A stretch of DNA of 64,000 bases from an uncultured delta proteobacterium (GCA_963724765.1 CAVRVY010000004.1:1632001-1696000); one strand, 5' to 3'. Positions 1 to 64,000 are shown, counted from the first letter of the stretch. Notes: a model not told the origin generated them from the sequence alone. A program made the numbers and translations.

Positions 1-494
1 CCAAGTGCGAAGAGAAGCTGGGCTTCGTGCCCAACGTGCTGCGCGCTTACAGCTTCAACTCGGACAAGCTGGCCAATTTCATGACGATGTATAACGAGCT
101 GATGCTTGGGCCGTCGGGATTGAGCAAGCTCGAGCGTGAAATGATAGCGGTTGTGGCCTCATCCATCAACCATTGTTTCTACTGCCTGACTGCCCATGGC
201 GCCGCCGTGCGCCAGCTTTCGGGCGATCCCAAACTGGGCGAGCTGATGGTGATGAACTATCGTGCCGCCGAGCTTGCAACGCGACAGCGCGCGATGTTGG
301 ACTTCGCCGCCAAGCTCACCGAGACTCCAGACAGAATCGTCGAGACCGATCGCCAGGCTCTGCGCGACGCTGGCTTTAGCGATGCCGATATCTGGGACAT
401 CGCCGCGGTGACCTCATTCTTCAATATGTCCAACAGGATGGCGGTGGCGACGGACATGATGCCCAACCCCGAGTACCACAGCCAGGCTCGCTAG
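1..494 (+). CDS. Peroxidase-related AhpD/CMD-family alkylhydroperoxidase (5' end outside window)
   Basis: LGFVPNV...EREMIAVVASSINHCFYCLTAHG (CxxC-x3-H AhpD motif); frame is open from the window start. Confidence 0.9.
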   Translation, partial: KCEEKLGFVPNVLRAYSFNSDKLANFMTMYNELMLGPSGLSKLEREMIAVVASSINHCFYCLTAHGAAVRQLSGDPKLGELMVMNYRAAELATRQRAMLDFAAKLTETPDRIVETDRQALRDAGFSDADIWDIAAVTSFFNMSNRMAVATDMMPNPEYHSQAR

Positions 495-538
495 GGGCGA
501 CGTTCGCGGTTAACGTAAAGACGCAATCATCGAGGAGA

Positions 539-991
539 TTGAGTAAGCAAATGCGCGAACTGACGCTCGAAGAGATCCGCAAGATGCTACAGGCGGCGAA
601 TCGCAAGGCGAATGAAGTGGGCAAGCCGAGCACGATCGCGATCGTCGATTTCGGCGGCCATCTGCGCGGCCTGGAGCGGCCCGAGGGCGGGCGAATCGCC
701 AACGTCGATATTGCAATCAAGAAGGCTTGGACCGCGATCGCGTTCAAGCGGCCCACCGAGAGGGTACGGGCGATCATGATGCCCGACGCTATCGCCTACG
801 GCCTGCAGCATACCGACTCGCGCATCTGCATCGTGTCGGGCGGCCTGCCGATCGTGGAGAAGGGAGAATTCTTGGGAGCCGTGGGCGCCAGCGGCGGCAC
901 CATAGAGGAAGATATCGCCTGTTGTGTCGAAGCGCTCAAGGCGTGCGGCTTCGCCACCGAGTTCGCCGACCCGCTCAAGGCAAAGAAATAG
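539..991 (+). CDS. GlcG/HbpS-family heme-binding protein
   Basis: AIVDFGGHL, IAIKKAWTA, GGLPI...GAVGASGGT motifs; alternative ATG at 551. Confidence 0.88.
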   Translation: MSKQMRELTLEEIRKMLQAANRKANEVGKPSTIAIVDFGGHLRGLERPEGGRIANVDIAIKKAWTAIAFKRPTERVRAIMMPDAIAYGLQHTDSRICIVSGGLPIVEKGEFLGAVGASGGTIEEDIACCVEALKACGFATEFADPLKAKK

Positions 992-1162
992 CAGCCTTCG
1001 CAAAAACACGGACGCGCGCGCGACCGTCGCGGCGCGGCGCCTGATGTGTTAGGAACTTGGGTTATGCTTGGTCTTTGTGGTGGTCCAAGCGCTCATCCTG
1101 CGACTGGGCAAGAGCATCACCGCACGAACGGGTCCTAACATCAGCGCAAAGGCTAGTATGCG

Positions 1163-2395
1163 ATGGCGACCGCAACCGTAAAGGGCTCCTTCCTCGCGGC
1201 GGCGCGGCAGTTCAGCGAGAATCTTTACCACTGCTCGCGTTGCAACTACTGCGTCGAGGCGTCGTGGGAGGAAAAGGGGCTGCGCCACGTATGCCCCACC
1301 CTGCTCCATCATAGCCCGGCGCTAAGCTACTCGGGTAAAGGTTATCTCGCGACGGCGCGCACGCTAGCCGACGGCGAAGAACTCTCCGCGGTCACGGTAG
1401 CGGCGCGGCTCTTTGCCTGCACCACCTGTGGCAATTGCGAGGAAGCCTGTCCAATCGGACTGCAGCCGGCGCAACTCGTTAAGGCGCTGCGCGCCGACCT
1501 GGTCGATCACGGCCTTGCCCCCGACAGCGCTCTCGAGCTCGCAAGCAACATCGCCAGCACTGGCAATCCGGATGGCCTGCCCGCCGCTGAGCGTTGCGCA
1601 TGGGCCGGCGAGCTTCAGACTGACTCCGGCTCCGCGCCGGAATTTCTATATTTGCCCGGCTGCGCCGCTTGCTACGGCAAACCGGCCGAAGCGCGCGCCA
1701 CGGTGGCCCTGCTGACCGCCGCCGGGGTGCGCGTCGCGATGCTCGCAGGCGATCGCGATCGATGCTGCGGCGCGCCGCTGTTCGAAACCGGCCAGCTCGC
1801 CGCGGGCCGTCGGCAGGGAATCGAGCTGCTCGAAGCGATCCGCGACTCGGGCTTGTCGGCAGTGCTGACCTCGGGCGCGGAATGTCTCGAGAGCCTCCGT
1901 CACCACTATTCGCAACATCTGCAAGCGGGCGAAGCGGTTGCCGCGATGCATCCGCTGGAGCTGCTCGCCGATCGAGTTAGCACCCAGCGCCTGAAATTAG
2001 TCGCGCGTAAGGATTCGCCACCGCCGTCCGCGGTTGCGATGCTGGATAGCTGCCATCTCAGCAAGAAGGGACACGGCGGCCTGGCTGAGACCGGATACCC
2101 ACGGCTCGCTCGCACGATTCTCTCGGCGCTCGGATGCCGAGTCGTGCCGGATGAGTCGGCCGCGCGCTTTGCGCTTTGTTGCGGCGCAGCGGGCGGCATG
2201 GCGCAGATCCATCCGGACTCGGCGCGGCGGATGGCGCTGGGGAAACTCGAATCGTTGCGCGAGCTGGGAGCCGGCGCGATCGTCTCGGCGAGTCCGCTCT
2301 GCGCGAGTCACCTCGAACAGTCGCGCGACGGTGGCACAACCCCGGTTTACGGCCTGTGCGAGTTCATCATGACTCATTTCGAAGCGCGCGGGTAA
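1163..2395 (+). CDS. (Fe-S)-binding oxidoreductase, GlcF/HdrD-like with CCG domains
   Basis: CSRCNYC...CP and CTTCGNCEEACP 4Fe-4S motifs; two CCG motifs. Confidence 0.88.
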   Translation: MATATVKGSFLAAARQFSENLYHCSRCNYCVEASWEEKGLRHVCPTLLHHSPALSYSGKGYLATARTLADGEELSAVTVAARLFACTTCGNCEEACPIGLQPAQLVKALRADLVDHGLAPDSALELASNIASTGNPDGLPAAERCAWAGELQTDSGSAPEFLYLPGCAACYGKPAEARATVALLTAAGVRVAMLAGDRDRCCGAPLFETGQLAAGRRQGIELLEAIRDSGLSAVLTSGAECLESLRHHYSQHLQAGEAVAAMHPLELLADRVSTQRLKLVARKDSPPPSAVAMLDSCHLSKKGHGGLAETGYPRLARTILSALGCRVVPDESAARFALCCGAAGGMAQIHPDSARRMALGKLESLRELGAGAIVSASPLCASHLEQSRDGGTTPVYGLCEFIMTHFEARG

Positions 2396-2403
2396 ATCGA
2401 ATC

Positions 2404-3798
2404 ATGGAGAAGCGTTCACTCGCCAACGAACTCGCGGGCACTTCCGCGGTGGTGCTCGAAGATCAGATCGATCTGCTCAACTATCGGCGCGACGCCTCGG
2501 TCTGTGCGGCTGGCGATCCGGCCGCCGCGGTCCTGGTCAGCAGTGCGGACGAGATCGTGCGAGTGGTCAAGGCGGCCCGCGAAGCCGATCAGCCAATATA
2601 TATCCGGGGCGCCGGATCGACGTACGCTGGTGGCGCCAACCCGACCCGCGGTGGCGTCGTGATCGACGTTTCGCCGATGAACCGGATTGTCGAGATCGAC
2701 CGCGGCCGCGGCCTAGTGATTGTCGAGCCGGGCGTGACTTACGGCGAACTGCTCGCGGTGCTCGGGCGCGACGGTCTGACGGTCGGTATCGTGCCGCTTA
2801 CGGGAGCGGCGGGAACTATCGGTGGCGCCATAGCCTCGCATGGACTTGGAACCGGGTCGCCGAAATATCAGAGCACGGGTGACGAGGTCGCGGGCCTCGA
2901 GGTCATTTTACCCGACGGCGAACTGCTCAGGACCGGCAGCGCGGCACTGGCCGGCGCGGGCTTCTTTCATCGCTATGCGATCGGCCCCGACCTGACTGGG
3001 CTTTTCCTGGGCGCCAACGGCACGCTGGGTGTCATTACGAAACTGGCGCTGTGGGTCCATCCGCTGCCGCCCCATCAGGAAACCCTGACGCTGGGCTTTT
3101 CCGATTACGCGGCGGGCGCGCGCTTCACCGCTCATGCGCAACTGCACGAAATGTTTCGCAACGTCTGGTACGGCGCCGGTTATGAGGACAAGGCAGTGGC
3201 CGCGCGAGTCAGCACGGCACGTCCCGATCTCGACGGGAACTCGATGCCGGGTTTTTGTCTCGGCCTCGACGTCCGGGGCGATCCACGGGAGGTTGCTGCC
3301 GATCGCCTGCGCCTTATCGACCAGGCCAGCCGTTTCGCGGGCGGCGAATTCGCGCCCTTCGACGAAATCTTCTTCAGCAAGCTCAGGCGCGATTTCAGCT
3401 TCTGGTACGGCTACGCGGGTTATTTCTCGCGCTCGATGTGCGCTCTACTGATGACCTCGATGCCGACTGAGACGTCGCCCCGCTTTTTCGCGCTGGTCGA
3501 TCGCATGCGCGCACTGCATTCCGATTTCGTCTGGGCCGGCGGGACCGTGCTCTGCCGGCGTGGCGTTCATGGCGCGGTGATAATGTTCTACGACGAACAG
3601 CATCAATGGCCCGCCGCGCAGGCCGCCGCATCCGCCACCTGCGCCGAGTTGCTGGCGATCGGCTGCGTTCCTTACAAGGTCGGCAAGATGTGGGCGCCCC
3701 TGATGGATCGATTCGGCAGCTACTACCGGACGCTGCGCACACTCAAACGGAGCCTCGACCCAAAGTCGCTGTTCTGTCCCGATAACCTCGCGCTTTGA
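2404..3798 (+). CDS. FAD-binding oxidoreductase, GlcD/VAO family
   Basis: RGAGST, VEPGVT, GTIGG, GANGTLGVITK, KRSLDPKSLFCP; ATG 9 nt after the Fe-S gene. Confidence 0.88.
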   Translation: MEKRSLANELAGTSAVVLEDQIDLLNYRRDASVCAAGDPAAAVLVSSADEIVRVVKAAREADQPIYIRGAGSTYAGGANPTRGGVVIDVSPMNRIVEIDRGRGLVIVEPGVTYGELLAVLGRDGLTVGIVPLTGAAGTIGGAIASHGLGTGSPKYQSTGDEVAGLEVILPDGELLRTGSAALAGAGFFHRYAIGPDLTGLFLGANGTLGVITKLALWVHPLPPHQETLTLGFSDYAAGARFTAHAQLHEMFRNVWYGAGYEDKAVAARVSTARPDLDGNSMPGFCLGLDVRGDPREVAADRLRLIDQASRFAGGEFAPFDEIFFSKLRRDFSFWYGYAGYFSRSMCALLMTSMPTETSPRFFALVDRMRALHSDFVWAGGTVLCRRGVHGAVIMFYDEQHQWPAAQAAASATCAELLAIGCVPYKVGKMWAPLMDRFGSYYRTLRTLKRSLDPKSLFCPDNLAL

Positions 3799-3836
3799 GC
3801 CGGCGATGCGGAACATAACAGTCAAATAGCAAACGC

Positions 3837-4730
3837 TCAGTCCGTTTCGATAGGCAGCGAATCATCCCTCGCCCACTCGCCCATCGAGCCGTCATACAGT
3901 GTGAGATTCTGATATCCGAGTTGGTACAACATGAACAAATCGACTGTGGCTGAAATCCCTCCTCCGCAGTAACAGATCACTTTCTTCGATTTCTCAACAC
4001 CGGTCGCATCGAACTTTGTGCGCGCGTCGGCCAATGGCACGAACGCTTTGGTCTTGGAATCGAGCAAGGTTGCCGCCGGCACATTCACACTGCCCGGAAC
4101 CCGGCCGGGACGACCGTAACGGCTGGGGCTTTTACCGCAATGCAAATCAGGCGATAACGCGTTGACAATGATCGTGCGTGAATCCCCGAGCGCCGCTCGC
4201 ACCCGCTCTTTACCGACGAACAACTCGGCACGATGGCGTGCAATGAATTTGGCCGCTGGATACGCGCAAGGCTCGGTCGAAACCGGGCGACCTTCCGCCC
4301 GCCATTTCTCCCACCCGCCATCCAGGACCGCCGCGTTGTCGAACCCGAACGCCCGCAGCATCCACCAGACACGCGTCGCCCACATGATATTGCCCGCACT
4401 GTACAGAACGACCCTGGCGCCTTCACCGACGCCGTGCCGCGACATGATTGCCGCGAACTGGTCGGGGGATGGCAGCATGAACCGCAACTTCGTGGTTTTG
4501 TCCGACAGCTCCCCCTGGATGTCGAGAAACCCCGCACCCGGGATATGCCCTGCGTCATAGTCCGCCTTCCCGCTGACGATGCGATAAGGAATATCGGTGC
4601 CGGGTTCGGCAGGCTGCAAATGCGTCGTGCAATCGAAGATGCGCAAGTTGGTATCGCCGCGATGCGCCTCGAGCCAATCGGTCTGCACCAGCGCATTGGG
4701 ATCGCGGTATGCAATAGTTTCCTCTGGCAT
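3837..4730 (-). CDS. Tandem-rhodanese sulfurtransferase (SseA/3-MST-like)
   Basis: GHIPGA, LDGGWEKW, active-site YCGGGISA, YDGSMGEW. Confidence 0.92.
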   Translation of the reverse strand: MPEETIAYRDPNALVQTDWLEAHRGDTNLRIFDCTTHLQPAEPGTDIPYRIVSGKADYDAGHIPGAGFLDIQGELSDKTTKLRFMLPSPDQFAAIMSRHGVGEGARVVLYSAGNIMWATRVWWMLRAFGFDNAAVLDGGWEKWRAEGRPVSTEPCAYPAAKFIARHRAELFVGKERVRAALGDSRTIIVNALSPDLHCGKSPSRYGRPGRVPGSVNVPAATLLDSKTKAFVPLADARTKFDATGVEKSKKVICYCGGGISATVDLFMLYQLGYQNLTLYDGSMGEWARDDSLPIETD

Positions 4731-4780
4731 GTTGCTACTCCTGATCGACGTTAAGCGTGCTGCTCCGCGAGGCCGCTTGT

Positions 4781-5758
4781 TCAGAACGTATAGCGTTTGC
4801 CGACGGCCAACGGGTCTATCGCGCCATCTCCGAAAGCGTTGGCAAGCGCGTTGACCGCTCGCCAGCCGGTGCAATGGCCGGCGGCGATGGTGCGTGGCTC
4901 CAATTCCGACAGGGCTGCAACCGTCTCAGGGATGATTTCCTCGTTGGCGCCGGAAAGATGGAAACCGCCCATCACCGCGTGGATCTGCGTATCGGGAGCG
5001 CACTCGCGAGCATGCTTCAATACGTTTACCACTCCGGCGTGCGAGCATGCCGTAAACACTATCAGCCCTTTTCCCTCGACTTTTACCATCAAGAACCGCT
5101 CGTCCATCAGCAGCGGGTCGGGCATCCAATTCCCGTCCGCGTTCTTTTGATAATGCGCCGGCAGGCCGCGTTCGAACGGCGTCACCCGCGGAATTTCGCC
5201 ACTGAGATAAAACATGTCGTCGAGAAAGACCTGCAACTCTCCGGTGCAGGTGACCTGCGCGCCGTGCGCCGTCAAAGCCTCGATACCTGGTACGTCCTTC
5301 ATGGGCATCAAATCGCCGTTCGGCAGTCGACGGGCCCGTGAGCGGAACATCCCAGGATGTGCATAGTACGGGATCGACCGGCCTCCATTGTGGCTACGAA
5401 CAAGGTCGAGCGCCTTCAGCATTCCTCCTGCATGATCCCAGTGTCCGTGGGACAGCACGACGCTCTCGACGATGCTCAGATCAACGCCGAGCCGCCCGGC
5501 ATTGCGCTCGAACGCATATTCCTCCGGTCCGCTGTCGAAAAGAACCGTGTGCCGGCGCGCCCCCCGGGTAGCCGTTATAAGGAGGGAAAGCCCGTGACAG
5601 GCGCAGCAAAGCGAGTCACCGGATAGTTCCCGCATCCCGTGCCGCTCCAGGTAGCCAAACTCGGATTCCGCATGGGCGGGAATGGACGAAAGACTATCCG
5701 TCGCATTATCGACCAGAACCTGAATTTCGATCTCGTCAACCAACGCCAGACTTCCCAT
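4781..5758 (-). CDS. MBL-fold metallo-hydrolase
   Basis: SHGHWDHAGG, ACSHAG, GGFHL, GHCTG motifs. Confidence 0.9.
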   Translation of the reverse strand: MGSLALVDEIEIQVLVDNATDSLSSIPAHAESEFGYLERHGMRELSGDSLCCACHGLSLLITATRGARRHTVLFDSGPEEYAFERNAGRLGVDLSIVESVVLSHGHWDHAGGMLKALDLVRSHNGGRSIPYYAHPGMFRSRARRLPNGDLMPMKDVPGIEALTAHGAQVTCTGELQVFLDDMFYLSGEIPRVTPFERGLPAHYQKNADGNWMPDPLLMDERFLMVKVEGKGLIVFTACSHAGVVNVLKHARECAPDTQIHAVMGGFHLSGANEEIIPETVAALSELEPRTIAAGHCTGWRAVNALANAFGDGAIDPLAVGKRYTF

Positions 5759-5896
5759 TACTACCTCTTCACATGGAATTTGGCTCGGTTCGATGCTCGC
5801 GTCACAGTAACCTCGCTTTTCGTACGCTCAAGAGCTTTGGGAAGTTGTTCCCCCGAGAGCCAGACCGCCCTCGCCAGTCTTAGCTTCCTTGTCCAA

Positions 5897-6475
5897 TTAA
5901 GCCGCGATCATGTGCCAACAGCCTTGCACTACTTCGTCAAACTGCGCGCTCAACTTCTTCCGCCGCCCCGAGCGAAGCCACGCCACTCCGACCGCGCACA
6001 ATGCGCCGTTTAGCATATCCGCAAGTAGATCGGGGCTTCCGATCCGTATCTCTCCCTGGGCCTGCCCTGCCTTGATGAACGTGGTAAGCACGCGCCGGGC
6101 GCTCACGATCTCCGGGGGAAGGCTCTGCATGAACCGCACTTCGTTCTTGCAGAAATATACAAAAGCCTCGCCATGATCCGTCACGGCCGCGAACTCGTGA
6201 CGAACAATCCGACGTAGCTTGTCCAGACTCCCACCCGGTCCGCTGACGATTTGCTGAAGCTCCCGGCAGTGCCACCCATACCAACTCGCAAAAATTTCGC
6301 GGGCGAGTTCATCCTTGCCCGCAAAGTGACGGTATATGGCCGCTTCTCGTACCCCAGCCGCCTGAGCTATCTCCCGCATGCTGGCCACATCGATTCCTTT
6401 CTCGGCAAAGAGCAAAGTTGCGGCCCGTACGATCACCGGCCGCTTGGTGCCGGGTTTCTTTTCAAGGATGTCCAT
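5897..6475 (-). CDS. TetR/AcrR-family transcriptional regulator
   Basis: N-terminal HTH FAEKG...REIAQAAGVREAAIYRHFAGK. Confidence 0.93.
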   Translation of the reverse strand: MDILEKKPGTKRPVIVRAATLLFAEKGIDVASMREIAQAAGVREAAIYRHFAGKDELAREIFASWYGWHCRELQQIVSGPGGSLDKLRRIVRHEFAAVTDHGEAFVYFCKNEVRFMQSLPPEIVSARRVLTTFIKAGQAQGEIRIGSPDLLADMLNGALCAVGVAWLRSGRRKKLSAQFDEVVQGCWHMIAA

Positions 6476-6554
6476 TGTGAATGAACGGACTAAAGGGTGT
6501 CGCCAGATAGCTCAATCACAACAGTACCTGCGATCGTCGGATTATTCAGGTTTC

Positions 6555-7946
6555 CTATCGTCCCTGACGGCGAATCGCGTCTAGGGTGCAGAACTGGTCG
6601 TATAATTTCGGGTTGTCGATGCTGGATACTAAACCGCCGGAGATTTCCGGGACTATTCCCATGCGCGACATCCGTCCGCTTTTCATATCATACATATGCA
6701 TGTTTAGATAACTGGCCCAGAAGCTGTCTGGCATCCCCGCGGGCCACTGCATTCCAGGCTTCTTCACCGCGTAATCATAAAACCACTCGGACTGGTGGAA
6801 CGGCTTGCCCTCTCGGTCATACGTGACAATCAGCGGCACGATGCCCGTGCGTGCATCGAACCAGCTGCGCTTCTTGCTATAGGGGCAGTTCAGATAGCCC
6901 ACCGGCTTCATCTCGACCACATAACCTTCGGGTACCAATTCCATAAAGGTTCGAAAGTACTTCTTGCCATTCTTTCCGCCGACCAGGGGCACCTCCCAGT
7001 TCGGGTATCCGAAATGACAGTTGCCGTGCGTGGCGGCCAAAAATGGTCCTTGACCAATGATTTTGAAGTCGCCCCAGGTATAAACAGGATCGCCCGCGCC
7101 GGCGGAGTCACTGGTGAACCACGCGGCGCCCGGCATGGCCGTCTCGAACCGTGAGCTATCGGGAACCGATCTAATTCGCTTCGTTTGTGGCGAGTACGCG
7201 TTCGCGGTCGGTAGCTTATGTTGGTCGTAGGCCCAGATTTCGAGCGACGCGCTTCCGTTCAGGTCCTGCGGAGCAGTCATAAACAGACTGTTTATTCGTA
7301 ACTCGGTCTCGTGGCCTGGCAGATAGGGTTTCGGGTCTAGCGTTATGCGTCCAACGGTTCTATACCCGACGAAGATGTAGTCGTAAGTATAGTTGACGTC
7401 GCCGTCCGCGGTGGTCTCCCACTCCCGGGAGGCATACGCCACACTGTCATAATACAATGTGGATGAAGTGAGCGCGTTCTGAAGTAGCAATTCTTGCGCC
7501 GTCTTTGCCTCTGGAAAGGGATCGCCGCCGATCCATGGTTTGCCTTCCTTGGTCCAGACGTTGCCGTCGGGGCCGATCTTATGAACCCCCTTGTTGCGCA
7601 CAGTCGCTTCCACGTACGAGGGAGCACAAAGTCTCGTCACGTCGGTCTCGGTCGCGATCAGATCTATGGTCCGTTTGTCGTATTTGACCTGCCAGTAGGC
7701 AACCTCATCGAGTATATCTTTGACCAGATCCACATTATCCGCATTAAGTACGTCGCTCGCCTTGAGCTTGCCCTTGGTGTAGGCCTCGATCGAAAGCAAC
7801 TCCTGCGGGTAAGCTGCCGCGCAGTCGCCGTTGCGACCAATGACGTCGAACAATGGCGCGAGCAGTCCCGCTGCCGCCACGCCCTTGGCGAGCTGCCCCA
7901 TGAAATGACGCCTAGTCCATCCCTCTCCGTACTTCATCACGCGCAT
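6555..7946 (-). CDS. DUF1329 domain-containing exported protein with Tat signal
   Basis: TRRHFMGQL twin-arginine signal; GDPFP, APQDLNG, AYSPQTKRIR, PYSKK motifs typical of DUF1329. Confidence 0.8.
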   Translation of the reverse strand: MRVMKYGEGWTRRHFMGQLAKGVAAAGLLAPLFDVIGRNGDCAAAYPQELLSIEAYTKGKLKASDVLNADNVDLVKDILDEVAYWQVKYDKRTIDLIATETDVTRLCAPSYVEATVRNKGVHKIGPDGNVWTKEGKPWIGGDPFPEAKTAQELLLQNALTSSTLYYDSVAYASREWETTADGDVNYTYDYIFVGYRTVGRITLDPKPYLPGHETELRINSLFMTAPQDLNGSASLEIWAYDQHKLPTANAYSPQTKRIRSVPDSSRFETAMPGAAWFTSDSAGAGDPVYTWGDFKIIGQGPFLAATHGNCHFGYPNWEVPLVGGKNGKKYFRTFMELVPEGYVVEMKPVGYLNCPYSKKRSWFDARTGIVPLIVTYDREGKPFHQSEWFYDYAVKKPGMQWPAGMPDSFWASYLNMHMYDMKSGRMSRMGIVPEISGGLVSSIDNPKLYDQFCTLDAIRRQGR

Positions 7947-8471
7947 TCGGTTTAGCTTCTCCCGCGAATTTAATCGCTTCAGACTGCGCCGGGCAGCCGC
8001 GATCCATACGACGGCGGCCCGGCGAATTTGAACCAGCCTATATGTTCGTTGACTCCCGTGACTCAGACCAGCGGATTTCTGCCCGCCGATTGGCATGGTG
8101 GCGATAAATCGCCGCCATCGAGGGTCGCGGCTCACTCGGTCCTGGTTATCGGTGCAAGGATGCCCCTGTGAGCGGTCGACCACTAACAAGTTTTGCCAAA
8201 AGCGTCAACCAAGGACGGCGCCTAGCCCCGCTTGACGTGATCTGAATCGAAGGAGAAGGGGAATACCTTCAAACCTGAGCAGCGCTCACTTTGCATTCGG
8301 AATCGAGTTGCTGCAGGTCTTTCTGACTCAGCCACCGCCAAGGCTGGTAAGCGGGATTACCACCGTTTCGAACAAAGTGATCGCCAGTGGCGAAAAACTC
8401 CCTCGCTCGATACGGCGACAGGTTCTGCCGAACGGACCAAACCGGCACCGGGTGTGGCGCTTCGGACGAAC

Positions 8472-9299
8472 CTAAATGGAACGGCAGACGATCTCGGCTG
8501 GCGCGATCAGGCCCCGTTCGAGGTTCCCGATCATGTTTGCGATTTTCCGGGGCGCGTCCACACCCATGAGGATGTGCAGGCCGACAGGAGGCCGACCGCT
8601 CTGTGCGGCCTGGTCGCGTATTCGCTGGAAGAACGCGCTCGCGAAATCCCGGCGGCTGCGCTCCTTCGAAATCTCGAAACCCGCGGCCGCGAGCAGGTGA
8701 CGGTAGTCGGCGGCGGTTGCGACAAAGCTGGTTTCGGCGCTCGACGCCCACGGCACGGGATAGGTTAACGCACCGTCGCGCTCGCGCATCACATCGTAGA
8801 TACCGAACACGCCTCCCGGGGCCAGGACTCTGCGGAGCTCGGCGAACAGCCGGGCTTTGTCCTCGATGTTCATGCCGACATGAATCATGTACGCGCCGTC
8901 GAACGCTCCGGACGCGAAGGGGAGCGAAAGTGCGCTGCCGTGTTTGTACGAGACAGACGCGCGAAGACAGACTCGCCGCGCCAGCGCCTCGGCGACCGCG
9001 ACATATTCTTCCGTCAGGTCGACGCCCGTGACCCGACATCCGTGGTTCTGCGCGAAATAGCGCGACGCGCCGCCAAGACCGGAACCGATGTCGAGTAGGC
9101 GCATGCCGGGCCGCGCGTCCAACTGCTCAGCGAAATCGATCGTCGCCTGCCGTCCGCCGATATGAAACTCGTCGACTGGGGCGAGATCGGAGGGGTTGAG
9201 ACGATCGAGATCCTTGCCTGCGGCGGACAGCGCGTCGAGGATCGTCCGCTCGAGCGACCCGTGGGTGTAGTGCTGCGCAACGCTTTGTTCGACGCTCAT
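8472..9299 (-). CDS. Class I SAM-dependent methyltransferase (sarcosine/dimethylglycine N-MTase-like)
   Basis: DEFHIGG, LDIGSGLGG, RVLAPGG. Confidence 0.9.
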   Translation of the reverse strand: MSVEQSVAQHYTHGSLERTILDALSAAGKDLDRLNPSDLAPVDEFHIGGRQATIDFAEQLDARPGMRLLDIGSGLGGASRYFAQNHGCRVTGVDLTEEYVAVAEALARRVCLRASVSYKHGSALSLPFASGAFDGAYMIHVGMNIEDKARLFAELRRVLAPGGVFGIYDVMRERDGALTYPVPWASSAETSFVATAADYRHLLAAAGFEISKERSRRDFASAFFQRIRDQAAQSGRPPVGLHILMGVDAPRKIANMIGNLERGLIAPAEIVCRSI

Positions 9300-9428
9300 C
9301 GCTGTACCTCTTCCTACGTTGACACTCCGTCCTTGCGGGGTTCAAGAGTGCCTGAAACACTTCTCCTCGGTTGGACTGACGCCAGGATATCGGATGCTAG
9401 GTAATTGTTGCCGCAGTTGATGGGCCCT

Positions 9429-10322
9429 TCATCTGTGGAGCGTGGCAGCTCCTACGTGGATGAGGACTTCGGTAACGCCTCCGACTTGATCGCGAATCCG
9501 ACGCTCGACTTCCTCGGCAAGCCGGTGGCTTTGAGCGACCGTCATGTCGGGATCGACGGTGATATGGAGGTCGACCCTCACCATTCCTCCGATCCCCCGA
9601 CTACGTACCTGGTGGCAACCGTTCACTCCGGCCACGCTACACGCCACTTTGGCGATTTCTTCTATGTCCCCGACCGCGGCATCCGCGAGAACGCGCGAAG
9701 CGCCCCGGACAATCCGCGACGCTGTCCAAGCAATGATTGCCGCGACGATCACCGAAACCACCGGATCGACGACGGGAAATCCCAATCGCACGCCCACCAA
9801 GCCGGCGAGCACCGCACCCGAAACGAGTGTATCGCTGCGGATTCGCGCAGCGTCGGCTTGCAGCAGGGTGCTGGCCAATGCCCGGGCGGATCGGCCTTCC
9901 CAGATAGCCAGCCCGACCGTAACAAGGATAGAGGTAACTACTATCGCGAAGCTAAGCCCGGTGACCCGGGGCACCTCGTGAGAGTGGAAACGCGTCCACG
10001 CATCATCCAAGATTCCCCACACCGCTGCCAGCATAAGAACGGCGATGCCCATCGCTGCAAGCAGTTCATATCGCTCATAACCGTAGGGATGTGACGCATC
10101 AGCGGGTCGAGCCGCGAGATGGATACCGGCCAATCCGACAATTCCGCCAGCGGCGTGAAGAGTGGAATGAAGTCCATCGGAAATCATTCCGATGCTGCCG
10201 GTAAAGTACCCATAGCCCCCTTTTGCGAGCGCCATCAGCAGGTCCAGCATAAGGACGACAATGAGAACACGGCGGATGCTCTTGTGCCTTCGCGCCTGAG
10301 GTAAGTTTACCGCTACAACCAT
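9429..10322 (-). CDS. Cation diffusion facilitator (CDF) transporter
   Basis: SDGLHS, HPYGYERYE, DAARIRSD, VDLHITV...IHV; TM2 site is HxxxH and TM5 site is RxxxD, a non-canonical metal site. Confidence 0.88.
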   Translation of the reverse strand: MVVAVNLPQARRHKSIRRVLIVVLMLDLLMALAKGGYGYFTGSIGMISDGLHSTLHAAGGIVGLAGIHLAARPADASHPYGYERYELLAAMGIAVLMLAAVWGILDDAWTRFHSHEVPRVTGLSFAIVVTSILVTVGLAIWEGRSARALASTLLQADAARIRSDTLVSGAVLAGLVGVRLGFPVVDPVVSVIVAAIIAWTASRIVRGASRVLADAAVGDIEEIAKVACSVAGVNGCHQVRSRGIGGMVRVDLHITVDPDMTVAQSHRLAEEVERRIRDQVGGVTEVLIHVGAATLHR

Positions 10323-10342
10323 GACGCCAGTCGTCAATAAGA

Positions 10343-11074
10343 TTACGCTTTCTTGGTGGCCTGCATCGCGATAAACGCCGCCCCGAAGGTCGTGACACCG
10401 CCCAAGAGTGGGTCGAGTGGCTTCATTGCGCGTGCGGCCAGATGGCAGTACGGGTAATAGACCGACCCACGGAGCCGATCTACGTGGAAGCCGGCGACGA
10501 TCGCGGCCGTGCGCAGTTCGTGCGCGGTCGTGAAACGCGCGTGTCTCCAGAATTCGTTGCCCAACCAAGCCCGAATCCGTCGGGAAGCCGCCCACGTGCT
10601 CCATCTACCCAGCCCGCCTATGACAAGGCGGCCGCCGGGTTTGAGTACGCGGGCCATTTCCTCCACAGCACGGGATCTCTGTTCCACAAAGCAAAGAACC
10701 GTTACCGCCGTCACCACATCAAAGCTTCGATCGCGGAACGGAAGATGCTCGGCGCGGCTGAGTAAATAGCTCATTCCATCCCGCTCCGCTATTGTCCGCG
10801 CGGTCGCCTTCGCGATCATGTCCGGGTCAGGGTCGCAGCCAACGACGAATGATGCACCCCTGCGGTGGAATTCGGCCGCCAGCGCCCCGTCCCCGCAACC
10901 GACATCCAACACGGACTTGCCGAATAGAGACCCGGCCAGATCCAGAACCAGTTCATGTTCCAGTGACTCGGTGATAGCGCCGAGTGTGGACGCACGCCAC
11001 TCGGCATAGATGTCGGGACCAACTTCGCCAGCTCTATTCGAGGTACGCGTTTTGGCCAAGGCGTCTGCTGCCAC
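10343..11074 (-). CDS. Class I SAM-dependent methyltransferase
   Basis: LDVGCGDG, LPFRDRSFDVV, RVLKPGG. Confidence 0.9.
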   Translation of the reverse strand: MAADALAKTRTSNRAGEVGPDIYAEWRASTLGAITESLEHELVLDLAGSLFGKSVLDVGCGDGALAAEFHRRGASFVVGCDPDPDMIAKATARTIAERDGMSYLLSRAEHLPFRDRSFDVVTAVTVLCFVEQRSRAVEEMARVLKPGGRLVIGGLGRWSTWAASRRIRAWLGNEFWRHARFTTAHELRTAAIVAGFHVDRLRGSVYYPYCHLAARAMKPLDPLLGGVTTFGAAFIAMQATKKA

Positions 11075-11081
11075 TGAGGGA

Positions 11082-11331
11082 TCAGCTCGAGACCGGGCAG
11101 GCGTTGGAAATCGTAATGGTCATGACCACTTGGCCAGTAGTTGCAGCCTTGGCGAACGCCTCGGCTAGTGCGGCGAACATGATGCCGCTTGCCCCTGTTA
11201 CAGTGGTGCTCATTGGCCCGACTTGCGGAGTCAGTCCATGTTCCTCAAGGGCACTACGCACGGACTCGACGGTCGGCCCGAGGTGCTCTTGCCGTTAGTG
11301 GATAGACACTGATTTGTGCGCTTGTTGTCAT
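11082..11331 (-). pseudogene. YkoF/MTH1187-like thiamine/HMP-binding small protein, one frameshift near 11296 (not in ORF track)
   Basis: Manual translation MTTSAQISVYPL/RQEHLGPTVESVRSALEEHGLTPQVGPMSTTVTG...VVMTITISNACPVSS*; GGAG RBS; removing one A (CTAACGG to CTACGG) restores the frame. Confidence 0.72.
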
Positions 11332-11461
11332 GTATTGGAGTCTCCTTGTCGGGTAGGCCCTCGCGCGGAAAATTGATTCGTGCCGCGAAGGCCCGGCGGA
11401 CGATGATTCTGAAGCATTATTTTTGCGCGTACCGGGCTCATCCCAGAGAGTCGGAAAGCCG

Positions 11462-12214
11462 TCATGATTTGGCCAGGCTCAGAAAGAACAGGCCGCCGGC
11501 GATGGCTACGATGACGGGGCCGGAAGGACGGTGCGTCAAAGCAGCTATCCAACTGCCCAAGAGCGTGGAGGCGAGCGCAGTTCCGATCGCAATCGCGAAC
11601 ATGCCGTCGATACTTCGGGCCAGACGCTTCGCAACTGTCGCGGGGATGATGATGAGCGAGCCCATGAGCAGCACCCCGAGATAACGCATTCCTAGCGCAA
11701 CAGTCACCGCAAAGGCGACCAGAAACGATAATTGCAGGCTCTTGACGCCGATGCCCGAAGCGATCGCGACCTCAGTCGAGACCAGCGATACGAGCAGGCG
11801 ATCTCGTGCCTGGAGAATAAACGCGATCACCGAAAGGGCGGCGCCCAGCGCGAATACCGTTTCCGCGGTCGTCATGCTGCCCGGCGCCCCGAACAAGGCG
11901 TCGATAAGTTCTTCGCCCGTGGCAGTGAGGCTGCCGATCGCAAGCGCAACGGAAAACACGACTCCCGTGATCGCTTCGGTCGACAGTTTTGTCTTGCCCT
12001 CGATTGCCCAAATCAGCACGCTGCCCGCCAGCAGCGCGACCAGCGCACCGATCAACGGGTTGAGTCTGAACATGAGAGCGAGACCGATTCCCGGCAAAGC
12101 GACGTGCGAGAAGGCATCGGCGGCCAGCGTCATCCTCCGCATCACCGCGAAGCAGCCCACCAGCCCGGCCGCAATCGCCATTGCGCCGCACACGATTAGC
12201 GCCTTAACGTCCAT
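11462..12214 (-). CDS. Metal (Zn/Mn) ABC transporter permease, ZnuB/MntB-like
   Basis: RRMTLAADAFSHVALPG, GVLLMGSLIIIPA. Confidence 0.92.
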   Translation of the reverse strand: MDVKALIVCGAMAIAAGLVGCFAVMRRMTLAADAFSHVALPGIGLALMFRLNPLIGALVALLAGSVLIWAIEGKTKLSTEAITGVVFSVALAIGSLTATGEELIDALFGAPGSMTTAETVFALGAALSVIAFILQARDRLLVSLVSTEVAIASGIGVKSLQLSFLVAFAVTVALGMRYLGVLLMGSLIIIPATVAKRLARSIDGMFAIAIGTALASTLLGSWIAALTHRPSGPVIVAIAGGLFFLSLAKS

Positions 12215-12959
12215 GGTCGTCGTGAAGGTGGAAACTGATGGGCCTACCGTAGATTTCCAATAACCGCTCGGGCGTGAGGACCACCTGCGGCGGCCCTAGA
12301 CAGCTGCGTTCTCGAGCGAGGCACAAAACGCTGGAGGCGTAACGGTACACGACGCTCAGGTCATGTGAGATGAGAAAGGTCGTAACACCCTCGTCTTGCT
12401 GGAGTCGGCGGATGGCTTCACTGAGCGCTTGTTGGCCGGGAGCATCAACGCCTGCGGCCGGCTCGTCGAGAAGAAGCACATTGGGCGTGCCGATCAAGGC
12501 AAACGCGACCAACAGGCGCTGAAACTGCCCTCCTGACATGCTTCCGATCGGTTGAACCAACATCTCTTCCCGCAGATCCACGCGCTCCAGGGCGTGAAGT
12601 GCGTCTTCCTTTCGCGCTCGCGCGATCGTCAGCTTGGCGCGCAGCAGGTCTCTTCCGGTTATCGGGAGATCCCGCTCGATATCGAGTTTCTGCGGCACGT
12701 AGCCGAACCGTGTTCCCGGAGCCCAGCGAATCGTTCCTTCGTACGCTATCGCGCCGATGAGCGCGCGGAACAGCACCGTTTTGCCGCAGCCGTTCGGACC
12801 AATGACCGCAAGAGAAGCCCCACGGGCGACGGTGAAACTGAGGTCCGCGAGGATCACCGTGTGGTCGAAACGGACGGTTAGGCGATTCACCTCGAGGACT
12901 GAATCGCCAAAGGCCGCCTCTTGGTCGGGCATCGGGAGCTCTGGAATCTCAGTCGGCAT
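12204..12959 (-). CDS. Metal ABC transporter ATP-binding protein, ZnuC-like
   Basis: Walker A GPNGCGKT, MSGGQFQR, LLLDEP, SHDL, His-rich C-terminus. Confidence 0.92.
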   Translation of the reverse strand: MPTEIPELPMPDQEAAFGDSVLEVNRLTVRFDHTVILADLSFTVARGASLAVIGPNGCGKTVLFRALIGAIAYEGTIRWAPGTRFGYVPQKLDIERDLPITGRDLLRAKLTIARARKEDALHALERVDLREEMLVQPIGSMSGGQFQRLLVAFALIGTPNVLLLDEPAAGVDAPGQQALSEAIRRLQQDEGVTTFLISHDLSVVYRYASSVLCLARERSCLGPPQVVLTPERLLEIYGRPISFHLHDDHGR

Positions 12960-13195
12960 CAAATTCAGTCCGACGATGGTAGCGGTTTCGCTTCCTTGAT
13001 CTTCATCGGCGAGTTACCGGATAGTTCCTGCATCCCGTGCCACTCCAGATGAGCGAACTCCGACTCCGCATGGGTTCCTCGCATGGAATTTAGGACCGCT
13101 CAATACTTGAACCCTGCTCTCCGCGTGCACAGACAGGAACCGACGATGGAGACTAATCTTCGATTCGTTGGAGTTCATGTCTACGCCGGGAAACT

Positions 13196-13943
13196 TTACC
13201 CATGCGCGACGGGTTCGAATTCGAGAAAGTCTTGATACGGGAGAAATTTGTGTTTGCGCACCATGTCGTACCCGGCTTTGCTGAATTGGTCTATCATTTG
13301 TTCGCGCGAAATTTTCATCCGCTTCGGGGGGCCCTCCCGGTGCGTCCTTCTTGAAATCGACTACTGCGATGCGGCCTCCGGGCTTGAGTGCCGGAGCAAG
13401 CTTGCGCAGATAGGCGACCCGGTCATCGACATGATGAAGTGTGTCGCAGAAAAAGATGACGTCGGCTGAGTTCGGAGAAAGTTCCGGGTCATCCGCCTTA
13501 ACCACCCGCGCATGATAGTTTTGAAGGCCGAGTTTCTTGGCGTCTGCCTTCATGTAGTCGACCATCCCCGGTTCGACATCGAGTCCGATAACGGCGCCTG
13601 AGGGGCCGACGGCCTTGGCGAACCTGCGCGTAAAATAGCCGGTCCCGGCGCCTATATCGATCACCGTCTGGCCGGGTTTCAGGTCGAGCGCCCGCACTAC
13701 CTCGTCGGGCTTTTGCCATTTGGCGCGATCCGCCGATTCAAATACGCCTGCCCAATGCGCCACATCGCCAAAGCCATGGTGCGCCGTGGGCGCGTGCTCC
13801 TGGGCCAGTGGGGCGTGCGCAAGCAGAAGGACCGCCATCAGCGTGATAACAAATGAAACGGACTTCGCCACTCGAACGGCGATAGATAGGCTGGGCCGTT
13901 TCGGCGGCAACGGACAGAGGTTGATCTTTATCTCGACTATCAT
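13196..13943 (-). CDS. Class I SAM methyltransferase with signal-peptide-like N-terminus; frameshift in G6 run at 13326-13331
   Basis: DIGAGTGYF, LKPGGRIAVVDFK; the shifted frame gives the family C-terminus PKRMKISREQ...AGY...FLPYQDFLEF and stops at 13196; start may be 13838. Confidence 0.8.
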
Positions 13944-14584
13944 GCGGCGCGCGCAACGAAAGAGTAGTGATATTTGAACATACGCTCACCGTCGATCCGC
14001 AAACCCATCTGCTCCATTCGCTCACGCGCTTCCGCGGCGCTATAAACATGGTCCCGCGGAGGACCTACCGGCCGTTCGACTCCTGCGTTCCAGTCAACTA
14101 CAAGCACGGTTCCGCTCGGCTTGAGCAGGCCAGCCATCGCACGTAGCGCCTCATCGCCAACCTCGTGCAGGACGTTGAGCGCGAGGACGCGATCGGCCGT
14201 TCCATTGAGCTTCGTGATTTCATCGGTGTGAACCGCGCGGAGATTTGAGAGCTTTCGTGCTGCAGGCTTCGCACGGAGCAGAGCGAGCATCTCCTGCTGT
14301 TCGTCAAGTGCAATCACCTCCAGGTCGGGCCGCGATCGTGCGAGCTCGATCGCGTAGGTCCCGGTGCCGGTGCCGAAATCCACGACACGGCCGCCGGCCG
14401 GCGCCGCCAGCATCTCGAAGACCTCTTCCGGCGGTAGGTGCCCGAAGCGCGACGGGTCGTCGAGCAGCGCCGCCCGAGCCGGGTCGAAGCGCTCGGGCTG
14501 ACGGGCGCCATGCCGATCGTCATCGCCATGTGCCCCGTGGTGATGTCCGGCGTGACGATGCGGGTCGTAACGGTTCTTTTCCAT
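13940..14584 (-). CDS. Class I SAM methyltransferase with His-rich N-terminus
   Basis: HRHAGHHHGAHGDDDRH leader; DFGTGTG, NVLHE, VDW...GPP. Confidence 0.85.
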   Translation of the reverse strand: MEKNRYDPHRHAGHHHGAHGDDDRHGARQPERFDPARAALLDDPSRFGHLPPEEVFEMLAAPAGGRVVDFGTGTGTYAIELARSRPDLEVIALDEQQEMLALLRAKPAARKLSNLRAVHTDEITKLNGTADRVLALNVLHEVGDEALRAMAGLLKPSGTVLVVDWNAGVERPVGPPRDHVYSAAEARERMEQMGLRIDGERMFKYHYSFVARAA

Positions 14585-14884
14585 GAGGAATCCTCCGCGC
14601 AGGATAATCGCAACTTGCCGTGGGCTGCTGATCAAAGATAGGGCCGCGCCGACTTCGACGGCAAGGGTTCTATTGAGATCTCTACCTTCTACTGGCATCT
14701 AGTTCCATGCGGGACCGATGCCCGTGGTTGCGTCGAGCAAGATCACACCTTCGCGAGCGCGAAGAGCCGGCACTCACCGGAAGCGGTGGGACACACTCTT
14801 AGTGAGCTTCCATGTTGCAGCGCGTGAGCGAAAAAGAGATTGATTAGACGAAAGGACCGCGCGCGCGAGCATAGTGACGTTGGT

Positions 14885-15559
14885 ATGAAACCCGAACCGG
14901 ATGACAAAGCCGCACCGCGGGAGACACGCTTTCTCGTATATAGCTCGCGACTGATACGGGGCCTTCTTACACTCGGATTTGTGAACGTCCTGCTGATTGT
15001 CGCCGCCGCGCGAATGGCCTATTTCCCGACGGATCTGTTCCTCGCTCGTGTCTTGCAGTCCCTGGCGTTTCTTCCTTTAAGCTGGGCTAGTTGGATAACG
15101 GCGACTGCTGATAAGCCGTGGTGCTTCGCCCTACTCGTTCTGGTCGTGGTGGCTGCATGGCTGCTCTGCGGATGGCGGGCGGCCTTGGTCGCCCTTCCGG
15201 TGTTTTTCGGGCTCTGGCTCTTCGGTATCTGGTTGAGTCCCCTGATTGCGCAACCCCGGCCCTCGCCTGAACTCATTCAGGTTGTTGGTCATCCAAAGGG
15301 ATACGCTTTTCCATCGATATTCGGCCTGGTCTATGTAGCGACGTTCGGATATCTCGGGCTATTGGTTGGAACGCAATGTCGCGGCACTTTGCGGGTTCTC
15401 ATCCCGCTGGTAGCGGTATCGGTTCTTCTGATTGGGGCGTGTGCGCGGATCGTTTTGGGCGCTCACTGGCCAAGCGACTTGTGGGTCGCCTATCTCATCG
15501 GCCTGTTATGGATCTCCGCGCTTCTCCCGTTCTCTCGGCGGGAATCTGGACAGAGGTGA
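14885..15559 (+). CDS. PAP2-family phosphatase (membrane)
   Basis: QPRP, YAFPS, RIVLGAHWPSD motifs; C2 motif is PSIF rather than PSGH. Confidence 0.8.
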   Translation: MKPEPDDKAAPRETRFLVYSSRLIRGLLTLGFVNVLLIVAAARMAYFPTDLFLARVLQSLAFLPLSWASWITATADKPWCFALLVLVVVAAWLLCGWRAALVALPVFFGLWLFGIWLSPLIAQPRPSPELIQVVGHPKGYAFPSIFGLVYVATFGYLGLLVGTQCRGTLRVLIPLVAVSVLLIGACARIVLGAHWPSDLWVAYLIGLLWISALLPFSRRESGQR

Positions 15560-15697
15560 TGAATGCGAGCCGCGCCTCGGCCGCTGTCAAGCGTCGAACC
15601 TCCGGAGTTTGGCTGCCGCCATGTTCAAGGTCCAAGCTTGGTCGAGGACGTTCGTTGTGCCGAAAGCAAAGGCTAGTCAATCCCTGGGGGTGTCTGA

Positions 15698-18045
15698 ATG
15701 GGCGATTCTGTCAGCCAGTCGCCTGTGACGACGCCGTCGCGTGGCCTGACTAGCGAGGAAGCTCGTTGGCGTCTTCTTGAGTCTGGCCCCAACGCCGTAA
15801 TCGAGCAGAAGTCACATCTGATCCTGGCGCTGCTCGGAAAGGTCTGGGCTCCGGTGCCGTGGATGCTCGAGGCGACGATTGTTCTCGAACTTGCCTTGGG
15901 CAAGTTCGTGGAGGGTATCGTCATTGCGGTGCTGCTGGTGTCCAATGCCTCGCTGGGTCTTTTCCAGGAAACCCGCGCGCGCAGCGCTGTGGAGCTGCTG
16001 CAGAAGCGGCTTGCTGTGCGGGCGAGGGTTCTGCGTGACGACGTATGGGCGTGATTTCAGCAGAGGAGCTCGTTCCGGGTGATTTCGTTCACTTGCAAAT
16101 GGGCGACTTAGTACCAGCCGACATTGGCATCCGCGAGGGAGAGGTCTTAATTGATCAATCAGCGCTTACCGGTGAGTCGGTACCGATCGAGGCAAATCAG
16201 GGCAAGACTGCTTACGCCGGCTCATTAGTTAAGCGTGGCGAGGCCAGCGGTGAGGTCACGGCTACTGGCCAGCGAACCTTTTTTGGAAAGACCGCCGAAC
16301 TGGTGCGTTCGGCCAAGACCGCCAGCCACCTGGAGAGCATCATCTTCGCCATCGTGAAGTACTTGGTGGCGATGGACACCGCGCTGGCGGTGGGAGTCTT
16401 CCTATACGCCGTGCTCGTGGGAATGCCTCTCGCCGAGACGCTTCCTTTCGTTCTGATTCTGCTCGTGGCTTCGGTTCCGGTCGCGCTGCCGGCCACCTTC
16501 ACGTTGGCAACCGCCCTGGGCGCGGTGGAATTGGCCAAGCGCGGCGTGCTGGTCACGCGTCTGTCGGCGATCGAGGAAGCGGCGGCGATGGACATGCTGT
16601 GTAGCGACAAGACCGGAACGATAACTCAGAATCGGCTGTCGCTGGCTGCGTTGCACCCCTACCCACCGTTCAGCGAGCAGGACCTGCTGCGGTTTGCGGC
16701 ATTTGCGAGCGACGAAGCAGGCCAAGACCCAATCGACCTCGCGGTTCTAGCTCGCGCGAAAGCCGAAGGCGCGCTCTCGACACCGGCTCAACGTGTCAAG
16801 TTCGTTCCGTTCGAGCCAGGAACCAAACTTGCCGAAGCAACGGTTGCTCAGAGCGGCAGGGAATTGCGCGCGCTGAAGGGCGCACCTCAGGCAGTCGCCG
16901 CCCGAGTCGGCCGCACTGCCGACATAGACATCGACGTCGAGCGACTCGCGGCGGGAGGTTACCGCGTCCTCGCCGTGGCGGGCGGACCCGAAGGCGCAAT
17001 CCGTCTGATTGGACTCCTCGCGCTTCAGGATTTGCCACGCGAGGACTCCAAGTCTTTGGTGACCAGCCTCAACAAAATGGGTGTCCGCGTCGCGATGGTT
17101 ACCGGAGACGGGCTCGTGACGGCTCGCGCAGTGGCTGCGCAAGTCGGTATCGCGGGTCGTGCCTGCTCGTCGCAGGATCTGCGCGAGAATATCGATCAAA
17201 CGCTCGATTGCGCAGTGTTCGCCGGTGTCTTCCCGGAAGACAAGTTTCGTCTAGTTCGGGCCTTGCAGCAGGCTGGGCATGTCGTTGGCATGACAGGAGA
17301 TGGCGTCAACGATGCTCCCGCTTTGAAACAGGCGGAAGTCGGAATCGCGGTCGCCAGCGCCACCGACGTGGCGAAGGCCTCTGCGAGCCTGGTTCTCACC
17401 AATCCCGGGCTCACCGACACGCTGGCCGCCGTCGAGACCAGCCGGCGAATCTATCAGCGCATGCTGACTTATACGCTGAACAAGATCATCAAGACCGTCG
17501 AGATCGGACTATTCCTCAGCATCGGTGTGATTCTTACGCGCGATTTCATCATCACGCCGCTGCTGATTGTAATGCTGTTATTCACCAACGATTTCGTGAC
17601 CATGTCGATTGCGACCGATCACGTATCCGCTTCACCAATGCCCGATCGCTGGCACATTCGAACATTGATTCTGACTGGAATGAGCCTCGGCAGTCTGATC
17701 CTGCTTCTGTCCTTCGGGCTGTTTTTCTATGGGCGCGATTTTCTTCGCCTGCCGCTTCCTCAGCTGCAGACGCTGGTCTTCGTGACGCTCGTGTTCACGG
17801 GTCAGGGGATGGTCTATCTCGTGCGCGAGCGCCGCCACCTTTGGGATTCTGCTCCGAGCCGATGGATGATTCTTAGTTCCATTGTGGATGTGAGCGTGGT
17901 CTGCTTCCTATCGACCCGTGGAATTCTGATGGCGCCTCTCCCGGATTCCCTGATCGGGTCAGTGATGTTGGCATGTGTCCTTTACCTGATCGCATTGGAC
18001 TTTCTGAAAGTCCCAATTTTGCGGCGTCTAACGTATACGTCGTAA
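15698..18045 (+). CDS. P3A-type plasma-membrane proton-efflux P-type ATPase; frameshift near 16048
   Basis: GLTSEEA..RL...GPN, WAPVPWMLE, TGES, VPVALP, CSDKTGT, TGDGVNDAPALK, TM6 FTNDF; one missing G (TGG GC vs TGG GGC) joins the two ORFs. Confidence 0.9.
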
Positions 18046-18119
18046 GGTCTATCCACAGCGCAAGCGCGTCCCGGGCGCTCACTCGAATTCGCTTGGTCGC
18101 ACTCGTTAAAGAGGACCAG

Positions 18120-18608
18120 ATGCCCCAGTTCAAGAGAATTCTCTGTCCGGTCGACTTCGACCCGAACTCACTCCAGGCGCTTCAGCTCGCGTCCGAGCTG
18201 GCGCAAGAACGCAATGCAACTCTCCATCTGCTCCACGTAGTTGCGATGCCTCCCGGACCGGAGGTGGCGCTACCCTTCGGTAAGATGGAGACCGCCGCGC
18301 GAAGCAGGCTTGAGCGGCACGCACGCCAGATAGTCAATGGCAACGCCAGCTACGAAGTCGAAGTCTTGATGGGCGATCCGGCGGTCGAGATTCTTCAAGC
18401 CGCGAAACGACTGCGCGCCAACCTGATCGTAATGGCGACGCACGGCCGAAAGGGATTCCGTCATCTCATTCTTGGAAGCGTGGCTGAACATGTCGTCCGG
18501 GAAGCGCCGTGCCCGGTGCTCACGGTCAAACCGAAAACGCCAGTGGCGAAATCATCAGCGAGCCGGCCAGTGAAAAAGCGGCCGGCTGGAACGAGTGGCT
18601 ATTCTTAA
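18120..18608 (+). CDS. Universal stress protein
   Basis: ILCPVDF, MATHGRKG...LGSVAEHVVREAPCPVLTV. Confidence 0.92.
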   Translation: MPQFKRILCPVDFDPNSLQALQLASELAQERNATLHLLHVVAMPPGPEVALPFGKMETAARSRLERHARQIVNGNASYEVEVLMGDPAVEILQAAKRLRANLIVMATHGRKGFRHLILGSVAEHVVREAPCPVLTVKPKTPVAKSSASRPVKKRPAGTSGYS

Positions 18609-18619
18609 AAGCTGCACGA

Positions 18620-19054
18620 TCAGCCAGACACGATTTCCGGCTCAAGGCGAACCGGCGTGGACAGAGAGGCCGAAATAAGGCACGCCTTCTCACTTTTCTC
18701 AAGGACGCGCAACGCCCTCGCGCGATCCGCGCCGGCCGGCAACGTCAGACGCGGATGTAGGACGATCTGAGTAAAACGCGTCGCTCCGTCTTTGCGGTCA
18801 ACCGTGCCTTCCCCTGAGATCTCCAATGAGGTGAACTCCAGCTTTGAAGCTTGCGCCACAGCTCTGAACGTGAAGAGCAAGCAAGTCTCGACGGCGGCCA
18901 TCAGAAATTGTTCGGGGCTCCATGCATCGCCCGGTCCGTCGAAGTCCGCCGGTGGAGCCGTGCGCAGTTCGACTACGCCAGCGGCTGCTACCTCGGCATA
19001 GCCTTCGGCCCCGCCGGTGAGTCGCGCCGTGTAGACATGGGGCAATGGCTTCAT
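18620..19054 (-). CDS. OsmC-family protein
   Basis: APPADFDGPGDAWSPEQF...TC and ACLISASL. Confidence 0.9.
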   Translation of the reverse strand: MKPLPHVYTARLTGGAEGYAEVAAAGVVELRTAPPADFDGPGDAWSPEQFLMAAVETCLLFTFRAVAQASKLEFTSLEISGEGTVDRKDGATRFTQIVLHPRLTLPAGADRARALRVLEKSEKACLISASLSTPVRLEPEIVSG

Positions 19055-19090
19055 CGCATTTTCCTCCAATGATCCGAGCACAGCACCCGA

Positions 19091-20128
19091 TTAGCCGATC
19101 CAGCCGAGCAGAATCGCGCCGAGCGTTGCGCTGCCCATCAGCACCCAGAGCAAAAATCCCTGAATCAACGGCCGGTGGCCGACCACCTGGAGAGCCTCGC
19201 GGCTCAGTCCCGAACCAATCAGAAACAGCGTAACGACCAATGAACGCTGTGCGCCGACGAACACGCCATGAGCTGAGGGCTTGAGCGCCGGAATCCAGGT
19301 GACGATCGCCGCGGCCGCGAGAAATCCCAGAATGAACCATGGCCGCTTGGCCTTGCCCGCACCCTTTGCGTCGCGTCCGCGGTTCCAGACCATCCCGATG
19401 ACCAGCGTAACCGGTACGATCCAGAGCGCTCGCGTCAGCTTGATAGTCGTGGCGATCTCCAACGCGCGAGCGCCATATTGCATCGCCGCCCCGACCACCG
19501 AGCTCGTATCGTGAATCGCGAGCGCGCTCCACACCCCGAACTGGACCTGGCCGAGGCCAAAGTGACGGCCCAGCGGCGGGAAAATGAACAGCGCAACCGC
19601 GTTGAGAAAAAACACCGTTGCGAGCGCCACCGAAACGTCATGATGCTTGGCGTGGATTGCCGGGGCGACCGCGGCGATCGCGCTTCCGCCGCAAATCGCG
19701 GTTCCTACCGTCACCAGCAGCGAGGTATCCCGCTCAGTGCGCAGCAACCAGCCCATCGTCAGACCGATGCTCATCGTCAGCGTGATCCCGATTACCGTAT
19801 AGAAGAAGCCGTACGCGCCCGCCCGGCCTACTTCAACGAGGTTCATACCGGCGCCGAGCCCGATCACTGAAAGTTGCAGCAGCGGTGTGATCACGCGCGC
19901 CGTGGTTAGCGGATACGGGTTGCCGACGGTCAGGGCCAGAGCTATCCCCGCCATCAAGGCGATCCCGGGCGAGACGAACGGCAGCAGCGATGCGCAAGCG
20001 ACGATCGGAAATGCGAGGCGCAGCGTCAGGCTCGCGGGATTCGCCGAACCGAACTCGTCGTGCCAGCTCATCGGGATCGCCGGTGTGTCAGCGGTCGTCG
20101 CGATCGATTCCTGGGAAGCAGGCGTCAT
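19091..20128 (-). CDS. yeiH: YeiH-family putative sulfate/sulfite exporter
   Basis: GTAICGGSAIAA, AIHDTSSVVGA, KLTRALWI motifs. Confidence 0.88.
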   Translation of the reverse strand: MTPASQESIATTADTPAIPMSWHDEFGSANPASLTLRLAFPIVACASLLPFVSPGIALMAGIALALTVGNPYPLTTARVITPLLQLSVIGLGAGMNLVEVGRAGAYGFFYTVIGITLTMSIGLTMGWLLRTERDTSLLVTVGTAICGGSAIAAVAPAIHAKHHDVSVALATVFFLNAVALFIFPPLGRHFGLGQVQFGVWSALAIHDTSSVVGAAMQYGARALEIATTIKLTRALWIVPVTLVIGMVWNRGRDAKGAGKAKRPWFILGFLAAAAIVTWIPALKPSAHGVFVGAQRSLVVTLFLIGSGLSREALQVVGHRPLIQGFLLWVLMGSATLGAILLGWIG

Positions 20129-20133
20129 AAAAG

Positions 20134-20517
20134 TCAACCTCGCGTCCGCGCCTTGAGCGCGCCAACCTGGGCTTCGAGGCGATCGTGGAGCCGCGAGCAA
20201 ATCATCTCGCAGAGTTCGAAAACCATCGCATCCGCAATCGAGTAATAAGCGCTGTTGCCTTGCGGCCGGCGTTTGAGCAACCCCGCGTCCTGCAGGACCT
20301 TCAGGTGCTTGCTGACGTTGGGCTGCGTCGTTCCGACACGCTCGGCGAGCGCTGAGACGCTCTGTTCGCCGTTTTCCAGCTGCTGCAAAATCCGCAGGCG
20401 CAGCGGCTCGCCCATTGCCCGAAAACGCGCCGCGACCAACTCGAGCGCTTCCCAGGTCAGCATCGGGCGCGGCCGCTTTGAACCACGCCGGACGTTGGCT
20501 TGAATGCTTGCGTCCAT
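20134..20517 (-). CDS. ArsR/SmtB-family regulator
   Basis: FRAMGEPLRLRIL...GEQSV..L...QPNVSKHLKVL...GL; C-terminal LCEMIC. Confidence 0.9.
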   Translation of the reverse strand: MDASIQANVRRGSKRPRPMLTWEALELVAARFRAMGEPLRLRILQQLENGEQSVSALAERVGTTQPNVSKHLKVLQDAGLLKRRPQGNSAYYSIADAMVFELCEMICSRLHDRLEAQVGALKARTRG

Positions 20518-20518
20518 T

Positions 20519-20545
20519 CCTATTTAGTTATATTCATATGCAGGT
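20519..20545. promoter_or_regulatory. AT-rich divergent promoter/operator between the ArsR gene and the persulfide dioxygenase operon
   Basis: CTATTTAGTTATATTCATATG in the 89-bp intergenic gap. Confidence 0.4.
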
Positions 20546-20606
20546 AGAGTCAAGCCGCAACCGCGACGCGGCTCGACCGAAGCGGAGCCGCGGGAGGAAT
20601 CAGATC

Positions 20607-21644
20607 ATGTTTTGTCGAGAATTGAACCGGGGTAAATGCAAGACCTACCTGCTGGCCTGCGAACGGACGAGGCACGCGGTGTTGATCGATCCGTTGAAGG
20701 AAAATACGAGCCGTTATATCGCGGTCGCCGTCTACCACGGCCTTCGGCTCGACTACGTGATCGACACCCATACCCACGCGGACCATCGCAGCGGCACCTT
20801 CGACCTCGCCGATCTGACCGATGCGAAAGTCGTGATGGAGCGTCACGCGCCCGCCCCTCACGTAGCCATTCACGTGACCCGCGGCGACGTGCTCGAAGTG
20901 GGCGACCTGCGGCTGAAAGTGCTGTACACGCCCGGGCATACTCCGGATGGAATCAGCCTCATTGTCGATGGGCGGGTGTTCACTGGAGACACGCTGCTGA
21001 TCGGCGGCACCGGTCGCGCGGACTTTCCCGGCGGCGACGCCGGTAAGCAATACGACGCCATCACCAACGCGCTGTTCACGTTGCCGGACGACACTCTGGT
21101 CTTTCCGGCCCACGACTATCGCGGCAATCATCATTCAACGATCGGTCAGGAGAAGGCCTCCAATCCACGCGTCGCCGGTCATACACGCGCGGAATACATA
21201 GACATCATGAAGAATCTCGGTCTGGCGCTGCCCGACAAGATCCAGGAAGCGCTGCAGGCCAATCAATCCGCGATCGACGATGATTCCCTGAAGTTCCCCG
21301 ACCTGACTCAATTGAGCGCGATTCGGCAAATTTCCGCCTCTGAACTGGGGGATCGGCTAAAGGCTGGAAACGCTCCCATCATCATCGACGTGCGTGAGCA
21401 GGACGAGTATCACGACGAACTCGGCCACCTTCGTGGCAGCCAGCTGATTCCGCTCCGGGTGCTGCCTGGCAGAGCGGCTGAGCTCGACAGCCTCAAGAGC
21501 AGCGAAATCGTCGTGATTTGCCGGTCGGGAGTTCGCAGCACCACGGCCGCCGCAATTTTGACCGCACTCGGCTTCGAGAACGTGAGCAATCTTAAAGGCG
21601 GGATGCTCGAGTGGAACGAGGCAGGTCTGCCGGTCGAGCGTTGA
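20607..21644 (+). CDS. Persulfide dioxygenase (ETHE1-like MBL) - rhodanese fusion
   Basis: [34 protein letters not shown]; C-terminal rhodanese IDVRE...CRSGVRS. Confidence 0.9.
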
Positions 21645-21724
21645 TTATTTCGCCTTTAGCCGCCGCCTGGGCCACGCCCCGCTCGACGGAGACCGGCCTG
21701 CGGCAACATACGGAGAAGTCTCTG

Positions 21725-22156
21725 ATGCACAATTTCACACCTTTCGCTTCATTGTTGGGTGGCATGCTTATCGGTCTCAGCGCGTCGGCGATGCTGCTGT
21801 TGGACGGCAAAATCGCCGGTATCAGCGGCATCCTGGCCGGGGTGCTCAAGCCCGTTACAGGCGACACGCTCTGGCGGATTTGCTTCCTTGGAGGCTTGTT
21901 CGCGGGCGGGCTGCTACTCAGGATTTTACTGCCTGGCGCCTTCGACTTCGGCATCATTCGCCCGCTCCCGCTGCTGACTAGTGCGGGTCTACTGGTCGGA
22001 TTCGGTACCCGTCTCGGCAGTGGATGCACCAGCGGTCACGGAGTGTGCGGTATAAGCCGCCTCTCACCACGTTCGCTCGTCGCCACGGCGACTTTCATCT
22101 TCACGGGAGCCCTGGTGGTTTATTTGATAAATCACCTGATGGGAGGTTCACTATGA
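21725..22156 (+). CDS. YeeE/YedE-family sulfur transporter half (PmpA-like)
   Basis: [26 protein letters not shown]. Confidence 0.9.
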
Positions 22157-22620
22157 AAGCGTTGCTGACCTCCTTCGTCTCGGGAACGGTGTTCGCGCTC
22201 GGTCTGGGAATCTCCGGGATGACCCGGCCGGTAAAGGTGATCGGCTTCCTGGACTTTTTTGGCGCCTGGGACGCCAGCCTGGCCTTCGTCATGCTCGGCG
22301 CGATCGCGGTTTACTTCGTGGCGTATCGCTGGAGCAGAAAAATGCCGTCACCATTGTTGGCGCCGGACTTTTCGCTGCCAAAGCGCAGCGATTTGGATGC
22401 CAAGCTGATTTTGGGCGCCGCCATTTTCGGCGTGGGCTGGGGACTCGGCGGCTTCTGTCCCGGTCCCGCGCTCACCTCGCTCGCTTCCGGCGCGCTCCCC
22501 GTTTTCATTTTCGTCGTTGCGATGGGGATTGGGATGTACCTTCATACCTGGGTGACCGAATTGGGCGCGACAGCCTCAGGCTGGTCGATCTCTTCGGCGA
22601 AAGGCGCCCAGGATGCATAA
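22153..22620 (+). CDS. YeeE/YedE-family sulfur transporter half (PmpB/DUF6691-like)
   Basis: [28 protein letters not shown]; ATGA overlap with the upstream gene. Confidence 0.9.
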
Positions 22621-23899
22621 ACGGAGCAGGGCCGTGGACAGAAGTAAATCGCTGGACGCGAGCTTGACCGGGACTGATGGCTCGGGTTGGTTTCCACGTC
22701 GAAGCTTTTTGAAAATGGCAGCCAGTGGCATCGCCGGCGGAATCTTTAGTGGGAGCCTACCGGCGTTCGCCGCGAAGCTGATCCAGATGCCGTTTGAGAA
22801 TGGCGGTCAGAAGCTCGTCCGCTTTCCGCAGAAGGGCGAGATGATCCTGCTGCGTGAGCGCCCGCCTCTGCTCGAAACCCCTTTCGAGGTTTTCGACCAA
22901 GGCGTTTTCACGCCCAATGACCAGTTCTTTGTCCGATGGCATCTGTCGGTAATTCCGAACTCGATCGACGTGGACACCTTCCGCCTGCGGGTGCACGGCC
23001 ACGTGCGCACCCCTACTGAATTCACGCTCAAGGAAATTCTGCACCAACCCAACCAGGTCGAGCTTGCTGCCGTGAACCAATGTTCCGGCAACAGTCGCGG
23101 CTTCTCGTCGCCGCGCGTGCCGGGTGGCGAGTGGGGCAACGGCGCTATGGGCAACGCCCTGTGGACCGGGATTACGTTGAGGTCGCTGCTCGCTCGTGTG
23201 GGCGTGCTGCCCGGCGCCGTACAAGTGCGCTTTCGCGGTCTCGATTTTGGTGAAACGCCGGAAACTCCCGTTTTCATGAAATCGCTCGCCATCGATCACG
23301 CGATGGACGGAGAGGTCATGGTGGCCTATGGGATGAACGGCGCACAGTTTCCGCTGCTCAACGGCTTTCCGCTGCGGCTCATCGTGCCGGGCTGGTATTC
23401 CACATACTGGGTCAAGATGCTCAGTCACATCGAGGTGCTCGATAAGCCCGATGATAACTACTGGATGCACACCGCTTATCTGATTCCGGACACTCCGGGC
23501 GCCACGATGGTACCGGACGCGAAGGGCGTCAAAATGGTTCCGATCAACCGATTGGTGCCGCGTTCTTTCATCACCAACCTTCGTGACAACGCGACGGTGC
23601 GGCTCGGCGTGCCTATCGAGGTGCGCGGCATCGCTTTGGGGGGCGACACCGGGGTCAAGAATGTCGCGTTTTCCGCCGACGGCGGAACGCGCTGGCGGAA
23701 CGCAGCTCTGGGCAAGGATTACGGGCGCTACAGCTTTCGCCGCTGGCACACGAGCTTCGTGCTCAAACAGCCCGGCACCTACAAATTAATGGTAAACGCA
23801 ACTAACAGGAATAGTGTGTCGCAGCCCGTTACCGCGCCCTGGAATCCCGGGGGCTATATGCGCAACGTGGTCGAGCAGGTCACGGTACGTACCGCTTAG
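22613..23899 (+). CDS. sorA: Sulfite oxidase-family molybdopterin oxidoreductase, SorA-like, Tat-exported
   Basis: PRRSFLK Tat motif; FFVRWH, NQCSGNSR (Mo-ligating Cys), GFPLRLIVPGWY. Confidence 0.8.
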   Translation: MHKRSRAVDRSKSLDASLTGTDGSGWFPRRSFLKMAASGIAGGIFSGSLPAFAAKLIQMPFENGGQKLVRFPQKGEMILLRERPPLLETPFEVFDQGVFTPNDQFFVRWHLSVIPNSIDVDTFRLRVHGHVRTPTEFTLKEILHQPNQVELAAVNQCSGNSRGFSSPRVPGGEWGNGAMGNALWTGITLRSLLARVGVLPGAVQVRFRGLDFGETPETPVFMKSLAIDHAMDGEVMVAYGMNGAQFPLLNGFPLRLIVPGWYSTYWVKMLSHIEVLDKPDDNYWMHTAYLIPDTPGATMVPDAKGVKMVPINRLVPRSFITNLRDNATVRLGVPIEVRGIALGGDTGVKNVAFSADGGTRWRNAALGKDYGRYSFRRWHTSFVLKQPGTYKLMVNATNRNSVSQPVTAPWNPGGYMRNVVEQVTVRTA

Positions 23900-23910
23900 A
23901 GGAACGGGCA

Positions 23911-24297
23911 ATGGCACAAATCCGGCACCGCATAGTCCTGGCTACTTTCCTGGTAGGCCTGTCTGCGCCGCTCGCTCACGGCGTCGCGCTAGCGCTAAGC
24001 CCCGCGGCGCCGAGCCGGCATCGCGCGATCAAATTGACGTCGCAAAAGATCGCACTGCCCTTCGGTAATCAGGTCTTCGCAGGAGGCGACGCCGCCAACC
24101 TCACCAATTCCCGCTGCCTGTTGTGTCATTCAAAAGACATGATTGACGCGCAGCCGCCGTTGACCCTCGAGACCTGGAAGAAGGAAATCGACAAGATGCG
24201 TGCGGCGTACGGTTGTCCGCTGCGTGCCGACCAGACTGCCGGCATCGCGAAATTCGTTTCGCAGGCGATCAGCGCGCCCGCTGCCGGCGGCGATTAG
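23911..24297 (+). CDS. sorB: Monoheme cytochrome c, SorB-like partner
   Basis: Signal peptide; CLLCH heme motif; QPPL...W...KM..YG. Confidence 0.72.
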   Translation: MAQIRHRIVLATFLVGLSAPLAHGVALALSPAAPSRHRAIKLTSQKIALPFGNQVFAGGDAANLTNSRCLLCHSKDMIDAQPPLTLETWKKEIDKMRAAYGCPLRADQTAGIAKFVSQAISAPAAGGD

Positions 24298-24421
24298 CAC
24301 CCCGCGTCTTAGCGGCGGGGCGAGCGGCCGCGCCTCCCTGCTGCTAGCGCGACGCCCTCCAGTTTACACCGCCGCAAGTCGCGATGCGCTTCATCGCCGT
24401 TGACCGCGACTATTCGACTGT

Positions 24422-24461
24422 GTTAACGATCGTTCACTCACTTTGGCTGGGTTAACGATCG
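24422..24461 (+). promoter_or_regulatory. Direct repeat GTTAACGATCG x2, candidate operator
   Basis: Copies at 24422-24432 and 24451-24461; the first contains the palindrome AACGATCGTT. Confidence 0.5.
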
Positions 24462-24544
24462 CCCTATTTTACATTGATTGATTGAACGGACGGCGAAGCA
24501 TGCAGCCAGCGAGCCGACCCGAATCAAAGGAGAGTGGTGTTCTA

Positions 24545-24913
24545 ATGAAACGAGTAATAAGCGCGGTGCTGTTTGGTTTCATCATGGTTGTCCTTGTTTC
24601 CAGGATTGCGGTCGCCCAACCAGCCTCACAGCCTTCCGCTGGAGGTGCGCAGCAATCTGTCGGTGCCGCCAGCGGTCACGGTTCGATGATGGGCGACGGA
24701 ATGGGTATGGGCGGTATGAGTGGGATGAGCGGAATGGGCGGGATGAGTGGAATGAGCGGAATGATGGGAATGGGAATGATGCCGATGATGACGCAAATGA
24801 TGAAACAGGATCCCAAGCTGATGGGACGCATGATGGAGCTTCACGGTGAGATGATGCGTACGATGGGTGACGCTCTGATCAAGCGCGGCAAGGAATTGCA
24901 GCAGGGCAAATGA
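24545..24913 (+). CDS. Small exported Met/Gly-rich protein (probable Cu/Ag-binding)
   Basis: Signal peptide MKRVISAVLFGFIMVVLVSRIAVA; GMSGMSGMGGMSGMSGMMGMGMMPMM tract; GGAG RBS. Confidence 0.75.
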   Translation: MKRVISAVLFGFIMVVLVSRIAVAQPASQPSAGGAQQSVGAASGHGSMMGDGMGMGGMSGMSGMGGMSGMSGMMGMGMMPMMTQMMKQDPKLMGRMMELHGEMMRTMGDALIKRGKELQQGK

Positions 24914-25231
24914 TGCCGTCGGTTCCGCTTTGAGTCGCGCCCAGAGCTCGCGGAATGTCGCGGGGCTTCTTCCAAACGATGGTGCTTGTGCGAGCGGTCT
25001 CGTTGGGGGGTTGCCGGTGCGCGTCGACAAGTAGTTCGGGCGAATGTGGCCTAGGCCTCTAATAACCTTCATCCTCTGGTTTGTCGCGAACAATCGCGAA
25101 TTGAGGGCGCAGCTTGAGAGCAATTGCGCCGCCGATGGCCTGTCGGACCGTCTATCCGCCGCCCTCCGGCTACCGCTCGATGATCGCCGACGCTTTTTCA
25201 CTATGTTGAACTGAACAGGCACTGTGGCCGA

Positions 25232-26476
25232 ATGCTTGACCAAGAAGCAATGCAGATCGCTCGGAAACGGCTTAGCGCAGAGAGCTCGAGGCGCCATCAT
25301 TTCTTCCACACAGAACTGCAACGCGTTCAGAACGAACTTGCGACCAAAGGACTGGGACGATCCGGCGCGCTGATTCAGGCCGTTGCCGATGTGTGCGCGA
25401 AAGAGATCGAGGACGCGACCAATCAACTTTGGGAGGTTGTCGGTGCTCTGCTTCGGGAGGGCAATGGCGTCCCCTCGCCTGAAGCGGTTAGGACGCTTCA
25501 CGGCCAGATTGATGAACTATGGGTTCCTTACTGCTCTGCTGGTCCAGAAAGGGAGTTTGAAGCGATTTGCCAGCGTGACAGCGTCAGCCCATCGGTGAAG
25601 AGTGCGACCCATTTCTACGATCGAAGTGTCAGCGCGCGCATGCGGATCCAGTCCCAGGTCGAAGAGTTCATGCGCTCGGCACGCAACCGGCTCTCGCCTG
25701 ACACCAGTCCAAGCCATGAGGGCCGCAATCCTAAAGTGTTTCTGAGTCATGCCGCCTCAGACGAACACATCGCGTTGCTATTGAAGGCAGAGGTCGAGCG
25801 ACGCCTGCCGGGCGTCAAAGTATTCTGTTCAAGTGATCCCGCGGACCTGCCGCCGGGCACCAAGTGGTCCCCGGAAATTCAACAAGCCCTGCAAGAGTCG
25901 GCTATGCTGATCTTTGTTGCGTCGGATCGTGGCCTGCAAAGGCCGTGGGTTTGGTTCGAGTGTGGAACGTTCTGGTTTAGCGAGAAGAAGATCATGCCGC
26001 TTTGCCTCGGAGAAGTTAGGAAGAACGCCCTTCGCCCGCCTCTCTCGGAGTTGCAGGCGATCAATGGCGACGAATCCAGCGACTTGAAGACCGGCTTTGA
26101 CGTCATCGCCGCAGCCACTGGCTCAACCGTTTCTGACGCCTCAGATCTAAACAACCTTTCCGAAAAGCTGGGGCAGTTGGATCGCGAAGCGGCCGCTGTT
26201 TTGAATGCGTCGTCTGGATGGCTCGGGGCCGGGTGGAAAGGAAGATTTCTGGCTTATGATGGTCCTTACGAGCGTTTGAAGGAGATCGGAGATCGCAATT
26301 TCGAAACCTCCATGCAGGAGGCTCTTCAGGCTGTAGGTTACAATGTCGCCCTCTACGAGAAGAACAACTTCGCGGCAATGGGCGACGCCAACCATTTCGT
26401 CCAGTTGACCGACAGAAAATCATGGAGATGTCGCATCGTCAGAGGTACTGCATACCTGGTCGCAACGCCGATCTAA
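25232..26476 (+). CDS. TIR (TIR_2) domain-containing protein
   Basis: KVFLSHAASD, I..AL..S..LIFVAS, WVWFECG (catalytic Glu position), IMPLCL. Confidence 0.85.
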   Translation: MLDQEAMQIARKRLSAESSRRHHFFHTELQRVQNELATKGLGRSGALIQAVADVCAKEIEDATNQLWEVVGALLREGNGVPSPEAVRTLHGQIDELWVPYCSAGPEREFEAICQRDSVSPSVKSATHFYDRSVSARMRIQSQVEEFMRSARNRLSPDTSPSHEGRNPKVFLSHAASDEHIALLLKAEVERRLPGVKVFCSSDPADLPPGTKWSPEIQQALQESAMLIFVASDRGLQRPWVWFECGTFWFSEKKIMPLCLGEVRKNALRPPLSELQAINGDESSDLKTGFDVIAAATGSTVSDASDLNNLSEKLGQLDREAAAVLNASSGWLGAGWKGRFLAYDGPYERLKEIGDRNFETSMQEALQAVGYNVALYEKNNFAAMGDANHFVQLTDRKSWRCRIVRGTAYLVATPI

Positions 26477-26510
26477 CGCTCCACGCTGAGCCGCATCCCG
26501 ATTGCTCAGT

Positions 26511-26673
26511 TGTGCCTCCCGAAAACCTTATCCGGGATGACGGTCGGGTGGGCGTATGGTAATGAAGCGGCCGATGGTCGCGTTTCTGAGCCAGCTGCTG
26601 CTTGCTATCCGGTCGCGGTTCACAGGGCGTGCGCGGCTTGAGGCCGAAAATCTCCTGTCGCTACCGAAAACCT
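26511..26673 (+). mobile_element. Remnant of an rve-integrase IS (left end plus N-terminal codons) followed by a second IS-end-like sequence
   Basis: TGTGCCTCCCGAAAACC end; MVAFLSQLLLAIRSRFTGRARLEAENL resembles the N-terminus of the element at 46557-47851; TGTCGCTACCGAAAACC at ~26657. Confidence 0.6.
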
Positions 26674-26859
26674 CGTTCCGGATGACGGAGTGCGATAGCT
26701 GTGCTCTGCTCGTTGCACGATCCCGACTAAAGTCGCTATATCCATACCGAAGGTTATTTCTCAGAGCGGCATCCGGAAACACCACCTTCAGACCGTCTTG
26801 CGACAATTACGGTCGGCGGACTGGTCGATCGCATTCGTCGCGCGCGAGCACTGCAGACA

Positions 26860-27218
26860 AACGGCATCTTTGGGTTCGCTTTGGGGGAGCAGCGCCAAAA
26901 GGCCCCAGGTCCCGCGACTTAGCACCCCCAGGCGAACTCGAGAAGCGGGTTGCTCTCGCTCAGGTAGTGGACCTCGATCTGATGTTTCCCCGAGCAACCG
27001 GCGGTCGCCCTCTTTCACCAGCTTGTCGCGGTAATAACCAGCCACCCAGTACGGTTTGCTTGTCGCCTTGGGAACCGCATCCGCGCTCAGATAACACTGC
27101 ACGGTCGCTTCGTTGCCTGAACCTCGATGACGGGATTGCTCACACAGTGCCGCAGATAATCCACGGTGGCGTGCCATTGCCGGTGGTAGTTCGCGTACCA
27201 TTCGCGGATCGCGGCGCG
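26860..27218 (-). pseudogene. SnoaL/NTF2-family protein fragment, frameshifted, N-terminus missing
   Basis: RAAIREWY...LRHCVSNPVIEV/GNEATVQCYL...GYYRDKLVKEGDR; boundaries approximate. Confidence 0.65.
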
Positions 27219-27313
27219 GAAGTAGAGGATGTGCGCGTGCCTTTCAATCGCCCAGCGCTTACCATGTTCGTTCGGGTCGCGTAGATTCGCGGTGTCACCA
27301 CGCGGAGGTCCCA

Positions 27314-28467
27314 ATGGCGGCGGAGCGCAAGGGTGCGATCGAAATCTTCAAAGTGGCCGGCATCCAGGTCGCCATCGACTATTCCTGGCTGATCATCTTC
27401 GCGCTAATCCTTTGGTCACTGTCCTCGGGATATTCCCCGCGAAGTATCCCGGCTATTCGACCGGCAGTTACTGGCTGGTGGGACTGGTTGCGACCATCCT
27501 GCTCTTTGGCTCGGTGCTCGCGCACGAGCTGTGCCACGCGGCGATGGGGAACCGACTCGGCGAGGAGGTGCACCGGATCACGCTGTTCATCTTCGGCGGA
27601 ATGGCGGAACTGGAGCACGAGCCCAGCAGCGGGATCGATGAGCTCAAGATCGCCGCGGTGGGTCCGCTCAGCTCGCTGGTGATGGCGGCAATCTTTTGGC
27701 TGATCGCGCGCGGGGTCGGCGCGGCTCCGGCGATGGCGCTGTGGGGAGCGGTCTTCTCCTATCTCGCCTTCATCAATCTCGCGCTCGCACTGTTCAACCT
27801 GCTGCCCGGATTTCCGCTCGACGGGGGGCGCCTGCTGCGCGCGGCGTTGTGGATGCACTGGGGCGATCTGGGCCGCGCGACCGCGGCAGCGGCCGACTGG
27901 GGCAACACGATCGCGTGGGGACTGATCGCGTTGGGCGCGCTGGAAATCTTCGGGGGCGGGCTGATCGGTGGGCTGTGGCTGATATTCATCGGGCTGTTCC
28001 TGCGCAGCGCCGCATCATCGGGCTACCAGAACATGATCGTCAAGCAGGTGCTGTCAGGCGCGCGCGTGCGCGAGATTATGGTGCGCGATCCGATCGTGCT
28101 CGGCCCCGAAGAAACGGTAGCCGGTGCCGTCGAGAACTATTTCCTGCGCTGCGGTTTCGGCGGCTTTCCGGTTGCGGCGGATGGAAAAGTACTGGGCGTG
28201 GTGACACTTGCGCAGGTGCGCGAGTGTCCTGCGTCCGAGCGCGCGAGCAGGCGCATCAGCGAGGTTATGCGGCGCGCCGACCGGACAATCGAGATTGCTC
28301 CCGGTGCCGGCGTCATCGATGCGATCCGGCAGATGGCGGCTGCGGATATCGGACGGCTGCTGGTCGTCGACCAGGGCAAGCTGGTTGGCCTCATCACGCG
28401 CACCGGCGTGACGCGCTACGTGCAGACCAAAACGCAGCTCTCCGCGCCCGCCGGCACCGCCGATTAA
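27314..28467 (+). CDS. Site-2 protease (peptidase M50) with CBS pair; frameshift near 27434
   Basis: HELCH, LFIFGG, NLLPGFPLDGG, C-terminal CBS domains; one missing T (TAT TCC vs TAT TTC). Confidence 0.9.
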
Positions 28468-28939
28468 CGAGTCCGGCCGAGCACGGGACCCGTACAAAGA
28501 CGGCCGAATGGAATGCTTCGTTTACATTCTCGGTAGTTTCAGCACAGACGGATATTGAACCCACGTCGGCTGGACCAACGATCTGGATCGACGTCTTGCC
28601 CAGCGCAATGCCGGCACCGGCGCGCGCTCAACGCGGGGGCGGGTTTGTGTCTTGCTGTTATGCCGAGCAGCACGCGACGCGCCGCGAAGCGATGAGCCGA
28701 GAGTGGCACCTGAAACGTGACCGGACGCTGCGCAAGCGGCTCGCGCAAGGCGGTTGACGCAATGATTTGCGAGCAAGAAGTGCAGCCTGCTCGGCCGCAG
28801 TTTGAGGCGGCTGTGCCGACCGTCACGTTAAGGCGAAGGACCAGAGCCGGGTGCTGTCCGACTAGATTAGGACAGTACCCCGAATCCGCTTGACCTTGGG
28901 CCTGGGGGCCCGGGTGGAGTATAAAAAGAAGACCAAACC

Positions 28940-29269
28940 GTGTTTAGCCGACTTCTCAGAATGCAATTGATGGGTCCGCTGCAGATACGCGGGCTGATAA
29001 TGTTTCTGCCGCAGTTCGTCCGCGTGTTCTACCGCCTGATGCACGACGCGCGTGTCTCCGTGCTGGCCAAGGCGGTGCCGTTGCTGGGCGTGCTCGCGTT
29101 GATTTCGCCACCGCTGCTGGAACTCGACTTCATCCCCATCATCGGCGAACTCGACTGGATCCTAGTCGGTTTCATCTGCCTCAAAATCTTCATCTGGCTG
29201 TGCCCGCCCGACGTGGTGCGCGAGCACGTGAGCAACGTCGCGCGCGGCGTCCAGCGCCAGGGAGCCTGA
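28940..29269 (+). CDS. DUF1232/YkvA-like small membrane protein
   Basis: RLMHDARVSVLAK...ISP...DFIPIIGELD. Confidence 0.75.
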   Translation: MFSRLLRMQLMGPLQIRGLIMFLPQFVRVFYRLMHDARVSVLAKAVPLLGVLALISPPLLELDFIPIIGELDWILVGFICLKIFIWLCPPDVVREHVSNVARGVQRQGA

Positions 29270-29357
29270 TCGATTCGACCACGTTCGGACGATCAGGGCA
29301 ACTCGTCTCAGCGTCGCAAACTATAACACGACGCTGTCGTCTGACAGTTTAGAAACC

Positions 29358-29391
29358 GGTACCGGCAGTTCGAATTCACTTCGCTCCGCTA
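29358..29391 (+). other. Degenerate tRNA-Ser 3'-end-like sequence, candidate att site
   Basis: GGTACCGGCAGTTCGAATTCACTTCGCTCCGCTA resembles the T-arm and acceptor end of tRNA-Ser (GGTACCG..GGTTCGAATCC....CTCCGCCA); ~250 bp downstream of the recombinase. Confidence 0.5.
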
Positions 29392-29642
29392 CGGAGTCTA
29401 GGGTGTCGTACTTCTCCAACGAAACCGATCAAATTAGCGCGTTTGCGGCCCTTGCATGCTGGCGAAGTGCACCGGAGAGGGCTGAGCGATGGTTGAGTAG
29501 GCGAATGGGTCGGATTCTCTCCATCGCAGGAAGAGGCGGTGGACTTCGGCGATTTATAGGTGGCGCAGAAGTTCGTCAATGCGATGGGTTTGGAAAACAG
29601 AAGTACCGCAACACTCCAGGAAGTGGTCCCTGTGCGGCGTAG

Positions 29643-30572
29643 CTAACAGGCAGGATTTGCGAAGCCGAGCAGTTTTTCTTGCGCTTGCCAACTTAGCGGA
29701 AAATCGCCGCGGCCGGTCGACAGAAACTGAGCGGTGAGTTCCGGCGGCTGGCGCCCCTCGGCAATTCTTTCGACGATCGCGGGCGCGAGGAAAGCCAAGC
29801 GAATCATTCGACTGACGTAGCGCTTACCGACACCCTCCCGCTTACCAATTTCAACCATCGAAACCGAACGACCCGATACTAGATCGTCAAACCAACGGTG
29901 GGCCCGCGCGTTGCCTTCAGGATCGTCGAATCAATCCTCGGCGATGAACCGGAGCCTCCGTCGATGACGAGCCGCATCTCAATTCCGCGCCGTCTCACTC
30001 GCAGCGGTATCTGACGGGTGAGCGATAAGTGGGTCGTGGCACTCGCCGCCGGTTTTCCGGAAGTCCGGATCGGCAATCTGATTGAGAGTCGAATACCATC
30101 CTGGTGCAACTCCGCTCGATCGACCAGCGATTTTAATGCCGTCGATGCCTCAGCCTCTGATCGAAGGCGCGTGCTCCATTCCGCGGCGGTCGCAAAGATC
30201 GAAGTGATGTCATGCGCGTCAAGTCCAGCCTCATCGACGTCGGCCACAATTGCTGTGCGTTCGTCGAGAATCTTGGCGACGGCGGCGGCCAGGTTGCGTT
30301 CGATCTCCAAAGCAGGAACACGCCAAGTCTGTCCAGACTTACGTGCGGTTCCTTTCATCAAACTGCGCGAGACGTAGTATCGATACCGACGATTGCCCTT
30401 GACTGCGTGACTCGGTGTCAGCCGTTCACCTCTTTCGTCGAACAGCTTGCCGATCAGCGGACTGGAGATCGATCCGCTCGGCTTTCCATCGGCCCGAACC
30501 CCATGGAGGCGCAGAAGTTCCTGGGTTCTGTTCCAAACTGAACGTTCAACGATCGGCTGATGCTGGCCCGCA
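29643..30572 (-). pseudogene. Large serine recombinase, C-terminal half only; frameshift near 29900
   Basis: GQHQPIVERSVW, PLIGKLFDERGERLTPSHAVKGNRRYRYYVS, RRRGIEMRLVI, RLAFLAPAIVERIAEGRQPPEL...LPLSW-type tail. Confidence 0.85.
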
Positions 30573-30702
30573 AGACCTCTTCTTGGTCGAGGCCTGGCTC
30601 CAAAATGAGCACGGCATGAACTCGCTCCAGGCCGACGACCGCCGAATCGCGGACTCCGGGGAGCCGATTCAGCACCAGCTCGACGTCTTCAGGAAACACC
30701 AA
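30573..30702 (-). pseudogene. 130-bp fragment of an AMP-binding (acyl-CoA ligase) gene
   Basis: VFPEDVELVLNRLPGVRDSAVVG...VHAVL. Confidence 0.65.
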
Positions 30703-30826
30703 TCACCGCAGACCGCACAGTTCGCTGGGCTATAGATCACCCGCTCCCGAGGCCATCTTGCCCTTGCCATCAACCCAGCTCTCTCTGTAGTGCTGGATCG
30801 CCAACCGGGGTCAGGTCAATACGCTG

Positions 30827-31240
30827 TTATTGCTTCGAATTCTTCCCGTTCACTCGCTCATAGACCCCGCGGCTCTTTCGCTTCACCATCTTCGCATCAA
30901 TCCAACGCGTAATGGCCGCGAAGACCTCGGAGGGCCGCTTATCCTTGGTCATAGGCACGGCACGGATATGCGAGGCCTTGAACTGCTTAGGCAGTTTCTC
31001 CAACACAGCTTGCCAATTGATTCGACCGGCGCCTTTTCCTGATACGCCACGCTCCGACCGGCTAGCAGGAGCACTTCGCTGTCCAGCGAACGCGGCGAGT
31101 TTAACCTCGTCATCTCGCAGCCGCCGCAGTGCTGACTCTTTGGCGCGGATCTCCTGAGCTAAGCTTTTCAAGACTTGGCGCGCCTTACCTTGAACCTGAC
31201 GAAGTGCGGAGCTGACTTGAGTAGCGGGACCACGTGGCAT
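30827..31240 (-). CDS. Small basic protein, coiled-coil N-terminus plus predicted winged-helix C-terminus
   Basis: LKSLAQEIRAKESALRRLRDDEVKL; SEVFAAITRWIDAKMVKRKSRGVYERV; GGAGG RBS. Confidence 0.7.
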   Translation of the reverse strand: MPRGPATQVSSALRQVQGKARQVLKSLAQEIRAKESALRRLRDDEVKLAAFAGQRSAPASRSERGVSGKGAGRINWQAVLEKLPKQFKASHIRAVPMTKDKRPSEVFAAITRWIDAKMVKRKSRGVYERVNGKNSKQ

Positions 31241-31419
31241 TCGGTTGGTTCCTCCTGTAGCAGAAAATAGCGATCCAAATGTATTCGGCGAACCTACAGC
31301 GGCTACTGGTCAGGTGCAAGCGTGGCACGAGGCTCGCTGAGAGCTATGGTTGGTTCCCCGAGGCATCCCGCGCGTCCTACTGGTTCGGGTTGAAAGTGTT
31401 CGCGTTGCTCTAGCTTCGA

Positions 31420-31668
31420 CTAGGTCGAATTGCGTCTTTGTCTGCGGAGTTGCTTGAGTATGTCCCGGACTGCGCACAGATAACCAAAGTGCCAGTAAAT
31501 GCGTTCTGACGTGTCCTCATCCAGATATCGCCGCTTCAATTGGCATTCGTCCCTATGTCTTGAGAGCCATTTCCGCAAATCCCCAAATTCGCATCTCATC
31601 GCTCTCTCATGCCCATATTCATCAAACAGATTCCATCGCGCCGACTTATTTTTTGTAACGATTTCCAT
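31420..31668 (-). CDS. Hypothetical protein
   Basis: 82-aa ORF co-oriented with the element; ERIYWHFGYLCAVRDIL looks like a conserved helical motif. Confidence 0.5.
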   Translation of the reverse strand: MEIVTKNKSARWNLFDEYGHERAMRCEFGDLRKWLSRHRDECQLKRRYLDEDTSERIYWHFGYLCAVRDILKQLRRQRRNST

Positions 31669-32001
31669 GACTTACTACTCGGAAATGATTCAAATATATG
31701 CCATGCTCAAAACGTGGTCGGAATCTGACTCCTTGCGGAGTTCCTGTGCCGCTAACTCCATCAGTGTGTAACGCGGTTTGGTGCCCTGAGCGCGGCCCGA
31801 CGCCGCCTATCTGTCCACTCGGCGATCCGCCGCCGCCTAACCTTAAAGGCGTGGCGCAAGCGAAAGTACTAAAAATTCAAAGCCGCCCAATAGCCCTTTG
31901 TCGCGGCGATCAGCGATGCGCTCTCATGTATAGTAACGAGGCGATTGTTAGCCGCTTTGCAACAAGTCGATGAGTGATCCCGTCGGCCGCACGAGATTCA
32001 G

Positions 32002-33585
32002 TCACCAAGTGCCTTTGTTTGGGAATCTGAGCTTGCCTGCCCAGACATCCCATCGCCCCCTTTGAACTGGATAATCGTCACCGTGTGAGCCACGGTAAAA
32101 AGGTGACTTTGGATTCTGAAGTTCGCGAACCGAATGCCATTCAAAAACCTGATGTGGTCTGCCTAGCGCAAGCATAAGCGCCTCGGCACGATCCGGCGAT
32201 TGCACGCCGCGCTGCCTGGCCTTTTCTTTGGACTCGATCATGATCCGACCGCGCGGATCGATTTCGTAGAGGATGCCAGCCAGTTGTCCGATCGTGGTGT
32301 CGTCAATCAAGCCATCGATCCCGTCGCGCTCCAGAAGATCCGCAACGCGCTGATACAATTGCGCTTTCTTATTCAGAAAGCGTAAAGCCGGATCGTCCGC
32401 TCTCAAGTTGGGTTTGCTTTCTACCGGGATTCCGACGTGAACGAGCTCGACGGGCAGGCCTTGGTCGCGCAGATGCAGACCGAAATTGTATCCGACACCA
32501 TCAGCATCCACACGCACGGTGGCTAGTCGGTCGCGGTACGGTTTCAGAAAGGCGACCGCGTAACCGCGAGTGTCTTCGCCACGCCACGCACCGAACTTGA
32601 GGATCTTGGGGTTGCCCTTTGTTATCTCGCAGAGATAGACGACCGTCTCCGAGTCGACGCCGCCCACGTCGACGCCAGCGACCAGTCGCTCGCCCGCATC
32701 CTTAACGGGATTTTCCAGGGCACGCCGTTTTGCGCGCTCCAGCCATGGTAGCTTGATGAGCGCATTGTGCGACTGATCTGAAAACTGTCCGCGTACGCGC
32801 GACATCCAGTTAGGCGAGCTGCGTTCGTCGCCGTGCCACCATACGAGATGCTGGTCATACACCCACCGTTTTGTGACCAGATATGGCACCGGGTTGCGAT
32901 CAAGCGGACCGCCTGTGGCCGAATCCATCGCAAGCAATTGCTCAAGTGTGATGCCTTCAAGATTAGGTGAATCGAAAGCATCGATGGTGATGCAGTTCCA
33001 CAGTCCGCGCTCCCGGTTGAAAGCGTCGAAGAATGGGCCCGAAGGAATGGTTGGATTGCCCGCGACCACGATGTGGACTTTGCCGCCGGCCATGGCGCCG
33101 GCGATGGCATCCCAGATCTCAGCCGCAATCCCCGGAGCCTCGTCGACGATGATGAGGACGTACTTGCCGTGGTAGCCCTGGAAATTCTCGGCCTGATTCG
33201 TCGAAAGGCCGAGGGCAAAGTTATCTTCGCCGCGAAACTTGAGCTCGGTCGTCTTCAACTCTGGATATGGAATTTTTGATCCCGCGGAGATTCGATGAAG
33301 CTCCGACCACACCTGGGTTCTAACCTGTCGGAGAGTCGGACAGGTGGTCAGAACGATGCCTTGCGGGTAGCGGGCCAGCCACCAGAGCGCGGCTAACGCA
33401 AGCGAATAGGTCTTGCCGGCCCCATGGCAGGCCTTGATCGCGGTGCGGCGGCTGCTCTGAATCGAGCGTAATATGTCAGCCTCGCGCTCCCAGAGCTCCG
33501 CCCCGAGAATATTGGTTGTGAACAGAACCGGGTCAGCAATGACCTTTCGTACGTATGCCTTTTGATCTGGGGTAAGTTCGCTCAT
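32002..33585 (-). CDS. terL: Phage terminase large subunit
   Basis: Walker A ACHGAGKT, Walker B LIIVDEA, motif III AGNP, RNase-H-like nuclease GVDVGG...RVDADGVG...SPDRAEALML. Confidence 0.9.
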   Translation of the reverse strand: MSELTPDQKAYVRKVIADPVLFTTNILGAELWEREADILRSIQSSRRTAIKACHGAGKTYSLALAALWWLARYPQGIVLTTCPTLRQVRTQVWSELHRISAGSKIPYPELKTTELKFRGEDNFALGLSTNQAENFQGYHGKYVLIIVDEAPGIAAEIWDAIAGAMAGGKVHIVVAGNPTIPSGPFFDAFNRERGLWNCITIDAFDSPNLEGITLEQLLAMDSATGGPLDRNPVPYLVTKRWVYDQHLVWWHGDERSSPNWMSRVRGQFSDQSHNALIKLPWLERAKRRALENPVKDAGERLVAGVDVGGVDSETVVYLCEITKGNPKILKFGAWRGEDTRGYAVAFLKPYRDRLATVRVDADGVGYNFGLHLRDQGLPVELVHVGIPVESKPNLRADDPALRFLNKKAQLYQRVADLLERDGIDGLIDDTTIGQLAGILYEIDPRGRIMIESKEKARQRGVQSPDRAEALMLALGRPHQVFEWHSVRELQNPKSPFYRGSHGDDYPVQRGRWDVWAGKLRFPNKGTW

Positions 33586-33586
33586 G

Positions 33587-34114
33587 TCATTCCTCCTCTG
33601 AAATCGGACCAACTTCGTTAAGTAAGTGAACCAGCGTCAGCGGCTTGCCGTCTTTGCCGGTGAGCTCGTGTCTCTGTGCTGCAGCGTAACCCTGGATTCT
33701 CGCCGTGTGGTCGAGCACCTTAACTCCAACCTCGATCGAGCGTGGATTGCCCTTGCGGATCCCGGGCTGTAGATTCATGAACATCTCTTCGCTGCGTGCA
33801 CTGTCGAGCTTTCTCAACTCGTCGACTGCAAGCGCCGGCTCCCGGGCGATGGCCCTCGTGAACGCTTTGTGGCACGCTTGCTTAGAAATCTTGTAATCCG
33901 GTGGAAACGTCAGGCTGTCGGGGATAGCGACCATCGCGGTCGCCTGGCCGCAACCGACGCGACTGATCTGGTCAGCGATCGCATCGAACGACAGCCCCAT
34001 CCTCTTGAGGTGAACCGTCTCGGTTTCCACCCATCTGGCTCTCAAAACCGCTTCTGACACCATCACCGCCCTCTTCGTGCTCCGCCACGTGCCATCCGGG
34101 TTGCGCTTCATCAT
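33587..34114 (-). CDS. Putative terminase small subunit
   Basis: Immediately upstream of terL; HTH-like LKRMGLSFDAIADQ; C-terminal HELTGKDGKPL typical of TerS tails. Confidence 0.7.
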   Translation of the reverse strand: MMKRNPDGTWRSTKRAVMVSEAVLRARWVETETVHLKRMGLSFDAIADQISRVGCGQATAMVAIPDSLTFPPDYKISKQACHKAFTRAIAREPALAVDELRKLDSARSEEMFMNLQPGIRKGNPRSIEVGVKVLDHTARIQGYAAAQRHELTGKDGKPLTLVHLLNEVGPISEEE

Positions 34115-35503
34115 TGACTAATCACCTCCGGCTTGAGGCCAAGGGCGACCATGCGTTCCAATGCCACCGCTACGAATGGCGCGGACTTCTCAATCGCGTA
34201 ACACCGTCGTCCAGTTTGCTGCGCAGCGACTAATTGAGATCCGCTGCCCGAGAACGGCTCATAACAAATCTCATTGGGTTCGGTGTGCATCTCCATCGGC
34301 AGCGCAAAGAGTTTGCAAGGCTTCGAGGTGGGATGCGCGTCGGTCTCGACTTCAGAACTCGGAATCTGCCAGATCGTGGTCGGAAACTCGTCCGCCGTCT
34401 GACCGACTTGCGCTCGAAAAGTTTTAGGTTTCTCGCCCTTAATCCAGCCGAACAAGCACGGCTCGTGCTGCCACAAATACACAGAGTAAGTCAGCACCGG
34501 ACGAGTCTTAACCCAGATGATTTGCTGGTGCACAAATGCGCCGAACTCCATCCAGATGCGTTCCAACATCGACTGGCGTTTGCTCGCGTGCCAGCAGTAC
34601 CAGGCGGCGTCGCGGGTGATGGCATGCTTGATCGCCATATCCACGAACCCGCGATATAGCTCGACGCCCGACTCCTCGGTGTTCTGCACGTCCGCGCTGT
34701 TGGCTTCCAGGTACTGGCCCGACCAGTCTTTGTCTCGATTCGCAGCACCCTTATTTCCCCAGCTTTGCGGGTGCGAGCCGCCCGTATAGCCCACCGCATA
34801 CGGCGGATCAGTCGCGAACAGAACGGCCCGCTCGCCACCCATCAACCTCGACCACGTCTTCAGCCTTGGTTGAGTCGCCGCACAGCAGCCGATGCTCGCC
34901 AATCCGCCAGAGTTGGCCGGCTTCGGTGCCCCACTTCTTCTGCAGTTCGCCCGCCTTGTCGATCTGCGCCGGAGGCTCAACGAATTCGTGCGGATGAATG
35001 CGCTCCCACAGTTGTTCGCCGGCTGTGCGCCGCAGCAGCTCTTCCACCGCGGCGCTGTTGGTGCCGACCGTCTCGATAAGCGCCTTGATTCGCTCGGCGT
35101 CCGATTCTGCCATCGCGGCGAGCGGGTCAAGCGTAAGCAAGATCTTGTCGGCTTCTTTTTCGGTGACATCCAGGATCAGTACGGGGACGAGAGCGTCAGG
35201 TGTGGTCTCGGCGCGCAAGTGACCGTCGATCAGCATCAGCCTGTTGTCTGACAACTCGCGGACGAGCAAAGCATCCGCGTATCCGATCTCCGTCAAAAGA
35301 GCACGCAGCGCGTTCGCCTGAGCTCTGGGATGTCTCCTCCAGTTCTTCGGATTAGGCACAAGGTCTCCCGCTCGCACCCGACGAAGGTCCTTAATCCGGT
35401 CCCTAATCTGTAGCGGTGTTCCCTCGCAAGCCTGGTCTGCAGTTACGCGGACGGTCGATTGCTGCTCGCTGTGAGAATCGGACACTGTTTCTGTCGTCGC
35501 CAT
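34111..35503 (-). CDS. ParB-like domain + N6/N4 DNA methyltransferase (beta class); frameshift near 34845
   Basis: PNPKNWRRH, LIDGHLR (ParB); HRLLCGDST/RLMGGERAVLFATDPPY; HPTSKP; YEPFSGSGS. Confidence 0.9.
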
Positions 35504-35658
35504 GTTGCATTCCCCTCACTTGGACACGCCCGATCGCAGCTCCGCTATCTGTTCACGATCGTGTTGAGCGTGGCGGTGTTCGATGCGCGACGCTCTTTGC
35601 ACCGTGATCAATAGCTTGAAGCGCGAATCGTGAGAGGGAAACTAATCGCGCGTCAACT

Positions 35659-36375
35659 TCAGCGAGTCTTCGCGGAAGTTGACGACCGCAAGGTGAGTTC
35701 GATGTATCTCGCTAGCTCGACGACTGCTTTGCGGATGGTCTGCCGGCCGCCATTGAATTTGTACGAGGAATGTCGCGCGATCGATGCGAAGGGTTCGCTC
35801 CTGATCTGGTAACGTACCAGCCAGTCGAAGTGGCCAACGTCCCGTCGGCGCGGAGATCGTTTCAAGCCCGCGGCCAGCGCGGCAGCCTCGATGCGATTGC
35901 AGTAGGCGTCAAGCGCTTGGTTCACCTGTTGAAGAACGTCTTTCTTGAAGTCACGCCGCCGCCGCCACGTTGGATCGTGGTAGAACGGTCCGAGCTTTAG
36001 CGGCTCAAGCTTGAATGGGAAGAATCCCGCAAAAATGCCTGTGCTCTCAAATTCCCAGCCCCTAACCTCAGGATGAGCAACCCACCAGCGCAGGGTGTCG
36101 TGCGCGAGCAGCGTGCACCATCGATCGGTCAGGTGCCAGCGCTCTGCCCACGCTGCCAATGCACGTTCGTCATCGACGGACACATTGCGGAGCGTTGCGA
36201 CCAATTCTGGTTGCAGCTCTGCGGCGCGTGCAAGGAAAAGCCTCCGATGCGCATCGGGCGCGCCAGGTACCAAGCCAGTACGGCCGTCAGAGGCGAATCC
36301 CGGTACATAGAAATCGCCTAACGGCCACGCTAGCCCTGGTGACGTGATCGTGCCTTCTCTTGCCGCTGGTTTCAT
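35659..36375 (-). CDS. Hypothetical protein with C-terminal HTH-like region (possible regulator)
   Basis: GGAGG RBS; WLVRYQIRSEPFASIARH...RQTIRKAVVELARYI. Confidence 0.6.
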   Translation of the reverse strand: MKPAAREGTITSPGLAWPLGDFYVPGFASDGRTGLVPGAPDAHRRLFLARAAELQPELVATLRNVSVDDERALAAWAERWHLTDRWCTLLAHDTLRWWVAHPEVRGWEFESTGIFAGFFPFKLEPLKLGPFYHDPTWRRRRDFKKDVLQQVNQALDAYCNRIEAAALAAGLKRSPRRRDVGHFDWLVRYQIRSEPFASIARHSSYKFNGGRQTIRKAVVELARYIELTLRSSTSAKTR

Positions 36376-36571
36376 CCTCCACCTCCCCTCCCGGGTTTCT
36401 TGGGGTCAGGAAACGCCAAGCCGAATGACTGTCGCTAGCTGTCCCGGTTGAGAGGAAGCAGGCGACCAGAGACAACAAGTATAGCAACTCGTTGGTTCAG
36501 TTCAGGTAGCCGACCGTCGCGCCCCACTGTTTGGCGAAGCGCGGTGCGTAGAAATAGGGGCGTGGCGCAGA

Positions 36572-36822
36572 GATGGACGCAAGATCCGCCTTGATCGTGC
36601 GACTCTGTCGGATCGCGTATGGTCCGAGCCCATCGAGAGAGTGGCAAAGGAGTGGGCGCTCTCTGGTCGCGGCTTAGCGAAGGCATGCGGTCGTCTCAAG
36701 ATTCCAGTGCCGCCCCGCGGGTTTTGGGCAAGGCCCAGCATGGTAAGCGGATACACCGACCGCGTCTCCCCGAGTTGCCGTCGGGCGAAGCCGAAGAGAT
36801 CGTTATTCGTATGCCGGAGTGA
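36572..36822 (+). pseudogene. Mobile-element-associated small DNA-binding-like protein fragment; frameshift near 36732
   Basis: LDRATLSDRVWSEPIERVAKEWALSGRGLAKACGRLKIPVPPRGFWA/AQHGKRIHRPRLP; no clear start codon. Confidence 0.6.
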
Positions 36823-36875
36823 CTATGGCACGTACCAGAACGTCGTTTTATGAAAGGTCCGGCACCGGTCGACTT

Positions 36876-36937
36876 TGTCAACCGCCGGCTGTCAACCACC
36901 GGATTGTCAACCGCCGCTCGGGTGTCAACCGGTTGAC
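36876..36937. repeat. Four direct copies of TGTCAACC followed by an inverted copy
   Basis: Copies start at 36876, 36890, 36905 and 36923; palindrome GTCAACCGGTTGAC at 36924-36937. Confidence 0.85.
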
Positions 36938-37408
36938 GACTCTGCGGGAGAGGGGTTCGCAGCAGACTGGGTCATCCGCCAACGAGTCCTTCTCGATCCT
37001 GCTCTTAGCGCATAGACATTGACCAGGCCGCTTAGCAACCCGAAGATTTTCGATCTCGATTCAGCGCCGTCCGTTTTAAAGTTCAGATTGCACTCCGACT
37101 CACCTCAGCGCATCAATTCGATAGCAATTCTCGCAGCTGCTTAAATTAACGGCTCCGATGGAATTTTTAGTAGGCACACGCGTTCGATCTGGCGGCGAGG
37201 ATGGCGGGCGCCGAGGAGGAGACTGAAGTCGCTGCGGAAGCGCGCAAGGACGGCGAGGAGGGCGGCGGGGAATGATGCGGCGGTGGATGGCGCCCCCCCC
37301 CCAGGGTTTCAGGGACGTTACGCTAAAAATTTATAGAAATGACACGGCGCGCAATCGGGCGACGGTTTGCGTCTTGCCGGCGAGTAACGAACGACGTTGT
37401 CTCAACAA

Positions 37409-38424
37409 CTATGGTAAGCTCGCGGTTACCCGACCTTCAAATCTGGGATTCGAGAAGCGAAGAAAGTGCAGTCCGAGGCGCCACCCTGACTCAGTGGTGC
37501 TATCGAGGTCCGAGACATAGTCGATCTGAAACGCGTGCTTCGCCCTCTCCCGGCCGAAGAACTGGAAAGTTAGGGTCCTAATGCCGCTGTCCGACTCCAT
37601 ACCCGCGAACGAGCTAATCTCCGGAACGTAGCACACGATTCGAGCGGGTATTCCATCCGAGAGCTGGTCAGAGGCCTTCTCAAGGTCTTCTTCTATGCCT
37701 TTCAGGTACTCATCTTGCGTGCGACTCCAGCAGGCCAACACGATCGGACTCTGTCCGGAAGGACTCTGACCAAAAGCGGCAATATGGACGAACGGTCCGG
37801 CACGGCGGGCGGTCCTTTCTGCTTCGGTTTGTAACGATTTTGTCGGATTCAGTTCAGGTCGCAAGATTACTGAAATTCGCGTGTCGTCAGGCAAACATGT
37901 CTCGCCGCCACCTTGCAATCGCAATACGGCTTCAGCCGTCCTTCGGCGCCATTCCGATGTCGTGGGCATTGCTCCAGGCGTGCGTACTTCTATGGATGCG
38001 ATCAGGCCTAAACGCGTCGGAAACTTTGGGATCACGTCATCACAGAACTCGAAGAAGTGTCGCCGCTTGACGAGTCGCTTTGCATCAACGGTTTTACACT
38101 TGCACTCGACCTCAAACTCAAAACTCGCGAATTTCGCGCGCATGTCGGCCGTCTTGCTATTTTTTTGGGGCGGAATCCAGTGAAGCTCAGTGCCACCGAG
38201 CACGAGATGATTGGCGGTCTGAATCTCTACAATCACCGGTTCTATTGGATCCTTGCTCAGCAGACGACGTCTTATCTCCTCTCTCTTCCATTCGGGCATT
38301 CGTTCCGACGCAGAAGCGATCTCTGCAGCGGTACTGAGCGCGTGCCTGACCTTTGGATTCGAGATATCCACTCGTCGTTTGCTTCGAGCTGCGTGCATGA
38401 GGTCCTCGAGCCCTAACCAAAATT
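37409..38424 (-). pseudogene. C-terminal part of a PD-(D/E)xK nuclease-like gene interrupted by IS1595
   Basis: EPVIVEIQTA...KTADM...FEVECK motif; the frame continues on the other side of the IS (40693-40957). Confidence 0.6.
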
Positions 38425-38473
38425 GGGGAATAATATACTTGACTAATCCTCGCTCGTTCGCTATGATTCTGAC

Positions 38474-39442
38474 ATGGACGCAGGAATACCGAGAACGTTG
38501 ATCGACGCGGTTCGGTTCTTTAAGAACGCCGATAACTGCCGCGAGTTTATGGCGACTATCCGCTGGCCGGACGGCATCAAGTGTCCGACATGCGGAAGTG
38601 ATAAGGTTGGCTTCCTTGCCAATCAAAGCCGCTGGCAATGCAGTTCAAAGCATCCGAAGCGTCAGTTCTCCGTTAAGGTTGGAACCATCTTTGAGGATTC
38701 GCCCATCGGTCTCGACAAGTGGCTTCCGGCTGTCTGGCTGTTGGTCAATTGCAAGAACGGGATTAGCAGCTATGAAGTTGCACGCGATCTCGACGTGACA
38801 CAAAAGACCGCATGGTTTATGCTTCATCGGATTCGCAAGGCAATGCAGACCGGAACATTTGAGAAAGTCAGCGGTCAGGTGGAAGCCGACGAAACTTTTA
38901 TCGGTGGCCTCGCCCGATTCATGCACAAGGCAGATCGCGCAAGAAAAATCGGGGGCACGGGCGGGGCCGGTAAAGCGATTGTGATGGGCATCCTCGACCG
39001 CAACAGCGGCAAAGTCCGCATCAAGCATGTTCCGAATACTCAGCGCCGGACGCTACAGGATGAAATCCGCCAGCACGTTGAAGCCGGTTCGGAAGTGTTC
39101 ACCGATGAATGGGTCGCGTACAACGGCCTAGACCGTGAGTATGTTCATCAGGTTATCAATCACACGGAAGCCTACGTTAAGGGCAACGTTCACACGAATC
39201 GAATCGAAAACTTTTGGTCCTGCCTAAAACGCGGCCTCAAAGGAACCTACATCAGCGTCGAGCCGTTCCATCTGTTCCGCTATCTCGATGAGCAGGCGTT
39301 CCGATTCAACGAGCGCAAGGGCACGGATGCGGCGCGCTTTGTTCAGGCGCTCGGCAACGTGACAGGACGGCGCTTGACGTACAAAGAGCTTATCGGCGGC
39401 GGCGCGCCAGCGTTTGAGCCCTCATCGACTCCGGCAGAGTAG
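38474..39442 (+). CDS. IS1595-family DDE transposase
   Basis: RWPDGIKCPTC Zn ribbon, QKTAWFMLHRIR, EADETFIGG, VFTDE, HTNRIENFW, YLDEQAFRFNER. Confidence 0.95.
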   Translation: MDAGIPRTLIDAVRFFKNADNCREFMATIRWPDGIKCPTCGSDKVGFLANQSRWQCSSKHPKRQFSVKVGTIFEDSPIGLDKWLPAVWLLVNCKNGISSYEVARDLDVTQKTAWFMLHRIRKAMQTGTFEKVSGQVEADETFIGGLARFMHKADRARKIGGTGGAGKAIVMGILDRNSGKVRIKHVPNTQRRTLQDEIRQHVEAGSEVFTDEWVAYNGLDREYVHQVINHTEAYVKGNVHTNRIENFWSCLKRGLKGTYISVEPFHLFRYLDEQAFRFNERKGTDAARFVQALGNVTGRRLTYKELIGGGAPAFEPSSTPAE

Positions 39443-39481
39443 AGGCAGACTGACGCGACCAAAACGTGATAGACTGAAGTT

Positions 39482-39655
39482 ATGAAGGATTCAGCCGTCA
39501 CGCACGTCACGCACGAAGCACGGCCTGACGAACAACCACCAGAATCAGCATTTCAGCGGTTCGCGAAAGCCATGCGCGCGTTGGTTGCTGTACCCAAACA
39601 TGAACTTGCGGAACAGCTGACGAAATCCAAGAGAAAGAAACGTGGCGTTACATGA
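39482..39655 (+). CDS. 57-aa basic IS1595 accessory protein (not in ORF track)
   Basis: MKDSAV...AFQRFAKAMRALVAVPKHELAEQLTKSKRKKRGVT*. Confidence 0.6.
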   Translation: MKDSAVTHVTHEARPDEQPPESAFQRFAKAMRALVAVPKHELAEQLTKSKRKKRGVT

Positions 39656-40157
39656 CCTTCTGATCCTGACAGAGTATGAGACTGGCCACGCCGTTACCGC
39701 AATTGAATGGGTTGCGCGCGGTGGCAAACCTATCATCGAAATTGGCGGGCGCGTTTTAAGCGCCGAAAAAATTGAAAGTCTTTCAGACGATTTGAATCGT
39801 TGCATCGATATCGCGGGAGAATCGGAAGTCTATGGATTCGTTCTGCGCGATGGCGATTGGTGGCGATTCGGGTTTTACCGGTACGAGTGGGCCATTGCTG
39901 GCCTGCTTCATCTTTTTGGTGAAGCCCCCGCAATCCATGGCACACACGCTCACTGGATACGGGGGCTTCTGTTCGGTTATAGCTCAGACTCTATTCATCG
40001 ATTCATTTCGTCTGAGTGCGACGGACAAGAGTCCACGTCGCATTCGCACCCTTACAGGAAAATCCGCGTTTATCGCAGGGTGGAAATTTATGATACTCCG
40101 GAACAGCCCGCTCCACTCCGCAGCAGTCAGAACGGTAAATTCCGGACACTTGATTAA
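39642..40157 (+). CDS. Hypothetical IS passenger protein
   Basis: 171-aa ORF overlapping the upstream stop; HWIRGLLFGYS motif; 3' tail overlaps an antisense gene. Confidence 0.55.
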   Translation: MALHDLLILTEYETGHAVTAIEWVARGGKPIIEIGGRVLSAEKIESLSDDLNRCIDIAGESEVYGFVLRDGDWWRFGFYRYEWAIAGLLHLFGEAPAIHGTHAHWIRGLLFGYSSDSIHRFISSECDGQESTSHSHPYRKIRVYRRVEIYDTPEQPAPLRSSQNGKFRTLD

Positions 40158-40176
40158 CTTCGCCTGGTTTAGGCAT
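40003..40176 (-). CDS. YjzC-like small Cys-rich protein
   Basis: MPKPGEVNQVSGIYRSDCC...HKFPPC...C...WTL; AGGAAG RBS. Confidence 0.6.
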   Translation of the reverse strand: MPKPGEVNQVSGIYRSDCCGVERAVPEYHKFPPCDKRGFSCKGANATWTLVRRTQTK

Positions 40177-40231
40177 TTGTTTTTGCTTCCTATTTGATGC
40201 TGTTAAATTTTGCGAGTTGCCTGTGAGCAAT

Positions 40232-40262
40232 CCGCCCCCTTTCGGGGGCGTCGGTCTTTTTA
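40232..40262 (+). terminator. Rho-independent terminator
   Basis: CGCCCCC-TTTC-GGGGGCG stem followed by TCGGTCTTTTT. Confidence 0.65.
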
Positions 40263-40326
40263 TGATGTATCGTAGGCCATAAGGCACACCTTTCCCGTTG
40301 GCTCGCGGCCTGACCACACGAGCCCG

Positions 40327-40432
40327 TTGCAGGGTTGCCTTTATGGTGGTAAGCTAAATTCTGAATCGGATCCGGCCTGCCAGTCAGGCACCCAAGCCCC
40401 TGCCATCGGCAAAATGACAGGGGCTTTTTTCT
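40327..40432 (+). ncRNA. Candidate ~70-nt small RNA with its own sigma70-like promoter and terminator
   Basis: TTGCAG (40327) - 17 nt - TG.TAAGCT (40350); GCCTG-CCAGT-CAGGC hairpin; AGCCCCTG...CAGGGGCT + T6 terminator; no ORF between them. Confidence 0.45.
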
Positions 40433-40692
40433 TATTCTCTTATTGGATTGTGAAATGCGGCCCCACTCATCCTCCCTGCGCGCCCGATTAAGACCTTGCC
40501 CACCCTGCCACCGCTCTTAGCGTAACGGCTTGCCACGCTTGAGTCAACTACTTAAGACATTCTAAAAGATCATTAAAGATCACTTAGATCACCATGTAAT
40601 ACGTAAATGAGTGGACACGAACGCGGTTTGTCGGCCAGCCTGTCACGTCCCGTTCAGCCTAGCACACGGATTAGTCAAGTATATTATTCCCC

Positions 40693-40957
40693 AAAATTAG
40701 ACCCTCGGAAGCCCCCAGTATTCGCGAAGAACGGGCCTCATTGACCGCAAGTCCCGATGAACGCGATCGAGTTTCTGCTTCAGTTCGGTTTGGCTGACTA
40801 GATGCCCGAACTGCCGGAGTACGAGAGGAACGTCCTGAGGACGTAAATTAAGACTACTTCCTCTTACGAGCGAAGAGACTCTTGTTTCGTCCTTGTTCAC
40901 CAGCTCGATCGACAGTCCATCGGGCTGCGGTAACGGACTATTTCGGTCGAGCTTCAC
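40693..40957 (-). pseudogene. N-terminal part of the IS1595-interrupted nuclease-like gene
   Basis: Same frame as 37409-38424 after removing the IS and one target copy; a TAA lies at the junction. Confidence 0.5.
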
Positions 40958-41026
40958 GCAAGAACGTCTGTCCCAAAGGGCTTGTTACCCGACCGGCCGG
41001 CGCACAATCGTGATTGTGAACGGCGT

Positions 41027-41437
41027 TGTGCCTAGTCAAAACCTAGTGCCGGACATATTGATGATGCAACCCGCCAAGGATGGGAATTGCCGCGATGTCG
41101 CCCACCGGTAGAGGGCGACGGAAGTTCGGCGCATTTTTATCCAATGAGAGGTGTGTCCGGACCTTGTTGTAATACGAGGCGTAGGTTTTCAGAACACGAT
41201 GCAGATGCGCCTCGCCGAACACGACTACGTGATCGAGGCATTCGCGACGTATTGATCCAATGAGCCGCTCGACGTGGCCATTCTGCCATGGCGAGCGTGG
41301 CGCCGTAGGGTGATCGCGGATTCCCATTGCCCGAATGCGGCGGGTATAGGCTGGACCGAATGCAGCGTCGCGGTCTCGAATCAGATGTTGAGGGGCTTGA
41401 TCCCAAGGGAAGGCATCAGTGACTTGACCCGCAATCC
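41027..41437 (-). mobile_element. rve/integrase-core IS remnant (C-terminal part plus end)
   Basis: AFPWDQAPQHLIRDRD...RSPWQNGHVERLIGSIRRECLDH...GGLHHQY; TGTGCCTAGTCAAAACC end. Confidence 0.85.
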
Positions 41438-41845
41438 AAAATATACGGCTCTATTTTGCGATTAGGCGGCATTTCTGGAGGTGCGACAAATTCGATTCGC
41501 AAGCTGAAGCGCTCTGCGACGCCGGATTCTTCTCGAAGGCGCGAATCCCATTCGCTCAAAGAATCGAAGCGCTGGACAAAAGGCGTCGACTAGGCGTTCG
41601 CCACAGCCGGAGCAAATGAACGGTCGACGCACGTTGATCCAATAGACTCCATTGCGACGCTGGCGCCGCAGCCGGTACGGCTCGTTCCGGCCATGTCCGA
41701 TCTGGCATTTTTTGAGCCACTTGATCTCACCGCCACCTCCAAGTCCGCCCGCCGCATACCTCTCGCGGCCACTCCGACTCGATCCCGAACGATATTGCCT
41801 CCTTATCCTTCATCCGAGATGAGGTTTTCGCCAGCCACAGGCCTC

Positions 41846-42797
41846 AAACCCTCAGGCTCGCCTGCGCGATATGGATGCGATGGGTTATCGACCAGGCCTT
41901 CTCTATCCGACCTGGTTTGCCGAGGGTTTCCACCTGGTTGAAGATCCGGACGTGGCGTATGCGCTTGCCCGCGCGTACAACAACTGGATCGCGGACTTCT
42001 GCAGGACCGCGCCAGACCGACTGTTTGCGGCGGCCATGGTCCCACTCCAGAACATGGATTACACGGTGGAGGAGCTGCGCCGCGTCGCCAAGATTCCATG
42101 TTTCCGCGGCGCGTTCATCCGGCCCATGTTTATCGAAGGGCATTACTTCACTCATCCCTACTATGATCCCCTCTGGGCCGAGTTGGAAAGCCTCGGGATT
42201 AATGCGGCGGTGCATTCCGCAACTGGATTGTGGAATCCCGAATGGACGTCGCACGGACAGTTTTTTGAGAAGGTAAAGCGCCGATTGAATCAGCGGTCTA
42301 TCATTGCTGACGCGGGAGGCGGGCCACATGCCGGAGGTGGCGGAGATCAGGGTTTCACTTTCCTCGCATCACCGCCCCTCAGTCATCCGATCGCTCCAAT
42401 TCTATCGTACTGGCTCGACAACCATATGTTTGTCGCGTCGACCTTGATCGGTCTCACGGTGATGCAGCGCTACCCTAAAATGAAAGTGGTGGTGGCCCAC
42501 GGCAAGGCCTCATGGATCGAGGAGGTGCTCGAGAAGATGGAAGCCTCGACCCGCACGGTGCCGCTACTCCATTATTATCCTGTCCGCACGGACACCGAGG
42601 AGTTGTGGAAAGAAGGACGTGTGATGCTCGGTTTCGATGCCGAAGAGCGTGTGATTCAGAAACTGCCAAACGACTTCGCTGAAAAAGTCGTCTGGGGATC
42701 TCGCTATCCGCATCACGATACCACCAGTGCGATCGAGGCGATCGAAACGCTCACGCGCGCTCGGGTTGACGAATCCATTCTCGCGCGCATGTTGCTC
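41846..42797 (+). pseudogene. Amidohydrolase_2-family protein, truncated at both ends
   Basis: NPQARLRDMDAMG, ARAYNNW, YDPLWAELE, VWGSRYPHHD. Confidence 0.8.
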
Positions 42798-43014
42798 TGA
42801 GCCGATCGGGCTGGGTTTCTCGCTCAAGCGCGAGGGCGGCACCTGGAAGATCTGCGATGTCGCGGTCGACAACGTGAGCTCGCTGAACAGCTATCGCACC
42901 GAGTTCCAGCGGATCATGGGCGAGGAGGGCTTCGACGAGCTGATGACGCAGATTCAGCGCCGCGACCGCGAGCTGGCATCGACGCTGGGTAGCCCTACGG
43001 GCCTGCCCTTCTAG
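42798..43014 (+). pseudogene. mlaC: C-terminal fragment of MlaC/Ttg2D phospholipid-binding protein
   Basis: WKICDVAVDNVSSLNSYRTEFQRIMGEEGFDELM. Confidence 0.7.
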
Positions 43015-43131
43015 AGCGAACGCGGCGGTTGCGCCGCCTGCTGGCCGCGCAACGGCGGTGCATGTTCGTTCACGCTTTAAGATTGGCGCAGGGCCGGGCC
43101 GCTGGCTGGCGGACGGGGCGCATGTGTCCGA

Positions 43132-43340
43132 ATGCATATCGAATCGTACTTCGCACCTACAACCGTTCGTGAGGCGCTTAATCGCGACAGCGCCAAGCTC
43201 CTGGCCGGCGGCCCAGAGTCCTGATGCCGCTGCTTAAGCCGCGGCAGGTGGAGCCCGACTGCCTCATCGATCTTAACAGTGTCCCGGTCTTATGGCCGAT
43301 GCGAGCGGGCGATGATAGCGATTGGCGGCTTTGCCGGCGC
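43132..43340 (+). pseudogene. N-terminal fragment of a CoxM/xanthine dehydrogenase FAD subunit
   Basis: YFAPTTVREAL...AKLLAGG/QSLMPLLK.RQVEPDCLIDLN; degenerates afterwards. Confidence 0.7.
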
Positions 43341-43780
43341 GGCCGGCGTATGCGCGGCAGGCGGCGCTTCTGGCCGGCACCGTCTTGGACGACGCCGTCG
43401 GCGCGCGGGCGGGCGAGGTGGCCGCCGGCGAAGTCGCATAGCAAACTGCATCTGCTCGTGCCTCAGCGTCTGGAAGTGCGCCTCACGTTGGGCGCGCCGG
43501 TCACCATCCGGTTTTCGCCTCTCCCGCAACAGCTCGGAACACTGTTCTCTGAGGCTTCAGAAACCGCGCTAGTTTGCTTTTTCACCGCGGACAACGCTCC
43601 GTCAGCTGTGTGTTCTCTGATTCTCTGCGCTTGGGGGTTAGCGCAACCTTCGTGCACGCGAGAGAAGCAACCAGATAATCTCATCATCATTTCTCGCCGG
43701 CGCAAACGTAACTCCTACGTGATTGCGAGTTAGGTTAGGCTTTGGGCGCACATCGAAGCGTATTCTCAAAGGAGACAAAA

Positions 43781-45247
43781 ATGGAAACCGCAAGAGTCCC
43801 ACGAGGCGACCGGACTTATAAATTCGGCGCGTTGATGGTGGTAGCTCGTCGCGGGATGTCTGTGGGGCGCGGCGGCATCTCTATGGAGCGGAGTTGCTAG
43901 CGCCCAAATGCCGGAGAAGGTCTATACCCGCGCCGACTACACTGACTGGCTGACCAAGTACGCCAACGCTAAACCTGACTTCAAAGTGGGCGATGTGCTC
44001 ACCGCCAAGGATATCGAACGGATGCGGCCGTTCGTGATTCCCGGTTACCTGGACTATTTGAAGTTTCCGGACTTCAAAATGCGCATCGTGGCTCCGATCG
44101 ATCATACGCCGATTGGGAAGTTCCAGGATTGCACGGAGAAGTACCAGCCGCAGGTCAGGCTCAAGCCCGACGGCACGATGGACAAACTACGGCTGCGGAC
44201 AGCCCTTCAACAATGCCGAGCTTAAGGTGGGCGACCCTACGTCGGGGATCAAGGCGGGCTGGAACTGGAACCAGAAATGGATGTCGTACGGGCTCGCACA
44301 ATCCAACGTGATATGGATTTGGGTGCGCTTCGACGGCTCACCGAGACATACGCCGCCCACGATGATCCCGCCCGGGAACTTCATGCTGCTGGCGCCGCCG
44401 GAGGGCTGGACGCTGCCCACCGATTTTTCTCCCTTCTACCGCGGGGGTGGAACTTTCCAGCGGACCCTGCAAAGCAATTACGAGCACCTGGTTCTGAGCC
44501 ACCTGGCGAATCTCGACGGCGGCGGATCTTCCCGGCGCCAACGGGGTGGAGTGGAAGGAGATCACGGGGTTTTATTCGCCGTTCGATATTCGCGGCACGG
44601 AATTCATCATTTACCGCTACACCGATCCGTTCAGGAACGACGACGCATGGGCCTACATTCCGACTCTGCGGCGCGTGCGCCGGGTCTCGGTCGAAACCAA
44701 GTATGATTCGCTGTTGGGGACCGACCACACGCTGGACGACTTTTACGGCTATGCGGGCCGGACTCTGGAGACGGACTGGAAGTTCCTGGGTTGGAAAGAC
44801 GTTCTCTGCGTGTGCGATCCGGCTAAAATGTACGACCATCTCTACGGCCCAAATGGCATAATCCCTGACGAAGACTGGGAACTGCGAAAGCAAATCGTCC
44901 TCGAACGCATTCCCAAGAACCCGCGCCATCCATACAGCAGCGCGATCATGTTCATAGATCCGCAAATCTGGTACGACTCGTTCCACGTGGCGTTCGATCA
45001 TTCGGGAAAGCTGTGGAAGATATTCCAGTGGCAGTGGAAGTGGACGGAGACGATCCCGCCCCCGTGGGATAAGTACAACAAGGGCGTCAACACCGTTACC
45101 TGGCAAGCCGTTAATGACATCGATGTGCAGAATAAACGGGGCACTATCATAAATGCTTTTGGCGACGGCTTCCCCGATGTCAGCTCCGACCTGACCATGT
45201 ACCAGAAGCGGTTCGACATCAATTCGCTGGAAGAGGTTCATCGCTAG
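43781..45247 (+). CDS. DUF1329 domain-containing exported protein, with several frameshifts
   Basis: GGAG RBS; ORF pieces 43908-, 44113- and 44546- join into GQPF, SPFDIRG, WAYIPTLRRVRRVS, TLDDFYGY, HPYS. Confidence 0.8.
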
Positions 45248-45387
45248 ACGATCAAGCTAAAGAAGGGCCTGCCTACTCTCCTCAACCGTTCTCCACCGAC
45301 GGGCGTGCGCCAATTGTCGCAGCGCACGCCTGTTGGCCCTTGCCAAAACGCGGTCCGAACCCTGGCTGCCTGAGACGAGGAGCGAAC

Positions 45388-46410
45388 ATGAAATTCGGAG
45401 TGATGTATGACTTCCGTAATCCGCGCGGAGCGTGGTGGAAGCCGTACCCGAAGCTACTGCGGGAGTTGCTCGATCAAATCGTTGCGGTCGACGGCATGGG
45501 ATACGACAACGTCTGGGTTACCGAGCATCACTTTGTCGAGGACGACTACAATCCCTCCGCGATGACCGCCCTGGCGGCGATTGCCGTGCGCACCGAGCGA
45601 ATCAGGATTGGTTCGTTCGTGATGCTCATGCCGTTTCAGGATCCGCTGCGGATCGCCGAGGACGGTGCCTGCGTCGACAACTGGTCCAACGGACGTCTGG
45701 AGCTGGGAGTGGGACAGGGCTACCGGATCGACGAATTCTCCGGGTTCTGCATGTCCAGGCCTGAACGTACGGCTCGCATGGCTGAAGGTATTGCGCTGGT
45801 CGACCGGCTGTGGACGGAGGAAAACGTCACCTTCGAGGGAAGATTCAGCCGCGTCAGGAACGTTACCATCAGTCCAAGGCCGGCGCAGAAGCCGCGGCCG
45901 CCTATCTGGATCGGGGCCAGGACGGCAAAGGCGGTACGGCGAGCGGCGGAGCGCGGCTACAACCTGATGGCCACCATCGGGCCCGATCCGGCAATCCCGT
46001 ACCGCGCCGCGCTCAAGGAATTCGGCCGCAATCCCGCCGACTATTCGATCGCGCAGCTTCGCATGGTGTACGTAGCGAAAAACTCCGGCCAGGCTTGGGA
46101 CGATACCCAGGAACATATCCACTACATGATGCAGCACTACGCCAAATGGTTGGGCGGCGAAGCGAAGGATGCGCCGGGTGACGAGAACGTATGGGATCTG
46201 AGCGAGGCCCGGGAGCTGCGCAATTCTAAGTATGCCGAGGGGCTGGTGATCGGAACGCCCGAGGAGTGCGCGAGAAAGCTGGAGAGGTTTTGCAAAGAAT
46301 ATTCTTGCACGCACTTCGTCATCACGAGTCATTTCCCGGGGATGGATCCAAAAAAATCAACTCAATCCCTCGAGCTTTTCGCCAGGGAGATCATGCCGCA
46401 CTTCCGTTAA
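45388..46410 (+). CDS. LLM-class flavin-dependent oxidoreductase
   Basis: VWVTEHHF, SNGRLELGVGQGYR, PRPPIWIG, ELFAREIMP. Confidence 0.93.
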   Translation: MKFGVMYDFRNPRGAWWKPYPKLLRELLDQIVAVDGMGYDNVWVTEHHFVEDDYNPSAMTALAAIAVRTERIRIGSFVMLMPFQDPLRIAEDGACVDNWSNGRLELGVGQGYRIDEFSGFCMSRPERTARMAEGIALVDRLWTEENVTFEGRFSRVRNVTISPRPAQKPRPPIWIGARTAKAVRRAAERGYNLMATIGPDPAIPYRAALKEFGRNPADYSIAQLRMVYVAKNSGQAWDDTQEHIHYMMQHYAKWLGGEAKDAPGDENVWDLSEARELRNSKYAEGLVIGTPEECARKLERFCKEYSCTHFVITSHFPGMDPKKSTQSLELFAREIMPHFR

Positions 46411-46556
46411 GCGGAACCCGACGTGCGCTTTCTCGGTTGGTCACTGATCTTCTTCAATCGTTTCGACGATCTGACGATCTAGGGAGCGAGAATGCTTCCA
46501 TAAGGGGTGGGGGAGCCCCGGTCGAGACAGGATCGTACAGGCACAACTGGGCCGGG

Positions 46557-47851
46557 TGTCCCTGCTGAAAATTCGATCTGAACGGAAACTTGGGCAGGCG
46601 CGAGAGCGAAGATCGTTCGGCTGGCGGCACGCGGAAGCAGCTGCGATCAAAGTCGGTCACGGCTTCCAGCCGAATCAGATGGGCAGGTTTCGACCAGGAA
46701 AGGCGTGGACGATGTGGCACCGGTCGCTGCGGCGGCATCAACGGTGAGTGCGAAGAGTCACGCCGCGAGGCGCTGGTAGCGATGGTGCATACCACCGACT
46801 TGGGGGATGGCGATGATTTTTCCGACCTTGGGCACCTGTATCGGCCGCTGCTCAGGGCAATCCTTGTTCAATGAAAGATGCGTCCGGGTGCGATGGTAAT
46901 AGTCGAGGTAAGATGTGAAGACGCGACGCAGATGGCGCTCGTTGAAGATGACCAGGTGGTCCAGCACTCGCGGCGTATCGAACCGATGACCCGTTCGACG
47001 TACGCATTCTGCCAGGGTGAGCGTGGCGCAGTTATGACCTCGACGATGCCCATCGCTTCGACCCGTCGGCGGAAGTTTGTGCCATACGAGGCGTCGCGAT
47101 CGCGCAGCAGATAGCGCGGAGCGGTGTCCCACGGGAATACTTCGGTTACCTGCTGTGAAAGCCAGCTTGCCGTGGGGTGCTCGGTGACATCAAACCGCAC
47201 AATCCTCCTGCGATCGTGAGCCAGGATGATCATCACATACAAGAGCTGAAACGACGCCGACACAACCACGAACATGTCGATGGCGGCGATTCCCGCAGCC
47301 GGATTGCGCAAGAAACTGCGCCAAGTCGGCGAAGGCCTTCTGACTCGTCGCACCATGTACTTGGCGACCGTCGCCTGGCTGACCTTAATGCCGAGCTTGA
47401 GGATCTCGCCATGGATACGTGGCGCGCCCCACAACGGGTTAGCTTTGCTCATCTGCCGGATCAGGTCACGGACCTCGCGAGCCGCGCGCGGCCGTCCCGC
47501 CCGTCAACGCCACCGCCAGTAGAGCCGGAAACCCGCGCGATGCCACTGGACCACGGTCGCTGATTTGACCAGCACCATGACTTTCAAACAGCGCGGCCAT
47601 ACCCGATAGAGCCAAACCCAGAGCAGGCGGTCCAGCGATGTAAGCTTCGGACGACCGGGCTGCTGGCGCCGCAAAACCGCTAACTGATGACGTAGCGCGA
47701 CCACCTCAAGTTCCAGCGCCGCCCTGCTTCGAAACCTGCAAACTAACAGTGAAGAGAGCGTCGTCATGAGTGCGAGCATGCCGGCCAGCCTACGGCGCCG
47801 TCTTCCAAAACCCCAATGGTTGCCTCGCTTTTGGAATTTTCAGCAGCCACA
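46557..47851 (-). mobile_element. rve-integrase IS (IS481/IS3-like) with frameshifted transposase at 46758-47779
   Basis: TIRs TGTCCCTGCTGAAAATTC / TGTGGCTGCTGAAAATTC (16/18); NPLWGAPRIHGE, AAIDMF, RDRD, SPWQNAYVER. Confidence 0.88.
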
Positions 47852-47909
47852 GGGAAGACGTCGTGAACTCATCCGACCCACCGCCAGTCGCTCGACATTG
47901 TGCAAGACC

Positions 47910-48374
47910 TCAATCGCGCCGCCGTTTGGAAACGTCAGCCGCCAAGCGAGCGACTTCAGCATCAGTCACGTAACGGTTGGCGGCTCCCCGCGCGTATTCC
48001 TCGTCAGCATGCCTGGCAATGTCGCTCAATGAGAGGAGACCCACCAGACGGCCCTCCTTGTTAAGCACTGGTAGGCGGCGAACCTGCTTGTCGTGCATGA
48101 TTCTTTCAGCCGCAGAAAGATCATCATCTGAAGTACAATCGAAAAGCTGCCTCGACATCACCGCGGAAACCTTGATTTCGCCTATCGGCACGCCCTGAAA
48201 GAAAGCTGCCATGCAGATGTCTCGATCGCTAAGCATTCCCACCACGCGCGCATGTTCATTCAAGATCGGAACGCATCCACAATCATGGTCCCACATCAAT
48301 TGCGCCGCTGTGGCCAGACTATCGGACGTGAAGCACGTTCTGACGTTCGTGGTCATGACGTCTTTAACTTTCAC
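47910..48374 (-). CDS. CBS domain-containing protein
   Basis: MWDHDCGCVP, SDRDIC, VRRLPV...GLLSLSDI. Confidence 0.92.
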   Translation of the reverse strand: MKVKDVMTTNVRTCFTSDSLATAAQLMWDHDCGCVPILNEHARVVGMLSDRDICMAAFFQGVPIGEIKVSAVMSRQLFDCTSDDDLSAAERIMHDKQVRRLPVLNKEGRLVGLLSLSDIARHADEEYARGAANRYVTDAEVARLAADVSKRRRD

Positions 48375-48663
48375 GGCGGTTCATCCTGCTTCTAGCGACA
48401 TGCCAATCCTCGGTCAACTCATCCGCCGTTCGGCTCAGATCTTGGAGGCTTCGCCCATGGATGACTGTCCGGTCACTGGCCAATCGCCGCAAGGCTGCCG
48501 CCGGAATCCAGATCCTTGCAGTCGATCCGACTACGGTCTCGCCCGCAAGCCGCTCTCCGCCCCGCAAACTTGGTTACGCTCGCGCCGCTGTTTTTGAACG
48601 CGACCATCCGTTGGCAGGTGCGGCGACGTAGACTGACATTTCAATCGGTACCAGAGATCGGGC

Positions 48664-51189
48664 TCAGCGAAACCACAAAATGCGAGCGTTCTCGAGCGGG
48701 ACGCGAACCACCGGATGGTAGGGAATGATACGGGGCGTGTAGTGCCACGCCGGCCGACCCGCCGATACGCTAGCATGGTATACATAGCCCGCGTCGGTGA
48801 TCGGACCATTCACCTCCATCTCGAGTCGAAACGGAAGCTCGTCTCTCAGCGGATCGGCGTAGAGCTCGACGCGCACGGCATCGGGAGACAAACTACCGAG
48901 GTAAACCTCCACGTCGAAGACATGCCCCTCGTCGGCAGAGCCTGCCACGCGAAGTTCGCCGAAGCGCACGTCGCGCCAGTGCGATGCCACGTCCTGCTCC
49001 CACTTCTGCAACGACGCGCCCGCGGCGCCGCGATTTCGGGCCCGCTCGCGGTAATGCGCAGCCGCATCAAGGTAATAAGTCTCCGTGTATTCGCGCACAG
49101 CACGATTAGCCGAAAAGCGCGGCGTCAAGCGCGCCATGCTTTCGCGCATCCGAGCGATCCATGCTGAAGGAATCCCGTCAGCGTTCCGGTTGTAGAACTC
49201 CGGAATAACCTCTTTCTCGAGAATTCCGTACAACGCCCGCGCTTCAGCCGCATCCCACTCCGGATCGTCGCCGTGCTCCTGTCCGTCATCCAGCGCCCAG
49301 CCCAGCTTTGGCGAGTAAGCCTCGGCCCACCAGCCGTCCAGTTCCGACAGGTTGAGGCCGCCGTTGACCAACACTTTCATCCCGCTAGTGCCGCACGCTT
49401 CCCAGGTCCTGCGCGGAGTGTTGATCCACACGTCCGCGCCTTGCACCAAGTGCTCGGCCAGGATCAAATCATAGTCGCTCAGAAAAACCGCGTGGTTGCG
49501 AACCTCGGGACGCTGAACGAAGCGCACCCACGTCTGCACCATTTGCTGGCCGGCTTCGTCTCGTGGATGCGCCTTGCCGGCAATCACCAGTTGAACCGGT
49601 CGCTCACGATTGGTCAGGATGCGAATCAGGCGCTCGGGATCGCTCAGCAGCAGGGTCGGTCGCTTGTAGGTTGCAAAACGCCGCGCGAAACCCAACGTTA
49701 GCGTATTCGGGTCGAACACCTTACGAGCGGTCTCCGACTCCGCGCCGCGGCGCGCCAATTCCAGCGCGAGCCGCTCGCGCACGTAGCTCACCAGCTCTCG
49801 CCGATTGCTGGTGCGAAGCTGCCAGAGATCAGCGTCGGAGACCCGGGTTATGTCGGCCTCAACGGTCTCCATCGTTCCGCGCCAACGATCGCGCCCGCAG
49901 GCCTGCGTCCATAACGTGTCCGCCGCGATGGAATCCCAAGTCGGAGTGTGGACGCCGTTGGTGACATGACCGATTGGCACCTCCACCTCGGGCCAGCGAG
50001 GAAACAGACACTGAAAGATACGCCGGCTTACCACGCCATGGAGACGGCTGACGGCATTGACCGCCGCGCTGCCGCGCGTAGCGAGATAGGCCATGTTGAA
50101 GGGCTCGTCCAGATCGTTCGGATTCCGGCGACCGAGCGCCAGCAGCCGTGGCAGATTGATACCAAGCCGCTGCTCGGCATAGCGCGTCATGAACCGGTCG
50201 ATCAGGCTCGGCGCGAAGCGGTCGAAGCCCGCAGCGACCGGAGTGTGAGTCGTGAACAGATTGCCGGCGCGCGTGACCGTAAACGCGACGTCGAAGGGCT
50301 GCCCGCTCTCTTCGCTGAAGCTTGCCGCGCGCTCCAGGACCGCGAGTGCGGCGTGCCCCTCGTTGAGATGGCAAACCTCCGGTTTGATTCCGAGCTCGCG
50401 CAGGAGGCGCCATCCGCCGATTCCGAGCACCATTTCCTGCGCCAGCCGCAATTCGGGGCCGCCTCCGTAGAGTTCGCTGGTGATTCCGCGAAAGGCCGGC
50501 GCGTTGGCGGGATCGTTGCTGTCGAGAAGATACAGCGTCACGCGGCCGACCCGCGCCTGCCATGCGCGCAGCCACAGCGCTTGGCCCGGCAACTGGACTC
50601 TGAGCCTGAACCATTCGCCGTCCTTGTCGCGCACGGGTGTGACCGGCATTTGCCCGGGATCGTTGAAGGGATAGAGCGCGCGCTGGCTTCCGTCTGCCTC
50701 GATGACCTGGCGGAAATATCCCTGCTGGTACAGCAGTCCCACGCCGGCGAGCGGCACACCGAGATCGCTTGCGGCCTTGAGCTGATCGCCGGCAACATTG
50801 CCGAGCCCGCCCGAGTAAATTGGGAGCGCCTCACTAAGCCCGAACTCCATGCTGAAATAGGCAACACAGCTAAGACTCGAATTATTATGCGTGTTCTGAA
50901 ACCATGCCGCACTCTTGAGGTGCTGCCGGGAGCGCTCGACCAGCCCTTGGACTGTTTTGCGGAACTCACGGTCGGCCAGTAGGACTCTGAGTTTCGCGCG
51001 GGAGGCGGTCTGCAAAACCACCCATGGATTATGGGTGAGAGACCATAGCTCGGGTTCGAGTCTGCTCCATATCGGATCGGTTGTGTGGTCCCAGCAGTTT
51101 CTGAGGTCCAGGGCGAGTTCGGACAAATGTTCCAGACTTCCGGCCACCGTAGCCGGGAAATCGCGCGTCGGTTCGGATATCGATCTCAT
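48664..51189 (-). CDS. glgP: Alpha-glucan (glycogen) phosphorylase
   Basis: YFSMEFG, YSGGLG, HLNEGH, RRFATYKR, GKAHP, EACGTSGMK (PLP Lys), LDGWW. Confidence 0.95.
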   Translation of the reverse strand: MRSISEPTRDFPATVAGSLEHLSELALDLRNCWDHTTDPIWSRLEPELWSLTHNPWVVLQTASRAKLRVLLADREFRKTVQGLVERSRQHLKSAAWFQNTHNNSSLSCVAYFSMEFGLSEALPIYSGGLGNVAGDQLKAASDLGVPLAGVGLLYQQGYFRQVIEADGSQRALYPFNDPGQMPVTPVRDKDGEWFRLRVQLPGQALWLRAWQARVGRVTLYLLDSNDPANAPAFRGITSELYGGGPELRLAQEMVLGIGGWRLLRELGIKPEVCHLNEGHAALAVLERAASFSEESGQPFDVAFTVTRAGNLFTTHTPVAAGFDRFAPSLIDRFMTRYAEQRLGINLPRLLALGRRNPNDLDEPFNMAYLATRGSAAVNAVSRLHGVVSRRIFQCLFPRWPEVEVPIGHVTNGVHTPTWDSIAADTLWTQACGRDRWRGTMETVEADITRVSDADLWQLRTSNRRELVSYVRERLALELARRGAESETARKVFDPNTLTLGFARRFATYKRPTLLLSDPERLIRILTNRERPVQLVIAGKAHPRDEAGQQMVQTWVRFVQRPEVRNHAVFLSDYDLILAEHLVQGADVWINTPRRTWEACGTSGMKVLVNGGLNLSELDGWWAEAYSPKLGWALDDGQEHGDDPEWDAAEARALYGILEKEVIPEFYNRNADGIPSAWIARMRESMARLTPRFSANRAVREYTETYYLDAAAHYRERARNRGAAGASLQKWEQDVASHWRDVRFGELRVAGSADEGHVFDVEVYLGSLSPDAVRVELYADPLRDELPFRLEMEVNGPITDAGYVYHASVSAGRPAWHYTPRIIPYHPVVRVPLENARILWFR

Positions 51190-51381
51190 TTAAACAAGAT
51201 ATCGAAATATCGGCAGAGAGCATCGCATCGCGCGTGACAATATGGCTCGCTGCGGACACGGATCCGATGCAATTTAACCTAAGCGTAACGGTGCGATAGA
51301 TTTTTCTGCGTCCACGTGCCTGACGTTCCGCGAACCGGCGGCGCGCTTTAGATTGGGAGACCCCACGAGGGCCGACGGTGC

Positions 51382-51537
51382 CTAGATAGCAAAGCCACGT
51401 TTGTAGGCGGATTTCCATTCGGTCAGCAGCGCCCCATCGCCGAGATCCAGGCGGGAGGGTTGCTCGGCCACGTTTATGTAGACTGCCGCCCCGGCAAACA
51501 GCGCGGCGGCAATGAGTGCGAGTTGTCCCGCGAGCAT
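51382..51537 (-). pseudogene. DUF1772-family membrane protein, truncated
   Basis: [30 protein letters not shown]...EWKSAYKRG followed by a stop. Confidence 0.7.
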
Positions 51538-52015
51538 CCTGAACTCTCCTCCGACGCTCGAAAAGCCGTGCGGGCTGTCGTAGCAGACGCCGCAGATCGT
51601 TACAAAAATCCTGAAGCGACCGGTAATGCTGCGCCGCCGATCTTCTCCGCCATGACACGGTAGCCGCAGGTCCCGCCCCTGGGGAAAAGACCCGTCGAGT
51701 GCGCAATTTACCGCCCGTAGTGTTTGGATCAGCCTCCTGCCGAAAGCCCATCGTCCGGTTTCCTCTTGCAAGGGCCCCCCGTGAAGGGATGAAAGATGAG
51801 CTTCGCTCGAATCTTGGCATTCGCCAAAGTTGCCTGCGCCATGCAAGCATGCAGATGACGCTGCTGCAGCGCGTCCAGAAAGTCTGTGATTTTCCGAGCT
51901 TCAGCGCCATCAACGTCTTGGATGCGTTGCTGTAATTGATTCAGGTTATTCTCGACGGCCCCGCAGGGCCTTGAGCACTGCGCTCGTGGTCCGCGGAGAA
52001 CGCAAGGAGGAGCAT

Positions 52016-52450
52016 ATGCCAGAGGGCACTCTCAATCCGTCCAATCGAAAGGAATTCAACCGCCAGCTAATCGAGGAGTTCCGCGCCAACGGCGGCAAGG
52101 TCACCGGCCAGTTCGCCAATCGGCCCTTGCTTCTCCTCACTTCGACCGGCGCCAAGAGCGGGCGCCCCTATACCACCCCGGTGGTGTACACGACGGACGG
52201 CGACCGCCTGGTCGTGATTGCGTCCAAAGGCGGCGCACCGAGCAATCCGGACTGGTACTACAACCTCGTGGCGCATCCCATGGCGACGGTGGAGCTGCCC
52301 AAGGAGCGCTTTCAGGCCAAGGTTATCATCACGACCGGCGCCGAGCGCGAGCGGCTCTTCAACCACCAGGCCGAAGAGATGCCGCAATTTGCCGAGTATC
52401 AGAAAAAGACCACCCGCCCTATCCCGGTGCTCGCGCTGGAAAGAATCTAA
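52016..52450 (+). CDS. Deazaflavin (F420)-dependent nitroreductase, DDN/FQR family
   Basis: FNRQLIEEFRANGG, LLLTSTGAKSG, ASKGG...PDWYYNL, YQKKTTRPIPV. Confidence 0.92.
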   Translation: MPEGTLNPSNRKEFNRQLIEEFRANGGKVTGQFANRPLLLLTSTGAKSGRPYTTPVVYTTDGDRLVVIASKGGAPSNPDWYYNLVAHPMATVELPKERFQAKVIITTGAERERLFNHQAEEMPQFAEYQKKTTRPIPVLALERI

Positions 52451-52561
52451 GCCGGGCGAACGAGGCCGGGCGGTCTTGCCCTCCCTTGATTGGCGATGCG
52501 GTTGTTGTGCAAATGGTGAAGGACGAGGCCGAGGCTATCGCTCCTACCCGCTAAGCGCGGT

Positions 52562-52912
52562 TCAGCACGTCACGTGGAGAATGGCGTTGGTGTCGTCGGA
52601 TTTCTGGGCAAGCGTCTCCATTGCCTCGTCGGTAGGCAGAATCAGCAGATCGATTTTTCGGCGGCGCGCTTCACGTTTCACCTCGTCCATCACCGGAAGC
52701 GATCCATATCTTCCGGTGCCGATTACGAGGCGTCGGCACTTCCACGGCACCTCCTCCTCAACCGAGATCGGAGTGTGCCCAAACTTCTCGCGGAATTTCT
52801 TGGAGGGCTTCTTCTTGCGCTTGCGAATCTTGCCGCGGTCGATGACCACGTCATATTCGTAGGTGACACCGTCAATTTTGATCGTACCGAAGTGAAATTT
52901 GCCGAAGTCCAT
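52562..52912 (-). CDS. MTH938/NDUFAF3 (DUF498)-family protein
   Basis: FGTIKIDG, GHTP, LVIGTGRYG, C-terminal HVTC. Confidence 0.85.
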   Translation of the reverse strand: MDFGKFHFGTIKIDGVTYEYDVVIDRGKIRKRKKKPSKKFREKFGHTPISVEEEVPWKCRRLVIGTGRYGSLPVMDEVKREARRRKIDLLILPTDEAMETLAQKSDDTNAILHVTC

Positions 52913-53222
52913 GGCGGAGCCTCCAACTGAGATCGTTCTCTATTCGTCTCTTGCGGGATCTTTCAGACCTGGTCAAGGATCCGAATGAAATCCGCACCGG
53001 ACTCGTTTGTCTCGGGTCGCGGACTCGGCGTTCGCATCTGATCGTGGTTGATACCAGTCCCCGCGCGGAGGGCCGTTTTGGTTATCACGCTTGGCAAGGC
53101 GTTCGGCGCCCGGATCGTCGGCTACTGCCTCGATGCCAGCGTGTCCGATTGCCTGCGACGCGACGCCCTGCGCCAAGGCCGCGAGCGGACAATCCGAGCT
53201 TAGAGCGGTATTGAGGGGTGTT

Positions 53223-53711
53223 ATGGCCAAGACTAGTGCAGGATTGGTGATGTACCGAGTTCCGAACAATCGACTGCAGGTGCTCCTGGTCCATCTCGGA
53301 GGTCCTTTTTGGGCTAAGAAGGACGAAGGAGCCTGGTTTATTCCGAAAGGGGAACTCTCCCCGGCCGAGGATGAGTTTGCCGCCGCAGAGCGAGAGTTTC
53401 GGGAGGAAACCGGCTTCGAGCCTCACGGCAACTTCATCTCGCTGGGCAGCGTTAAGCTTAAAGGAGGCAAGATAGTTTATGCATGGGCTTTCGAGGGCGA
53501 TTGCGACCCCTCATCGATAAGAAGCAATAGCTTTACTATGGAGTGGCCTCCGCGCTCTGGTAACAAAAGGGCGTTCCCTGAAATAGATCGAGCGCAGTTC
53601 TTTACCGTCGAGCAAGCGAGAGCAAAGAGCAACACCGCCGAATTCGAATTTATTAATCGACTAGAGAAAATTTGTATCGAGCGAGGTGCCATCCGCCCCA
53701 GCTCCTCCTAG
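53223..53711 (+). CDS. NUDIX hydrolase
   Basis: Nudix box PKGE...AAEREFREETG; EWPPRSG...FPEIDR. Confidence 0.9.
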   Translation: MAKTSAGLVMYRVPNNRLQVLLVHLGGPFWAKKDEGAWFIPKGELSPAEDEFAAAEREFREETGFEPHGNFISLGSVKLKGGKIVYAWAFEGDCDPSSIRSNSFTMEWPPRSGNKRAFPEIDRAQFFTVEQARAKSNTAEFEFINRLEKICIERGAIRPSSS

Positions 53712-53999
53712 GAGCGTGGCCCGAGCAAAGAAACCTGACCCGAAAAATGGAACTCATTCGCAGGATCGGATCAAGCACTTGAAGAGCTTTTGAAGAACCC
53801 ATTCCCAGCGCCTCGATCTCCGCGGGCGAGCTGTTCGAGGTAGGCTTTTGGAAAGTGAGCTTACGAAGAGTATTTCTTTGAGTGCTGACAATAACCATTC
53901 CGCGATAGCGGTGTCCTTATAGGACCATGCGGTTCAAGCCCTCGGTTTCTAGTTAATCATGAGCGGCGCGTGGCGGCATGATCTCATACCGGTTCTGAG

Positions 54000-55478
54000 T
54001 GTTCCCCGTCAGCACAAGTTGGACAGAATGGTTTGATTGAGGAAGAGAGGGTGTTTGGCTCATCTTAACCGCGCAAGAGCGGAGATGAGATCGAAAGTGG
54101 AGCCGCATTCGGAGGAAGCGGAGAAGGCGGTACGGGATATCCGGCGGGCGACCCGCCGGCAGTACTCGGCGGAAGAGAAGGTTCGGATCGTGATTGCGGG
54201 TCTGCGCGGCGAGGACAGCGTGGCTGAGCTGTGCCGCAAGGAGGGCATCAACCAAACCTGTATTATCGCTGGTCGAAGGACTTCCTGGAGGCCGGAAAGA
54301 AGCGGCTGGCGGGTGATACCGCGCGCGAGGCGACCAGCGATGAGGCGAAGGGTTTGCGCACGGAGACTCACCAACTCAAGGAGCTGCTGGCCGAGCTGAT
54401 GGTGGAGAACCGCCTGCTGAAAAAAAAACGTGCTCGGGGATGGGGAGTCCGATATATGAGATACCCGGCCGCTGAGAAGCTGGAAATCATCCGGCTGGTC
54501 GAGCAGTCGTCGTTGTCGGTGCGGCGCACCCTGGCCCAGCTCGGCATCCCGCGCTCCACCTTCTACGCCTGGTACGAGCGCTATCTGGCGCGCGGCGCCG
54601 GGTCTGGAATAAGCTGCCGGATACCGTGGCTGGAGCAGTGCTTGAGCTCGCGCTCAAAGAGCCAGCGCTGTCACCGCGGGAGCTGGCGATCTCCTTCGTC
54701 GACCAGCAACGCTACTTTGTCTCGGAATCATCGGGCTATCGGCTCCTGAAGGCGCACGACCTGATCACCAGTCCGGCCTTCATCCTGATGAAAGCGGCCG
54801 ATAGCTTCGCCCAGCCAACCAGCGCACCCAATCAGCTCTGGCAAACCGACTTTACCTACCTGCGGGTGATCGGCTGGGGCTGGTTCTATCTGTCGACCGT
54901 GCTCGATGATTTCTCGCGCTACATCCTGGCCTGGAAGCTGTGCACGACCATGACCGCCACCGATGTCTCTGACACATTGACGATCGCCCTGCGTAGTTCC
55001 GGCTTGGAGCGCGTCCGGGTCCGGCACCGACCGCGGCTGCTGAGCGACAACGGGCCGTCCTACCTCTCCGCCCAGCTCGGTTCCTGGGTCGCGGAGCATG
55101 GCCTGACGCACACCCGCGGCAAGCCCTATCACCCGATGACCCAGGGCAAGATCGAGCGCTGCCACCGCTCCATGAAGAACCAGATCTTGCTCGAGAACTA
55201 ACTACTTGCCAGGTCAGCTCGAACAGCGCCTGGCCGAGTTCGTCGCTTACTACAACCTGCGGCCCGCTACCACGAGAGTCTAAACAATCTGGCCCCGGCC
55301 GATGTCTACTTCGGCCGGGGTCAAACCATCCTGACCCGGAGGGAAAACATCAAGCTCAAAACCATCGAGCTACGACGCCGGCTGCATCATGCACCTGCAG
55401 CCCCAACTTCAACTCAGATGGACCAGATCCTCTCTTAAATTTATTGCTAACTTGTCCGAAAGGTTCTGACGACATACA
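54000..55478 (+). mobile_element. IS3-family insertion sequence, degraded
   Basis: Imperfect TIRs TGTTCCCCGTCAG...GGACA / TGTATGTCGTCAG...GGACA; OrfA RRQYSAEEKVRIV; A9 slippery site near 54420; OrfB WQTDFTY, SDNGPSY, QGKIER; extra frameshifts and a stop. Confidence 0.92.
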
Positions 55479-55696
55479 GCAGCCTTGGGCAAGCGCGCAG
55501 AAGTGACTGAGGAGGGAGTAACAGAAACTCTTGCATCCATCTGCGAGCCGCGGACATCGCACGAAATGGCTGTGGCGGCGAGCCAGGCTGCGTGATCGAC
55601 CATAGTCTGTATGAGGGCGGGCGGGCCGCCGCCCGCCCGTCGTTTAACGCCTGAACGGTTTGTCACGACGGGAAACAGGGAACTTTACAACATGAG

Positions 55697-55894
55697 ATGT
55701 CCGCTTGTGGAAGCACAAGCATGCATTTCGACGAACGGGCAGAAGGATCGATAAGTGCTTACTGCGTCCGATGCGGTACGCTTGCGAAACAGTCCAAGCC
55801 TTTTTGCGAGCAGTGTGGCAAGAAGGTCGTCGAGGAACTCCTCGATGCTCATCATGTGTGCGCGCAGGGCCGAGAGCTTCCGTCTGTCGGTTGA
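55697..55894 (+). CDS. Small zinc-ribbon-like protein
   Basis: CVRC...CEQC; start may be 55721. Confidence 0.4.
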   Translation: MSACGSTSMHFDERAEGSISAYCVRCGTLAKQSKPFCEQCGKKVVEELLDAHHVCAQGRELPSVG

Positions 55895-56077
55895 TTAGCT
55901 GCAACGCAAATAAGGCTGACCCTTCACGGTCATTGCTGCCCGGGCGATGCGCTTTTTTGGCCGGATGCTTTTTCATTTTCGGCGCCTCCGGATTATGTGG
56001 TCTTTTCAGGCACAGGCACATTTGTGCTTATCAATGCAGAGCAGACCGACAGGAAATTCCGATCTCCGATTTTGGCT

Positions 56078-56093
56078 TGGCACAAAGTTCGCT
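56078..56093 (+). promoter_or_regulatory. Sigma-54-like promoter
   Basis: TGGCACA-AAGT-TCGCT about 50 bp upstream of the DksA-like gene. Confidence 0.55.
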
Positions 56094-56141
56094 CCTCTAA
56101 TTCTCACGTCCGAACTAGAGGCAGTTTAGGTTTAAGAGTCC

Positions 56142-56726
56142 ATGCTTCAACGCGAATGGCGGGTTCAAAATAGGTCGAATAATCTAAGGATTTCCTGATG
56201 CACGAAAAGAATCTCGCCCTGGCCCGGGTGCACGATTATCGGACCGCTCAGGAGCAGGATGCAACACCGCCGCCCCAGTGACGAACTCGATAGTGCGCGC
56301 GCCCTTTCCGATGTAGAGACGAACGCAAGCCTTATAGAACGGGTAGAGGAACGCCTTCGAGCCATCGATTCCGCACTCGATCTTTCTGGAGCAGGGCCGC
56401 TATGGAAGTGCACTCAGTGTGGAGAGGAAATTCCTATGGAGCGGCTGCGAGCGCTGCCCCTTGCCACGCGTTGCGTACATTGCCAGAAGGAGGAAAACTG
56501 CACACGGCATGTCGACGAAAGAACGGTGGATGAGCCTTTCGGCCGGAAGTGGGACCTTCCGGAGGAAATGGCCGAAGCGACCGAAACGTCGCGTGATGAG
56601 TACGTAAACCTTTTCGGAGCGGGGCGCTGGCGAAGAGGAGCCTCCGTTTGCGCCCGATTTGGAAACGAGCAGGCGAAGACGCCGTGGAAGGCCGCGCAAG
56701 GGATCTGCTACCCAAGGGCCAAATGA
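56142..56726 (+). pseudogene. TraR/DksA C4 zinc-finger protein with frameshifts
   Basis: MHEKNLALARV...SDELDSA...ERLRAIDSAL...CTQCGEEIPMERLRALPLATRCVHC. Confidence 0.78.
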
Positions 56727-56769
56727 CCAGAGGCGGGTGAGGTGACTCCAAAGGCGCCACGGTCAATCT

Positions 56770-57513
56770 ATGAGAGTCGTATCCAAGGCTAATTCACGAA
56801 CCGCAAAAAGGCGGCCACTTGAGCGCAACAACCGCTCACCCGCCGGACTGGTTCAAGCGCTTGGAGGAAAATTCTCGCGGCAGCTGGGAATACATCTCGC
56901 CAGCCGCAAATCATCTGAAATTTTCAAATGGTTTCTGGCCTCGATATTGTTTGGCGCGAGGATTTCGGAGACCATCGCCGTCCACACATACAGAAAATTT
57001 GAAAATGAGGGACTCGTCGACCCGAGGCAGATCGTTGATCGGGGATGGGACGGGCTGACGGTGGTTCTGGATAGGGGAGGCTACGTCCGCTATGACTTCA
57101 AAACCGCTACCAAGCTGCTCGACGTCAGCCGCGCACTGCTGGAAAAATATGGCGGCAATCTGAACACTCTGCACGCTACAGCTCCGGACGCGCGCGACCT
57201 CGAAAGAAGACTTAAGGCGCTGGGTAAAGGCATCGGCGACGTGACCATTAACATCTTCCTGAGAGAACTACGGGGCATCTGGCCCAAGGCCGAGCCTTTA
57301 CCCTCTGAGCTCGTGTTGACAGCGGCCAAGAATCTGGGACTGATTCCGAGGGCAAGCGATGAGCGTGCCGCCCTTCAGTTGCTTAAGGAAGAATGGAGAC
57401 GCGATGGTAACGACCCGAGGGGATTTGCCGATTTCGAAGCGGCTCTCGTGAGGAGGGGCCTCGCTTTGCGCAAGGAGAGCCGCTCTCAAGGCGCGAGCAG
57501 GAAATCTCACTGA
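56770..57513 (+). CDS. HhH-GPD-like DNA glycosylase-fold protein
   Basis: FKWFLASILFGARIS, GGYVRYD, HhH LGKGIGDVTINIFLRELR. Confidence 0.75.
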   Translation: MRVVSKANSRTAKRRPLERNNRSPAGLVQALGGKFSRQLGIHLASRKSSEIFKWFLASILFGARISETIAVHTYRKFENEGLVDPRQIVDRGWDGLTVVLDRGGYVRYDFKTATKLLDVSRALLEKYGGNLNTLHATAPDARDLERRLKALGKGIGDVTINIFLRELRGIWPKAEPLPSELVLTAAKNLGLIPRASDERAALQLLKEEWRRDGNDPRGFADFEAALVRRGLALRKESRSQGASRKSH

Positions 57514-57654
57514 AGACGGGTGTTGCTAGTCGGACTCGACTCCGAGCGCCGGGCTCGACGCCTCTGCTGGCCTGAGCGTGCGGAAGGGTGGCCCTCATAG
57601 ATTCGAAGTCGAGGCATCCAGAGGGAACAAGTGCGGGTCGCAGCAAAAGCGCTT

Positions 57655-58665
57655 CTACACGCCCGGGATTTCCAGCGTTGCCCGCGCATCGAGCCAGCGC
57701 GAGCGAGTTCCGAGGCGTTCGCACAGCCGCCTCATTTTGAGCGCGATCACCCTTGCTCTCTCGCCTTGCGCCATCCTCGCCTGACAGCCGGTGATCACCG
57801 TGGGTAGCAGAGTCATGCGCGTCATCCGGGCGCCGTCCATCTCGAGCATGAAGATGAACGATTCATCGTTGCGGTCAACCTCGTCGACCGCGTAGTCGTC
57901 AATGAAATTGCCCGTGCAGTACATGATCGGGCGACCCTTGTATAGCTCGATTCCTTGAGAAACATGCCCGGAATGGCCGAATACGATGTCCGTGCCGGCT
58001 TCGATCAGCGCATGGCCGAAGCGCACGTGCGCGGCGAGCGGTTCGTGGCCCCAGTTCGGGCCCCAGTGCGCGGAAACGACAACCAAATTGTTCCGTTTGC
58101 GCGTCTCGCGCACCGTCTCGAACAGTCTCCCAGCGCGCTCGTCGCTGACGTCGATTGGCAGATAGAAGAGGCCAGGACTCTGCGGGCCCGCCTCCCATTC
58201 CGGTTCGTTGTCGGTGAACGCGATCAGCCCTATCGATGTGCCCTTTACAACAGAGACCCCGGGTCGGACCGCCTCGGCTGGATTGGTTCCCGCCCCTGCG
58301 TGCTGGATTCCGGCACGGTCGAGCAGCTTCAGCATGTCGAGCATAGCATCGTACCCGAAATCCAGCGCATGGTTGTTGGCCAGCGAAACCGCATCGATTC
58401 CAGCCGCCCTTAGGACCGCGACATTCTTGGCGTCCGAGCGAAAATGGAACTCTTTGGGAGTTCTCGACCACGGCCGGCCGCGGTCGGAAATCACGCATTC
58501 GAGATTGCAGGCGCGCCAATCCGCTGCTTGAAGCTGAGTCCTAGTGTCGCCCCACGGGTAATCGGCATCAACCCGCCGGAGAAGGTCATTGACCATCCTG
58601 CCCAGCATTACATCGCCAACGAACAAGAGTCTCATGCGGCCGGCGGCGTCGGATTTCATAGCCAA
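57655..58665 (-). CDS. CapA (PGA_cap) metallophosphoesterase-family protein
   Basis: GDVMLGR, NLEC, LANNHALDFG, SAHWG, GHSGH, GNFIDDY; start may be 58635. Confidence 0.92.
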   Translation of the reverse strand: MAMKSDAAGRMRLLFVGDVMLGRMVNDLLRRVDADYPWGDTRTQLQAADWRACNLECVISDRGRPWSRTPKEFHFRSDAKNVAVLRAAGIDAVSLANNHALDFGYDAMLDMLKLLDRAGIQHAGAGTNPAEAVRPGVSVVKGTSIGLIAFTDNEPEWEAGPQSPGLFYLPIDVSDERAGRLFETVRETRKRNNLVVVSAHWGPNWGHEPLAAHVRFGHALIEAGTDIVFGHSGHVSQGIELYKGRPIMYCTGNFIDDYAVDEVDRNDESFIFMLEMDGARMTRMTLLPTVITGCQARMAQGERARVIALKMRRLCERLGTRSRWLDARATLEIPGV

Positions 58666-58707
58666 GCGAGAGGTCAGTTTGATCGGTGGAGCCGATCGTC
58701 CAGCGAT

Positions 58708-58914
58708 TCATCCGTTTCCTTCTGAAACGATAGTCTCATCGGGAAAGAGAAAGGTCGTACCTCCGTCATGGAAGCGGACGAGAAACATTCGGCGACCGAG
58801 ATTCTCAATCTTTCTCAGAATCTCTGGCGCTTCACCAAACCACATGTCCCTCGCGATCCCGAATCGGCTTGACTAGCGAGCAATCTTTACGACTGCTTCT
58901 TAGACACGCTTCCA
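58708..58914 (-). pseudogene. Small hypothetical protein with one frameshift (not in ORF track)
   Basis: MEACLRSSRKDCSLVKPIRDREGH/WFGEAPEILRKIENLGRRMFLVRFHDGGTTFLFPDE; GGAG RBS; follows a sigma-54 site. Confidence 0.4.
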
Positions 58915-58956
58915 TAGCGGTTCTCCAAGTTTCTGAACGATGACACATTCCACCGA

Positions 58957-58972
58957 GGCAACCCGCGTGCCA
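58957..58972 (-). promoter_or_regulatory. Sigma-54 promoter (consensus match)
   Basis: TGGCACG-CGGG-TTGCC on the minus strand. Confidence 0.7.
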
Positions 58973-59141
58973 GACCACATCAAACGTGTTCGCAGATTCG
59001 CGCCACAGTCACGGGCCGCGATCGGTAAGCATGCGAAAATTCTGGTAACGCCTGGGGTAATTGGAAGTCTCCACGCCGCCCCACTGGGACATTGATGCCC
59101 CAATTCTGCTCCCGTGAGGGAAAATTTCTTTCGCTCTGCGG

Positions 59142-59612
59142 CTAAGCGGCTCCCGCAGCATAGCCGATCGGTAGCAGGGCTATTGGTCGCCAATCCGGCT
59201 TGATTTCTTTCCGAAAGATGCTTCGCACGGCTTCTTCGTCGAACGCGCCCACCCAGCACGCGCCCAATCCTGACTCGACTGCCTGAATCCACGCAAAGCT
59301 CGCGGCGATGGTTGCATCCTGAATCGAGAAGAGCCTCCTGCCTCGTTCGCCGTATTTCGCCCCTGATCGTGACTCAACGGCCCAGAAGACCAGCACTGCC
59401 GGCGCTTGGGCGATGAATTCCTGGCCGAAGGCCGCGTTGACAAGCTGCTCCCTCGTTTCGTCTTCGATGACGACAAAGACCTCCCGCGCTTTCAGACCGC
59501 CGGCAGACGGCGCGGAGTTGATGGCGTCAAGGATCTTGCGGAGTTGTTCACGGCTTGGCTTGCGTTCCAGGAAGCTCCTGACGGAATGACGTTTGTTGAG
59601 TACGTCTAGCAT
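59142..59612 (-). CDS. Nitroreductase-family protein
   Basis: KRHSVRSF, APSAGG, QDATIA, GLGACWVGAF, PIGY. Confidence 0.9.
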   Translation of the reverse strand: MLDVLNKRHSVRSFLERKPSREQLRKILDAINSAPSAGGLKAREVFVVIEDETREQLVNAAFGQEFIAQAPAVLVFWAVESRSGAKYGERGRRLFSIQDATIAASFAWIQAVESGLGACWVGAFDEEAVRSIFRKEIKPDWRPIALLPIGYAAGAA

Positions 59613-59873
59613 CGCAACTCGCACGCTCAAAATAACTGAACGCTTTCTCGTCTGACACGACAACGCCGCCGTATCGGTGCTTTTAACAAGCAAGCCCCGC
59701 GCCGATCGTGCGTTTCCTTAAGGCAGCGTCTCTGTATCCATTCGCGCCAGCTTACAATTCGGATGGCTCGATCGGAGCCAGACACGGAACCTGTGGCTTC
59801 GTGCAAGGCGTGCCGAGCATAAAAGACAAGGGCCAACCGTCGCGGCGGCATGTTTCATGCTCGAGTTTTGAGC

Positions 59874-60422
59874 ATGAAAATCTGGGAATTGATGGAGCGC
59901 GATGTAGCATCGTGCGCCCGGACCGACTCGTTGAACGTTGCAGCGCGCATCATGTGGGAGCGCGATTGCGGATGCGTTCCGGTGGTCGATCGAAATAATG
60001 TTGTCGTGGGAATGGTCACCGATCGCGACATCTGCATGGGTGCATATACCCAGGGGCGATCGTTGCACCTGATCCAAGTGCAGGACGTGATGGCGAGGCC
60101 GGCGGTTTCGTGCGAGCCGGAGGACGACTTGGTCACAGTGGAGAGCCTGATGCGTGACAACAAGATCCGCCGGCTTCCCGTATGTGATGTGGACGGCAAG
60201 CTGGTCGGCATGATCTCGCTCAGTGATATCGCGGTCGAGAGTGAGCGCGAACGGCGGGCGGGCAGGGACCGCTCGATACGCAGCACAGAGGTCGCGGATA
60301 TCCTGGGCGCGGTTTCCCAGCCTCGCTCGCATGCGGTCGCGCCAATTCCGTTCGCGCCCGAGGCGGGAGAGGTGGAATTCACGCCCAAGCCGCCGATCAA
60401 GCGAGGGCAAACCTACAGATAG
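59874..60422 (+). CDS. CBS domain-containing protein (paralogue of 47910-48374)
   Basis: MWERDCGCVP, TDRDIC, IRRLPV, GMISLSDI. Confidence 0.9.
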   Translation: MKIWELMERDVASCARTDSLNVAARIMWERDCGCVPVVDRNNVVVGMVTDRDICMGAYTQGRSLHLIQVQDVMARPAVSCEPEDDLVTVESLMRDNKIRRLPVCDVDGKLVGMISLSDIAVESERERRAGRDRSIRSTEVADILGAVSQPRSHAVAPIPFAPEAGEVEFTPKPPIKRGQTYR

Positions 60423-60722
60423 CGCAGGTGAGCCATGGAAGAGGAAAAATTCTCCGGTCGGTCGCCGAGCAATTGGGCGTTGATCAAGAATGCGCTTGGG
60501 CAATCATTTCTGCTGTCTTTCGTGAATTGTATGATCGTTTAACCCCAAAAGAGGCCGCCGATGCCGGTGCGCAGATGCCGCAGCGGTGAAAAGTCCTATG
60601 GGCGTCGTTCGAATCCCCGGGAAGGGAAGTCAAACGCATCCACAAGGCGGAGTTCGTCAGAAAGGTCTCCGAGCTCGCAGAGATCCCGGAGAGTGAAGCT
60701 GCGCACGCGGTTAGAGGAAGTT

Positions 60723-61274
60723 ATGCAACGGCCTTTGAAAATAACCTCGCGCGATTTCTCACTCAGCGAAGCCGTCGAGACCGAGATTCGCGAGAAAGCA
60801 AGCGCACTCGAGAACTATTACGAACGGCTAAGCGGCTGCGAAGTGACAGTGCAGGCGCCTGCCATCAAGCATCATCGCAAGGGCGGTCCGTTCCTCGTAG
60901 GAATCCGCCTGACGGTTCCCGGAAAAGAGCTGGCTGTAGATCGCCAGGCCGAAGAGGAGCTGTCGCAGGCAATCCGTGAAGCATTCGATGCCGCGCGTCG
61001 GCAGTTGGAAGACTATGTTCGGGAACTGCGCGGCGCGGTAAAGACGCACGAAGCTGCAGCGCTCGGCCGCGTCGCTCGCCTCGAACCCGAACTCGACTAC
61101 GGCATTATCGAGACCCCCGACAACCGCGAGATTTACTTCCATCGCAATAGCGTGCTCGGCGCTGACTTCGACAAGTTGGAGATAGGGGCGGAGGTCCGCT
61201 TTGTCGAGGAGGAAGGCGAGCAAGGTCCTCAGGCCAGCACCGTGGTCGTGAGGAAGATGGCATCGCATCGTTGA
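60723..61274 (+). CDS. HPF/RaiA ribosome hibernation factor fused to a cold-shock domain
   Basis: MQRPLKIT...AIREAFDAARRQLEDY; YGIIETPDNREIYFHRNSV...GPQASTV. Confidence 0.92.
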   Translation: MQRPLKITSRDFSLSEAVETEIREKASALENYYERLSGCEVTVQAPAIKHHRKGGPFLVGIRLTVPGKELAVDRQAEEELSQAIREAFDAARRQLEDYVRELRGAVKTHEAAALGRVARLEPELDYGIIETPDNREIYFHRNSVLGADFDKLEIGAEVRFVEEEGEQGPQASTVVVRKMASHR

Positions 61275-61480
61275 TGATATCCATCGTTCGGGCAATCGCG
61301 TATATGTAGCGGCCAGGCAGCGGCTCCTGGTCTTCGTGCTGGTCGAAATCACTCGGTGCGATGCAGCGCTGGCAAGCCAAGCTTGGAACATAACGATCGT
61401 GCAGCAGGGGCGGAGCCCAACTAGCGATCACGATCGAGCCTAGCCGCCTGATGTGCATCGCGCTCACGCAGCGCGGAGCT

Positions 61481-61966
61481 ATGAAAAGAATATCGTTGAT
61501 CTCAGAGGCCGCCGCTATACTTAGACCTCGACGAGTGGCCGAGCGACAGCTCGAAGGCGCTTTGAATATACTCGGCTCTCAGTCCGTGCCCATTGAGACC
61601 GCTATTGATTACGGTCCCAGCATTTCCGCCGGAACTTCGCTATGCATCGTGGCAGAGTTCGAGCACACAGTTATCGGTATGGATAACCTCGGGGCAAGAA
61701 GCAAGCTGGCAGAGACCGTTGGCAAGGAAGCGGCTATTGTTTTCTCCCGAGAACTTCAATCGATGGCCTGCGTCGATCGACAGATGGCGGATCAGATTCT
61801 TCCGTACCTGGCGCTTGCGGGTGATGGCAGTCGCGTCACAGTGTCGGAAATAACCAGCCACTGCCGCACGAATATGTGGGTAATCGAGCAGTTTCTCGAC
61901 GGCAGGTTTGAGGTAAACGGTAACCTAATTTGTTGGGCTAAACGGTCGACGGTGTCTAGTTGCTGA
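61481..61966 (+). pseudogene. rtcA: RNA 3'-terminal phosphate cyclase, C-terminal half only
   Basis: VAERQ, AETVGKEAA, VDRQMADQILPYLALA, SHCRTNMWVIEQF. Confidence 0.8.
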
Positions 61967-62355
61967 CGTTGTTTGAGCGATCTTATCGGACGCCCTGGAT
62001 GAGGCTGCGGTACTCGGGCTCGTAAACTTGCGATTCGATGAAAAAACCGGAGTTTCCTTAGGCTCCCACGCGCTGAGCGTCTGTCCTGGACGCGATCCGT
62101 AACGATAAGCGGTCAACCCCCTTGAGCCGAAGCTGATGCGCTGTCAGGAAGATTTCACGTACCGCCTGCGGGCTTGCATCGGCTGGAAGATTCACCGTTT
62201 TCGAAACGGCGGCGTCGACGTGTTCCTGGAAGGCAGCCTGCATCCGTAGGTGAAGTTGCGGTTCGATCTCGTGCGCGACCGGAAACCGACGTTTGACCTC
62301 CTTGAGTATCGCGGCTTCACTAATCGAGCCGCTCCGGCGCACCAATGTCATCGCT
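61925..62355 (-). pseudogene. nrdJ: C-terminal fragment of class II (B12) ribonucleotide reductase
   Basis: AHEIEPQLHLRMQAAFQEHVDAAVSKTVNLP...KGV/TAYRYGSR..Q.L. Confidence 0.8.
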
Positions 62356-62709
62356 TCATCGTACAGTGCCTTGCGCAATAATTGGAATCCCAACGGCCAA
62401 CGACCGCTAACCTGGCTCGCGGGTTATCTGCGCAATCGTGGTATCGAAGAGATTTTTCTCTGCGGTCTAGCGCGCGACTTCTGCGTCAAATGGACTGCGG
62501 AGGACGTCGTTCAAGAAGGTTTCAGCGTCTGCGTATTGTGGGACCTCTGTCGGTCGATCGAGCCTTCGTCGGACCAAGCTCTACATGAGAGTCTAATCGC
62601 TCGCGGTGTCGAGATCATCGAAACGCCCCAACTTTACCGTTCAGTTTTCGGATTCGTGGCGAACGCATCGCGCAAATCCGCGTTGAGCTATTTCTGCTCG
62701 GAGGAGTAG
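62356..62709 (+). pseudogene. pncA: C-terminal fragment of nicotinamidase
   Basis: SYSALRNNW...LAGYLRNRGI...CGLARDFCVKWTAED. Confidence 0.8.
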
Positions 62710-62776
62710 CACCCAACGTCGGTACGCAACCAGATACTTACGAAGGAGTCTAATCCTTGAGGCTTGTCGGACCTGA

Positions 62777-62792
62777 TGGCACGCAAATCGCA
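62777..62792 (+). promoter_or_regulatory. Sigma-54-like promoter
   Basis: TGGCACG-CAAA-TCGCA 70 bp upstream of the USP-CBS gene. Confidence 0.55.
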
Positions 62793-62862
62793 TTGTTCTA
62801 AATGAAGCCAGCGCCAGCGACAATGCCCGGACACGCTTCGGGTTTAGAGCCGGAGGTTTGCG

Positions 62863-63666
62863 ATGGGCCCGATGTTCTCTACGATTCTTTGCGCAGTCGA
62901 CCTCGACGACAACTCCCTCATGGCGCTGGACGTCGCCAGAAAGATTGCACAGCGAGACACCGCGCGGTTGGTCGTTCTGCACGTGCTGCCAACCAAATTG
63001 TCTCCTACCAGGAAACTAAACCTCGACCTTTTCCTGGTTAAGGAAGGCGAGGATCGGAGGTTCTTGGAAGGATTGATGCGCGACCGCTTCGGGGATCTTC
63101 CATTCGAGGTGCTCACTCGCTCCGGGTATCCGGAGGTCGCAATCCTTCATGTCGCTGACGAGGTTCACGCAGAATTGCTTGTGATGGCCACTCATACGCG
63201 CGGCGTTATATCCCATCAATTCGTGGGCAGCGTGGCGGAGAAAGTCGTTCGCCAATCGAAATGTCCGGTGCTGATGGTTCCGGCGCCAGTGCGCGGAAAT
63301 GTCGAGATGGTCAGTGCATGGATGACGGCTAACCCGGCTACGACAAGTCCAGAGAACACCTTGGCAGAGGCTTACGCGAGAATGCGCGAGGGTGGCTTTC
63401 GCTGCATCCCCGTTGTCGAAAGCGGCGAACTGGTGGGGATGATTACCGATCGCGATATCCGAAATCGCGCCGGCGAACTGGAAGACTTCGAGGTTAGGCA
63501 GGCGATGACCGCTGAGGTGGTTACGGTTGCGCCGACAACGTCGGTTCAGGAGGCCGCGCGCCTGCTGCTCGAATGCAAGGTCGGCGGTTTGCCGGTGCTG
63601 GAGGACGGACGGGTGATCGGAATCATTACGGTCGAAGACGTGATCAAGTTCATGCTCAACGAGTAA
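62863..63666 (+). CDS. Universal stress protein - CBS pair fusion
   Basis: ILCAVD...GSVAEKVVRQSKCPVL followed by two CBS domains (GMITDRDI, GIITVEDV). Confidence 0.9.
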   Translation: MGPMFSTILCAVDLDDNSLMALDVARKIAQRDTARLVVLHVLPTKLSPTRKLNLDLFLVKEGEDRRFLEGLMRDRFGDLPFEVLTRSGYPEVAILHVADEVHAELLVMATHTRGVISHQFVGSVAEKVVRQSKCPVLMVPAPVRGNVEMVSAWMTANPATTSPENTLAEAYARMREGGFRCIPVVESGELVGMITDRDIRNRAGELEDFEVRQAMTAEVVTVAPTTSVQEAARLLLECKVGGLPVLEDGRVIGIITVEDVIKFMLNE

Positions 63667-63670
63667 GTAC

Positions 63671-64000
63671 ATGCTCATCACCCATAACGGTAAGCTAAGA
63701 GGGATTTTCACCGAGCACGACGTACTGATGAAGATCGTGGACACGGGGATCAATCTCGCGCGTACGGCAGTTAGCTCTTACATGACGCCCGATCCAGTTA
63801 CACTGCCGGTCGACGCAGGGGTCGCGTACGCGCTGAACAAGATGGTCGTGGATGGCTTACACCGCCTCCCGCTGATCGATTCAGAGGGCGATCCGGTAGG
63901 GGTGGTGTCGATGCGCAATATCATTGGATATTTGTCCGGCTTCTTTCCAAAGGATGTGCTCAATCTGCCCCCTGATCCGACGAAAATTTTTCGCCGGCGC
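63671..64000 (+). CDS. CBS domain protein (runs off window; N-terminus appears short)
   Basis: GKLRGIFTEHDVLMKI...YMTPDPVTL...HRLPLID...GVVSMRNII. Confidence 0.8.
   Translation, partial: MLITHNGKLRGIFTEHDVLMKIVDTGINLARTAVSSYMTPDPVTLPVDAGVAYALNKMVVDGLHRLPLIDSEGDPVGVVSMRNIIGYLSGFFPKDVLNLPPDPTKIFRRR

Follow-up and report, generated by a model that had tools for sequence, protein, structure and literature searches.

A degenerate copy of a capsid-less ParB-methyltransferase/TerS/TerL island family of Binataceae, a possible terminase-carrying phage satellite

PICIs such as the SaPIs and EcCICFT073 are integrative islands of small size that combine a regulator and a terminal integrase with accessory or defence cargo; they carry a packaging gene but no virion genes and are presumed to spread in helper capsids (PMC10085698). 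Their terminase contribution is described as TerS only (or Ppi/Rpp), with TerL supplied by the helper, and a primase-replicase is present, usually together with AlpA and a tyrosine integrase (PMC10085698). The only satellites described in that account as encoding their own terL with terS are the cfPICIs, whose 11 core components further include capsid, portal, protease, head-tail adaptor and connector (PMC10085698). VEIMEs and PICMIs are further small integrative elements, some of them with serine recombinases and TerS. Small terminase subunits and 'motor-like ATPases' are reported for them, the term 'TerL' is absent from the available text, packaging is assumed to be performed by the helper's large terminase, and VEIMEs were recovered from particles (PMC9618062).

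The locus studied here lies in a window of 64,000 nucleotides (the whole stretch of DNA that was analyzed, to which all unprefixed coordinates refer). It is best read as a degenerate copy of a small integrative island family of Binataceae (Binatota), and this family is tentatively regarded as a terminase-carrying phage satellite, an assignment given slightly less than an even chance. The family resembles the PICIs, and in part the VEIMEs and PICMIs, in the format outlined above, although an integrase and a regulator were recognized in some loci only. As a complete terL accompanies terS in its invariant core, it does not conform to the TerS-only pattern of PICIs. Neither a primase-replicase nor the AlpA and tyrosine integrase pair was found in the family; the predicted integrase is a large serine recombinase accompanied by DUF2924, and a ParB-methyltransferase (MTase) belongs to the fixed core. 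None of the cfPICI head components is present. Gene order and protein families are shared with the packaging module of temperate tailed phages, in which the ParB-MTase lies upstream of terS, terL and portal. ParB-MTase homologues were detected in 420 phage records, and Streptococcus phage Javan105 carries one upstream of terL and portal. However, portal and head genes follow terL in phages and in distant relatives (L112, L131, L125 and L187) and never in the family of the window. A literature search retrieved no publication on a capsid-less island architecture of ParB-MTase, TerS and TerL.

All genes of the run are encoded on the minus strand. The original prediction of this run proved real, with intact terL and terS-like genes, but the MTase is frameshifted, the recombinase lacks its catalytic domain and a proposed tRNA remnant was unsupported. 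TerL (32002..33612, 536 aa) matched phrog_2 over residues 40-495 (E 1.3e-33) and scored 20.7 bits against PF03237, slightly below the 22-bit cut-off. It could be aligned over 85-90% of its length with 231 phage terminases, 112 phage records covered at least 80% of it, and the best 120 of its 456 homologues were 61-93% identical. The GxxGKT and acidic motifs are invariant in 30 sequences, with H63/G66/K67/T68 and D157/E158 invariant or nearly so; these N-terminal ATPase motifs are presumably Walker A and B. The C-terminal region weakly matched the nuclease domain of Sf6 gp2. Full-length similarity to phage TerL proteins and the presence of predicted ATPase and nuclease regions thus argue for a complete large terminase subunit. 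Comparison with 50,697 phage genomes identified a nearest deposited phage TerL with 33.7% identity.

As predicted, a terS-like gene (33587..34114, 175 aa, intact) lies directly upstream and overlaps the longest terL open reading frame (ORF) by 26 nt and the stop codon of the MTase by 4 nt. Its position, size and overlaps and a match to phrog_645 (E 3.6e-12; a family annotated 'Rnase E') point, if weakly, to TerS. A single tblastn match to an annotated TerS was obtained, that of Arthrobacter phage Altadena (E 5e-5), and the paralogue in a second copy within the same genome carries DUF5681. The AlphaFold model contains HTH-like helices and a long helical hairpin; Foldseek returned no match for it at E<=0.001, and its sole full-length fold match was a weak one to the G20c small terminase (Z 6.6, VIA-align rank third).

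Upstream of terS, the expected fusion of a ParB domain and an N6-N4 DNA methyltransferase (34111..35503) was verified at the domain level by phrog_498 and PF01555 (E 6.9e-15), but it is not one intact gene. One extra base near 34850, placed by comparison with the intact 468-aa homologue of L001, splits it into two overlapping ORFs (34808-35503 and 34111-35169) that correspond to profile positions 35-214 and 212-421 of phrog_498. The extra base is missing in contigs of two other public runs (X2 and X6), and intact homologues of 468-472 aa are found in L001 and L002.

The run starts with a 238-aa accessory protein (35659..36375, cluster c12), which had been considered an HTH-like regulator, as a 137-aa protein (30827..31240, cluster c22) in the cargo position had been considered a wHTH protein. 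These labels were not borne out: neither protein has a Pfam or PADLOC family, and PHROG matches reached at most E 0.003. The c12 protein had no match in Pfam, PHROG or PADLOC and only unnamed clusters in the Atlas; in L005, L019/L048 and L020 a homologue immediately precedes the MTase, and a 98% identical copy is present in the same genome (C3:119793-120986). The c22 protein, with its single weak PHROG match, has relatives in L019/L048 and in the same genome (C3:1387627-1388034), and the final 183 bp of its gene are duplicated at C1:209956-210138 (99.5% identity). A putative 82-aa ORF (31420..31668) had no match in Pfam, PHROG or PADLOC and no second copy in the genome. No regulator of the CI, Xre/ImmA or PICI type (alpA, merR or stl) was recognized in the run. 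Pfam and PHROG searches of the run likewise detected no portal, capsid, tail or lysis genes, in line with the original prediction.

At the distal end of the run, a truncated large serine recombinase (29643..30682) was confirmed, of which only the C-terminal two thirds (approximately residues 210-556 of 556) are left. In tblastn searches with 556-aa relatives, residues 210-473 corresponded to 30682-29909 and residues 474-556 to 29909-29658, with an interruption near 29879-29909, and phrog_14161 ('recombinase') matched 29643-29858 (E 5.2e-13). No Resolvase domain (PF00239) was found in the window's recombinase and the serine catalytic domain is therefore missing, while relatives such as those in L081, L008 and L024 carry PF00239 and PF07508. 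The usual partner, DUF2924, had no match in 28800-32000. The frameshifted MTase and the loss of the catalytic domain indicate that the window copy is probably no longer self-mobile. The region is also rearranged and rich in insertion sequences: an IS1595 copy, identical to one on C3, occupies 38425-40691 with rve_3 fragments close by, and host synteny is lost beyond approximately 24325.

The tRNA-Ser-like att remnant proposed past the recombinase was not supported; instead, a repeat of approximately 100 bp, R1 (29286..29400), lies about 250 bp past the recombinase stop codon. ARAGORN detected no tRNA anywhere in the 64-kb window, Rfam yielded nothing in 27000-40000 at E<=1, and comparison of the region with the 59 tRNAs of the genome gave only chance matches of 9-12 nt. 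R1 has at least nine copies in the genome (83-96% identity), several of them a few hundred bp past other serine-recombinase genes, and contigs of other runs match as far as 29389-29399 and diverge beyond. On the opposite side, a repeat of approximately 135 bp, R3 (37040..37178), has five copies in the genome, one of which (C1:209821-209955) abuts the 3' end of the duplicated c22 fragment; several contigs of other runs match as far as 37141-37147 and then diverge. R1 is thus a candidate for the recombinase-side island end and R3 a possible outer boundary. Among bulk-metagenome contigs, 0 of 79 whole contigs had identical ends, and no excision junction, circular or packaged form or helper phage was found in such contigs of the public runs. 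A lone joint that appeared to go back was traced to a paralogous genomic locus rather than a circle.

To place this copy in context, 89 loci were clustered together with the window. The MTase was present in 70 loci, TerS in 67 and TerL in 66. Loci with this trio came mostly from soil and peat metagenomes and from Binataceae MAGs; the family was found in 38 of 165 Binataceae species genomes and 16 of 30 genera, with one to six matches per genome, both intact and broken. The genome of the window itself contains a second intact trio (C3:141.4-144.7 kb, 65% TerL identity) and several decayed trios. All three genes were full length in 29 of 46 assessable loci, and median dN/dS values of 0.136 for TerL (363 pairs), 0.106 for TerS (326 pairs) and 0.108 for the MTase (155 pairs) reveal strong purifying selection. 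At least 5 kb of sequence downstream of terL was available for 30 loci. When 150 cluster representatives from downstream and 93 from upstream were scanned against PHROG, no portal, capsid, protease or tail match was obtained; the same scan identified, as a positive control, a portal directly after terL in relatives of 30-45% identity (L112, L131, L125, L187, L171, L178 and L182). In a quick maximum likelihood tree the family formed one clade (SH-aLRT 100, stem length 0.75), of whose 18 rows 17 were portal-less and one of undetermined portal status, and its sister group mixed portal-bearing phages with portal-less loci.

These data bear on the view that the genes of the window are an ordinary tailed prophage that has lost its head, tail and lysis genes. 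The damage to this copy, with its frameshifted MTase and truncated recombinase, and its rearranged, IS-rich setting would suit such decay. Yet the portal-less arrangement extends through the whole clade, dN/dS values of 0.11-0.14 signal strong selection, and the closest phage TerL is just 34% identical; independent decay would not be expected to spare one and the same gene trio and its upstream site across dozens of lineages. The original prediction had named a portal downstream of the closest homologues and relaxed selection on terL as signs of a decayed prophage, and neither was observed. Prophage decay is therefore contradicted at the family level and extremely improbable for the window, and the comparison supports a recurrent capsid-less terminase element.

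Complete copies follow a common order. A conserved site of approximately 120 bp with iterons and a 14-bp palindrome comes first, followed by either a CI-type repressor or a variable accessory gene and then by the trio; a slot holding 0-13 kb of cargo separates the trio from a recombinase end consisting of a small gene (c11/c15), DUF2924 and the large serine recombinase. The anticipated synteny of ParB-MTase, terS, terL, recombinase and DUF2924 without a portal therefore recurs: 15 loci contain the recombinase cluster, as do G322, G366 and G446. DUF2924 and the recombinase immediately follow terL in L094, L004, L058, L087, L028, L081 and L024, lie behind 6 kb of methyltransferase-type cargo in L068 and, in G322, a complete genome, are found 13 kb past terL. 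Where 10-kb flanks were available, about half of the loci showed no recombinase. Directly behind terL, defence cargo was identified as IetA/IetS in L093 and PDC-S39 in L002, and CI-type or ImmA/Xre switches were found in L008, L070 and L031. No replication module (primase or replicase) was recognized in the window's run or among the recurrent neighbors of the family. Several recurrent neighbors (c4, c7, c9, c12 and others) have no family in Pfam, PHROGs, PADLOC or the Atlas, and they could conceal the shell proteins of a very small or divergent virus. This is highly unlikely, as no accessory cluster is common to more than 16 of approximately 66 loci and compact copies such as L094 are too small to accommodate head and tail genes: between the host genes on either side they contain only the trio, a single small gene, DUF2924 and the recombinase. 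This type of terminase requires a portal, and none was found.

The upstream site is represented in the window by the conserved non-coding element R2 (36838..36990), just inside R3. It comprises AAACGNCGTTT, three GTCAACC(R)CCG iterons (at 36877, 36891 and 36906), a conserved block of approximately 45 bp and the 14-bp palindrome GTCAACCGGTTGAC (36925-36938). In 34 related loci, R2-like DNA (72-93% identity) precedes the MTase, and its conservation was assessed in an alignment of 16 sequences. Within the window the exact iterons occur at this site only, and the exact palindrome occurs once each in 21 of 189 fetched loci, all of them family members. No covariation in support of an RNA fold was detected in R2, which may be a cis site of the kind that a terminase needs.

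Such a site at one operon end would direct packaging through the trio and cargo, and it is in accordance with a dispersed GTA-like or lateral-transduction system, in which the terminase would start at the chromosomal R2 and fill capsids encoded elsewhere or by a resident prophage with adjoining host DNA. Many loci do lack an integrase within 10 kb, and the genome of the window contains two other phage-like regions with portal-family matches. Nevertheless, these two phrog_113 portal-like matches each contain an in-frame stop, the terminases of their regions are unrelated to that of the window by BLAST, and neither an HK97-type capsid nor a portal of PF04860, PF05133, phrog_2662 or phrog_12 was detected in this 97%-complete genome. 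The patchy occurrence of the family and the presence of several divergent copies in single genomes are also more readily explained by a selfish element than by a host function, and the dispersed system is considered unlikely.

The main rival to the satellite reading, rather unlikely itself, is a phage-derived anti-phage cassette that is kept for the benefit of host or island and needs no transfer of island DNA. The terminase might act as a decoy or poison that seizes or blocks an invading phage's procapsids or its DNA, or as a restriction-like motor-nuclease on DNA without the cognate methylation. Where the trio is 90-94% identical, the flanks are unrelated and homology ends at or near the terL stop codon. 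What diverged copies have in common is precisely the operon: in L025 and L079 a shared segment of 3348 bp (90% identity) is set between unrelated flanks, and the 94% identity of L058 and L060 extends only as far as the terL stop. This pattern is typical of both defence cassettes and cargo slots. The strong selection on all three genes, the patchy distribution with several divergent copies per genome and neighbors of the defence-island type (IetAS, PDC-S39, methyltransferases, helicases, a TIR protein and transposases) point in the same direction, and for the conservation of the trio with one upstream site alone a defence-type cassette fits almost as well as a satellite. On the other hand, the trio core proteins correspond to no known defence system in PADLOC-DB 2.0. 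TerL and TerS match no system model, which means only that such a system would be undescribed, and the MTase matches generic Type II models (E 1e-50 for the L001 homologue against the Type II MTase model). A broken MTase beside intact TerS and TerL, as in the window, L070 and L105 (G366), argues against dependence of the restriction-modification type. The link to DUF2924 and the serine recombinase, scattered across the whole TerL clade, and the conserved non-coding site 1-5 kb upstream suggest that the element has a life cycle of its own. The defence and satellite readings are compatible and do not exclude each other.

Under the satellite reading, an island that has kept a complete packaging enzyme and no shell genes would most likely travel in the shells of another virus. 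Recurrence without structural genes, purifying selection, descent as one lineage, spread over many genomes, the island order and R2 speak for this reading. The absence of a recognized replication module or known helper phage, the contigs without identical ends, the unrelated flanks, the loci lacking a recombinase, the weak TerS assignment and the unrelated terminases of the two regions with portal-like matches speak against it. The satellite proposal, which extends to excision and to dependence on a helper, is drawn from gene content and conservation. The island would stay silent in the chromosome until a helper phage infects or is induced. Its TerS-TerL complex would then recognize the putative cis site, cut, and pump island DNA into procapsids made by the helper. 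Methylation of the island DNA by the ParB-MTase before packaging is proposed to let it survive restriction in the next cell, where the serine recombinase would integrate the island. Competition for procapsids would also reduce the yield of the helper.

The interval from 29.3 to 37.2 kb of the window is occupied by a single run of minus-strand genes. In transcription order it starts with a 238-aa protein of no family (35659-36375), followed by a ParB-domain/N6-N4 DNA methyltransferase (34111-35503), a TerS-like protein of 175 aa (33587-34114), the 536-aa large terminase TerL (32002-33612; phrog_2, E 1.3e-33), two small ORFs (31420-31668 and 30827-31240) and the remnant of a large serine recombinase (approximately 29658-30682). 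The terL gene is whole, as originally predicted, and the caveat that the recombinase is truncated was confirmed: residues ~210-556 of the 556-aa relatives remain, the catalytic domain is absent and the usual DUF2924 partner is missing. The prediction has to be corrected for the methyltransferase, which is frameshifted. Two ORFs match consecutive parts of phrog_498, and an intact 468-aa homologue used as reference places one extra base near 34850. This base is absent from the contigs of two other public runs, so the methyltransferase is normally intact in this lineage and the frameshift in the analyzed genome results from either mutation or misassembly. The window copy is a damaged member of an island family. 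A Foldseek fold search with the TerS-like protein returned nothing at E<=0.001, and the 238-aa protein and the members of c4, a cluster of unannotated neighbor proteins, were assigned only to unnamed clusters in Atlas. A tRNA-Ser-like att remnant had also been proposed; ARAGORN and Rfam searches were empty and only chance matches were obtained between the region and the 59 tRNAs of the genome, and a tRNA-derived att site was rejected.

TerL relatives were drawn from representative genomes (5 loci), IMG/VR and metagenomes (the best 80 of 384 relatives). ORF clustering of 89 loci and the window yielded only three near-universal clusters, namely the methyltransferase (70 loci), TerS (67 loci) and TerL (66 loci). 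At least 5 kb of sequence was available downstream of terL in 30 loci. The predicted lack of portal and capsid genes next to terL holds across the family, as PHROG searches detected no portal, capsid, protease, connector or tail protein among 150 of 151 cluster representatives located 0-7 kb downstream or among 93 representatives located 0-4 kb upstream. Matches among these neighbors were transposases, serine integrases, methyltransferases, helicases, regulators and host enzymes. As a positive control, a portal directly after terL was recognized in more distant IMG/VR relatives with 30-45% TerL identity (L112, L131, L125, L187, L171, L178 and L182). The 97%-complete genome that contains the window (contigs C1 to C4) had no match to capsid PF05065, portals PF04860 and PF05133 or PHROG portals 2662 and 12; portal PF06381 was matched neither here nor in the control genomes, and its absence therefore carries no information. 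Portal-like phrog_113 matches with one in-frame stop each were present at C2:271778-273229 (E 1e-129) and C1:461184-462137 (E 3.4e-70), and both were missed by the Pfam portal models. The two regions, which are possibly defective prophages, also hold TerS (phrog_426), an endolysin and their own TerL, unrelated by BLAST to the TerL of the window. We consider it highly improbable that the islands carry shell genes that escaped recognition.

In a quick maximum-likelihood tree of TerL, rooted only at the midpoint, the family formed one clade (SH-aLRT 100) on a long stem, with 17 portal-less loci and one of unknown status among its 18 rows. Its sister group comprises portal-bearing phages and further portal-less loci. 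The best match among 50,697 deposited phage genomes was only 33.7% identical to TerL, and the neighbors of the closest phage TerL (BK063673) had no BLASTP homology to the methyltransferase or TerS of the window. Pairwise dN/dS (NG86) was calculated for full-length ORFs in pairs at 70-98.5% identity, with medians of 0.136 for TerL (363 pairs, 52 ORFs), 0.106 for TerS (326 pairs, 48 ORFs) and 0.108 for the methyltransferase (155 pairs, 42 ORFs). Relaxed selection on terL had been named as the mark of a decayed prophage, and the low TerL value argues against it. All three genes were whole in 29 of 46 assessable loci as judged by ORF length, a crude ORF picker accounting for part of the remainder. 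The clade-wide absence of a portal and the low dN/dS led us to reject the window run as a decayed prophage, and a simple prophage remnant is considered extremely improbable.

The family is abundant, with 456 TerL homologues in the protein collection, the best 120 of which share 61-93% identity and have the length of a TerL, next to the 384 metagenome relatives; its host is an uncultured soil/peat phylum. TerL matches at E<=1e-40 were found in 38 of 165 species genomes of the bacterial family (37 of 164 without G454, a genome flagged as unpublished). These genomes represent 16 of the 30 genera and have 1-6 matches each, among them both intact copies and copies with stops. In a sample of 301 genomes of the phylum, only 7 had a match. 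The analyzed genome itself has a second intact set of the three genes at C3:141417-144742 (L012:10417-13742), with a TerL 65% identical and a ParB-methyltransferase 23% identical to those of the window, and a TerS-like protein that carries DUF5681; a 97-aa ORF and host ABC-transporter genes follow. Decayed copies of the trio lie at C1:610.5-612.7 kb, C3:33.8-35.5 kb and C1:580.4-581.6 kb. Another type of capsid-less terminase island was found outside the window at C4:1241000-1250500 (L013:9279-18400). It encodes a tyrosine integrase, AlpA, a 627-aa DNA polymerase/primase (phrog_19930), a 146-aa ORF and a TerL 40% identical to that of the window, which is followed only by small ORFs and, further on, an Eco57I-type gene. 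This layout resembles PICI and P4 elements but includes terL. The C-terminal domain of the serine recombinase occurs in approximately 20 paralogous copies distributed over all four contigs, some in clusters (C1:660-675 kb and C3:225-244 kb), which indicates a large population of serine-recombinase elements in this genome.

Where two copies are 90-94% identical in the trio, their flanks are unrelated. In L025 and L079, common sequence is limited to 3348 bp, from within the methyltransferase N-terminus to the terL stop, and the divergence of L058 and L060 begins exactly at the terL stop. The unrelated flanks are at least in part explained by a cargo slot. As had been anticipated, the trio recurs together with DUF2924 and a serine recombinase and without portal or capsid: both genes, the recombinase at full length, lie almost directly after terL in L094, L004, L058, L087, L028, L081 and L024. 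In L068, 6 kb of methyltransferase-type cargo separates them from terL, and in the complete genome G322 the intervening cargo extends over 13 kb, with genes for a 5-hmdU DNA kinase and a MazG-like protein as well as an ImmA/Xre pair among its contents. Other slot contents are IetA/IetS (L093) and PDC-S39 (L002). The recombinase is found on the opposite side of the trio in L008 and L106, as expected for a circular permutation, and recombinase-linked loci are spread across the entire TerL clade. The 5-hmdU DNA kinase (PF18723, E 3.5e-109) was observed in the slot of three islands (L072:11762-12940, L031:14554-15804 and L103:7788-8945), alongside a MazG-like protein, an ImmA-like protease and an Xre repressor, and these genes may form an island-borne thymidine-hypermodification set.

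A non-coding element just upstream of the first gene (R2, window 36838-36990) has counterparts of 72-93% identity in 34 related loci, a conservation on par with that of the genes. Its components are AAACGNCGTTT, a series of three to five GTCAACC(R)CCG repeats at ~14 bp spacing, the palindrome GTCAACCGGTTGAC and a 45-bp block. Three exact repeats are confined to R2 within the 64-kb window, and of the 189 loci retrieved, 21 contain the exact palindrome, each a single time, and all 21 belong to the family. None of the 10 predicted RNA base pairs in R2 covary, so it is regarded as a DNA site and not an RNA. Host genes begin within ~0.5 kb of R2 in L001 and L005, which identifies R2 as one island end. 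R2 may serve TerS as its pac site or the ParB domain as a loading site, or it may function as an origin or operator. In the consulted portion of a 2026 study, phage ParB homologues are described as activating DNA-modifying enzymes, which co-occur with terminases (PMC13229309). These results agree with a family of integrative islands that share an invariant packaging core, a cis site at one end, a slot for cargo and a serine integrase.

Excised forms were sought in several ways. Identical ends of at least 15 bp were present in none of 79 whole contigs, and attP reconstruction from the spacers between R2 and the recombinase in L008 and L106 revealed similarity in R2 only. A joint 37147->30807 in two other public metagenome runs (X1 and X2) was rejected as a circle, as its 31 letters are present at C1:209928 and it represents a paralogous locus. 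Among the 24 runs listed, none was of RNA. At C1:209821-210138, the ~135-bp repeat R3 (window 37040-37178) recurs immediately next to a sequence that matches the final 183 bp of the window's 137-aa gene at 99.5% identity; this circular-permutation-like junction may be an old attP-like joint or a rearrangement. The surroundings of the island are rearranged and rich in insertion sequences, with an IS1595 copy at 38425-40691 (identical twin on C3) and rve_3 fragments close to it. Synteny of the host genes with those of the closest relative breaks off at ~24325 and resumes on C3; in G322, synteny narrowed the island border to a 1.7-kb interval on the methyltransferase side only. The non-syntenic stretch left of the island contains a TIR-domain protein (25232-26476; PF13676, E 1.2e-13; weak PADLOC TIR-TM and ThsB matches) that adjoins an unannotated 242-aa ORF. 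A small conserved gene (109-aa ORF), whose true orthologue is at C4:1209016-1209420, is present in an additional copy at 28881-29283. The additional copy is 87-92% identical to copies of other species versus 86% to the genome's own copy, which suggests arrival by transfer. Multi-copy repeat pieces at 26509-26656 and 41025-41438 are 14.4 kb apart here and ~0.5 kb apart in opposite relative orientation elsewhere (e.g. C3:3746-4843), an arrangement that could have been left behind by an IS-mediated inversion encompassing the island.

To our knowledge, satellites either borrow the large terminase of their helper (PICI, P4, PLE) or supply a complete head themselves (cfPICI). Under the core-gene criteria given in the consulted part of PMC10085698, the family is not PICI, as it has terL and neither a primase-replicase nor AlpA, and not cfPICI, as head genes are absent. 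For VEIMEs, the consulted part of PMC9618062 describes TerS only. A literature search, supplements excluded, found no published satellites or islands of such architecture, and almost nothing in print on phages of Binatota. Judged from sequence, the most economical mechanism, which we favor tentatively, would be that the island's own terminase pirates helper-phage procapsids: ParB-MTase would methylate the island DNA ahead of packaging, and TerS-TerL would package it into the procapsids. No replication gene and no helper phage were found for the family. The main rival, a phage-derived defense cassette, is compatible with procapsid piracy and appears rather unlikely; if correct, it would be a terminase-derived immune system, likewise undescribed. 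Lateral transduction or a GTA-like use of the terminase is improbable. The conserved 120-bp site makes both the satellite and the defense interpretation directly testable in vitro.

The interest of these observations rests on the family and not on the damaged window copy. If the piracy mechanism is true, an element with the complete motor alone would represent a third satellite strategy, and a foreign TerL would be able to dock on a helper's portal. With some reservation, we propose that islands with a complete terminase, ParB-MTase and cis site and without shell genes could be a distinct, ancient class of phage parasites, whose point of attack on the helper would be the motor-portal step instead of TerS specificity or capsid size. 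The iteron-palindrome would then be the pac or loading site, and the slot after terL would ferry defense and DNA-hypermodification genes through soil communities. With such defense and DNA-modification cargo, the islands would be a route of gene flow and phage resistance in soils.
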